From the IMG/VR virus record IMGVR_UViG_3300023053_000014, positions 1 through 38,743 of that record: a stretch of 38,743 bases of DNA; one strand, given 5' to 3'. The position numbers and the translations under genes are program-made. Under the pieces are notes generated by a model. The model worked only from the letters and a program-made list of their open reading frames with translations, made no database searches and was not told where the DNA came from. This stretch comes from a virus (lineage: Duplodnaviria > Caudoviricetes). Shown here one piece after another: positions 1-38,743 of this stretch; positions within the stretch are counted from its first letter, which is position 1; every line of letters starts with the position of its first letter.

Positions 1-38
1 CCCCGCCTGCAACAATGTGCGCCTGAGCTTGCAGGCTC

Positions 39-125
39 GCGAAAGTGGCGGAATTGGTAGACGCCCTGGATTTAGGTTCCAGTGACTGAGAGGTCGTAGG
101 GGTTCGAGTCCCCTCTTTCGCACCA
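39..125 (+). tRNA. tRNA-Leu(TAG), probable prophage integration site
   Basis: Acceptor stem GCGAAAG/CTTTCGC plus ACCA end, D-loop GGAATTGGTAGAC, anticodon loop TTTAGGT, long variable arm, T-loop GTTCGAGTC. Confidence 0.96.
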
Positions 126-185
126 ATTGGCCGTGCCCTGATCGCCCTAAGCTATTGAAAAATAAGCTGGCGACGGTCAGTAGTG

Positions 186-1430
186 CTATTGGATTCCCGC
201 TTTGGCAATTGATCCCTGTCTCGGAACGTCACCTCCCGCGTTCGAGGCGGCGGGGAGGCGGAACTGCTCCAGCGCGGACATCCCTTGAAGCGATTGTTCG
301 GCGAGGACCTTGGCGTAAACCGAGGAGGTGGTCTGGATGTCGCGGTGGCCCAGCCACTCCTGCACCAGCTTGATGTTGCCGGTTGCAAGCAGCAGGCGGG
401 TCGCGCAGGAGTGGCGGAGCGCGTGAGGCACGCACTCCTTCTCGTTAGCGAGATGTGTCCCCTTGATGGCCCATTGCCACATGCGGGTCGCCCTGGTCCG
501 ATTGAGCATCGAGAAAGGACCTTCCGAGGTGGTGCCGTGGGCCTCCCTACGACGCCGCAGGACCTCCGCCACACGGGCGGTGCAGGGTAGGGTGCGTGGT
601 CGCCCCTTCTTGAGCGTCTCGTGCCGCCAGAAGCGCACATGGAGGCGGCCGCCTTGCTCCACTACCTCGGACCAGCGGATGCCGATGGCTTGGCTCATGC
701 GACAGCCCAAGTCAGCCAGGCAGATGAAGAGGTCGCGGTAGTCAGCACCGTCGCGCACCCGAGGGTGTCCCCCGGCCGGTCCGTTCGGGAGGGTGTCCCA
801 ATCCAGCAGCCGCCGCAGGATCATTTCCTCGTCGTCCACTGTGAGAACGAAGGTGCGTGCGTTGTCGCGCTCGTCGGCCAGCCGGTACTCAGGCACCTCG
901 CCCACGTAACGCCCGGCCTTCCGCTCGCGTTTCAGTACCGCGAGGAGGCACTGCATCTTGCGGTTGACGGTGGCGGGGGCCGCGCCCTCCTCGCGCATCC
1001 GCTTCGCCATGTTGTTCACGGCGGCCTGATCAATGGCGTTGACCGGCTGATCCGCGCCGAGATACGTCTGGACCACTTTGCAGTTGATCTTGATGGTGTC
1101 CAAGGAGCGCTTGCCGCCCCAATGGTTCGGGTCGGCCAGGGCCTCATCCATCGCGGCCTTGAGAGTGCGCGCTCGGGCATTGGCCTTTGCCACCGCGAGC
1201 TGCGCGGAGCGCGTCTTGCCTCGGATGAGTTCGCGCAGGGCGTCCTCGGGAATCTCAGGGTCATCGCGCAGGGCGTCGAGGACCGCCTGCTCCTTGCGCT
1301 CGGCGGCTACGCGGTCGCGGGTGCCGGTGGACAGGCGCACGCGCCGGTATCCGTCCTGCACGTCGAGCATGTAGTAGCGCTTATCGGGCGCGCCATGCTT
1401 GGGCGCTGTCCCTTTGAGGCGAAGGGCCAT
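186..1430 (-). CDS. int: Tyrosine recombinase / phage integrase
   Basis: Catalytic motifs LGCRMSQA (R), HALRH (HxxR), WLGH, VY; SD GGAG upstream; adjacent to tRNA. Confidence 0.95.
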   Translation of the reverse strand: MALRLKGTAPKHGAPDKRYYMLDVQDGYRRVRLSTGTRDRVAAERKEQAVLDALRDDPEIPEDALRELIRGKTRSAQLAVAKANARARTLKAAMDEALADPNHWGGKRSLDTIKINCKVVQTYLGADQPVNAIDQAAVNNMAKRMREEGAAPATVNRKMQCLLAVLKRERKAGRYVGEVPEYRLADERDNARTFVLTVDDEEMILRRLLDWDTLPNGPAGGHPRVRDGADYRDLFICLADLGCRMSQAIGIRWSEVVEQGGRLHVRFWRHETLKKGRPRTLPCTARVAEVLRRRREAHGTTSEGPFSMLNRTRATRMWQWAIKGTHLANEKECVPHALRHSCATRLLLATGNIKLVQEWLGHRDIQTTSSVYAKVLAEQSLQGMSALEQFRLPAASNAGGDVPRQGSIAKAGIQ

Positions 1431-1443
1431 TTTGGGTCTCCAG

Positions 1444-1472
1444 AAAAAGAAAAAGCCCGCACTAGGCGGGCC
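1444..1472 (-). terminator. Intrinsic terminator-like hairpin directly upstream of the integrase RBS
   Basis: Minus strand GCCCGC-CTAGT-GCGGGC followed by TTTTTCTTTTT. Confidence 0.8.
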
Positions 1473-1494
1473 TCGGGTAACGCTGTGTTGTTCT

Positions 1495-1866
1495 TTATGC
1501 GGCGAACTTCGCCGCCATCTTCCTGCTGACTCGTTCGGCCAGCGCGGACAGCCAATGAAGTGCCTTGGCGGTCGGGAAGATCAGGTTGCGTTTGCGATAG
1601 GCAGGGTCGGAGCGCTGTTCGAGGAAATCCGGACCGGGTTCCCGATTGCGCTTGATCTGCGAGAGGTCGAGAACGTTTCGGCTTACGGCAGATGGAGAGA
1701 GGCCCCCAAGCACCTTCTCCAAATCCACCTGCTGAATACCAGGCTCATCCACAACGGCGAGCAAGGTGAGGATGCGGGTAGCAGTAATGTCCTCGTCGAT
1801 CTCCTCTCGAAATGCTGACAATGCCGTGGTCAGGATGACCGTCAGTTCTTTCTGCGAGAGATTCAT
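1495..1866 (-). CDS. MarR-like winged-HTH regulator, putative prophage repressor
   Basis: PGIQQVDLEKVLGGLSPSAVSRNVLDL HTH and DPAYRKRNLIFPT wing resemble MarR; lies immediately upstream of the integrase. Confidence 0.8.
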   Translation of the reverse strand: MNLSQKELTVILTTALSAFREEIDEDITATRILTLLAVVDEPGIQQVDLEKVLGGLSPSAVSRNVLDLSQIKRNREPGPDFLEQRSDPAYRKRNLIFPTAKALHWLSALAERVSRKMAAKFAA

Positions 1867-1910
1867 GGCTTCTCATTTTCCTTGTGGGGATGGTTCCCCC
1901 GAGGGAGCCA

Positions 1911-2057
1911 TCAGGTTCTATCTTGGCAACGCAACGTAAAGATTACAAGCCCGAGGCCGATATTGGTGGCGTTTTTGCCGATTTTGTCGATCCAGAACCC
2001 CCGTTGCCAGGGGGAGGGATGGAAGTCGAAGTCAATTTCATATCCAAAGAATTTCAC
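1911..2057 (-). CDS. 48-aa hypothetical protein (MKFFGYEIDFDFHPSPWQRGFWIDKIGKNATNIGLGLVIFTLRCQDRT)
   Basis: Manual translation, GTG start, protein-like composition, upstream of the repressor; absent from the ORF track. Confidence 0.5.
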   Translation of the reverse strand: MKFFGYEIDFDFHPSPWQRGFWIDKIGKNATNIGLGLVIFTLRCQDRT

Positions 2058-2168
2058 GTACTTGTCCAGGCACTACTTCCACCCGTCAGGAGCCATCCAA
2101 GCCCCCGCGCGCAGCTCCGCAAAACACAGCCCGTCCCCGGCTGCGCTCTTAAAAAAACCATCGTTTAC

Positions 2169-2297
2169 TCAATGACTTACTGCGGGCAGGACAAGCATCA
2201 GCCCCAAGGTCACGAAAGCCCCAACCACCGCGACCAAGAACAGCGCCTGCCCGGTACGCACCAGGCCATGAGCCATTCTCTTTCTCCAGTCTCTCAT
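2169..2297 (-). CDS. 42-aa single-TM membrane microprotein
   Basis: MRDWRKRMAHGLVRTGQALFLVAVVGAFVTLGLMLVLPAVSH; ATGA overlap with the upstream ORF. Confidence 0.6.
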   Translation of the reverse strand: MRDWRKRMAHGLVRTGQALFLVAVVGAFVTLGLMLVLPAVSH

Positions 2298-2449
2298 GGG
2301 CTGAGATCGCCTTCCGAGTCGTCCTCGGTGAAGCTCGCCGCCAGGCAGCACCGCCCGTCCGCGGTCGTCCAGCCCCAAAGCAGGGCGCGGCCGCAATAGT
2401 CTAGTACCACAGGCGAGATTGATCCCGACTCGGAGAATGAATTATTCAT
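2294..2449 (-). CDS. 51-aa hypothetical protein
   Basis: MNNSFSESGSISPVVLDYCGRALLWGWTTADGRCCLAASFTEDDSEGDLSP; overlaps both neighbours (ATGAATAA, ATGA). Confidence 0.5.
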   Translation of the reverse strand: MNNSFSESGSISPVVLDYCGRALLWGWTTADGRCCLAASFTEDDSEGDLSP

Positions 2450-2621
2450 GGTCTGGAGGGGTCTGTGAATTGACAGGGGCGTCCTTGGGGACGGGGTAGG
2501 TGAGCGCCCATCCGGTTGCCTCGGGGGCCATCGTGAACTGCACCCCGTTCCGCATCAGGCCGAGCATTGCCCGGATGGCGGCGCGGCGCTCCTCATGGGT
2601 GAAACGAATGGTCCGCATCAT
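2442..2621 (-). CDS. 59-aa hypothetical protein
   Basis: MMRTIRFTHEERRAAIRAMLGLMRNGVQFTMAPEATGWALTYP...; GAGG SD, ATGA overlap. Confidence 0.6.
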   Translation of the reverse strand: MMRTIRFTHEERRAAIRAMLGLMRNGVQFTMAPEATGWALTYPVPKDAPVNSQTPPDHE

Positions 2622-2737
2622 TGGCGAACCTCGTCAGGCTCGGGTTCCAGGACAGCGGCGACCACCTCCTCCTCGATCACCAGGAAGGGGCCGATCTGGT
2701 AGGCGCGGACGGAGAGGTTGACGATGATGATTTCCAT
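2618..2737 (-). CDS. 39-aa hypothetical protein
   Basis: MEIIIVNLSVRAYQIGPFLVIEEEVVAAVLEPEPDEVRQ; AGGA SD, coupled to the next ORF. Confidence 0.55.
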   Translation of the reverse strand: MEIIIVNLSVRAYQIGPFLVIEEEVVAAVLEPEPDEVRQ

Positions 2738-2748
2738 GGGATTCCTGT

Positions 2749-2778
2749 TTGGGAAATGGCGTGGCCGCCCGCTAAGAT
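2749..2778 (+). promoter_or_regulatory. Possible sigma70 promoter for the antisense gene at 2806
   Basis: TTGGGA-18 bp-TAAGAT. Confidence 0.35.
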
Positions 2779-2805
2779 CAGCAGGACCTCAAGCGGAGCG
2801 GGAAG

Positions 2806-3162
2806 ATGGAACTAAAGGACTTCATTGCGGGCACGTTGGTGCAGATCGTGGAGGGGGTACACGCAGCGCAGGCCCAGGTCGAAGCGCTGGGCGGCAACGT
2901 GAATCCCTACGAGCAGTACAAAAGCGAGTACGGACAGAGCCTTACTCGCGGGGCAACCCAAAGCGTGGGCTTTGACGTAGCAATTACCGCCGAGGAGAAC
3001 ACGGCCAGTAAGGAGGGCATCGGCGTGGTAGTGGCGGCCATCGCCTTGGGAAAGCGGAACGAAAAGTCAGACAGCGCATCGAGCGTCAGTCGTGTCCAGT
3101 TCACCGTCCCCCTTGCTCTGCCGGACGGGAAGAACCTCTACAAGTCCCGCCCCGCGGATTGA
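2806..3162 (+). CDS. Trypco2-like (trypsin-co-occurring domain 2) protein, antisense moron
   Basis: MELKDFIAGTLVQIVEGV...VGFDVAITAEE...GIGVVVAAIALG...SSVSRVQFTVPLALP matches the pattern of this family as I recall it; SD GGAG; opposite strand to the phage. Confidence 0.7.
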   Translation: MELKDFIAGTLVQIVEGVHAAQAQVEALGGNVNPYEQYKSEYGQSLTRGATQSVGFDVAITAEENTASKEGIGVVVAAIALGKRNEKSDSASSVSRVQFTVPLALPDGKNLYKSRPAD

Positions 3163-3179
3163 CCGCGCGGCGAGGGCGC

Positions 3180-3776
3180 TCAACGGTTCCAGAAGTAGAA
3201 GCCCGAGGTCTCGTAGGCGTCGCCGCCCAGCCGCAGGTCGCGGCCGTAGCTTTCGTAGTCGAAGTACCGCGCCAGCTCGGCGGGCACGTCCTGCAGCACG
3301 CCCTGCTCGTCGATCAGGCTTTCGGCGAAGTCGGCCCAGGAATCGAACTTGCCCGCGTAGGCCTCCCGGAAGGATTCGAGGTCAACGTGGTCGCCCTCGT
3401 TGCTGCGGTAGGCAATGAACGCCTCCCGCTCGTCTTCCTCCAGCTCGTCCAGCGCCTCGACGAATTCGCACAGCTTGTCGAGGTCGGGATGCTCGCCCCA
3501 CTCGCCAGGCACGTCGTCATAGTCGTGGATGGCCCACTCCTCGGCGCTAGGCACCTTGCACTTCCCGTCGCAGACAACGCAGCGCTGGCCGCCGCCGTGG
3601 GTGAGGCCGCCGCCGCATTCCGGGCAGTCCACCTCGACATTCGGGTGCGGCGACTCCCGCAAGATGCGTGCGATCTCGTCCCGGACGTCTTCCGCGTCCA
3701 TGCCGACGATGTCGAGCCACTCGCCGTGCATGACGCCCGCGTTGTAAGAGGCCAGACAGGCCACGTAGATTTGCAT
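3180..3776 (-). CDS. ardA: Antirestriction protein ArdA (DNA mimic) with a Cys-rich insertion
   Basis: IYVACLASYNAGVMHGEW, EEWAIHDYD, YFDYESYGRDL motifs; highly acidic; start taken at MQIYV after GGAG SD. Confidence 0.9.
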   Translation of the reverse strand: MQIYVACLASYNAGVMHGEWLDIVGMDAEDVRDEIARILRESPHPNVEVDCPECGGGLTHGGGQRCVVCDGKCKVPSAEEWAIHDYDDVPGEWGEHPDLDKLCEFVEALDELEEDEREAFIAYRSNEGDHVDLESFREAYAGKFDSWADFAESLIDEQGVLQDVPAELARYFDYESYGRDLRLGGDAYETSGFYFWNR

Positions 3777-3792
3777 GGGATGCTCCAGGCAT

Positions 3793-3817
3793 GAAAAAGC
3801 CCGCACTAGGCGGGCTT
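3793..3817 (-). terminator. Terminator-like hairpin directly upstream of the ardA RBS
   Basis: 23 nt identical to 1449-1471 (GCCCGCCTAGTGCGGGCTTTTTC on minus). Confidence 0.75.
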
Positions 3818-3839
3818 CAAGTAATAGGGGGTAGGGCGG

Positions 3840-4103
3840 TCAGTGCGCCCAATCGGGCTTGACGTTCAGGAGGTAGGCGGCGGCCACTGCGCGGGCGGAC
3901 TCTTCGTCGGCCACGTCGGCGATCCACCACCACCGGTCCTTCCCGGCCCAGCGGTAGACGCCCCAATATTGCGCAGCGCATGGCGCGCACGGCTCAACGC
4001 TTCCCTCAAACTCTTGGCGCGGCCCGTAGGAGACCGATCGGTCACCGATGGTCACCAGCTTGTCTCCGGCCGGGAGGGCCAGGTCGTTCTCTTCGTTGCT
4101 CAT
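3840..4103 (-). CDS. Early hypothetical protein, 87 aa
   Basis: GGAG SD, in operon. Confidence 0.7.
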   Translation of the reverse strand: MSNEENDLALPAGDKLVTIGDRSVSYGPRQEFEGSVEPCAPCAAQYWGVYRWAGKDRWWWIADVADEESARAVAAAYLLNVKPDWAH

Positions 4104-4120
4104 GTCGAACTCCGGACAGC

Positions 4121-4143
4121 AAAAAGCCGCCTTTCGGCGGCTT
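4121..4143 (-). terminator. Terminator-like hairpin
   Basis: Minus strand AAGCCGCC-GAAA-GGCGGCTTTTT. Confidence 0.75.
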
Positions 4144-4165
4144 CGTGTGTGCCCCGCTGGGGGCC

Positions 4166-4318
4166 TCAGAAGAAGTATTTGGCGAGACCGATGGCCGCGG
4201 CGAAGATGCCGGAACAGACCAGCATCGGATACCAGCGCGCCTCGGCGTTGATCTTGGCCGTTTCGGCGATCAGCTTGGCGATTTCGGCGTCCGTCTTGCG
4301 GGCGAGACTGGCGTCCAT
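4166..4318 (-). CDS. 50-aa small protein with coiled coil and C-terminal TM segment
   Basis: MDASLARKTDAEIAKLIAETAKINAEARWYPMLVCSGIFAAAIGLAKYFF; GAGG SD; manual translation. Confidence 0.65.
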   Translation of the reverse strand: MDASLARKTDAEIAKLIAETAKINAEARWYPMLVCSGIFAAAIGLAKYFF

Positions 4319-4335
4319 GTGGGAACCTCGGCGAC

Positions 4336-4518
4336 TCATGGGGTCTCCTCCGAGTCTACCGCGTTCTCCCGTGCGTTGAACGCATCGGCCGCGTCGGCCA
4401 TCCGTCCCAGCTCCTCAAGCGCCAAGCGGCGACCTTCGCCCGTCCCGCGCTCAACCGCAGCGAGCAACATGGGGAGGACGCCGCGCCAAGTCGGTGTAAG
4501 GATGATGGTTCCGTTCAT
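4336..4518 (-). CDS. 60-aa early hypothetical protein
   Basis: MNGTIILTPTWRGVLPMLL...; GGAG SD, ATGA overlap. Confidence 0.65.
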   Translation of the reverse strand: MNGTIILTPTWRGVLPMLLAAVERGTGEGRRLALEELGRMADAADAFNARENAVDSEETP

Positions 4519-4652
4519 GCAGCGGCTCCAGTGAAGGGAGAGAAGGTGAGGCGGGCGGCCACAAGCGCGCCCAGCGTCGGGAAGAAGCCCACCACGCTGC
4601 CGTTGCAGCGGAGTAGCCAGCGGCCGCGCTCGCGGCGACAAGTGAAGGTCAT
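4515..4652 (-). CDS. 45-aa early hypothetical protein
   Basis: MTFTCRRERGRWLLRCNGSVVGFFPTLGALVAARLTFSPFTGAAA; ATGA overlaps on both sides. Confidence 0.55.
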   Translation of the reverse strand: MTFTCRRERGRWLLRCNGSVVGFFPTLGALVAARLTFSPFTGAAA

Positions 4653-5071
4653 GCGACGCGCTCCAGTTCGGCGGTGATCCACTCGCGGGCGATGGCCTCG
4701 GCGGTGGCGAGTTCGGGATCGGCCTCATCGGCCAGTCGTGCCCCCAGCGGCTCGGCGATCTCGTAGCCGAATACACCGGGGAAGCCGTCCGGCTTGCACA
4801 GTTCATCGAACAGCCGGTGCAGCATCCGGGCGACGTCGGTCAGGAACTCCCCGACCTCGATAGTCACCGGCACGCTCGCGCTGTGCCACCCGGCTCCCAG
4901 CAATGCCAGGTCGATTGGATCGAAGTCGGTGCCCTTGATGGCGCGGTTGACGTCCTCGGCGAAACGCTCGGCCTGCTGCGGCGTCATGGCGGTGGCGGCC
5001 AGCTCCTCGTGGTAGTGGCCGTCGCGGTGGAGGAAGACGTTACGGGTGCCGTAGGTGCGCAGCTCAGTCAT
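4649..5071 (-). CDS. Early hypothetical protein, about 140 aa
   Basis: GGAGG SD before MTELRTYG; coupled to neighbours. Confidence 0.7.
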   Translation of the reverse strand: MTELRTYGTRNVFLHRDGHYHEELAATAMTPQQAERFAEDVNRAIKGTDFDPIDLALLGAGWHSASVPVTIEVGEFLTDVARMLHRLFDELCKPDGFPGVFGYEIAEPLGARLADEADPELATAEAIAREWITAELERVA

Positions 5072-5339
5072 GGGCAACCTCCACGAAGAGGAAGGCGGCG
5101 ATGGCGAACTCCTGCGCGCTCATCCAGTCCAGCACCGAGCGCGGCACGTCGATGTAGCTCCCGTCCCCCGTCCCGATCTCCTCGGTGTCCAGGGCGCAGT
5201 AGAAGGTCGCCGAAGAGTCGGCGGGGCCGTACAGCATTGCCGGGGTGCCTGCTCCGGGGTCATCCGGGAACACCTCGCGGCGGTCCAGCTCGATCCGCCA
5301 TATCGGCGCATGGGGGCAGGTCAGGGTCTTGGTATCCAT
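5064..5339 (-). CDS. Early hypothetical protein, 91 aa
   Basis: AGGAG SD, in operon. Confidence 0.7.
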   Translation of the reverse strand: MDTKTLTCPHAPIWRIELDRREVFPDDPGAGTPAMLYGPADSSATFYCALDTEEIGTGDGSYIDVPRSVLDWMSAQEFAIAAFLFVEVAHD

Positions 5340-5354
5340 GTTGGGTAGCTCCTG

Positions 5355-5471
5355 TCAGGCGATGAGTACGTGGGACTTGCGGGTGCGGCAGAAGGAGAAG
5401 ACGTAGGCGCGTCCCAGCACGAAGACGCGGAGGAACGTGATGCCACCTACGGTTTGCTTTCGGATGCTCAT
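5355..5471 (-). CDS. 38-aa basic microprotein
   Basis: MSIRKQTVGGITFLRVFVLGRAYVFSFCRTRKSHVLIA with GGAGG SD; manual translation. Confidence 0.6.
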   Translation of the reverse strand: MSIRKQTVGGITFLRVFVLGRAYVFSFCRTRKSHVLIA

Positions 5472-5485
5472 GTGACCTCCGGGGA

Positions 5486-5647
5486 TCAATTGCGATGCGG
5501 GGATGCAACAGGCGCAGCTTTGGTGTCGCGGTCGGGGGCCTTGCGCTCCAGGTCATTCAGTCGCGCCCGGTGTTCCCGGATTGCCTTGCGGATGCAGCCC
5601 GCCACGAAGAAGTCGCGGGCGGTCATGCTGTAGTCGATGTGTTCCAT
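5486..5647 (-). CDS. First early gene, 53-aa hypothetical protein
   Basis: MEHIDYSMTARDFFVAGCIRKAIREH...; GAGAG SD just after the long hairpin. Confidence 0.6.
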   Translation of the reverse strand: MEHIDYSMTARDFFVAGCIRKAIREHRARLNDLERKAPDRDTKAAPVASPHRN

Positions 5648-5654
5648 CGTGGTT

Positions 5655-6198
5655 CTCTCAGTGAATCCGACCACCAAAAGCCCCAATCACCTAGGGCCTT
5701 TGGCGGTCAGACTCCACACGGTGTGTGTGTCGTCTAACCGTCGCCAGCTTCCGGGGTTTCTGTATGACTCGCCTCATGCGGGCCTAGGGGATCGCGTTGG
5801 GGCCTTGCGCCCCAGCTCGGGAGGAGTCGTTCAGTCCTCCCCGCTATCCCTAGGTTCCGCCGTCGTCGGCCAGTCCCCCGGTAACTCCCCACTCCTAGGT
5901 AGGGGACAACCTTCGCCAGTAACAGGCGTGTTCGCAGTAGGCGCTTTCCAGCACTCCACGGCCTGCGGGTCTCGGCACCATGCCGATCTGCAATCACCAC
6001 CGGGGCAACCGGCGGGCGGCGTCCATGCCGCTTCGTTCCATCCCTGCCTGTCCAGTGATCCCCCGAAGGGGATGGACCGGGTAAACCTCTTGCCTAGCCT
6101 CGGACGCCTTTCGGTAGGTCCTCGGCGCTCCAGCGTTATCCCTATTGGCTCTATGGCGACCTATCCGTGTCGCGGCCAGCGGTGGAGCGTTTCAGCGT
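5655..6198 (-). ncRNA. Candidate large structured non-coding RNA / early leader (~540 nt)
   Basis: No credible ORF. More than 10 stems, C(UUCG)G and GNRA loops, tandem G-A pairs and G-U pairs that work in the minus orientation. Starts just after a near-consensus sigma70 promoter. Confidence 0.7.
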
Positions 6199-6204
6199 GG
6201 GGCT

Positions 6205-6233
6205 ATCCTAGCCCGTCCTTCCCGGTTTGTCAA
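6205..6233 (-). promoter_or_regulatory. Early sigma70 promoter P2
   Basis: TTGACA-17 bp-TAGGAT on minus strand. Confidence 0.85.
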
Positions 6234-6293
6234 TCCCTCCCCGTAGTGGGATGGTCCGACTTGCCGAATCGCGTTGTTGCTGCGATGGGGACT

Positions 6294-6323
6294 AGATTAG
6301 ATCAATCCCGGATGCGGTGTCAA
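6294..6323 (-). promoter_or_regulatory. Early sigma70 promoter P1
   Basis: TTGACA-18 bp-TAATCT on minus strand; shares the GGGATTGACA context with P2. Confidence 0.75.
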
Positions 6324-6427
6324 TCCCCTTTCGGCAAGAATTTGCGAGAGGGCATCAATCGGCCTGTATAGGGCAACACGCGCGTGCGTAGGGCAGGCGG
6401 TAGGTGTGTCCGTCGTGGGCGTAGGGC

Positions 6428-6484
6428 GGGCCGTGGTGGGGCCGTGGTGGGCGTGGGTGGGGCGATGGTGTGCCGTGGTGTGCC
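6428..6484. repeat. Degenerate tandem array of about five 10-11-mers (GGGCCGTGGTG-like)
   Basis: gggccgtggtg gggccgtggtg ggcgtgggtg gggcgatggtg tgccgtggtg. Confidence 0.65.
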
Positions 6485-6670
6485 CAGGGCGAAACGCGGA
6501 CACGGTGGGGCCAGGTATCGGCGAATCAAAAAGACAGATAGGGACAGACAGACGCGGATGGATTGCAGGGCGTGGCGGCGTTGGATGGCGGCCGATACCC
6601 TAGGTACTGGATACGTGATCCAGTGGTTTGCCTTTGCAATCAATGGGTTAGCGCGGGTGGTGACAGCACA

Positions 6671-6741
6671 GGTGACGCGCGCGTTCTATCCGGGGTGCCG
6701 CTGGAGGGCTTGGGGGGCTACGGGGGGTGACGCGCGCGTTC
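6671..6741. repeat. 16-bp direct repeat GGTGACGCGCGCGTTC flanking a G-run, in the putative genome-terminus region
   Basis: Exact copies at 6671-6686 and 6726-6741. Confidence 0.7.
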
Positions 6742-6790
6742 CGAATCGTCATATGCCTCCTCGGAAATCTGCGGCAAACATTTGCTCCCC

Positions 6791-6991
6791 TCAGTCCCTC
6801 GGATCGGGAACAGCAGCCCGGCCACCGCGGCCCTTGGATACACGCCAGGCGATCATGGCGAGACCGGAGAAGCCCCACAGGACGCACAGGGGAACAGCCC
6901 AGGTCATCCCGTGGCCGTGCGCGTAGATCGCTATAAGGGGGTTGATCGGGGTCATGCCCGCGATCAGCAGGATCAAGAGGAGACGCTGCAT
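6791..6991 (-). CDS. Small membrane protein, last late gene (T7 gp19.5 position)
   Basis: Two hydrophobic segments; position only. Confidence 0.45.
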   Translation of the reverse strand: MQRLLLILLIAGMTPINPLIAIYAHGHGMTWAVPLCVLWGFSGLAMIAWRVSKGRGGRAAVPDPRD

Positions 6992-7050
6992 GGTGGTGAT
7001 CCGTCGAGTGGAGACTCAGGTGGACGTAGGACACACCGTGAGTACATAGG

Positions 7051-7128
7051 ACTATCGATAGTTATCCTTGTTGATGAATAACTATGAATAGTTCTACTAG
7101 GTAAACCTATAGAAGAACTATAGATATA
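7051..7128. promoter_or_regulatory. AT-rich palindrome cluster (possible origin, packaging or operator region)
   Basis: ACTAT-NN-ATAGT at 7051-7062 and 7081-7092; hairpin ATAGTTCT...AGAACTAT at 7088-7121. Confidence 0.5.
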
Positions 7129-7187
7129 CAGGGTAGCACGCCTGTCAAGAGGGGCCGGAGGTCTTCTCCGCCGACCCCATCCTGGTC

Positions 7188-7643
7188 TTACTTCCTGGGT
7201 TTCAGCCAGGTCCGACGTTGGGTGTCGTAAGTGCGAACCGGAGGTCCACTATAGAGGTCCGTGGTGCAAGCCAGGAGTACAGCCTCCGTGGCGGTCTTCC
7301 CATCCTTCATCCCGGCCAGGGCAATCGGTGCGCCACTGCCAGCGACGAACAGGTCGCGGCGGACATCACAGGCGAGACCGTCCTCGCCGTAGTAGGCCAC
7401 CGGGTTCTCCCGCAGGCCGACCACGAGGACGGAGTAGTCACCCATCGAGAGGCGTTCGTCCCCAGCGGCGATCTCTCTGACCGCCTGCTGGATTTCCGAG
7501 GAAGTCCCTGCGCCGAACACGATCAGCTCCTTGCCGTCGTCGGTGGTCACCGCGTAGGACTTGTCCTCCTCGTAGCGGATGCCCCCGGCAGTCACCTGGC
7601 TGTCGATAGCAACCAGGCGACCGTCGTAGGCGAGGGTAGTCAT
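7188..7643 (-). CDS. Ntn-hydrolase, proteasome beta-subunit/HslV-like peptidase
   Basis: Starts MTTLAYDG (Thr1 nucleophile), DSQVT, GSGAPIALAG, EAV..A...DLYSG; ATGA overlap with the upstream gene. Confidence 0.75.
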   Translation of the reverse strand: MTTLAYDGRLVAIDSQVTAGGIRYEEDKSYAVTTDDGKELIVFGAGTSSEIQQAVREIAAGDERLSMGDYSVLVVGLRENPVAYYGEDGLACDVRRDLFVAGSGAPIALAGMKDGKTATEAVLLACTTDLYSGPPVRTYDTQRRTWLKPRK

Positions 7644-7960
7644 CGGCGGACGTTGCGCTCCCAGGCGCGACGGGTGAAGTCCTCCAGGTCGATGCTTCGG
7701 AAGTCGTCGATCACCTCGCTCACGAATCGACGCAGGTGGACGAACAGTCCGACCGGCAGCACCCACACGCAGAAGGTGGGGAGGAGGAACAGGACAACGA
7801 CGGCGAGGTAGTGACCGTAGCTGCGTGCAGCAGTCGCCCGCAGGCGCTCCTTGAAGCTCTCCAGCGCCAGCCCGAGGGAGAGCGCTACGTGCCCCTTGGC
7901 GGTGCCATAGGCGTGCGACAGGAACGCGATGGCGCGGTTGTAGATGGTCTTGATGGTCAC
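7640..7960 (-). CDS. Hypothetical membrane protein, 106 aa
   Basis: Hydrophobic segment YLAVVVLFLLPTFCVWVLPVGLFV; coupled to the lysozyme gene. Confidence 0.65.
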   Translation of the reverse strand: MTIKTIYNRAIAFLSHAYGTAKGHVALSLGLALESFKERLRATAARSYGHYLAVVVLFLLPTFCVWVLPVGLFVHLRRFVSEVIDDFRSIDLEDFTRRAWERNVRR

Positions 7961-8406
7961 AGTTTGGAGTTCCAGAGAATGACCTCCGCTTCGCGGCGGT
8001 CGATGAGTCCTTGCAGGTCCTTGAGGACGCCCTTTACGCGGCCCTTGGTCCAGCGGCGGAGCTGCGTAGGAACGGAGGCGTAGTCGCCAGCGTTGAGCTT
8101 TCGCAGCAGAGTGGATGTGGCGAGATTGCCTTCGCCAAGGTTGAACACGAAGTCGATCAGAGCGGCTTCCTGCGGCGCGCTAAGGGGCACGCGGACGAGA
8201 CGACGGACGGTGGCAGCGGCCAAGGCCAGGTCGGCCTCCAGCAGCTCCACAGCGCGTTGTTCGGTGATGCGCAGACCAGGCTTTACGTCACGGCCAGTGT
8301 GGCCGTAACCGATGGTCCATTTGTCAGCGGGGCAGAGGTACGCCACCAGGCGCAGACCCTCCGACTTCATCGTCAGAGGGCGCGCGAGCTGGACAGCCTG
8401 GGTCAC
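7957..8406 (-). CDS. Endolysin, GH24 lysozyme
   Basis: EGLRLVAYLCPADKWTIGYGHT catalytic motif, FVFNLG, GLIDRREAE. Confidence 0.93.
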   Translation of the reverse strand: MTQAVQLARPLTMKSEGLRLVAYLCPADKWTIGYGHTGRDVKPGLRITEQRAVELLEADLALAAATVRRLVRVPLSAPQEAALIDFVFNLGEGNLATSTLLRKLNAGDYASVPTQLRRWTKGRVKGVLKDLQGLIDRREAEVILWNSKL

Positions 8407-8558
8407 ACCGGGGCGTGAGGATCGAGCTGGCCGCCAGTGACGGGAGCCGTGGGGGTGCCGTCGATGTCGTTGTCGTCGTCATCGCGGTGGCGGAGGAACA
8501 GGTACAGCAGGGCAGCGGCCACGAGGGCCATCAGCCAGGCAGCAAGGGTGTGCGACAT
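8403..8558 (-). CDS. 51-aa single-TM protein with acidic tail
   Basis: MSHTLAAWLMALVAALLYLFLRHRDDDDNDIDG...; AGGAG SD, GTGA overlap with the lysozyme start. Confidence 0.6.
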   Translation of the reverse strand: MSHTLAAWLMALVAAALLYLFLRHRDDDDNDIDGTPTAPVTGGQLDPHAPV

Positions 8559-8567
8559 AGGGGTCTC

Positions 8568-10241
8568 CTAGTACGTGTCGAGGTAGTTGGTGGGGTGGGG
8601 CGAGTTGCCCAGGACGGACCGGATGAAGTCGGCGTACTGCTGATCCAGCAGCTCGGCGGCGTACCGCTTTTCCTCCTCCGTCACGTCGCGGCTCATCTGC
8701 TCGGCCCAATAGTTCACGGCCATTGCGAGCGCATCGAGACGGTCGTCATGCCGGAGGGCACCGCGGTCACGGGTGATGCGGGTGAGCTGGTAGAACAGTT
8801 GGTACTTCTGATCGGACTTCTGATCCGCACGGAGCAACGAGGCATCAACGACCAGGCGATGCTGGTTCAGCACCGGCTCCAGGATGTTGATGATTCGGTT
8901 CTCCTTCGAGGTGCCGTAGTGCTTCACTTCCTCGATAGGGCACGGGTAGATGCGCTGCAGGACGGCCTTGAACAGCTTGGTGAACATGCCGTCGCCGAAG
9001 TTGGCTTCCAGCAGGATCACGGACACCTTCTCGGCTCGTGCGATGTGCGCCAGGGTCTCTAGGGCTTCGTCGTCGAAGCCCGCCTTGGTCGCCCCTGCGC
9101 GGCGCGCATAGAGCATCCCTCGCAGCATCGAGACCACCGCGTAGCCGGTTTCATCGCCACCACGGCCGGACGGGTCGATTGCCATGACCTTGCCCGTGAA
9201 CTCCTCCATATCCGGAGCGACGTACATGGGGCGGTACAGGCGGTCGCCAGTGAACCCGACCGAGGGGATGTCCAGAGCGTACTCGTTGCCCGAGGACCAC
9301 ACAGTGCGGACCGGGGCGACCTCGCGGTCGATGTCCATGACCAGCAGGTCGGAGAGCTTGAGCGGGTAGCGCTCGCTGTCCGACAGGGTGGTGTCCAGCA
9401 TGAACTGGAGCATGAAGCCGGAGCGACCATAGGAGGCCTCTCGCTCCAGCAGGTCCTCATCGGAGAACCGGACGGACTCCGCGTTCTTCCAGGCGAGGCG
9501 CTTGGGATCAGCGTCAAACAAGTCGGCCAACAGCGGAGCCAGGCGGTCGCCGTAGGTGGCACGATGCTTGGCATCCTTGGGGAACCGAGCGGGCCAGATG
9601 CGGATCGCGTAGCCGCGCTCGGGCAGCTTGTTGTAGATCGACTCTTCGGTCTGCGGGGTGCCCAGGTAGACCACTTCGCCACCGGGCTTGAGGACTGCGT
9701 CGAACTCCTTGATGAGTTCGCCCAGCTTCTCTCGCTGCACGATGGTGAGAGAGTTCTTCGGAACCTCGACGTCGTCGGCGACGATGGTGTCCGCACGGGA
9801 GCCGGTGAGCTGCCCCGTGATGCCCACGGATTTCACCGAGGGGGACTGATCGGGCAGCGCCGGGCCGACGTCGAATGCAAGGTTGGAGTTGCGCTGATCG
9901 CCGCGAGGCTTGAGGTGATGCAGCTCGGGCAGCGTCTCGATGAGGCGCTTGACGAACACGGAGAACGAGTCAGCGCGCTCCTTGCTCGCAGAGACCACCA
10001 TGATCTTGTGCTGGGGATTCTTCCAGAGAAGCCAGCAGACGTAGGCCGCCGTTACCCAGGACTTCCCGACGCCGCGATACGCCATGATGATTCGACGGCG
10101 CGGCCCGGATTGCAGGTACTCACAGATGTCGTACTGGATAGGAGTGGGCGTGGGGAGGCCCAGCTCCTTCCAGACGTACCAGGCGAAGTTGCGGAAGTCC
10201 TCGAACGGATGACGAACGTGAAGGCTGGTAATGCCCTCCAC
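8568..10241 (-). CDS. terL: Terminase large subunit (T7 gp19-like)
   Basis: AYRGVGKSW Walker A, GQLTGSRAD..VADDVE, IDPSGRGGDETG, HDDRLDALA. Confidence 0.96.
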   Translation of the reverse strand: MEGITSLHVRHPFEDFRNFAWYVWKELGLPTPTPIQYDICEYLQSGPRRRIIMAYRGVGKSWVTAAYVCWLLWKNPQHKIMVVSASKERADSFSVFVKRLIETLPELHHLKPRGDQRNSNLAFDVGPALPDQSPSVKSVGITGQLTGSRADTIVADDVEVPKNSLTIVQREKLGELIKEFDAVLKPGGEVVYLGTPQTEESIYNKLPERGYAIRIWPARFPKDAKHRATYGDRLAPLLADLFDADPKRLAWKNAESVRFSDEDLLEREASYGRSGFMLQFMLDTTLSDSERYPLKLSDLLVMDIDREVAPVRTVWSSGNEYALDIPSVGFTGDRLYRPMYVAPDMEEFTGKVMAIDPSGRGGDETGYAVVSMLRGMLYARRAGATKAGFDDEALETLAHIARAEKVSVILLEANFGDGMFTKLFKAVLQRIYPCPIEEVKHYGTSKENRIINILEPVLNQHRLVVDASLLRADQKSDQKYQLFYQLTRITRDRGALRHDDRLDALAMAVNYWAEQMSRDVTEEEKRYAAELLDQQYADFIRSVLGNSPHPTNYLDTY

Positions 10242-10490
10242 TTAGTTCAGTCGGCCATCCTGGGCGGGATCGAACGGGTACTGCGTCATCCGGTCCGCCA
10301 CTCGACCCATGGGCGAGCCAGGGACCGCGACGGCGGACACGTCGTTGTCCTTGACGAACTGACGGATGACGTTCAGCAGCGCCGCAGCGCCTTTCTCGTT
10401 GGGGTCGATGTTGTCGAGAGCTTCCTCGAACACCTCGGCCAGCTTCGAGTGGACTGCGGCGATCTTGTCGATGGACGCGGCGCGGCTCAC
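10242..10490 (-). CDS. terS: Terminase small subunit (T7 gp18-like)
   Basis: GTG start MSRAASIDK..., AALLNVIRQFVKDNDV motif, directly upstream of terL. Confidence 0.8.
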   Translation of the reverse strand: MSRAASIDKIAAVHSKLAEVFEEALDNIDPNEKGAAALLNVIRQFVKDNDVSAVAVPGSPMGRVADRMTQYPFDPAQDGRLN

Positions 10491-10756
10491 TTGGACACCA
10501 CGCGGTTGAACAGGGCCTCCAGGGCGGAGGCACCCAGGGATGACAGGATGCACGCGAGTGCAACCTGGGCGACGAAGGAAACGCCGGGGATCAGAATGAC
10601 AATGGCACCAGCGGCTACGCCGGTAGCACCAGACAGAACTGCGCGACCGCAAGCCTGCTTCCAGGTCAGCGGTTCGTTCGAGGTGAGCATCTTGGCGATG
10701 CCCACGATGAGGCCAGCGCCCGCGAGGGCACCGACCAGCTTCACTTCATCGTGCAT
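10487..10756 (-). CDS. Holin
   Basis: 89 aa with 2-3 TM segments, between tail genes and terS. Confidence 0.8.
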   Translation of the reverse strand: MHDEVKLVGALAGAGLIVGIAKMLTSNEPLTWKQACGRAVLSGATGVAAGAIVILIPGVSFVAQVALACILSSLGASALEALFNRVVSK

Positions 10757-10780
10757 AGGTCTCTTGTGTGTAGTGGTGGA

Positions 10781-11266
10781 TTACAGCGGAGTGCCGAAGC
10801 TGTAGTCGTAGTTGCCCGTGAGGGTGATCTGATTGACGCCATCAGAGACGACGACGGTGAACGTGCCGCTCCTGGAGGTGTTGCGTCCGGTTGCGCTGAC
10901 GGTGCCGCTAAGGCCACTGCCGCTGTGCGTTGCGCTGCCCGTTACGGTGCGCGATACGACTGAGTAGTTGCCCGTGCCTCCCGAACAGTTCACGGAGTAC
11001 CCGCGACTGACGGTCCCGTTGGTCGATTGCGCCCACTGGCCGGACAGCCAGCTCGGCGACAGTGACGCCTGGAAGGGGGTTGCCTTCACTGCGCCATAGA
11101 ACTGCGAGGCGTAGATCGCGCCGCTTGTGGGAACGCCGTAGTTCGCAGGGACGTCCGGGACCAAACCTCGGCCCCGGTAATATTGGTCCATGTAAATCGG
11201 ATACCCGCCACCGAACTCGGCACGGATCATTTCCCAGGAGATCGGACCGGAGCCAGGGAGGGCCAT
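10781..11266 (-). CDS. Tail fiber tip / adhesin-like protein
   Basis: MALPGSGPISWEMIRAEFGG...VPTSGAIYASQFYGA N-terminus typical of small fiber-associated proteins; Ser/Gly/Thr-rich beta C-terminus. Confidence 0.65.
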   Translation of the reverse strand: MALPGSGPISWEMIRAEFGGGYPIYMDQYYRGRGLVPDVPANYGVPTSGAIYASQFYGAVKATPFQASLSPSWLSGQWAQSTNGTVSRGYSVNCSGGTGNYSVVSRTVTGSATHSGSGLSGTVSATGRNTSRSGTFTVVVSDGVNQITLTGNYDYSFGTPL

Positions 11267-14200
11267 CAGGCACCTCCCTCAACAACGGCGAGTCGCTTGC
11301 GCAGTGACTGCACTTCGGCGATCAGCAGCGGCACGGCCTTCTCCCACTGGATCGTCTTGATGCCGTTGGCGTGCGTTGCGACCATCAGCGAGTAGACGTC
11401 CTCGGCTTCCTGCGCGATGCCGCCGATCTCATGCTCCGACGCCGGATTGAACGTGGGGTTCAGCTCGGCGATTGCCTCGGGGTTCCAGTCGAACTCGCGG
11501 ACGCGGAACCGGTCGAAGAAGTCGGTCACCTTGGTCGCCGAAGCGTCCACGATGTTCTTCTTGAGGCGAGCATCGGACGCATACGCGACGATGTTACCGG
11601 TGGTGATCCAGTTGTTGTTTCCGTCGCGGTAGGCACACCAGGAGAAGGCGTTGCTGGCGAGGAAGCCCATGTTGTTGTCGTTGCAGTGCAGCCAGTGCGT
11701 CGTCCCGCCGTCCGTATCGTAGAAGCTGATCGTCGGCGAATAGCTTTCCAGCCTCAAGTCGCCTTCGCTGCCGCCACCACCGGCAATCAGTACACGCTTC
11801 CCGCCGTAGGTGCGGATGTACGTATTGTCCTGCATCATCCAGCCGCCGCCGTGGGCTTCGTGATACCAGCCGGTGCCGGACTGCTGCGAGCGGAACCAGC
11901 CACCGTTGAGGTAGAGCTGGTCACCCACGGTCAGGCGGGAGGTGACGTATGCGGCCCCGTTCCACTGGAGGTTGTACGAGCTGTTGGCGTTGTTGCGCGT
12001 GATACTGGCAATGTCGTCGCCAGCACCGTTGGTGCCATGCAGGTACACCGCGCCTGCCGCGCCCATTCCGGTGAGTCGGAGGGGGGAAGCGTTACCAAGG
12101 ACGACCTGTCCCGAGAAAGTTGCGCCGGCAGTCCCGGCCTTAGCGTCCAGGGCCGCCTGGAGACCGCTCACGTCGGCGATGGCGTGCGAGTGCGACGCTG
12201 CCGCAGCACCGATCTCCGCCAGAGTCCACGCCACGTTCGCCGAGCCGTTGACCGACTTCGCAGTCGAGCCGATGGTCAGGTTGCGGGCGGTGCCCCAATT
12301 CGCGGTGGTGATGTTCGCCGAGCCGTTGAATGACGTGCCATTGATGGTCCGAGCGGTGGTCAGCGTGGCCGAGGAGTTTGCAGCGGTTGCCGTGCCTTGC
12401 AGCGGTCCGACGAACTGAGCGGCGGTGAAGCTCCCGTCCGGCTTGAGGACGGCCTGCGATGACGTTGCGGTGTTACCGCCCGGACGCAGGTAGATGGACT
12501 CTTCGCCTGCGGCGATGACAAGCGCGCCAGTTGAAGGCGAGCGGACTACAGCACCAGCGCCCAGGTCGATTACCTGGTCGTTCCCGACGCTAAAGCCTAG
12601 AGAATAGTGCTGCTTACCGGCCCAGGTGTTCGTACCTTCGAGTGTCGCCAGCTCGCGCCAAGGGGCGTTTGTGGTCGTTGCGCAGGTGCGATAGAACAGC
12701 TTGTTGGAGGTGCCGTGGTTTGACAGAAGTTGCAGACCGGTTCCGGACTGATACTTCCAAGTCAGGACCGTGGCGTCGCCGGTGTTCGGGCCACCCGTGG
12801 GCGATTGGTTGTAGAGCGCCGCAGTCGAGGTGGTGATGGCGTCAATGTCGCCACCAGACACCAAGGGCAGCAGGCCACCCGCGTTTGGAGTGAGGGTTTG
12901 AGCGTCGGCCGTCTTGACGAAGCCACTTAGCCGCCAGTCACCCCAGCCTTTGAGGACCGAGGCAGAAAGCAGCCGCGCGGTGGTAGCAGTACCCGCCTGG
13001 AGTTCAGCCGAGGACACCACCGAGTAGGTCGAGTTGGCGTCGGCCTGATTGGTCCACTTGCCGCTGGTGCTGTCGTATTTGAGGACCTGCCCATTCGACG
13101 GAGAGCTGATCGTGGTGTCCGCGAGGTCCGCTACGGCGTGCGTGTGGGTCGCATCAGCTTTGCTGGCGGGGTCGAAGTTGGCGCTATGCCACACCTCTAC
13201 CCAATCCTTCCAGCGCCCGGACGCCGTTGTGTCCTTCGTGTCGTTACGGGAGCGTAGGTAGAACTTCTGCTGCGCTCCGTAATAGGCACCGAGGGCGATG
13301 CCCGTGGCGCTGTCCGGGGACGGAAGAGAAACTGCCAGGGAGAAGGGGCCGGGCAGACCGTTCTGAGCCACGCCAGCACGATACACCGCGATGTCCTTAA
13401 CCCCCGCCTGCCAATCTGCACCCGACGTCAGGAGGACCTTCGAGTCGAGTTCGGTCTGGAGGTTTGTGACGTTGGCGATGGTATGGGTGTGCGAGGTGTT
13501 GGCCTTACCGTCCAGCGCGGCTTGGGTGGCCGTACTGACCGGCTTCGCCAAGTCGGCGGTGTTGTCCACCTTGTCCAGCCCGACCTGCGCCTTGGTGTGC
13601 GTGTGGGTGGAAGCCGGGTAGGTGGAGGGTTTGCCCGTCACCTGGGTGTTGAAGTCCACGTCGTTTCGGGTCGCCAGCGCGCCCAGGCCGCCGATGTCGC
13701 CAGCCACGAGCGTCACGTCGCCTTGCTTACCGGCGACGCTGGACACCTGATCGGTGTTGTCGATCTTCTCCCACGAGACGCCATAGAGTGCTTGGTCACC
13801 GACGCGCCAGTGGATTCCGCTGATCGTGCCTTCGCCGATCACTTTGTAGAAGTGGCCCTTGACCGGGTTCGCCGGGTACTTGCCAGTGCTGGCGTCCCAC
13901 GACCCCATGTAGATCAGGGAACCCGTAGCGGCCGCCTGAGCCTGGGTGGCCCAATGCTTCGCCGAGAATTCACCTGACGAGACCTCGGTGCCAGCCGGGG
14001 CGTTGGCGTAGAGGTTTGCCTTGTCGCGCGCGGCCTCGGCTGCGGTCTTCGCCGACGACGCCGTCTGTGCCGAGGTGGACGCAGCAGCAGCCGATCCAGA
14101 CGCGGCGGAAGCGTGGCCCGCGGCCGTAGTCGCCGAGCCAGACGCCTCGCTCGCCTTGGTGCTGGCGGTAGTCGCGCTGTTCTTTGCGTTGGTGGCTTGG

Positions 14201-14943
14201 GTTGCTGCCGTGGAGGCAGAGCCAGCAGCAGCGGTCGCCGAAGCGGCAGCGGCAGCAGCATCGGCCTCCACAAGATCGGCCACGTCGGTGGTCTCGCCCA
14301 GCACCGTGCGCGCAGACGCCAAGGCGGTCTCCGCCGCCGTCTGAGCGGCCTGGGCCGCAGTGCGTGCGGTCTCCGCCCCGGTCTTCGCCGTGTTGGCGCT
14401 GGTGGCCGAGGTCGCTGCCGCCGTCTTCGAGGTATTGGCCGCAGTGGCAGAGCCAGCCGCAGCGGTGGCCGAGGTTGCAGCCTGGCCCGCAGACGACGCA
14501 GCGTTCGTCGCCGAAACCGACGACCGCCCGGCCGACGTCTCCGCCGCAGCCGCCGAGGCCGCCGCAGCATCCCGATGGGACGTGGTGGTCGTCTCGATGT
14601 CGCGGATGGAATCGGCGGTAGCGGCTGCTTCCTCCGCAGAGTCCGCTGCGTCATTGGCCGAGTTGCGGGCGTCTACCGACAGGCCGGTCACCAAGGTTGC
14701 GATCTCGCGCACCTGGGCAACCGAGCCAGTCAGGTCATCGGTCATCCCCTTGACCTCCTTCTGGAGCTGCGGGAAGGACGGCAGGGTGTGGTTGACGCCG
14801 AGGCCGTCCGTCACAACGACGGTTCCTTCTTCCTGCGTCAGCAGCGAGATCATCTGATTCTCGCGGGTGTTCCAGCGGTCAACGACTTTCGACAGGCGCT
14901 GGGCCAGGTCGGAGTTGGAGACGTAGCCGGGAGTGGTACTCAT
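11266..14943 (-). CDS. Long tail fiber with C-terminal intramolecular chaperone (peptidase S74)
   Basis: Ala/Ser/Thr-rich coiled region, HTHT repeats, ARTINGTSFNGSANI fiber motif, SDARLKKNI autocleavage motif. Confidence 0.88.
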   Translation of the reverse strand: MSTTPGYVSNSDLAQRLSKVVDRWNTRENQMISLLTQEEGTVVVTDGLGVNHTLPSFPQLQKEVKGMTDDLTGSVAQVREIATLVTGLSVDARNSANDAADSAEEAAATADSIRDIETTTTSHRDAAAASAAAAETSAGRSSVSATNAASSAGQAATSATAAAGSATAANTSKTAAATSATSANTAKTGAETARTAAQAAQTAAETALASARTVLGETTDVADLVEADAAAAAASATAAAGSASTAATQATNAKNSATTASTKASEASGSATTAAGHASAASGSAAAASTSAQTASSAKTAAEAARDKANLYANAPAGTEVSSGEFSAKHWATQAQAAATGSLIYMGSWDASTGKYPANPVKGHFYKVIGEGTISGIHWRVGDQALYGVSWEKIDNTDQVSSVAGKQGDVTLVAGDIGGLGALATRNDVDFNTQVTGKPSTYPASTHTHTKAQVGLDKVDNTADLAKPVSTATQAALDGKANTSHTHTIANVTNLQTELDSKVLLTSGADWQAGVKDIAVYRAGVAQNGLPGPFSLAVSLPSPDSATGIALGAYYGAQQKFYLRSRNDTKDTTASGRWKDWVEVWHSANFDPASKADATHTHAVADLADTTISSPSNGQVLKYDSTSGKWTNQADANSTYSVVSSAELQAGTATTARLLSASVLKGWGDWRLSGFVKTADAQTLTPNAGGLLPLVSGGDIDAITTSTAALYNQSPTGGPNTGDATVLTWKYQSGTGLQLLSNHGTSNKLFYRTCATTTNAPWRELATLEGTNTWAGKQHYSLGFSVGNDQVIDLGAGAVVRSPSTGALVIAAGEESIYLRPGGNTATSSQAVLKPDGSFTAAQFVGPLQGTATAANSSATLTTARTINGTSFNGSANITTANWGTARNLTIGSTAKSVNGSANVAWTLAEIGAAAASHSHAIADVSGLQAALDAKAGTAGATFSGQVVLGNASPLRLTGMGAAGAVYLHGTNGAGDDIASITRNNANSSYNLQWNGAAYVTSRLTVGDQLYLNGGWFRSQQSGTGWYHEAHGGGWMMQDNTYIRTYGGKRVLIAGGGGSEGDLRLESYSPTISFYDTDGGTTHWLHCNDNNMGFLASNAFSWCAYRDGNNNWITTGNIVAYASDARLKKNIVDASATKVTDFFDRFRVREFDWNPEAIAELNPTFNPASEHEIGGIAQEAEDVYSLMVATHANGIKTIQWEKAVPLLIAEVQSLRKRLAVVEGGA

Positions 14944-14970
14944 GCGGTAGAGGGTTCCTTGAAGGGTGGT

Positions 14971-17844
14971 TTATCGAATGCCGAAAGCGAAGCCGCTCAC
15001 GCCGACGATCTGGAAGTCGGGGTAGCTGGCGGCGTCGTACCCGTGGACCTGGGGGTATCCAGGGGTTGCACGAGCGCGGACGCGGAACTGCCGCGCGCTA
15101 CCCGTCCATGCGCCGGAGGCGGACAGGGTTACGGTCTTGTCGTAGGTGTAGTAGTCGGCGTGGGTGAAGCTGTTACCGGTGCCGTCCATCACTGAGATCA
15201 GTGAGTGGTAGAGGGCGGGTTCGTAGGAGGCAATGACTGCCCAATAAGAATCCCGCAGCTCCTCCAGGATCACGTGGAGGCCGTAGATCAGGCGGTTCGC
15301 CGTTACGGTCACGGAGACCGAGGGTGTGTGGCCCTCGCCCGCCAGGACCGGCGCGCCGAGCGTCCAGGAGTGAATCTGAACCCAATCGCCCGTGGCGAGG
15401 AAGTTGTTGCCCGAGCGGTAACACAGGCTCGTCGCGCCTCCCCAGCTAATACCGGTCGCGGACTGGAACTGGCCCACGACGTTCGGGGCGTTGACCCGTC
15501 CAGCGAACTTCGCGCCGCCACCCCGGTCCACATAGAAGACGGCGTTGTTGCCGTCCTTGCCGCCTGAGCCGACCCACAGCGGGAAGTCGCCGATGTTGGA
15601 CATTTCGGCGCGGAACTCATTGGCGTTCACGACATTGCCGTTACCGTCGAGGGTGTGGGTCTTGAAGGTGCCGCCGTTGATCGTGCCTGCGTTGGCCGTG
15701 AGGGCCGACAGGTTGTTCACCCTGATCTTGTCTGCGGTGATCGTCCCGTCCACCACCAGCGCACCTTGGATGCCCACGGTGGACTGGCCGCCGACGCTGC
15801 CGATCACGAAGGGGTACTTCACGCTCGCCAAGTTGCCGCCCTGGGTGTACTGCGGGTGGACAAAGGCGAACCGGTCGGCAGAGACGATGAAGTCGCTGCC
15901 CGTCTGAGGATTGGCTGACAGGGCGATGCCAGCGACCACAGGCACGCCGTTGACGGTGCCCGCGTTGATCTTGACCGAGTAGTTCGCCTGCCACTGGCCG
16001 TACATGCCGGAATGCTCGCCCGCGACGACCGAGAAGTTCTGCTGGAGCGTGGCGAACGCGCCATCCTTGAATGCCTGCACCTGGGTGCTTGCGATGGCCT
16101 GGGCCTGTGCGGCGTCGATCTTTGTTGACTGGAGCTGCTGCACCAGCGCCCCGGTTGGGGACGCAGCGTCGATGTCGGCCTTCCTCCAGGACGAGCCATC
16201 CCACATATAAGTCAGGTATGCACCGGTCTGGCCGGTCTTCACCCAAAACGACGGCACCTTGAAGCCGCCAGTAGGGGCGGCAGGCGCGGAGGCCCCGAAG
16301 TAGGTAGGAGCCGTGGTCGTCTGGAGGGTGGTGAGTTGGGAAGCCAGCGCGCCGCGGGCGGATGCCTCGGCGGCGATCTTTGTGTCTACCGCAGCAGTGA
16401 CGTCAGATTCGGTCTTGTCGATCTCCTGCTGGATGCCTTTGCCCACGTCCGTGCCGAAGCGGGCCGCAAGGGCGGTGCGGAAGGAAGTGTTCGCCCCGGT
16501 CGCGGTGACGTTCGACTGGAGGGTCTGCTCGGTCGCGGCGATGTTCTCGCCGTGCTTCGTCACGGTAGTCTGCGTGTTCTCCAGGCTGGCCTGGGTGGCA
16601 TCGGCCTTCTGCCGCAGCGCGGTGACCGTCTCGGCCATGTTGCCTTGCCATTGCGCCGTGGTGGTCCGTAGGGCCTCTACGGAAGATCCTGTCTGGTCAA
16701 CGCGGGTGTTGACCTTAGTGATGTCGGCGGCGAGGTCCTTGCCCACCTGAGCGAGCTGCCCGGAGACGCGGGTCACGTCGGCGTTCGTCGCATCGACGCG
16801 GCCGTTGACCTCGTTGATCTCTTGGGCGAAGTTGCCCTCGACCTGCGCCAGCTTGTTGTCAACCGAGGTGAACGATGCCGACGTCTTGTCAGCCTGAGCC
16901 TGGAGCTTCTGCTCGATCTGCGCTCGGTTCTCGCCCATCTGGACACCCAGCAGGCGGGCCGATTCCGAGATAGCTTCATCGGTAGTGGCCTTGACCAAGT
17001 CAATCCGCTGGTTGAGCGCGGCGGAGACGGCACTGTCGCCATTGCCGATCTGCGCGTGCAGCTCGGTGGTCGCCGTGACGATGGCCTTGTTCGCGTCAGC
17101 GATGGCCTCGTTGACTTCCAAGAAGCGAGCGGCGTTATCCACGCCTGCCTGCTTAAAGCGGGCGAACAGTTCCGTGGTCTCGCGGGCGATGACCTGCGCG
17201 GCCTCCTCCACCAGCTCGATGCGGGTGTAAGCGGTACTGATCTTGTCGCCGTAGTCGCGCTTCACGTCGTGGAAGTCGCGCCGGGTCTCGAAGTATTCGA
17301 GGTCGATCCGGTTGGCCTCATGGGCACGGAGGATTTCCTCCAGGACCACCTCGGCGTTCATATCAATCAGGTCGATGCGGGTCAGGAGGTCCTGGAGTGC
17401 AGGGGACCGCATGACGCCGTCGATGATGACGTTGATGTCGGGATTGCCGGTGCCGGGGCCTCCGCCATTACCGCCGCCGCCGTTGCCCCCGGTGCCGAAT
17501 TCGGCGGATTCCTGGTGGGCGTAAAGCAGTTGGCGGATGGACTTGTTGAGGTCTCGTGCCGGAAGGTTCGCGCCATCCTTGTAGGAGATCAGCGGGGAAC
17601 CGATGGGGGTGAATCGACGCAGCAGGACAACGAAAGGTGCGTCCAGGATTCCGTCCTGGGACGGCAGCTCTACGGTGGTTGCGTCAAGCCAGGTCATCGA
17701 GACCTGACGTTCAGCGTCCTCCTTCCCCACGAACGCGCGCACGTGGTCGCGGTCAATGAAGGGGAACGGGACGTTCAGCCGGAGCGCGTCGCCAGGTCCG
17801 ATCTCGAACCGGACGAACGACAGTCCGCGTGCTTGCTCTTGCAT
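14971..17844 (-). CDS. Tail protein: T7 gp17-like N-terminal adaptor, coiled coil, lambda J-like (DUF1983-like) region
   Basis: VPFPFIDRDHV...RRFTP...L.ARDLN N-terminus; YSVKI...AGIAL...FIVSADRFAF...PFVI...DGTITADKI; start at MQEQ after GAGGA SD. Confidence 0.8.
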   Translation of the reverse strand: MQEQARGLSFVRFEIGPGDALRLNVPFPFIDRDHVRAFVGKEDAERQVSMTWLDATTVELPSQDGILDAPFVVLLRRFTPIGSPLISYKDGANLPARDLNKSIRQLLYAHQESAEFGTGGNGGGGNGGGPGTGNPDINVIIDGVMRSPALQDLLTRIDLIDMNAEVVLEEILRAHEANRIDLEYFETRRDFHDVKRDYGDKISTAYTRIELVEEAAQVIARETTELFARFKQAGVDNAARFLEVNEAIADANKAIVTATTELHAQIGNGDSAVSAALNQRIDLVKATTDEAISESARLLGVQMGENRAQIEQKLQAQADKTSASFTSVDNKLAQVEGNFAQEINEVNGRVDATNADVTRVSGQLAQVGKDLAADITKVNTRVDQTGSSVEALRTTTAQWQGNMAETVTALRQKADATQASLENTQTTVTKHGENIAATEQTLQSNVTATGANTSFRTALAARFGTDVGKGIQQEIDKTESDVTAAVDTKIAAEASARGALASQLTTLQTTTAPTYFGASAPAAPTGGFKVPSFWVKTGQTGAYLTYMWDGSSWRKADIDAASPTGALVQQLQSTKIDAAQAQAIASTQVQAFKDGAFATLQQNFSVVAGEHSGMYGQWQANYSVKINAGTVNGVPVVAGIALSANPQTGSDFIVSADRFAFVHPQYTQGGNLASVKYPFVIGSVGGQSTVGIQGALVVDGTITADKIRVNNLSALTANAGTINGGTFKTHTLDGNGNVVNANEFRAEMSNIGDFPLWVGSGGKDGNNAVFYVDRGGGAKFAGRVNAPNVVGQFQSATGISWGGATSLCYRSGNNFLATGDWVQIHSWTLGAPVLAGEGHTPSVSVTVTANRLIYGLHVILEELRDSYWAVIASYEPALYHSLISVMDGTGNSFTHADYYTYDKTVTLSASGAWTGSARQFRVRARATPGYPQVHGYDAASYPDFQIVGVSGFAFGIR

Positions 17845-17855
17845 CGAATCCTCAG

Positions 17856-17884
17856 AAAAGGGCGAGGCCCCTTTCGGGGCCTCG
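17856..17884 (-). terminator. Terminator-like hairpin upstream of the tail protein RBS
   Basis: Minus strand CGAGGCCCC-GAAA-GGGGCCTCG then CCCTTTT. Confidence 0.6.
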
Positions 17885-17891
17885 GGTGGTG

Positions 17892-20800
17892 TTACTTGTC
17901 GGTGCCGTCCTTGCGGTCGGGGAAGTTCTCCCTGATCGCGTAGTCGGCGAGGTTGCGTGCGCCTGTCATGTTGTTGAAGGCCCAAATCTTCCAGAAGTCC
18001 TGCATCTGCTTCTCCGTGATCTGCTCGTCGTCCTTGATGGCAGCACCGATCATTCGGCTGGAGCCGTAGACGCGGTTTGCCAGGTCGAGCGTGGGGATGC
18101 CCATGATTCCGTTAGACAAGCCGGTCGAACGGTTGTTGGAGAAAATCGGGTCGTTGCCGAGCGTGTCGGCCCACACGAAGTCGGTGATCGACGGGATCGC
18201 CGTTGACCAGCTCGATTGGGCGATGCTGTTCTTGTAGAAGTTGGCGGTGGTGAGCTGCTTCTTACGCTGCTCCTCGTTGCCGATGGTGTTGATGTACGTG
18301 CGCGCTGCCCAGCCCATACCAGCCGCCGAGGCCGACAGCGTGACCATCATGTAGGTTCGCCAGTCGTCGTAGTGGTGGAATGAGTTGAGGAAGTGTCGCG
18401 TGTAGCTGTTGACCATGAAGCTGCGGAACTGCGTGACCAAGCGCCCTACGGTCGAGTGCATCAGCTCGATGGAGTCAGATGCGTCGCCTTCGAGAAATTG
18501 ATGGCGCGAGACGCGGAACAGGAACGCAGCCATGCGCTCCCTGGTCTCGAACGAGACCGCATTCGGGTCGATCTGGTCGATCTTGCGCTTGCCTTTGAGG
18601 TAGCCGAACAGGTCGGCCTGTGCCTTCTCGTCGAGACCCCAGGACCGCAGACGTGCCACCTCGGCGGTACTCAGCTTCTTGGCGTTCGCCATATCAAGCA
18701 TCCGCAGCATCGTGGCCCGTCCAGCGATTCGCTGGAGCATGGTGTTCACGGGAGCCATCCCTGACATCACCGAGGTGACATGGGAGGCACCGTTAAGTGC
18801 GTTGTCGAAGCCGACCCCGAACCGGTTGTTACCGAACGTTGGAGGAGCGAGGGCGTCGTCGTCCATCCGCATGAAGGGAGGGTTGCGCAGCCAGTCGGTG
18901 CCGGGTGCGAACAGCGACTCCATCACGCGGGCCTCTTTCGAGGTGAGCTTCCCGTCCGCACCGCGGATCAGGAATTCCTTGGCCGCCAGCGTGGAGTCAA
19001 CGAAGTTCCGCACGCCTGCGTGGGCGATGGTGGGGCCGAGTTCCGCGAACAGCGAGAAGCCGACCTGGTTCATCACGCGGGAGAAGTTCCAGTTGCGGAG
19101 GGCACGCGCATAGCGCGACCCCTTGGACGCCGGATCGAGTTCAGTGGATCGGCCGAAGGTGGATTTGATGCCGATGTCCACCATTCGCTCCAGGTCCTTC
19201 ACGTCATCCCCGGCGCGCTTGGCGTCGAGCTTGAGGTTGGACTGGAAGCGGTCGAGCTGTGCCCGATTGCGGACGTTGAGCTTCGACGACAGGGCGGACC
19301 AGCCGGTCACCTCGCGGAGATACCGGGCCATGACCGACTCGACGTCATTGTCGAAAAGGTCGCTCATCTTCACCTGGATAGTCTCGCCTGCCTCGTTGGT
19401 CAACGTGGTGGAGAAGTTCTCGTCTAGGTCGATTCGCTGCTTCGCGCGGGCGAGCTTGCTAGCCTCGTAGGTCTTGCGTTCGAGGTTGCCCATGATTTCC
19501 TGCATCCGGACAGGCGCGACACCAGCTTCCGCCAGCATCTTCTCGATCTCTTCGACCGAGTCGGAATCGAGGGGTCGCACCAGCAGTGCCCCACCGTCCC
19601 CCTCGAAGTTCGCCTGAGCGCGCTTGAGGTAGCTATTGGAAACTGCGGACAGCAGCTCATCGTCGATCTCATCGCCCTCGTCAGCGAGGGCCGCCCATGC
19701 CTTGCGCATGGCGGGCTTGACCAGCCCGTCGCGGACCTGATCGAACGTCAGGCCCTTCTCGCCGAAGAGGGATTGAAAGCCCTTCTCGCTCCAGTAGCGC
19801 GGCAGGTAGTTGGGATTGTTCCGGATGTTGTCGAAGCCGTCGAGGCCGGATTCCTGCGCGAGCTTGAGCGCGTCGCGCATCGTCTGGCGGACGCCTTGGG
19901 CGGCCTTGATGGCCTCGGGGGAGACGTCGGTGTCGCCACGGACCGCACGTCCGATCTCCTCGTTGAACTGACGGCGAGCGCCGTAGTTCCACCAATGAGT
20001 GCCGGTGCGGTCCTTGAAGTCCGCCCATGCCGCGTTGGAGGTGCCGCGCCATTCGGTCTCCAGGGTGCCGAGGTGGCGCTTGGAGAACTCGGTGGCAGAT
20101 TCCTGCACGGCGATGGAGCGATCGGTGTAGCCGACGCCGTCGCGGAACAGGCCGCGGCCCGCCTCGCGGACCAGCGTGGACTTGGCCTTACCCATGCGCG
20201 CCGCCAGGTCGCGGCGGATGTTGGCGTAGGCAGGGGTGATGTGCGCGTTGGTGAGCGCTTTGTCAGCGAACTCTACCTCGCGGTCGGTTCCCTCGCGGAG
20301 CGGGGAGATACCGGGGGTGCGGTCTTCCGGGAGGTTGGGGACGCGGGCGGCGGATAGAGAGTCCTTGCCGAAGGTGCCGGTTGCCAGCTCCTTAACACGG
20401 GCTGGATCGACGTCTCCGTCATACAGCGCACCTCGCCGCGCACCCAGCGCACCAGCGAACGCGAAGGACGTAGCGGCGTTGAGCGCCAGGTCTTCGAGGT
20501 GCTGGGACGGGTCGTACTGCATGGATGCGCCTTGGACCACCGTGGTGACGGCTGCTGCCTGGAGACCGGAGCGGGCCATGTTGGCGATGCGTCCCGCCTT
20601 GGCGGCATAGCCGAGACCACCTGACGCAAGGTCGATACCGGTGGCGACAGGGTCAGTGAGGCCGAGGGCGATGTTGCCACCGAGGCCAAACTGCGCCAGG
20701 TCTTCGTCCGCCATCTGGTTCTGGAAGGCGATGCTCTCCAGATAGCTCAGATGCTCGTCGGAGGTAGCCTTGCCGAACAGCTCCCACTGCTCGGGACGAA

Positions 20801-21068
20801 GGCCCAAGGTCTCCCAGCGTTTCCGCGCATCGTTGGGGATGCGGTAGTCCGGGGTCGGCTCGAAGCCGAGGGAGGTAACGAAACGGTCGATGAAGCCGAT
20901 GCCGCCTTTGACCTGCGCGGCACCGATACCATCCCACACGGTTGTCTGGTCCTTCCGGCGCTGCGCCTCCTCTCGGGCTGCTTTGTTCTCGCGGACGGCG
21001 TCCACGGCGGACTGTTGGCGCACAGGCGCGAGCTTGGTCTCGTCAGCGCCAGGAAGGTTCTCGAACAT
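17892..21068 (-). CDS. Internal virion (ejection) protein, gp16-like
   Basis: 1058 aa from MFENL (GAGGA SD); position; QFRSF motif near the C-terminus. Confidence 0.75.
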   Translation of the reverse strand: MFENLPGADETKLAPVRQQSAVDAVRENKAAREEAQRRKDQTTVWDGIGAAQVKGGIGFIDRFVTSLGFEPTPDYRIPNDARKRWETLGLRPEQWELFGKATSDEHLSYLESIAFQNQMADEDLAQFGLGGNIALGLTDPVATGIDLASGGLGYAAKAGRIANMARSGLQAAAVTTVVQGASMQYDPSQHLEDLALNAATSFAFAGALGARRGALYDGDVDPARVKELATGTFGKDSLSAARVPNLPEDRTPGISPLREGTDREVEFADKALTNAHITPAYANIRRDLAARMGKAKSTLVREAGRGLFRDGVGYTDRSIAVQESATEFSKRHLGTLETEWRGTSNAAWADFKDRTGTHWWNYGARRQFNEEIGRAVRGDTDVSPEAIKAAQGVRQTMRDALKLAQESGLDGFDNIRNNPNYLPRYWSEKGFQSLFGEKGLTFDQVRDGLVKPAMRKAWAALADEGDEIDDELLSAVSNSYLKRAQANFEGDGGALLVRPLDSDSVEEIEKMLAEAGVAPVRMQEIMGNLERKTYEASKLARAKQRIDLDENFSTTLTNEAGETIQVKMSDLFDNDVESVMARYLREVTGWSALSSKLNVRNRAQLDRFQSNLKLDAKRAGDDVKDLERMVDIGIKSTFGRSTELDPASKGSRYARALRNWNFSRVMNQVGFSLFAELGPTIAHAGVRNFVDSTLAAKEFLIRGADGKLTSKEARVMESLFAPGTDWLRNPPFMRMDDDALAPPTFGNNRFGVGFDNALNGASHVTSVMSGMAPVNTMLQRIAGRATMLRMLDMANAKKLSTAEVARLRSWGLDEKAQADLFGYLKGKRKIDQIDPNAVSFETRERMAAFLFRVSRHQFLEGDASDSIELMHSTVGRLVTQFRSFMVNSYTRHFLNSFHHYDDWRTYMMVTLSASAAGMGWAARTYINTIGNEEQRKKQLTTANFYKNSIAQSSWSTAIPSITDFVWADTLGNDPIFSNNRSTGLSNGIMGIPTLDLANRVYGSSRMIGAAIKDDEQITEKQMQDFWKIWAFNNMTGARNLADYAIRENFPDRKDGTDK

Positions 21069-21073
21069 GCGGG

Positions 21074-23287
21074 TTATTTCCTCGTCAGGTACTCCAGGAA
21101 GTCCTCGGGGACTGCTGGGGTTGCGTTGGTAGGGGCGGGGGTTCCGAGCGTCTTGCTCAGGTCGTCCAGCGCGGGGGCTTTCCACAGCGGCTTCTGTTGC
21201 TCTACTGCGGCCGCGGGGAGGCCCGGTCGGGCGATCACGGCGGGCACTGGCTGGTCGCTGCTGGTGGAGCGCTGCTGGCGCAGACGGCGGGCGGTGTTAG
21301 CGAAGGAGCCTGCCTCCGCCGCCTGGCGTTGCTCGACGGCGTGCCGAGCGCGGTATTCGGCCAGGTCACCCTCCCAGCGCTTGTGCCCGGAGGCGATCAT
21401 TGCCGGGGAGAACCCGATGGCACGCTTGGTGTCCGGATCGGTCAGCGGGTAGCCATCCTTGCCGACCACCTGCCACTGAGCGGGGTTACGCGGATTCGGG
21501 ACAACGCGGAGGTCGTCTACGTCCAGGTCCAGCTTCTTCGCAACGCTGCCCAGCAGCACCTCGGTCGCCTTCTCGGCACCCTTGGGCATACCGATGTTCG
21601 GAACGCGAGCGTTGTTGACCACCGTGTGCTGCGAGTCGAGGCGACCCACTGCGGCACGGATGGCGTCCTCGCCGGTCACGCCCGAGTTCATTGCAGCGAA
21701 TCGTTCGGCCTCCTCGCGGATGCGAAGGATTTCTCGGGGGTTGCGCTGGTGACCATCGGCGGTCTCTAGGTACTCCTTGATCTTGTCCTTCCAGGCGTCG
21801 CTGACAACCTGGCGGGCTTCCTCTGCCTGGCGCTTGCCCTGACCGAAGGTCTGGACCGATTGCTCGAACGACAGGCCGATGTCCCGTGTGTTCCGGTAGT
21901 GGGCTTCCAGGATTCCAGCAGAGTCGCCCGAAGCGACGCGAGAGGCGTACACCGGGTCGAACGTGCGGAGCTGCGAGTACAGCGTGGTCGCAGCCTCGAA
22001 CGCTTGCTTGTTGCTCGGAGTGGCGCGGTCGAGAATCGCGGAGAGCTGCGGGATAGGCACGCCGAGGTTGGCGTACTTGCGGATCAGCGCCCCGCGTTGT
22101 GCTTGCGGGGTCGCGTCCCATTCCTTGCCTGCGGCCTTCCGAATCTCCGAGTCGGAGAACGAGTAGGCATTGCCGCTTGCGATAGCCGCGCGGAGGGCTG
22201 CGTCCTTGTTGCGCTCCTTCGCCTCGGACTCCCAGCGGCGGAGCGTCTGCTCCTGCTGGGTGTTCCAATGACGCCGGAACTGCATCAGCTCGCCGCCTGA
22301 CAGCCCGAACTTCTCGGCGTACCCGTCGATGGCTTTGTGCGTCAGGCGGCCCTTGTCCGCGAGGTCCTGGAGGGACCACTCGGCCTCGGCCATTGCCTGG
22401 TCGCGGGCTTCGTCCTGGCGCTTCTTGATGACGGTTGCGCCAGCGGCGGCTGCGCGTTGTAGGTCATCCTGATACTTGGGGCTGTTCATCAGGCCCGGAG
22501 AGCCGTCGTCACGCGGCTTCTCGAAGAAGCCCACGATGTCGGCCGGGTCGCGTTCGCCGGACGCAAGCAGGTCCACGGCGGCGCGAGCCACAATGGCATC
22601 CACGTCGTCGCGGTTGAGGTAGGCGAACTCTTCGGAGTCGAGGTTCTGGTACAGGGCCTTCATGCCGCCCTCTGCCAGCAGGGAGCCGTCCTTCATGCCC
22701 TCGCGGGCAATGACGGTCAGCGACTCCTCCTGGCGGGCAAAGGTCTCCTTAACGGAATCCTCGGTCCACTTGAGGCGGACAGCATCGGCCGCACGGCCCA
22801 CCGCAGGAAGCAGGGCTTGCTTGACCTGGGGGTCTTGGAACTCGGGCGCAGCCAGCAGCTCGCCCAAGGAGGCGCGGAGGGTAGGCTCGATGTCGGAACC
22901 CGGCTCGGCCTTGGCGAGCTGCTTACTCGCCTCGACCTGCCAGTCGCGGATGCGCAGCGCACCATCAGTCTTGAGGTATCCGCGCCGCCAGGGTTCGGAC
23001 TGAGCGGCCAAGGCCTCCGCCGCTTGGCGAGGGGTTCCAGCCAGGTCTTCTTCCATGCGAGCCGACTGGCCCGCCGTGGTGTCTTCCTTGGCCTTCTTCT
23101 GCGCGCCGAGCGCGGCTTGGCGGCCAGCCATATTGGCTACCCGTCCGAGGACGGCCGCGGCGGTGCCGGTGAGCGCACCAGCACCACGTGCTACGCCAAG
23201 GTCCGTCTGGACGGCAAGCGCGGGTGCTTCGCTGTTACGCCCGACGACGTCGGTGCGCCGGGTGATCTGTGAGCGGCCACGGGCCAT
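21074..23287 (-). CDS. Internal virion protein, gp15-like
   Basis: 737 aa, helical, position in the T7-like module. Confidence 0.7.
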   Translation of the reverse strand: MARGRSQITRRTDVVGRNSEAPALAVQTDLGVARGAGALTGTAAAVLGRVANMAGRQAALGAQKKAKEDTTAGQSARMEEDLAGTPRQAAEALAAQSEPWRRGYLKTDGALRIRDWQVEASKQLAKAEPGSDIEPTLRASLGELLAAPEFQDPQVKQALLPAVGRAADAVRLKWTEDSVKETFARQEESLTVIAREGMKDGSLLAEGGMKALYQNLDSEEFAYLNRDDVDAIVARAAVDLLASGERDPADIVGFFEKPRDDGSPGLMNSPKYQDDLQRAAAAGATVIKKRQDEARDQAMAEAEWSLQDLADKGRLTHKAIDGYAEKFGLSGGELMQFRRHWNTQQEQTLRRWESEAKERNKDAALRAAIASGNAYSFSDSEIRKAAGKEWDATPQAQRGALIRKYANLGVPIPQLSAILDRATPSNKQAFEAATTLYSQLRTFDPVYASRVASGDSAGILEAHYRNTRDIGLSFEQSVQTFGQGKRQAEEARQVVSDAWKDKIKEYLETADGHQRNPREILRIREEAERFAAMNSGVTGEDAIRAAVGRLDSQHTVVNNARVPNIGMPKGAEKATEVLLGSVAKKLDLDVDDLRVVPNPRNPAQWQVVGKDGYPLTDPDTKRAIGFSPAMIASGHKRWEGDLAEYRARHAVEQRQAAEAGSFANTARRLRQQRSTSSDQPVPAVIARPGLPAAAVEQQKPLWKAPALDDLSKTLGTPAPTNATPAVPEDFLEYLTRK

Positions 23288-23289
23288 GC

Positions 23290-23736
23290 TTAATCTCCGT
23301 CAGGGATGGATAGGCGCTTGTAGTCGGCGATGTTCCCGTAGGCGCTCATGCCTGCCTGGGCGACACCGCCAAGGGCCTCGGCGTTATTGGATCGGACGCG
23401 CGCACGGCTCTCCTCGCCAGAGGCGATGATTCCGTTGCGGCGGTTCTTGTCGATGAGGGCGATGTCACGGCCAGCCTGGCCCATGATGTCGTTTGCGATG
23501 ATCGAGACCGAGTTGCCTGACACGGCGGACTCGGCAGCAGCGGCGCGGAAGGAAGCGCGCATGGCGCGTGCTTCTTCCATGCGAGCTTGCGTCTTCTCGG
23601 CAGCAGCATCATTGACCTGATCCTGCTGTCGCTGGGCCAGCTCCTCGGTGGCCTTGTTGTTCTGGTTGGTCTGGTACATGGTCGTCATCGCGCCGACAGC
23701 GGCGATGCCGATCTGCACGGCTACCGGGTTACACAT
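23290..23736 (-). CDS. Internal virion protein, gp14-like
   Basis: MCNPVAVQIGIAAVG N-terminus (MC.P pattern), Ala/Gln-rich. Confidence 0.75.
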   Translation of the reverse strand: MCNPVAVQIGIAAVGAMTTMYQTNQNNKATEELAQRQQDQVNDAAAEKTQARMEEARAMRASFRAAAAESAVSGNSVSIIANDIMGQAGRDIALIDKNRRNGIIASGEESRARVRSNNAEALGGVAQAGMSAYGNIADYKRLSIPDGD

Positions 23737-24191
23737 GCGTGTTTCTCCACGAGGACGAACGGCACCTTGGCGGCACCGAACTCGTCGAACGTGCAGACCT
23801 CGCGGAACCCCAGCCAGCGGAGCCAGCGCAGGGTCGTCGCAGCCTGCGCATCGACGAAGTTGAAGAGGAAGGTGAACTTGCCCGCCCACCGGTCGGTGAT
23901 GCGCAGCGTCTCCCTGAGAAAGACACGGCGGGACTTGGCGGATACCAGGTGGTCGGTGCCCAGCAGCCACACACCGGCAGCGCCGTCGAAACGGGCGTAC
24001 CCGAAGATACACAGCACGACGCCGTCGTGGACCGCCGCGTAGCAGCGGTCGCTCTCGGTGATGGCGTATACGAGCGCCTGGAGAGGGGTGTGCCCATGCG
24101 ACGCCGCCACCTCCAGGACGTCGTCCTGTCGCATATGGTCAGCGACGAAGGCGATGTCGTCGGAAGTGGGGCGTCGATAGGTCAGGGTCAT
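23721..24191 (-). CDS. gp13-like protein (GNAT-like fold)
   Basis: MRQDDVLEV, VWLLGT, NFVD...LRWLRWLGF motifs; follows tail tubular B. Confidence 0.75.
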   Translation of the reverse strand: MTLTYRRPTSDDIAFVADHMRQDDVLEVAASHGHTPLQALVYAITESDRCYAAVHDGVVLCIFGYARFDGAAGVWLLGTDHLVSAKSRRVFLRETLRITDRWAGKFTFLFNFVDAQAATTLRWLRWLGFREVCTFDEFGAAKVPFVLVEKHACVTR

Positions 24192-26314
24192 AGGCGGCTT
24201 CGAGTGACAAACATGCCGCGCCACTGTGCAGACTGGAACCAGCACTGGAACGGCAGACGGTTGACAAGGTGGATGCGGCAGGCTTCCGCGTTGGACAGCA
24301 CGGGGAAGCGCCGCGAACCGGAGTGGAACGTGGGGGACGAGGTGCGGAACGCCGAGTCGTTGAGGACGCGGGCGGTGTATGCACCGCTATGCGCAGCCAG
24401 GAAGGTCTCGCGGCGGCCGGTGCCCTTGCTCTCGACCTCGACCTCGAAGTAGGCCGCATCCTTGTATGCGACTTCGATGTCGCGCACCTGGAGGCGGCCG
24501 ATCAGCACGGCCTGCTTGTCCTCGGAGCGCATAAGCGGCCGGGTCAGCGTCAGCCTATGCTCGTAGTCCATGCCGACGACGACGCGGCCCTGCGCGTGGT
24601 TGCCAGGCAGCACCAGTCGTGTACCGCCATTCGCCCAAGCTGTACTTGCGGGCAGCTCCAGGTATGCACCAGGGTCTTCCCAATCGTCCGTCTTGAGGAC
24701 GGTGACGGCCATACCCTCATCAGCGATGAAGGGTAGGTCGATCCAGGTCTGATTACCGAAGGCTTGGTAGGAAGGCTGCACCACCGTCATGCGGTCCATC
24801 AGGTAGGTGTAGTCGGCCGTGACGTCGGAATCTTCCTGATTCAGCGCCAGGTTGAACCGCAGCAGCTCGCAGCCGCCCGCGGGTGAGGCGGCCACCACGT
24901 ACAGGGTGTCCGCAATGCAGTGCATGTGGACCACACGGCCAACACCCGAGATCGTCCAGCGAGTCCAAGAGGACTGCTGCTTCTCGTCGCCAGCCCATCG
25001 CACGAAGTAGGCGTACACCTGCGATTCGCGGGGATTGTCCAGCGCCACGAACACAGCATCGGCCTGGTCGCCGGTTGCGAGCGCGCGGATGCGGCCGGGA
25101 ATGTAGCGGGGAACATGCGCTGTCACGTCGGCGGCGTCGCCGGTAACCTCGGTGTCGTCCATGAAGTATTCGCGGATCGTGGCGTACTTGCCTTCGTCAT
25201 CGACGGAGTACAGAGACTCGCCCATCAGCCTCGGCTTCACCCAGGGGGAGGAGCTGTAGGAATTGACCGGGTCGGACTTGACGTACTTGGATGCCATGTA
25301 CGGTTCGGCAGTGAGCATGTGCTGGCCGCCTGCCGCCGCCAGGAACAGCGACGACTTGAAGGGCACCGCGTGGTAGAGCGTGGTCACGCCATTGGTCACG
25401 ACCGCGGTGTCGATGGGGTCGCTGTCGAGGACCTGGGTGACCGACGTCCGCCAGAGGTTGTACGGGTCGGTGACCTCGGACAGCAGCACGTTCTCAGTGG
25501 AGAGGAAACCCAGGCGCTCCCGATGAAGGAAGACGTCGCGGATGCGCTGGCCGTCCAAGGACGGCGGCGGGTTCGAGTCTTCATCGCCGGAGAGGCGCGC
25601 GGTCCACTCGGGGGCACCGAGCGAGAACCAGAAGCCGTCCGCGTGGATGGGGTCGGGGATGCGCTTGAGGATCAGCGGCATCGTCTTCGAGTCGAAGCGG
25701 TGTTTGATGCCGGGCTTGGCTACTTCGAGGTAGACCTTCTCCGACTGCTTCTGGACGTAGTAGTCGTCGAACTCCGAGAGATCGGAGCCAATGACGTTGT
25801 AGATAGCACCTGTCGGCACCATCGCTGCGTCCTTGCCGCTCGGCAGGTCGGACATCGTCTGCACGGAGCCGACCAAGGTGCCGGGCGACAGTTCGTCCGA
25901 CAGCTTCACCGACACCAGACGGTTCACGATGAAGGTGGTGTCGGCGTAGGTGCAGGTGGAGAACACCGACCACGGGCGCTGGCCCTGGGTGTCCAGATAG
26001 TCCAGTGCGGCCCCTGTGACGTTCACGGTGTATTCGTAGGCCGTCTCATGGTCAAACACTCGAACCGAGCGATGGCCGACGACCACGATGTAGCGCTCGG
26101 TGTCGTCGCGGACGATGGAGTGGAAGTGTGAATCGGGATTGAGGTCGGCGCGCAGGTTGCCCACGAATTCCGCTGGCGGGCGCTTGCCCGCGCCCATTGC
26201 CGCGTGCATCCAAGCGTTGACCGCCTCGGAGAGCTGTGATGGCGACCGGACGGTGTCGTCCTGTTGCGAGGTGCCGCCAAGGAAGGTCGGATAGGTTCCG
26301 GAGACCAGAGGCAT
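24188..26314 (-). CDS. Tail tubular protein B (gp12-like nozzle)
   Basis: MPLVSGTYPTFLGGTSQQ...KRPP, HRERLGFL, DVTAHVPRYI, QQSSWTRW. Confidence 0.92.
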   Translation of the reverse strand: MPLVSGTYPTFLGGTSQQDDTVRSPSQLSEAVNAWMHAAMGAGKRPPAEFVGNLRADLNPDSHFHSIVRDDTERYIVVVGHRSVRVFDHETAYEYTVNVTGAALDYLDTQGQRPWSVFSTCTYADTTFIVNRLVSVKLSDELSPGTLVGSVQTMSDLPSGKDAAMVPTGAIYNVIGSDLSEFDDYYVQKQSEKVYLEVAKPGIKHRFDSKTMPLILKRIPDPIHADGFWFSLGAPEWTARLSGDEDSNPPPSLDGQRIRDVFLHRERLGFLSTENVLLSEVTDPYNLWRTSVTQVLDSDPIDTAVVTNGVTTLYHAVPFKSSLFLAAAGGQHMLTAEPYMASKYVKSDPVNSYSSSPWVKPRLMGESLYSVDDEGKYATIREYFMDDTEVTGDAADVTAHVPRYIPGRIRALATGDQADAVFVALDNPRESQVYAYFVRWAGDEKQQSSWTRWTISGVGRVVHMHCIADTLYVVAASPAGGCELLRFNLALNQEDSDVTADYTYLMDRMTVVQPSYQAFGNQTWIDLPFIADEGMAVTVLKTDDWEDPGAYLELPASTAWANGGTRLVLPGNHAQGRVVVGMDYEHRLTLTRPLMRSEDKQAVLIGRLQVRDIEVAYKDAAYFEVEVESKGTGRRETFLAAHSGAYTARVLNDSAFRTSSPTFHSGSRRFPVLSNAEACRIHLVNRLPFQCWFQSAQWRGMFVTRSRL

Positions 26315-26904
26315 TAGACGTCCCAAATGTCAGAAACGTCCGACGAGCCGGACAGGAAGTTGTGGCCGCGCGCGTAGACGAAGTCGGCGTGTTCAAGCCC
26401 GAAAATCTCGAATGCTTCCCGCTCATGGTCTTCGTTGAAGACGTAGAGCTGGTCACTGCCGAGCTGCTTGGTCTGGAAGATTCGAGCTGCGCGGATTGCG
26501 ATGTAGCGGCGGGCGGACTCGGGAAGGTCCTCGAAGTCCAGATGCCACACGATGTTGGTGGCGGTCGGTGCCGCTGAGAATTTGTCCTCGCCAGTGCGGG
26601 GGTTGATGACGCGGGTTCCTCGGACCACCAGAGGGGTGCCGCCGCGGACCGGGGTCATCTTGAGGATTGACGCGGGCGGCAGTACGCGTCCCTCGGCGTC
26701 CAGGGTGAACGTGTAGGTGTCCTGCTCGTTGAACCACCAGCCCTTCGTCTGCACCTCACGGCTGACAGCGCGGAGGGTATCGAAGGCGATGGACGCGTCC
26801 ACGTTGCCGAGTGCTTCCAGGTCGCTGATCGGGGTTTCTCCGATTGCGCCGAGCATTTCGTTGACGGCCTCCAGAGTGGTCGTCGGGGTAAGTTCCATTG
26901 CCAT
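26314..26904 (-). CDS. Tail tubular protein A (gp11-like)
   Basis: LEAVNEMLGAIGETPI, VQTKGWWFN, FEDLPESARRYI. Confidence 0.92.
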   Translation of the reverse strand: MAMELTPTTTLEAVNEMLGAIGETPISDLEALGNVDASIAFDTLRAVSREVQTKGWWFNEQDTYTFTLDAEGRVLPPASILKMTPVRGGTPLVVRGTRVINPRTGEDKFSAAPTATNIVWHLDFEDLPESARRYIAIRAARIFQTKQLGSDQLYVFNEDHEREAFEIFGLEHADFVYARGHNFLSGSSDVSDIWDV

Positions 26905-26921
26905 GTGGGTAGGTTCCGGGC

Positions 26922-26959
26922 AAAAAAACGGGGGACACCCGTGAATGGATGTCCCCCGT
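26922..26959 (-). terminator. T-phi-like terminator after the capsid gene
   Basis: Minus strand ACGGGGGACATCC-ATTCAC-GGGTGTCCCCCGT followed by a T run. Confidence 0.85.
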
Positions 26960-27023
26960 AGGTGGAGAGAGAAGGCCCGCCGATTTGCGCTTACGTGCAG
27001 AGGCGTGGCGGGCGTATTGCGGG

Positions 27024-27974
27024 TTAGGCCTTCGACAGCTCGATGGCACCACGCGGGTCGAGTTCACCGTGGCCCAGCGCGTACTTCGCCAGCATCAGGG
27101 TGCCCTGCTTCTCGCCCTGGTAAACGTCTTCCAGGGCCAGGTCCAGCAGCTTGAGCGTGCCCACCGCCGAGCGATGGAAGATCACGCCCACGGTGTTGCT
27201 GTAGTCACCGCGGTACTTCGACAGCACCTTCGCGGCCGAGGTCTCGTTGGCCTTCGGCATCGAGTTGATCTTCACCAGCGGGATGCGGGCGATGGAGGCG
27301 ATGGTCGCCTGGCCGTAGGAGCCGTTCGATTCCGGGTTGATGTCGCGGTCGATCAGGTCCTTGTTCTCGGTCAGCAGATACCACTGAGCCGGGGACAGTG
27401 CGCCCGTGAACTCATTGGTGTTGTCCGGCAGCAGCTTCTCGTCGAAGATCATGCGGGCCTGGCGGAAGGCATCGGCCAGCACGCTCGGGTCGGAAGCCAG
27501 GGTCGCCGCCGAGATCACGGCACCGCCCGGCTGGCCTTCGACCTTGCCTTCGGTGATGCGTGCGGCACGGATGGCGCAGCGCAGCTCGTTCAGCATTCGC
27601 TTCTGCGCCAGTTCCAGGCCCTGCTGGCGGGTGTACTCGGAACGCACGTCGTAGTGGTTCATCGCTTCGTCGATGTTGGCGATGAAGGCGTGCGAGATCA
27701 GCATCGGGTCGAGCGTCAGGATCGTCTCGTTGTGTTCGACGATCATGCCGTTGATCTCGGTGCCCGGCACGTGGTACTCGGAGCCGATGGTGCCCATGTT
27801 CGGGAACGACGCCGACTTGCCGCTGTCGATGTTGCGGTTGGTCACGCGGCCGTCGAGCTTGTAGTTCTCGACGTAGCTGGTGATGACCTCGGCGGTGTAG
27901 TTCTGCTTGAACAGTGCCCAATCATCGCCCGATGCCTGGACCTGACCGATGCGGGACGGATTCGCGTTGCTCAT
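27024..27974 (-). CDS. Major capsid protein (gp10-like)
   Basis: ALF...Y.AEV, RNIDSGKSASFP, HYDVRSEY, AVGTLKLLDL, KYALGHG.L.P. Confidence 0.95.
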   Translation of the reverse strand: MSNANPSRIGQVQASGDDWALFKQNYTAEVITSYVENYKLDGRVTNRNIDSGKSASFPNMGTIGSEYHVPGTEINGMIVEHNETILTLDPMLISHAFIANIDEAMNHYDVRSEYTRQQGLELAQKRMLNELRCAIRAARITEGKVEGQPGGAVISAATLASDPSVLADAFRQARMIFDEKLLPDNTNEFTGALSPAQWYLLTENKDLIDRDINPESNGSYGQATIASIARIPLVKINSMPKANETSAAKVLSKYRGDYSNTVGVIFHRSAVGTLKLLDLALEDVYQGEKQGTLMLAKYALGHGELDPRGAIELSKA

Positions 27975-28004
27975 GTAATTCCTTGGATTGAATGGAGGGG
28001 GGTA

Positions 28005-28757
28005 TTAGCGGAACAGGGCGCTGACACGCAGGCGGTCGGAGACCTCCTTGCGGTACGCCGGGTCTCGGCGATAGCGCGGATCGCGCATCGCATCGGTGAC
28101 CTGGGCTTGCGACAGGAACGGCTTGACGCCGCTGTCTGCGTTCGGCGCAGTCTTGCCCGCGATGAGGCGGCCATTGCCGCCGCGGAGAGCAACGATGCCT
28201 TGGACGGCCAGCGCGGCGCGGCCAGAATCGCCGGAGGTCACGGCCTCGTTGAAGGCACGCTTCTGCTCCGCACTGAGGTTGGTCTTGGCCCACTGGACCA
28301 GGCCCTTGTACTGATCGGCACCGCCAGCGGCGGAGAACACGGAGTTCTCGTAGTTCGCGCGGCGCGCGCCCAGGCCTTCGACATAGACGTCCACCAGCTC
28401 CTTCGGGTAGCCAGCTTTCGCCAGCTTCTCGTAGGACTCGGTGGACAGCGCGCCAGCGGAGTTGAACTCCTCGGCGAACGAGTCCAGGTTGAGACCTGCT
28501 TTCGACAACGCATCACGAGCGTCGTCTTCGGTGGTGTCCTCGACGGTCAGCGCCGAGGTGTCACCGTTGCCGCCCTTGTCGTCGGCCGGCTGTTGGGTAG
28601 CCGCGAAGGCGGCTTCCAGTTCTTCCACGGTGGCGAACTTACCGCCGAACAGGCGGCCGTCACCGTCACCGGTGCCGCCCTGTGCGGGCGGCTGCTGGTT
28701 GGCTGCGGGCTGGCCTTCGATCTGCACGATGGTTTCGGACTTGCCCGGCTGGCTCAT
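28005..28757 (-). CDS. Capsid scaffolding protein (gp9-like)
   Basis: AGGADQYKGLVQWA, AMRDPRYRRDPAYRKEV C-terminus. Confidence 0.9.
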   Translation of the reverse strand: MSQPGKSETIVQIEGQPAANQQPPAQGGTGDGDGRLFGGKFATVEELEAAFAATQQPADDKGGNGDTSALTVEDTTEDDARDALSKAGLNLDSFAEEFNSAGALSTESYEKLAKAGYPKELVDVYVEGLGARRANYENSVFSAAGGADQYKGLVQWAKTNLSAEQKRAFNEAVTSGDSGRAALAVQGIVALRGGNGRLIAGKTAPNADSGVKPFLSQAQVTDAMRDPRYRRDPAYRKEVSDRLRVSALFR

Positions 28758-28903
28758 TACTCGACCTCGGCGGCGACGGCGTTGCGGATCACCAGGCCGT
28801 TGGCCTTGCGGGTGATCTCGATGTTGCCCTTCTTCTCGAAGGCCGGTTCAGCCTTCGGCTGCTTGGCGGGCTTCTGGTCCTTGGTGTCGGTCTGTTCGCT
28901 CAT
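28757..28903 (-). CDS. 48-aa hypothetical protein between portal and scaffold
   Basis: MSEQTDTKDQKPAKQPKAEPAFEKKGNIEITRKANGLVIRNAVAAEVE; TAATG overlap with the scaffold start. Confidence 0.6.
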   Translation of the reverse strand: MSEQTDTKDQKPAKQPKAEPAFEKKGNIEITRKANGLVIRNAVAAEVE

Positions 28904-28910
28904 CTGCTTC

Positions 28911-30470
28911 TCACTGAGTGGGTGGTTGGGTCATCGCTGACGCGATGTTGGGTGCGGCGCGCACCATTGCTTCCTGCATCGCACCGTCCTGCTGCTCGGC
29001 GGCGAGTTCGTCGTCGGAGCGGATCAGGCCCTTCGTGGAAATGTCGGAGGCGGATGCGAGGCGAGCGATGGCTTCGCCAGAGTTGAGGCGACGGGCGACC
29101 TCTTGGTCACCGACGAGAGCCTTGGCGGCTTCGCCGAACTCCATGAGCTTGTTCAGGTCGTGACCGCGGCCGAGGGCTGCGATGCCGACCGTCACGCGGG
29201 GCTTGAGGAGTTCCGTGGGGAGCTGCGGCAGACGACCGGCGCGCTGGAGCTTGTCCAGGCGGCGGCGGATGAGCGGCAGCAGTAGTTGTTCAGCGGACAT
29301 CGAGTAGAAGCCACCGAGGGAGTCATCGAGTTCCTGGGACATCACACGGATCTCGTATGCGGTCACGCGCTCGCCGGGTCGCTGCACTGCGGAGCGCACG
29401 CCGAAGATCAGCTCCAGCGATTGCTTGAGCTGGTCGGCCTCGGTGCGAACGAAGTTCAGGTCGTAGGCCTTCTCAAGCTGGAGCGTCGATACGTCGGCCG
29501 CGTCGCCTCGGAGGACGGCACCGGACTCGGCTTCGACGAGCTGCTTCTCTCGGATAGCCGAGGTCGGCTTGAGGAACATGATGATTTTCGCCATCGCAGC
29601 GGCACCCTTGCGGATGGCCCTGCGCAGCGCTTCCAGGGACTCGAACGCTCCGACATAGTCGTACACCAGGCCCTCGCCGTAGTCGTCCGTGAGGGACGGC
29701 GGTGCAGCCACAGGAATCCAGGGACAGGCGTCGATGGGGTAGGTGCCAAAGGTCTCAGGGACCTCTACGCCTTCCACTTCCTGCACTACCTCCCACTGCT
29801 GGCCGTCTTCGGATCGACGAATCCAGGTGTAGAGATTGACGTCGTCGTTCTTCGTCTTTTCGTCGCGCTCGGTTGCGAGCTTCTGCACGACCGCGGCGCG
29901 GATCGCCTCGGGCAGCATCGCGGGTGCGATCTTGTCCAGGGTAATCATTTCCAAGGTATTGCCCAGGCCGTCCTTGTCGATGACGAAGGACGTCAGCGGG
30001 TAGAGCTTAGGCTTCCCCTCATCGGGGTCGTACAGCAGGAAGTTGCCGGTGACGATGGCGTGCTTGGCGGCTTCGGAGAGAACCGAGCGGATGCCGCTGG
30101 TCTCCAGGTCGTTGATGACCAGGCGCTCCACGTCCACCAGCGCGGCCTCCAGTTCGGAGGTTTCCACACCAGCCTGCTCGGCGATGTTCTCGGTGTCGGC
30201 TTGATCGGGGGACAGCTTGAAGATGCCCGCATTCGGCGGGAGCCACGAGAGCATGATCTTCGAGCCAAGCGCGTTGACGCACTTCGGGCCAGTGTCGATG
30301 TAGGCCGAGCCGGGCGAGCGGTTCTTGGCACCCTCGTCCACCCACAGGCGGGGGAGGGTGACCTTGGCGCAGCGCTTGGCGCGGGTCTCGGCTTCCTTTC
30401 GGTTGGTCTTGAGGTCTGCGTAGCGCTTCGCGGCCGTTACTTCATCGGCCGAGGACTGCTCATTCGCCAT
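28911..30470 (-). CDS. Portal / head-tail connector (gp8-like)
   Basis: G.KCVNALGSK, DYGEGLV, ERVTAYEIR...ELDDSLGGFYS, ALGRGHD. Confidence 0.95.
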   Translation of the reverse strand: MANEQSSADEVTAAKRYADLKTNRKEAETRAKRCAKVTLPRLWVDEGAKNRSPGSAYIDTGPKCVNALGSKIMLSWLPPNAGIFKLSPDQADTENIAEQAGVETSELEAALVDVERLVINDLETSGIRSVLSEAAKHAIVTGNFLLYDPDEGKPKLYPLTSFVIDKDGLGNTLEMITLDKIAPAMLPEAIRAAVVQKLATERDEKTKNDDVNLYTWIRRSEDGQQWEVVQEVEGVEVPETFGTYPIDACPWIPVAAPPSLTDDYGEGLVYDYVGAFESLEALRRAIRKGAAAMAKIIMFLKPTSAIREKQLVEAESGAVLRGDAADVSTLQLEKAYDLNFVRTEADQLKQSLELIFGVRSAVQRPGERVTAYEIRVMSQELDDSLGGFYSMSAEQLLLPLIRRRLDKLQRAGRLPQLPTELLKPRVTVGIAALGRGHDLNKLMEFGEAAKALVGDQEVARRLNSGEAIARLASASDISTKGLIRSDDELAAEQQDGAMQEAMVRAAPNIASAMTQPPTQ

Positions 30471-30630
30471 TGGGAATGGTCAGTCCGGAGTAGGTTGAGT
30501 CGTTCAGGTCGAGGCGCACCTTGGTCCGACGACGGGCGGCTGCTGCCTGCCCTGTCGGCTGGGTGTCCTGGCGGGTGAGGAGGACGGGGTCTTTCTCCTC
30601 CGCATCCGGCATCTTGGGCTTACTGCACAT
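30460..30630 (-). CDS. 56-aa virion-associated protein (gp7.3-like position)
   Basis: MCSKPKMPD...RLDL...SGLTIP pattern upstream of portal; manual translation. Confidence 0.65.
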   Translation of the reverse strand: MCSKPKMPDAEEKDPVLLTRQDTQPTGQAAAARRRTKVRLDLNDSTYSGLTIPNGE

Positions 30631-30810
30631 TTAGCGGCGGTTGCGTTCCTTGATTTCGACGAGCCGCAGTTCCTTGAGTTTCAGGATCAGGCGGCGCTCG
30701 CCTTGGCGGAGAAGGAACTCCTCGCGGCAGTCCTTCGGGTTGTAGATCGCCTCGGGGTACAGCTCGTCGAGGCGGTCGATCAGTTCGTAGGAGTGGAGCG
30801 GGATGTCCAT
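30631..30810 (-). CDS. 59-aa hypothetical protein, first late gene
   Basis: MDIPLHSYELIDRLDELYP...GERRLILKLK; AGGA SD; manual translation. Confidence 0.7.
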   Translation of the reverse strand: MDIPLHSYELIDRLDELYPEAIYNPKDCREEFLLRQGERRLILKLKELRLVEIKERNRR

Positions 30811-30879
30811 AGGTGTCCTAAGTAGAACTAAGGTTGGGAAACTTGCGTTTCCCCCGATGATGACGACTAAAACCCCGGC

Positions 30880-31416
30880 TTATTCAGCCAGGGCAGCAGC
30901 CCAGGAACGGAGGTTGTGGAGGGGGCCGTTGTTGTCCACGACCACGTCCACCAGGGCAGCGGAGACGCCGTTTTCGGAGGCATGGGCACCCACCTTGACG
31001 GCCGCCCGGCGCTCGACCTTGACGACCGCGCCGCCGTGCCAGTCGTGGATGAAGTCGGCCTCGTTGTCGAAGCGGACGTCCGAAACGACCACGCCGGTCG
31101 CACCTTCGCGGCGGGCCTGGCGAATCTTTTGTTCCACGACCTTGATCCACAGGTCACGGTCGATCATGTTGCGGCCCCATTCGGTGCCCACGGTCTGCAT
31201 CAGGTGACGCGGGGTCTGGCCGTCCAGCCAGTCGAGGGGTTGCTCCTTCTCGGGGCCGTCTTCCATCGCCGACAGCGGGAAGCCGGTGATGTCCGCCACG
31301 AAGGCCCGGATCGGGGCTGCGAAGGATAGCTTGATGAAACCGTGGTCGTTGACCAGGTAGTCGGCCAGGGTGTCCTTGCCGCTGCGGGCCAGGCCCGTGA
31401 TTCCGATGATCTTCAT
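30880..31416 (-). CDS. Deoxynucleoside monophosphate kinase
   Basis: IIGITGLARSGKDT P-loop, TPRHLMQTVGTEWGR, SDVRFDNEA, HASE. Confidence 0.92.
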   Translation of the reverse strand: MKIIGITGLARSGKDTLADYLVNDHGFIKLSFAAPIRAFVADITGFPLSAMEDGPEKEQPLDWLDGQTPRHLMQTVGTEWGRNMIDRDLWIKVVEQKIRQARREGATGVVVSDVRFDNEADFIHDWHGGAVVKVERRAAVKVGAHASENGVSAALVDVVVDNNGPLHNLRSWAAALAE

Positions 31417-31426
31417 GGGGACTCCA

Positions 31427-31455
31427 GAAAAGAGAAGGCCCGCGCTAGGCGGGCC
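31427..31455 (-). terminator. Third copy of the terminator+RBS cassette
   Basis: Minus strand GGCCCGC-CTAGC-GCGGGCC-TTCTCTTTT then CTGGAG. Confidence 0.65.
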
Positions 31456-31574
31456 AGTGGGGGAAATAAAATTTCGTTCAGGAAAGGCCGTGACGAGCTT
31501 TGTTGTTTCCCCCGGATGCATGGATACTTTGCTCAGGCACCGGATTGCCGGGGCCGCAACCAAGGAGAAATGGC

Positions 31575-31769
31575 ATGGCAGACGCTGATCGCCGCGTGGA
31601 AGTTCGTTACACCCACAAAACGGAAGAAGGCCGCTTCATCGAGTGGGGCCGCACGGTCACTCATGACGAAGGCAACAATCCGATTCCGGTGTCTTGTGCA
31701 ATCGTCGAACTCGATACCGGCAAGGTGATCGAGGTTGAGCCGAACCAGATTCGCTTCTTGGATCGTTAA
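31575..31769 (+). CDS. 64-aa antisense moron protein
   Basis: AAGGAG SD 7 nt before ATG; MADADRRVEVRY...GRFIEWG...AIVELDTGKVIEVEPNQIRFLDR, beta-rich and protein-like. Confidence 0.65.
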   Translation: MADADRRVEVRYTHKTEEGRFIEWGRTVTHDEGNNPIPVSCAIVELDTGKVIEVEPNQIRFLDR

Positions 31770-32599
31770 GCGGGTTTCCACAGGTTTACAGTCCCGCTCC
31801 GCGGGCTGTAGTCCCCGTACCGCAGAATGCGCGCGAGCCGGGCTTGCTGGATAGCGTCATCAACCGTGAGTGGCGTACTGCCACCACGGGGGATTCTGGT
31901 GGTGTAAGCGGTCTTCACTGCAGTCCACAGGGCCGCCAGGTGGACCTCGGGGGTCTCGTCCAGGTGCGCCTCGTGGACAGGCATCAGCAGCTCGTCGGCG
32001 AGCTTGTGGCCGATGCCGGGGAATCCCGTGTAGTGATCGACGGTGTCGCCCGTGAGCGTCTGCTTCATCCAGAACAGGTTGGCGTCATGCACGCTGATCG
32101 TTCGCGTACCGAGGTCGGGCTTGTTCGGGTTATAGAGACGGCCAGGGATCGTCTGCATGTCCTTGTCGATGGACACCATGATCCGGTTGCCTGGGCAGCG
32201 CTTCGGACGCGGGTGCGTCATCAGCAGGCCCAGGATGTCGTCGCCTTCCAGGTTCTCGATCTCGACGATCTTGTCCGCGTACTCCCGGTACACGAACTCA
32301 TCCAGGATGTACCAGAGGGCAGGCTTGGGTTTCTCGTTGCGGTTGGCCTTGTAGTCCGCCTTCACGTCCTTTCGGAAGTTGTGCTTCTTGCAGGACAGGG
32401 CCAGGACATACTTGGTCGTGCCAAACTTCTCCAGCAGGTCCTCAATGAACTCGTCGAGCTTCACCTTGGCGCGCTCGGGCTGGATGGCTTCGACGGTGTT
32501 GCCGTCGCCGTTCCAGTCGATGTTGGCGGTGTTTGAAAAGGCGAGCTGGTAGCGGAGGACGTCCGCGTCAATGATGAGAGTGGGGGACTTGTCGCTCAT
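31766..32599 (-). CDS. 5'-3' exonuclease (gp6-like)
   Basis: LIIDAD, NFRK...YKANR, LEGDDILG, SIDKDMQTIPG, GDTVDHYTGFPGIG. Confidence 0.93.
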   Translation of the reverse strand: MSDKSPTLIIDADVLRYQLAFSNTANIDWNGDGNTVEAIQPERAKVKLDEFIEDLLEKFGTTKYVLALSCKKHNFRKDVKADYKANRNEKPKPALWYILDEFVYREYADKIVEIENLEGDDILGLLMTHPRPKRCPGNRIMVSIDKDMQTIPGRLYNPNKPDLGTRTISVHDANLFWMKQTLTGDTVDHYTGFPGIGHKLADELLMPVHEAHLDETPEVHLAALWTAVKTAYTTRIPRGGSTPLTVDDAIQQARLARILRYGDYSPRSGTVNLWKPA

Positions 32600-32742
32600 G
32601 CGGCGTCTACCCACTGCCATCCCAGGAATCCCGTGGTGAACCAGCGGTGCAGTCGGGTGGGGCGAGTCTGAGCTGCCACCAGGAAATTGCCCCCGATGCG
32701 CCAGTAGCCCGCAGGCTTCGTCATATGGAATACCGAGGTCAC
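32596..32742 (-). CDS. 48-aa hypothetical protein
   Basis: GTG start MTSVFHMTKPAGYWRIGG...FLGWQWVDAA, coupled on both sides. Confidence 0.5.
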   Translation of the reverse strand: MTSVFHMTKPAGYWRIGGNFLVAAQTRPTRLHRWFTTGFLGWQWVDAA

Positions 32743-33050
32743 GGGCGCTCCTCGGGATGGCGTTCGTACCAAGCCTGTAGGTCCGCCGCATATCGCTGCA
32801 TACCGGCCTGATAGCCGGGGCCATCCCCGTTGGGAAACTCGTGCAGTTCGCACACGGTCTGCGGCATGGGCACAAGCTGGATGCCACCGCCCAGGTCGAA
32901 ACCGAGGCCAACGCCGGACGGCATTGGGGTCAGGACGATGTCGGTGCGGGAGGCGAGACACGCCCCGTGATCGGGGAACGGCGGCCAGGGCTTCATATCG
33001 CAGGCCGTCACGGCGAGGCACAGGGCCGCCAGGATCGCAAAGCGCTTCAC
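32739..33050 (-). CDS. Lipoprotein of unknown function
   Basis: Signal peptide II with lipobox LAVTAC. Confidence 0.65.
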   Translation of the reverse strand: MKRFAILAALCLAVTACDMKPWPPFPDHGACLASRTDIVLTPMPSGVGLGFDLGGGIQLVPMPQTVCELHEFPNGDGPGYQAGMQRYAADLQAWYERHPEERP

Positions 33051-33313
33051 TTCTCGTTCTCCTTGAGGACTTCGCGGGCGCTGACCTTGTCGGCGTTGCA
33101 GCGCATGAGACCGTCCTCTGCGTTCCCGCCGAAGCGGTAGAGGTCGTAGGTGGTGGTGGTGGGATCAGCCATGACCGCGTCGAGGGACTTGTGCGTCCCT
33201 TCGATCACGGTGGGCTGGAGGAACTGCTCAGGGTTTGCGCGCACCGAGGTGTGCGTCGCGCAGCCCGTCAGGAATGCGCTCATCGAGATAAGCGCGAACA
33301 GCAGGTTCTTCAT
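33047..33313 (-). CDS. o-spanin (Rz1-like lipoprotein)
   Basis: Lipobox FLTGC, C-terminal CNADK; overlaps the 3' end of the i-spanin gene. Confidence 0.7.
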   Translation of the reverse strand: MKNLLFALISMSAFLTGCATHTSVRANPEQFLQPTVIEGTHKSLDAVMADPTTTTYDLYRFGGNAEDGLMRCNADKVSAREVLKENEK

Positions 33314-33569
33314 TGCGTGCGGTCTCCACGGAACGATCCACGCGATTGCGTGCGTCCCGAATTGCTTGGTCGAGGGTGGCGCGGCGGATCGCCTCCCGGT
33401 TCAAGGTGGCGACCGACTGCTTGAGTTCGTCGAACTGCTCGGCTGTTTCTTCGAGCTTGCTGACGCGCTCCATTGCGGAGCGATAGGTGTGGACTGCGTA
33501 GGCACCAGCGCCCAGTGCAGCGATCAGCAGGAGGACGCCGATGCTGCGGAGGATGGTTGCAGGGGTCAC
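33228..33569 (-). CDS. i-spanin (Rz-like)
   Basis: N-terminal TM, coiled coil, C-terminal AVRAYLDERIPDGL motif; GTG start. Confidence 0.7.
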   Translation of the reverse strand: MTPATILRSIGVLLLIAALGAGAYAVHTYRSAMERVSKLEETAEQFDELKQSVATLNREAIRRATLDQAIRDARNRVDRSVETARNEEPAVRAYLDERIPDGLRDAHLGARKP

Positions 33570-33570
33570 G

Positions 33571-33909
33571 TCATTGGTGTTCCTGGTAGTAGCACGCGAC
33601 TCGCAGCAGCTCGGCCGGGGTGGCATCGCTCTTGATCTGGTTGGCGCGCGCGGAAATGACGCGCACGTTGCCCCGGACATAGCCGAGATCAGGGACGATG
33701 CGGTCGAGGGTTGGGGAGTTCGGGCCTTGTGCTTTGCGGCCCGCAGCGCGGAACAGCGGGATGCCCAAAGCCGGGCAGTAGTCAGGGACCAACAGGTCTT
33801 CGGCCACGAGGTCGAAGGGGAGGTCCTTTCGTACTGCCCGGCGTCTGGCTTGTCGAACGAGTGCGAGCGCGACTTCCCGTTTCCCACGGGTCAGTGCGTT
33901 TCGGCCCAA
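33571..33909 (-). CDS. HNH-like endonuclease
   Basis: CPALGIPL...SPTLDRIVPDLGYVRGNVRVISARANQIK; start uncertain. Confidence 0.75.
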   Translation of the reverse strand: MGRNALTRGKREVALALVRQARRRAVRKDLPFDLVAEDLLVPDYCPALGIPLFRAAGRKAQGPNSPTLDRIVPDLGYVRGNVRVISARANQIKSDATPAELLRVACYYQEHQ

Positions 33910-35726
33910 TTCGCTCCCACCTTGTATTCGCCATCGAGCGGACAGCGGAACCCGAAGTAATCGCCAGCCTTACGGATGGCGGCCTGGGCGGTCCTGCCGA
34001 CAAACTCGGCTCTGTCCTCGTCCACTTCGATCTGCCACTCATCGTGGATGTTCGCCAGGAACTCGTAATGGACGCCCGGCACCAGCCCTGCGGATTGCAG
34101 GTCCGCGTCGAGGATCACCAGCGCCTTCTTCATTACGAGCGCACCGGCCGACTGCAGGAGGGTGTTCAGCGCGGCATGGTCGCTGCGGATGTGCAGCTTT
34201 CGTCCGTCGAGGCCAATCAGGTAGCCGACCTCGGCTGCTCGCTTCTTCACCCCCTTGACCAGCTTCTCCAGCGCGGGGAGTCCCTTGAGGAACTTGGCGC
34301 GGAGCTGGCCGCCGACCACGCGGCCTTTGCTCACGATGCTGCCGAGCTTCGCGTCGCCTGCCCCGTAGAGGAAGGCGTAGATGAAGGTCTTGGCATTGTC
34401 GCGGGTGGGCAGACCTGCGGCGGCCTGGTTCACCGAGTGGATGTCGCCTTCGAGAATCACCTTGGCGTACTCGCCGCCATCGTGACGTGCCATGAAGTGC
34501 GCGAGGCACCGCAGTTCGAGGCCACTGGCGTCAGCACCTACCTGGCGCTTGCCCCTGGGCACGGTGAACAGTTCACGACATTCCGACCCGTAGGGCACGC
34601 CACACTTGGGCACCTGGGCGATGTTCGGCTTCGAGTGCGTCATCCGGCCGGTGACCGCAGCGTTCTGGTTCACGTTGCCGTGGATTCGACCGCTCTTTTT
34701 CACTGCCTTGAGCCACGCCTCGTCGCCCTCTGCGAGCTGTCCGAGACGCTTGTTGACGATGAAGTATTCCAGCAGGAGCGGGATGATCGGGTACTTGAGC
34801 GGTGCCAGCACGTCTTCGTCGATCTTGACCTGGCCCTTTTCGGTGTACTCGACCGGCCGCCAGCCATAGAGCGCGGTCAGGCGGTCGGCGATGTGGGCAC
34901 GGGAGGCCGGATTGAACACAACCTCCTTGTAGACCACCGCCTCTACGCCCTTCACGTATCCCCGGCGCTTGTCATCCCGCTTCGGGATAAAGCGCTTCTT
35001 CACCACCTTCCAGGGCGGGATCACTTCGCGGAGCTGGTCGCCCAGGAGTGCGCGGCGCACAACAAGGACCTTTTCCAGCTCGCGGGCTTTCTCCTGGTTG
35101 AACAGGTAGCCCCAGCGCTGCTGGCGGGAGAGGATCGGCGCAACCGCCTGCTCAAGCTCGATGGCTTCCTGCGGGAGTCCCTTGGACAGCAGCAACGCCA
35201 GCAGCTTCGTGGTCACCACGACGTCCTGATCGCAGTAGTCGTCCATTTCCTGAGACCACTGTGCCCACGGGTCAAGCCCGCGGTCCTTCATCATCTGCGA
35301 GTAGTCGCCCTTCCACTCGCCGAGGCGGTAGCCCCAGGCTTCGAGGGAGTGGCGGCCGATCATCTTGCCGGGCAGCACCGGGTTCGCACCCTGCTTCTTG
35401 CGTGCCTTGAAGTCTCGGTCCTTGAGGTCCGGGTAGATCAGCGTGGAGATTAGAAGCGTGTCGTAGTACGCCCGGACCTTGAAGCCAGGGTAGACCTTGG
35501 CGATTGCCGGGATGTCGAACCCGGCGATGTTGTGGCCGACAACGCGGTCGGCATTTTGCAGCCTCTCGATTGCTTCACGGATCGTCAGTTCGCCCGTGCC
35601 GTGGTCGTTGGCCGAAAGAACGGGACCAAGCGGTTGCCCGGCCTCGTCTACTTCCTGGAGGGAGATACAGTGAATCGTGGTGAGCTGGTCGAGGAGGCCG
35701 TCAGTTTCACAGTCGAACGTGAGCAA
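33891..35726 (-). CDS. DNA polymerase family A (gp5-like) with 3'-5' exonuclease
   Basis: FDCETDG, GHNIAGFD, HSLEAWGYRLG, DASGLELR, AKTFIYAFLYGAG, IHDE. Confidence 0.96.
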   Translation of the reverse strand: MLTFDCETDGLLDQLTTIHCISLQEVDEAGQPLGPVLSANDHGTGELTIREAIERLQNADRVVGHNIAGFDIPAIAKVYPGFKVRAYYDTLLISTLIYPDLKDRDFKARKKQGANPVLPGKMIGRHSLEAWGYRLGEWKGDYSQMMKDRGLDPWAQWSQEMDDYCDQDVVVTTKLLALLLSKGLPQEAIELEQAVAPILSRQQRWGYLFNQEKARELEKVLVVRRALLGDQLREVIPPWKVVKKRFIPKRDDKRRGYVKGVEAVVYKEVVFNPASRAHIADRLTALYGWRPVEYTEKGQVKIDEDVLAPLKYPIIPLLLEYFIVNKRLGQLAEGDEAWLKAVKKSGRIHGNVNQNAAVTGRMTHSKPNIAQVPKCGVPYGSECRELFTVPRGKRQVGADASGLELRCLAHFMARHDGGEYAKVILEGDIHSVNQAAAGLPTRDNAKTFIYAFLYGAGDAKLGSIVSKGRVVGGQLRAKFLKGLPALEKLVKGVKKRAAEVGYLIGLDGRKLHIRSDHAALNTLLQSAGALVMKKALVILDADLQSAGLVPGVHYEFLANIHDEWQIEVDEDRAEFVGRTAQAAIRKAGDYFGFRCPLDGEYKVGANWAETH

Positions 35727-35738
35727 CGACCTGCCTCC

Positions 35739-36377
35739 TTACGGGTAGCCGTGGTTGGTGACGGGGATCGCGCGAACGCGGCGACGGGCGCGGATGATGT
35801 ATTCCGGCTCCGGGGCTTTCGGCGGGAGGTTGACGCCCTGCGGCGCATGGCCGGGGTAGTCGTCCTCGGCGTCATCCTGTTCCGGCTGGTCCGGATGGAG
35901 GGTGTAGCCGTAGTCCTCGACGTAGTGAGTGATGCGGCGGATCGTCCGCTCGGTGCCGTTGTTGTTGAGGATGAACACCAGCTTCGCGGATGCGTCAGCG
36001 ATGGCTTCCGGGTCGGACACCACGACGACTTGTTCGCCGAGGCAGACAGCCACATGGGCGCAGCAGCGGAGGTCGAAGCGCGCGCAGTGTTCGTCGGGAG
36101 TGCCGAACTCGAAGCCGATCAGGCTGACGAGCTTGCCGCACGGTGAGCGGAAGTTCTTGATTCCGTTCGGTGCTTCCTCGCTTACCCAGCCCGGCTCGGA
36201 ACTCAGCTCGAACGAGGCACGGTAGAAGTCAGCGCAGCTCTTGAAGAAACAGTCGATGTCCTTGATGGCGGTCCCATCGTAGAACGCGCGCAGGCTTCCG
36301 CCACCCAGGACAACCAGGTGGCGGACTTGTACCGGCAACACGTCGAACAGGGACCGAGCGTGCTGCTCGGCAGTCAT
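35739..36377 (-). CDS. Nucleotidyltransferase (poly(A) polymerase / CCA-adding head-like)
   Basis: LGGGSLR...KDIDCFF (GG..R..DxD) and RFDLRCCA motifs. Confidence 0.75.
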   Translation of the reverse strand: MTAEQHARSLFDVLPVQVRHLVVLGGGSLRAFYDGTAIKDIDCFFKSCADFYRASFELSSEPGWVSEEAPNGIKNFRSPCGKLVSLIGFEFGTPDEHCARFDLRCCAHVAVCLGEQVVVVSDPEAIADASAKLVFILNNNGTERTIRRITHYVEDYGYTLHPDQPEQDDAEDDYPGHAPQGVNLPPKAPEPEYIIRARRRVRAIPVTNHGYP

Positions 36378-36387
36378 AGAGGTCCCC

Positions 36388-36639
36388 TTAGCGGATCAGG
36401 CTGGTGATGCGGCTGGCGACGCGCTCGGCGCGGCGCGCTTCTTCTTCATGGGCCTGTGCCTTGGTGACGGCCGCGTTGGCGCGCTCACGCTGGGCTTCGG
36501 CATCGCGCAGCTCGCGCTGGGCCACGGTCAGCAGGCGGTCAACCTGGCCTTCCATGTTCGAGACCAGGGCCTCGACGGTGTCCTTGCGACGGAACGGGGC
36601 GGTGACGACGGTGGTGAACAGGGCGATCAGTTCCTTCAT
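36388..36639 (-). CDS. 83-aa coiled-coil hypothetical protein
   Basis: GAGGAG SD, in operon. Confidence 0.7.
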   Translation of the reverse strand: MKELIALFTTVVTAPFRRKDTVEALVSNMEGQVDRLLTVAQRELRDAEAQRERANAAVTKAQAHEEEARRAERVASRITSLIR

Positions 36640-36827
36640 TGCGGTAGCTCCTCAGCTTTGATTTGAATAGCGATGCGGCGACCCGGCTTGCCGTACATGA
36701 CGCGGCAGGCTTGGTCGGAACGGGGAAGTTGGTAGGGCAATACCAGGCCCTCGGCGAACGAGAGCGGGGCGTCTTCGGGGATGAAGCCGACGACCGTTCG
36801 GCCGTCAGTAGTCGGAGGTCCGTACAC
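36636..36827 (-). CDS. About 63-aa hypothetical protein
   Basis: Fills the gap after the helicase, ATGA overlap downstream; start uncertain. Confidence 0.4.
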   Translation of the reverse strand: MYGPPTTDGRTVVGFIPEDAPLSFAEGLVLPYQLPRSDQACRVMYGKPGRRIAIQIKAEELPQ

Positions 36828-38454
36828 CGGTTTCGTCTCGGAAGGGGAGGTCGTCGTCGAACGACGGTTCCTCGCTGTTGATGAGGCGGCCGGTCGCGTG
36901 GTCATACGTGTAGTGCAGGACCTTGCCGTTCGACTGGCCGGTGAAGCGGTCCTTGAGGACGCGGAAGGTGGTGCAGTTGCGCTCGGCTTCGTTCTCGGCC
37001 TGGGTGTTTCGCTCCAAGCCAAACGCGAAGTGCGTCCAGAAGCCGATTGCCCGACTGCCCTTGAAGTGGCGCAGCATCACGCGCCCGCCCTCTTCGTGGG
37101 GCTTTCCTTCCGGGGTGGCGAGGTGGGAAACCAGGTAGATGCACACGAGGTGGCGTTGCGCGAACTGAGCGATCTTCGCCATCGTGTCTTCGAGCATCTT
37201 GCGTTCGTCCTCCGCACCCGCGGCGAACGAGGTCAGGTTGTCCAGCACGATGTGCTTGACGCCCTCGGCGACGGCCATATGGCCCATCTTCTGCTCGATC
37301 ACGTCCCAATCGGTTGAACCGAAGTGGTCGTAGACGAACACCTGGCCTTGGTCCAGGATCTCGAACGCGGCAACGAGTTCGTCCTGCGTCCAGGTTCCAT
37401 CCGGGACGTGGAACCGCTTGCCGCCGACCTTTCCGGCCATGCGTTTTGCGGTCTCCACCGGCTGCTGCTCTAGGAAGAACAGGCCGACACGGTCGCCGGT
37501 CTCCTGCGCGATGAACGCAGCTTCTTCCATCAGCCAGTCGGTTTTGCCGATGCCGGTGCCTGCGCCGAAGGTGTAGACCTCGCCATACCGCTTTCCGTAG
37601 GTCAGCTCGGTCAGGCGCGGGTCGTGCCAGGGCATACCCATCGTGACCGCAGTGAGGGCCTTCTCCTTGAGTGAGCCGAACGTCACGACACCATCGGGGC
37701 GCTTGGTCTGCGCCTGGTAGATCGCATGAACGATGGCCTCTGCCTCGCCCTTTTGCAGCAGCTCGGACGGGTCTTTGGCCGGGAGCTGGGCGATCTTCGC
37801 CTTGCCCGGCGTGAGCATCAGTGCCACTTCTTGCGCGGCCTTCTGCCCCGGCTCGTCCATATCGAACATGAGGACGACTTCATCGAAGCCCTCGACCCAC
37901 TCCAGCTCGCGTGCGATGCACTTGGCTGCGCCTTGTGCGCCGTTCGGTAGGGAGACCACGGGCCACTTGAGCGAGAGCGCCTGGGCCACGGAGATCGCGT
38001 CGATCTCCCCCTCGGTGATGACCAGGCGACGGCCTGGCTGGTAGAGGTGCTGGCCGTAGAGGCCGCAGCCTTTGCTGTCGCCGATGAAGGAGAACTTCTT
38101 GTCGGGATAGCGGAGTTTCTGCGCGACGATCTCGCCGTCGCGGCGGTAGGTCGCAATCTGCACGGTCTTGCCGTGCTTATCGGTGCCGAGCCAATAGCTG
38201 TACTTGCGGCACGCTTCTTCGGTCAGGCCACGCTTCTTGAGCGCGGCCGGTTCGCCACGCGCAAAGTCGGTCATGGTGGTCCTGCGGGGTTGCTGGGGTC
38301 TCGCCCCCTCCTCGTCGGAGGGGACGTATGCGTCACAGGCGAAGCAGAATTGATGCCCGTCCGTGTAGAGCGAATTGGCGTCTGAGCTGCCGCAGTTCTC
38401 GCAGGGGATGTGCTGCAAGAACTCGCTGTCGTTGTCCCGGTTACTTCCCCGCAC
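36805..38454 (-). CDS. Primase-helicase (gp4-like)
   Basis: CENCGSSDA...FCFAC zinc finger, ITEGEIDA TOPRIM, FDMDEPG, GAGTGIGKT Walker A, LVSHL, FKGSRAI. Confidence 0.96.
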   Translation of the reverse strand: MRGSNRDNDSEFLQHIPCENCGSSDANSLYTDGHQFCFACDAYVPSDEEGARPQQPRRTTMTDFARGEPAALKKRGLTEEACRKYSYWLGTDKHGKTVQIATYRRDGEIVAQKLRYPDKKFSFIGDSKGCGLYGQHLYQPGRRLVITEGEIDAISVAQALSLKWPVVSLPNGAQGAAKCIARELEWVEGFDEVVLMFDMDEPGQKAAQEVALMLTPGKAKIAQLPAKDPSELLQKGEAEAIVHAIYQAQTKRPDGVVTFGSLKEKALTAVTMGMPWHDPRLTELTYGKRYGEVYTFGAGTGIGKTDWLMEEAAFIAQETGDRVGLFFLEQQPVETAKRMAGKVGGKRFHVPDGTWTQDELVAAFEILDQGQVFVYDHFGSTDWDVIEQKMGHMAVAEGVKHIVLDNLTSFAAGAEDERKMLEDTMAKIAQFAQRHLVCIYLVSHLATPEGKPHEEGGRVMLRHFKGSRAIGFWTHFAFGLERNTQAENEAERNCTTFRVLKDRFTGQSNGKVLHYTYDHATGRLINSEEPSFDDDLPFRDETGVRTSDY

Positions 38455-38623
38455 GCTCCACCGACCACATGCGCTTGCGGTAGGAGACGCCCAGGCGGCG
38501 GTTCAGGCCGCTCTTGACGCGCTGGTAGTTGCCCGACTTGCGGGCGGCGGTGACGTCGCCCTTGACGGAAGCCTCGAAGGCCAGGCGCATGACGGACGGG
38601 ATGACGGTGGTGGTCTGGTTCAT
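38441..38623 (-). CDS. 60-aa basic hypothetical protein
   Basis: GGAG SD, overlaps the primase start. Confidence 0.55.
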   Translation of the reverse strand: MNQTTTVIPSVMRLAFEASVKGDVTAARKSGNYQRVKSGLNRRLGVSYRKRMWSVERAGK

Positions 38624-38743
38624 GCTGCGTGGTTCTCCAGGAAGGTGCGGAAGGCCGCGACCTCGGTGTCGAGATCGCCGTCGTACAGGTCGAGTTCGGT
38701 GCGGCAGTAGTCGCGGTAGGCGTTCAGCACCTTGTCGATGCGG

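Follow-up and report, generated by a model that had tools for sequence, protein, structure and literature searches.

In phage T7, promoter A1 lies at position 498, A2 and A3 follow, and gene 0.3 starts at 925 behind a gene-free promoter-to-gene leader of 427 nt, which includes, before the gene, a stem that we take to be the one named R0.3. In LUZ100, promoters P1 and P2 stand 200 nt apart. T7-type early leaders of this kind are usually treated as promoter spacers. A more active leader RNA is known as put, from phage HK022; it acts in cis, suppressing termination by an RNA that binds to the beta-prime zinc-binding domain. The accessible text of PMC9378689 describes put as two stems just downstream of the promoter that work with no phage protein. 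RNase III cuts early sites of T7, according to the available part of PMC6938266, and GOLLD and ROOL form an RNA-only multimeric cage, according to that of 10.1101/2024.12.08.627333.

We compared these systems with a locus in the window, our name for the whole 38,743-nt stretch of viral DNA that was analysed. The window is a T7-like temperate prophage whose genes, all on the minus strand, run in the order tRNA-Leu (39–125), integrase, MarR-like regulator, ArdA, lysis, terminase, tail, capsid, DNA polymerase and primase; an RNA polymerase gene is absent from the record, which ends before any. Among the five relatives of the integrase that lie in named genomes, four belong to Stenotrophomonas prophages (65–86% identity), and the closest relatives of the prophage are residents of Stenotrophomonas. 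Relatives with 65–68% identical integrases (L161, L162 and L083) integrate at tRNA-His rather than at tRNA-Leu. Between the lysis genes and promoter P1, positions 6400–6800 carry short repeats without genes and are probably the genome-end region. The leader lies between that region and the first early gene, the place held by the A1-A2-A3 leader in T7 and by the P1-P2 leader in LUZ100, and its parts, with those of the operon behind it, are as follows:

6294–6323, minus strand: candidate upstream host promoter P1 (TTGACA-18-TAATCT) with GGGATTG boxes, read from the sequence; the same block occurs in relatives
6205–6233, minus strand: predicted host promoter P2 (TTGACA-17-TAGGAT), from a scan, in a block 89–95% identical in Stenotrophomonas prophages
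6085–6198, minus strand: Module 1, two adjacent stems from the predicted start site, the second with a bulge and a GAAA loop; homologs in L174 and L168
6025–6084, minus strand: decayed copy of a promoter block, by alignment to promoter blocks, which holds the UUCG hairpin
5885–6024, minus strand: Module 2a, lineage-specific, three predicted hairpins including one with a GGAA loop; no changes in L176
5751–5882, minus strand: Module 2b, a long-range helix around a three-way junction (pair probability about 1.0)
5734–5750, minus strand: segment 1, 17 nt, near-invariant, predicted to pair with segment 2 (an alternative hairpin) or with 164–180
5663–5714, minus strand: terminal stem of 24 bp, 15 nt before the first AUG, a predicted RNase III site (from covariation and fold)
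5486–5659, minus strand: first early ORF (53 aa, AUG at 5647) with its ribosome site GAGAG (5659–5655)
4117–4142, minus strand: terminator-like hairpin with U-run inside the early operon, predicted intrinsic
3790–3816, minus strand: terminator-like hairpin with U-run directly before the ArdA gene, predicted intrinsic
1446–1474, minus strand: terminator-like hairpin with U-run directly before the integrase gene, predicted intrinsic

An earlier note on this DNA had described about 540 nt without a credible gene, and the gap holds up: neither the ORF at 5734–6000 (minus strand) nor that at 5637–6371 (plus strand) has a PHROG or Pfam match, and against the variant L176 their synonymous and nonsynonymous changes number 1:2 and 5:6, respectively, with no synonymous excess in either, compared with 11:4 and 17:4 in two real early ORFs. 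That the gap encodes a protein is hardly credible; both frames are open, but they show no family match, ribosome site or synonymous excess and are missing from relatives. The first early ORF itself is conserved in L082, L083 and L168 at 55–58%; with no Pfam match, it was rejected as an N-like peptide. The promoter reported as TTGACA-17-TAGGAT is confirmed at 6233–6205, where it is the sole sigma70-like site that the promoter scan finds within 3500–9000. Overlooked in the first reading were P1 at 6323–6294, which falls below the threshold of that scan, the decayed internal promoter and the full length of the terminal stem.

The claim that the minus strand folds almost continuously was overstated. 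The whole region does fold better than its shuffles (z −5.26 on the minus strand and −3.15 on the plus strand), but without the terminal stem z falls to −2.15 (plus strand −1.9); by part, z is −6.7 for the terminal 100 nt and −0.22 for the 5′ module alone. Eight 450-nt coding stretches used as controls range from −2.0 to +2.3. Because the terminal stem carries most of the signal and the leaders of T7 and LUZ100 fold too (z −3.5 and −3.9), the region is not exceptional by folding energy alone. Among the individual helices proposed before, the GGAA hairpin, the GCAA hairpin and the long-range pairing 5751–5756/5877–5882 return with pair probabilities of about 1.0, and the helix that closes the three-way junction with 0.56–1.0. 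The GCC/GGAC hairpin stands at about 0.8, but its tandem G-A pairs are replaced in the homolog L174, and the closing stem 6183–6189/6126–6132 reaches about 0.5. A pattern scan for the GCC-GA-GGAC hairpin gave 74 matches, none homologous. The outer stem of the UUCG hairpin (6050–6077) is disfavored at 0.08–0.13 against 0.86 for a rival pairing with 6036–6048, and the hairpin sits in the fastest-changing part of the leader, where 7 of 60 sites differ in L176. The terminal stem is predicted with a probability of about 1.0, but its extent had been given as 5667–5710 and is actually 5714–5663, 24 bp.

Relatives reveal how the leader is put together. Pattern scans with the conserved 3′ block recovered six viral and seven metagenome loci; one of these, L170, proved to be the window itself and was excluded from comparisons. 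Stenotrophomonas-type prophages share both promoter blocks and 5755–5655 with the window and differ in the middle, which is shorter, at about 210 nt; in L174, two promoters and a 5′ module shared with the window are followed by a decayed promoter and a Stenotrophomonas-type middle; and L176 is 96% identical to the window over 6112–4545. Leader modules are exchanged separately, and among the relatives compared there is no homolog of the whole leader. Positions 6084–6025 resemble a promoter block in three of four alignment tests (L082, 1 of 1,000 shuffles; the window's own P2, 11 of 1,000; L168, 35 of 1,000), the failing one being L083 (169 of 1,000), and the decayed copy in L174 matches the promoter block of L174 itself (0 of 1,000). 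From these shared and swapped parts and the promoter-like internal stretch, we infer that the leader is a chain of promoter-plus-module units in which one promoter has decayed. A genus-wide search of 147 genomes returned four matches, none beyond the loci already known; L213, L225 and L254 were discarded as chance matches.

Module 1 keeps 30 of 30 pairs in L174, three of them by compensatory change in this comparison of two sequences; its homolog in L168 lies behind that genome's first promoter (score 78 against a shuffle maximum of 37), and no change in it is listed in the DNA variant X4. Module 2a has one weak match, to the L020 leader (16 of 200 shuffles; top match in 1.0 Mb at E 8.7), and for Module 2b a similar closing helix is predicted in L083-type relatives, with 78% of cells paired in a six-row alignment. 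The alternative hairpin of segments 1 and 2 is kept in six of six rows with no double change, and its refolding energy is −28 to −32 kcal/mol in all four types. In the terminal stem, 3 of 22 pairs are compensatory and 97.7% of cells are paired (six rows). A helix of at least 18 bp precedes the first gene in 15 of the 17 leaders folded, T7 and LUZ100 included, with start codons uncertain in three.

Selection on the modules is apparent from the comparison with L176, which differs from the window at 3 of 398 module positions, 7 of 60 positions of the decayed promoter and 47 of 1,110 positions of the downstream ORFs (Fisher p = 4e-4 and 4e-5 for the contrasts, from one pair of genomes). Among the changes listed, DNA run X4 has the same pattern and is probably of the same lineage. 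Judged by these counts, the modules are under selection and held tighter than neighboring genes, although low divergence from L176 could also come from recent recombination. RNA contigs, which carry no strand, cover the leader in five of five soil metatranscriptomes examined, out of six available (run by run, 5745–5958 and 6050–6225; 5742–6046 and 6089–6273; 5744–6057; 5779–6094; 5849–6029 and 6093–6243), all of them 2019 soil sets, possibly from one campaign, and found using this stretch. Scattered late-gene contigs are present in these RNA runs, so that DNA carry-over is possible. Most early ORFs have no contig in them, an absence to which we attach no weight. Three runs end at 5742–5745, where the segment 1:2 hairpin begins and where DNA runs X2 and X4 continue, a weak hint that the contig stops mark an RNA end.

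A cleaner family than the window's own leader is element A, a 205-nt RNA that lies between the tandem promoters of ten distant relatives with about 70% identity in terminase (L007:8295–8500, L011:14120–14325 and eight more). It folds into nested long-range helices around a multi-way junction with near-invariant unpaired positions, and 21 of its 44 pairs are compensatory, a count reached by 0 of 500 shuffles, though the alignment used for the count also supplied the structure, and counts of this kind are inflated by kinship. Rfam gave no match in the seven element A loci scanned. Module 1 is likely a remote homolog, to judge from sequence comparison: 3 of 11 pairwise tests link the two (0, 1 and 3 of 500 shuffles; the other eight are not significant), and four of eight weak profile matches of Module 1 in 1.0 Mb fall on the core of element A. 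An element A covariance model run on 79 kb gave no match to the window leader, its sole match being a 25-nt hairpin in L168. Other leader modules, of at least three types, stand behind the second promoter in L011 (14370–14610), L012 (15625–15785), L014 (16050–16415) and L020 (14575–14985), the last with a fold z of −5.5.

The earlier proposal of a functional structured non-coding RNA outside the known families is thus supported by compensatory pairs, by selection and by Rfam, whose covariance models found no leader family and no strong match that would remove novelty; across the window and seven relative loci, the only matches were to tRNA and abiF. A blastn search of cultured phages with three leaders gave nothing useful, and we found no description of this leader RNA in the literature, where subscription papers and supplementary candidate lists may hold these motifs. 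This group of leaders contains covarying RNA families that are absent from Rfam, exchanged between phages and conserved above adjacent genes.

With good confidence, the gap is an untranslated leader that heads the earliest operon in a temperate T7-like prophage and is predicted to be processed by RNase III. We propose a sequence of events that draws on what is seen directly: the layout, the mosaic, the selection on modules, the compensatory changes within both the 5′ module and the terminal stem, the terminator-like sites and the lack of a boxA-like word. Transcription by the host sigma70 polymerase likely begins at P1 or P2, and RNase III likely cuts the 24-bp terminal stem, which would open the first ribosome site. 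The upstream piece could then refold segments 1 and 2, which would stabilize the released RNA, and the 5′ module, in the manner of put, may let host RNA polymerase pass the terminator-like hairpins of the early operon. This antitermination role is a tentative suggestion. Among the roles named in the earlier note, the antiterminator has the most direct context; a scaffold finds no support. Terminator-like sites are predicted at 4125, 3798 and 1454, with a weaker one at 2923, and no consensus promoter was found between 6205 and 2469, so that ArdA would depend on readthrough. The same scan predicts two to four such sites in 8 of 11 relatives, one in one and none in two, compared with none in T7 and one in LUZ100. 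Near-identical units of a terminator and a ribosome site, at 1446–1480 and 3790–3824, bound early genes and occupy other positions in relatives; they are possible shuffling points. A promoter-like site at 2441–2469 on the minus strand lies ahead of the regulator and integrase, as P3 does in LUZ100. Several observations count against a put-like Module 1. In relatives, the module lies between two promoters, so that transcripts from the second would lack it; L016 has element A but no terminator detected, L020 has none and L012 one; and modules differ strongly among phages of one host genus, whereas putL and putR resemble each other. Module 1 is also longer, at about 110 nt against about 70 nt for put, and shows no similarity in the HK022 stretch compared. 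If Module 1 is put-like, protein-free antitermination would extend to T7-like phages and to the polymerase of Xanthomonadales.

Other functions for the same RNA have to be weighed against this reading. The released modules could be trans-acting anti-defence decoys, a first product of infection that binds a host defence or RNA-binding protein and is swapped like an early gene, which we consider rather unlikely. Modules are indeed swapped among close relatives, are held tighter in sequence than genes and have a promoter each, ArdA is encoded in the same operon and the contig ends hint at a stable RNA, but the leader has no match to an antitoxin, CRISPR repeat or tRNA family. A mimic of the tRNA-Phe arm was also rejected, as the loop of the sole tRNA-like arm matches that of host tRNA-Phe in neither size nor sequence. 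Further in favor of decoys, an abiF RNA follows the phage capsid gene, and a Stenotrophomonas genome (G002) carries an abiF RNA before an Abi_2 gene. Much less probable is that the leader serves processing and expression alone, as a spacer for strong promoters that keeps untranslated RNA in a folded state and offers a site to RNase III, with modules that have no activity of their own. The terminal stem gives most of the folding signal and the leaders of T7 and LUZ100 fold as well, and T7 grows without RNase III (accessible part of PMC6938266); the heavy covariation of element A and its nearly invariant unpaired positions argue otherwise, as does the stronger conservation of modules compared with genes. 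A single large ornate RNA that folds as a unit, GOLLD/ROOL-like and perhaps cage-forming, is highly improbable. The length of about 500 nt, the GNRA loops, the phage origin and the long-range helix would suit it, but there is no GOLLD/ROOL match at the gathering score in the window and none at E up to 10 within 5500–6800, nor any other Rfam match to the leader, and in close relatives different, shorter middles stand between the shared promoters and the shared 3′ 100 nt, an exchangeable mosaic with a decayed promoter inside and no homolog of the whole. The abiF element is the following:

26975–27012, minus strand: abiF RNA motif, scoring 40.9 bits against a cut-off of 37, downstream of the capsid stop codon and upstream of the late terminator

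The motif recurs at the same place in G003 (42.4 bits). As abiF motifs neutralize the AbiF toxin (available part of 10.1101/2025.04.15.648962), the phage copy, which has no abi gene adjacent, may be an antitoxin mimic on the most abundant mRNA.

Compatible with RNase III release and readthrough, and in itself unlikely, is a mechanism like that of P4 CI RNA, in which segment 1 would pair with nascent RNA after the integrase gene, before a U-tract, to form a split terminator, so that fewer transcripts would read across attP into the gene for the phage RNA polymerase. Its target would be this site:

157–180, minus strand: complement of segment 1 (180–164) directly after the integrase stop codon and running into a U-tract, read from the sequence

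The 17-nt complement is perfect in relatives and has one G-U pair in the window (−32 kcal/mol); in the G001 prophage, 1 of 200 shuffles reaches 17 nt. It is kept in integrators at tRNA-Leu and at tRNA-His, is followed by six to seven U in 9 nt and is not among the repeats at the attR examined (G142). In LUZ100, a terminator behind the integrase gates the polymerase gene (accessible text of PMC10134795), and the P4 CI mechanism provides a precedent (that of PMC4825925). However, the exact match in the window is 14 nt, which 30 of 200 shuffles attain (17 nt with wobble, 1 of 30). The target is missing from G003, which retains segment 1, six distant leaders tested have no such complement and segment 1 can also pair locally. 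Since conservation extends over the entire att arm, which is similar to the P1 block, a DNA site for the MarR-like protein would suit as well. The arm at 120–260 and the P1 block at 6262–6345 both have paired GGGATTG-like boxes, followed in relatives by the same 11-mer; perhaps both are sites for the MarR-like protein, or perhaps the arm contains a promoter. Segment 1 was also tried and rejected as a phage promoter (only two copies), as an integrase arm site (the repeats at attR of G142 are different) and as a guide to host mRNA (one 16/17 match in G001, not seen in two other lysogens). A fuller version is less likely still: the leader would be released as a stable RNA, its 17-nt segment would complete a one-armed terminator lying 5.6 kb away, after integrase, and the dose of leader would control the amount of transcription that enters the phage RNA polymerase gene. 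If such antisense gating is true, temperate T7-like phages would have a lysis-lysogeny switch built of RNA, an open question since LUZ100.

Set beside the described systems, the locus is most like the leaders of T7 and LUZ100, with which it shares its place at the left end of the genome, tandem sigma70 promoters, several hundred gene-free bases before the first gene, a long stem before the first ribosome site and an anti-restriction gene in the operon. It differs from them in having no sequence similarity to them, a decayed third promoter, an operon with terminator-like sites and modules that are covarying families of their own. A word that we take to be boxA, or boxA-like, occurs in the T7 and LUZ100 leaders and is absent from the window and the three relatives checked. 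The T7 A1-A2 element was rejected as a match, the T7 leader scoring below shuffles. To put, Module 1 is alike in fold, a pair of neighboring stems that closely follow an early host promoter, with predicted terminators downstream and no N-like protein found; put is smaller, probably differs in sequence and belongs to a lambdoid rather than a T7-like phage, and in relatives only some transcripts would carry the module. Module 1 found no match at E up to 20 in HK022 25500–30100, a stretch that presumably holds put, in a record without put annotation. With P4 CI RNA, the leader shares a predicted origin by processing from an untranslated early leader and, putatively, a segment complementary to the transcript of the same operon, but P4 CI has two targets flanking the RNA, against one candidate target 5.6 kb away here, there is no Rfam match and a candidate protein repressor is also present here. 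GOLLD and ROOL are likewise large, phage-encoded, non-coding and tetraloop-rich, but they are free-standing genes near tRNA islands with a pseudoknot network, in contrast to an mRNA leader with a mosaic build. For T7, a long leader free of genes is the usual arrangement. Overall, the leader is a real, selected and structured RNA, a T7-type early leader with undescribed RNA modules and not a member of the GOLLD/ROOL class.
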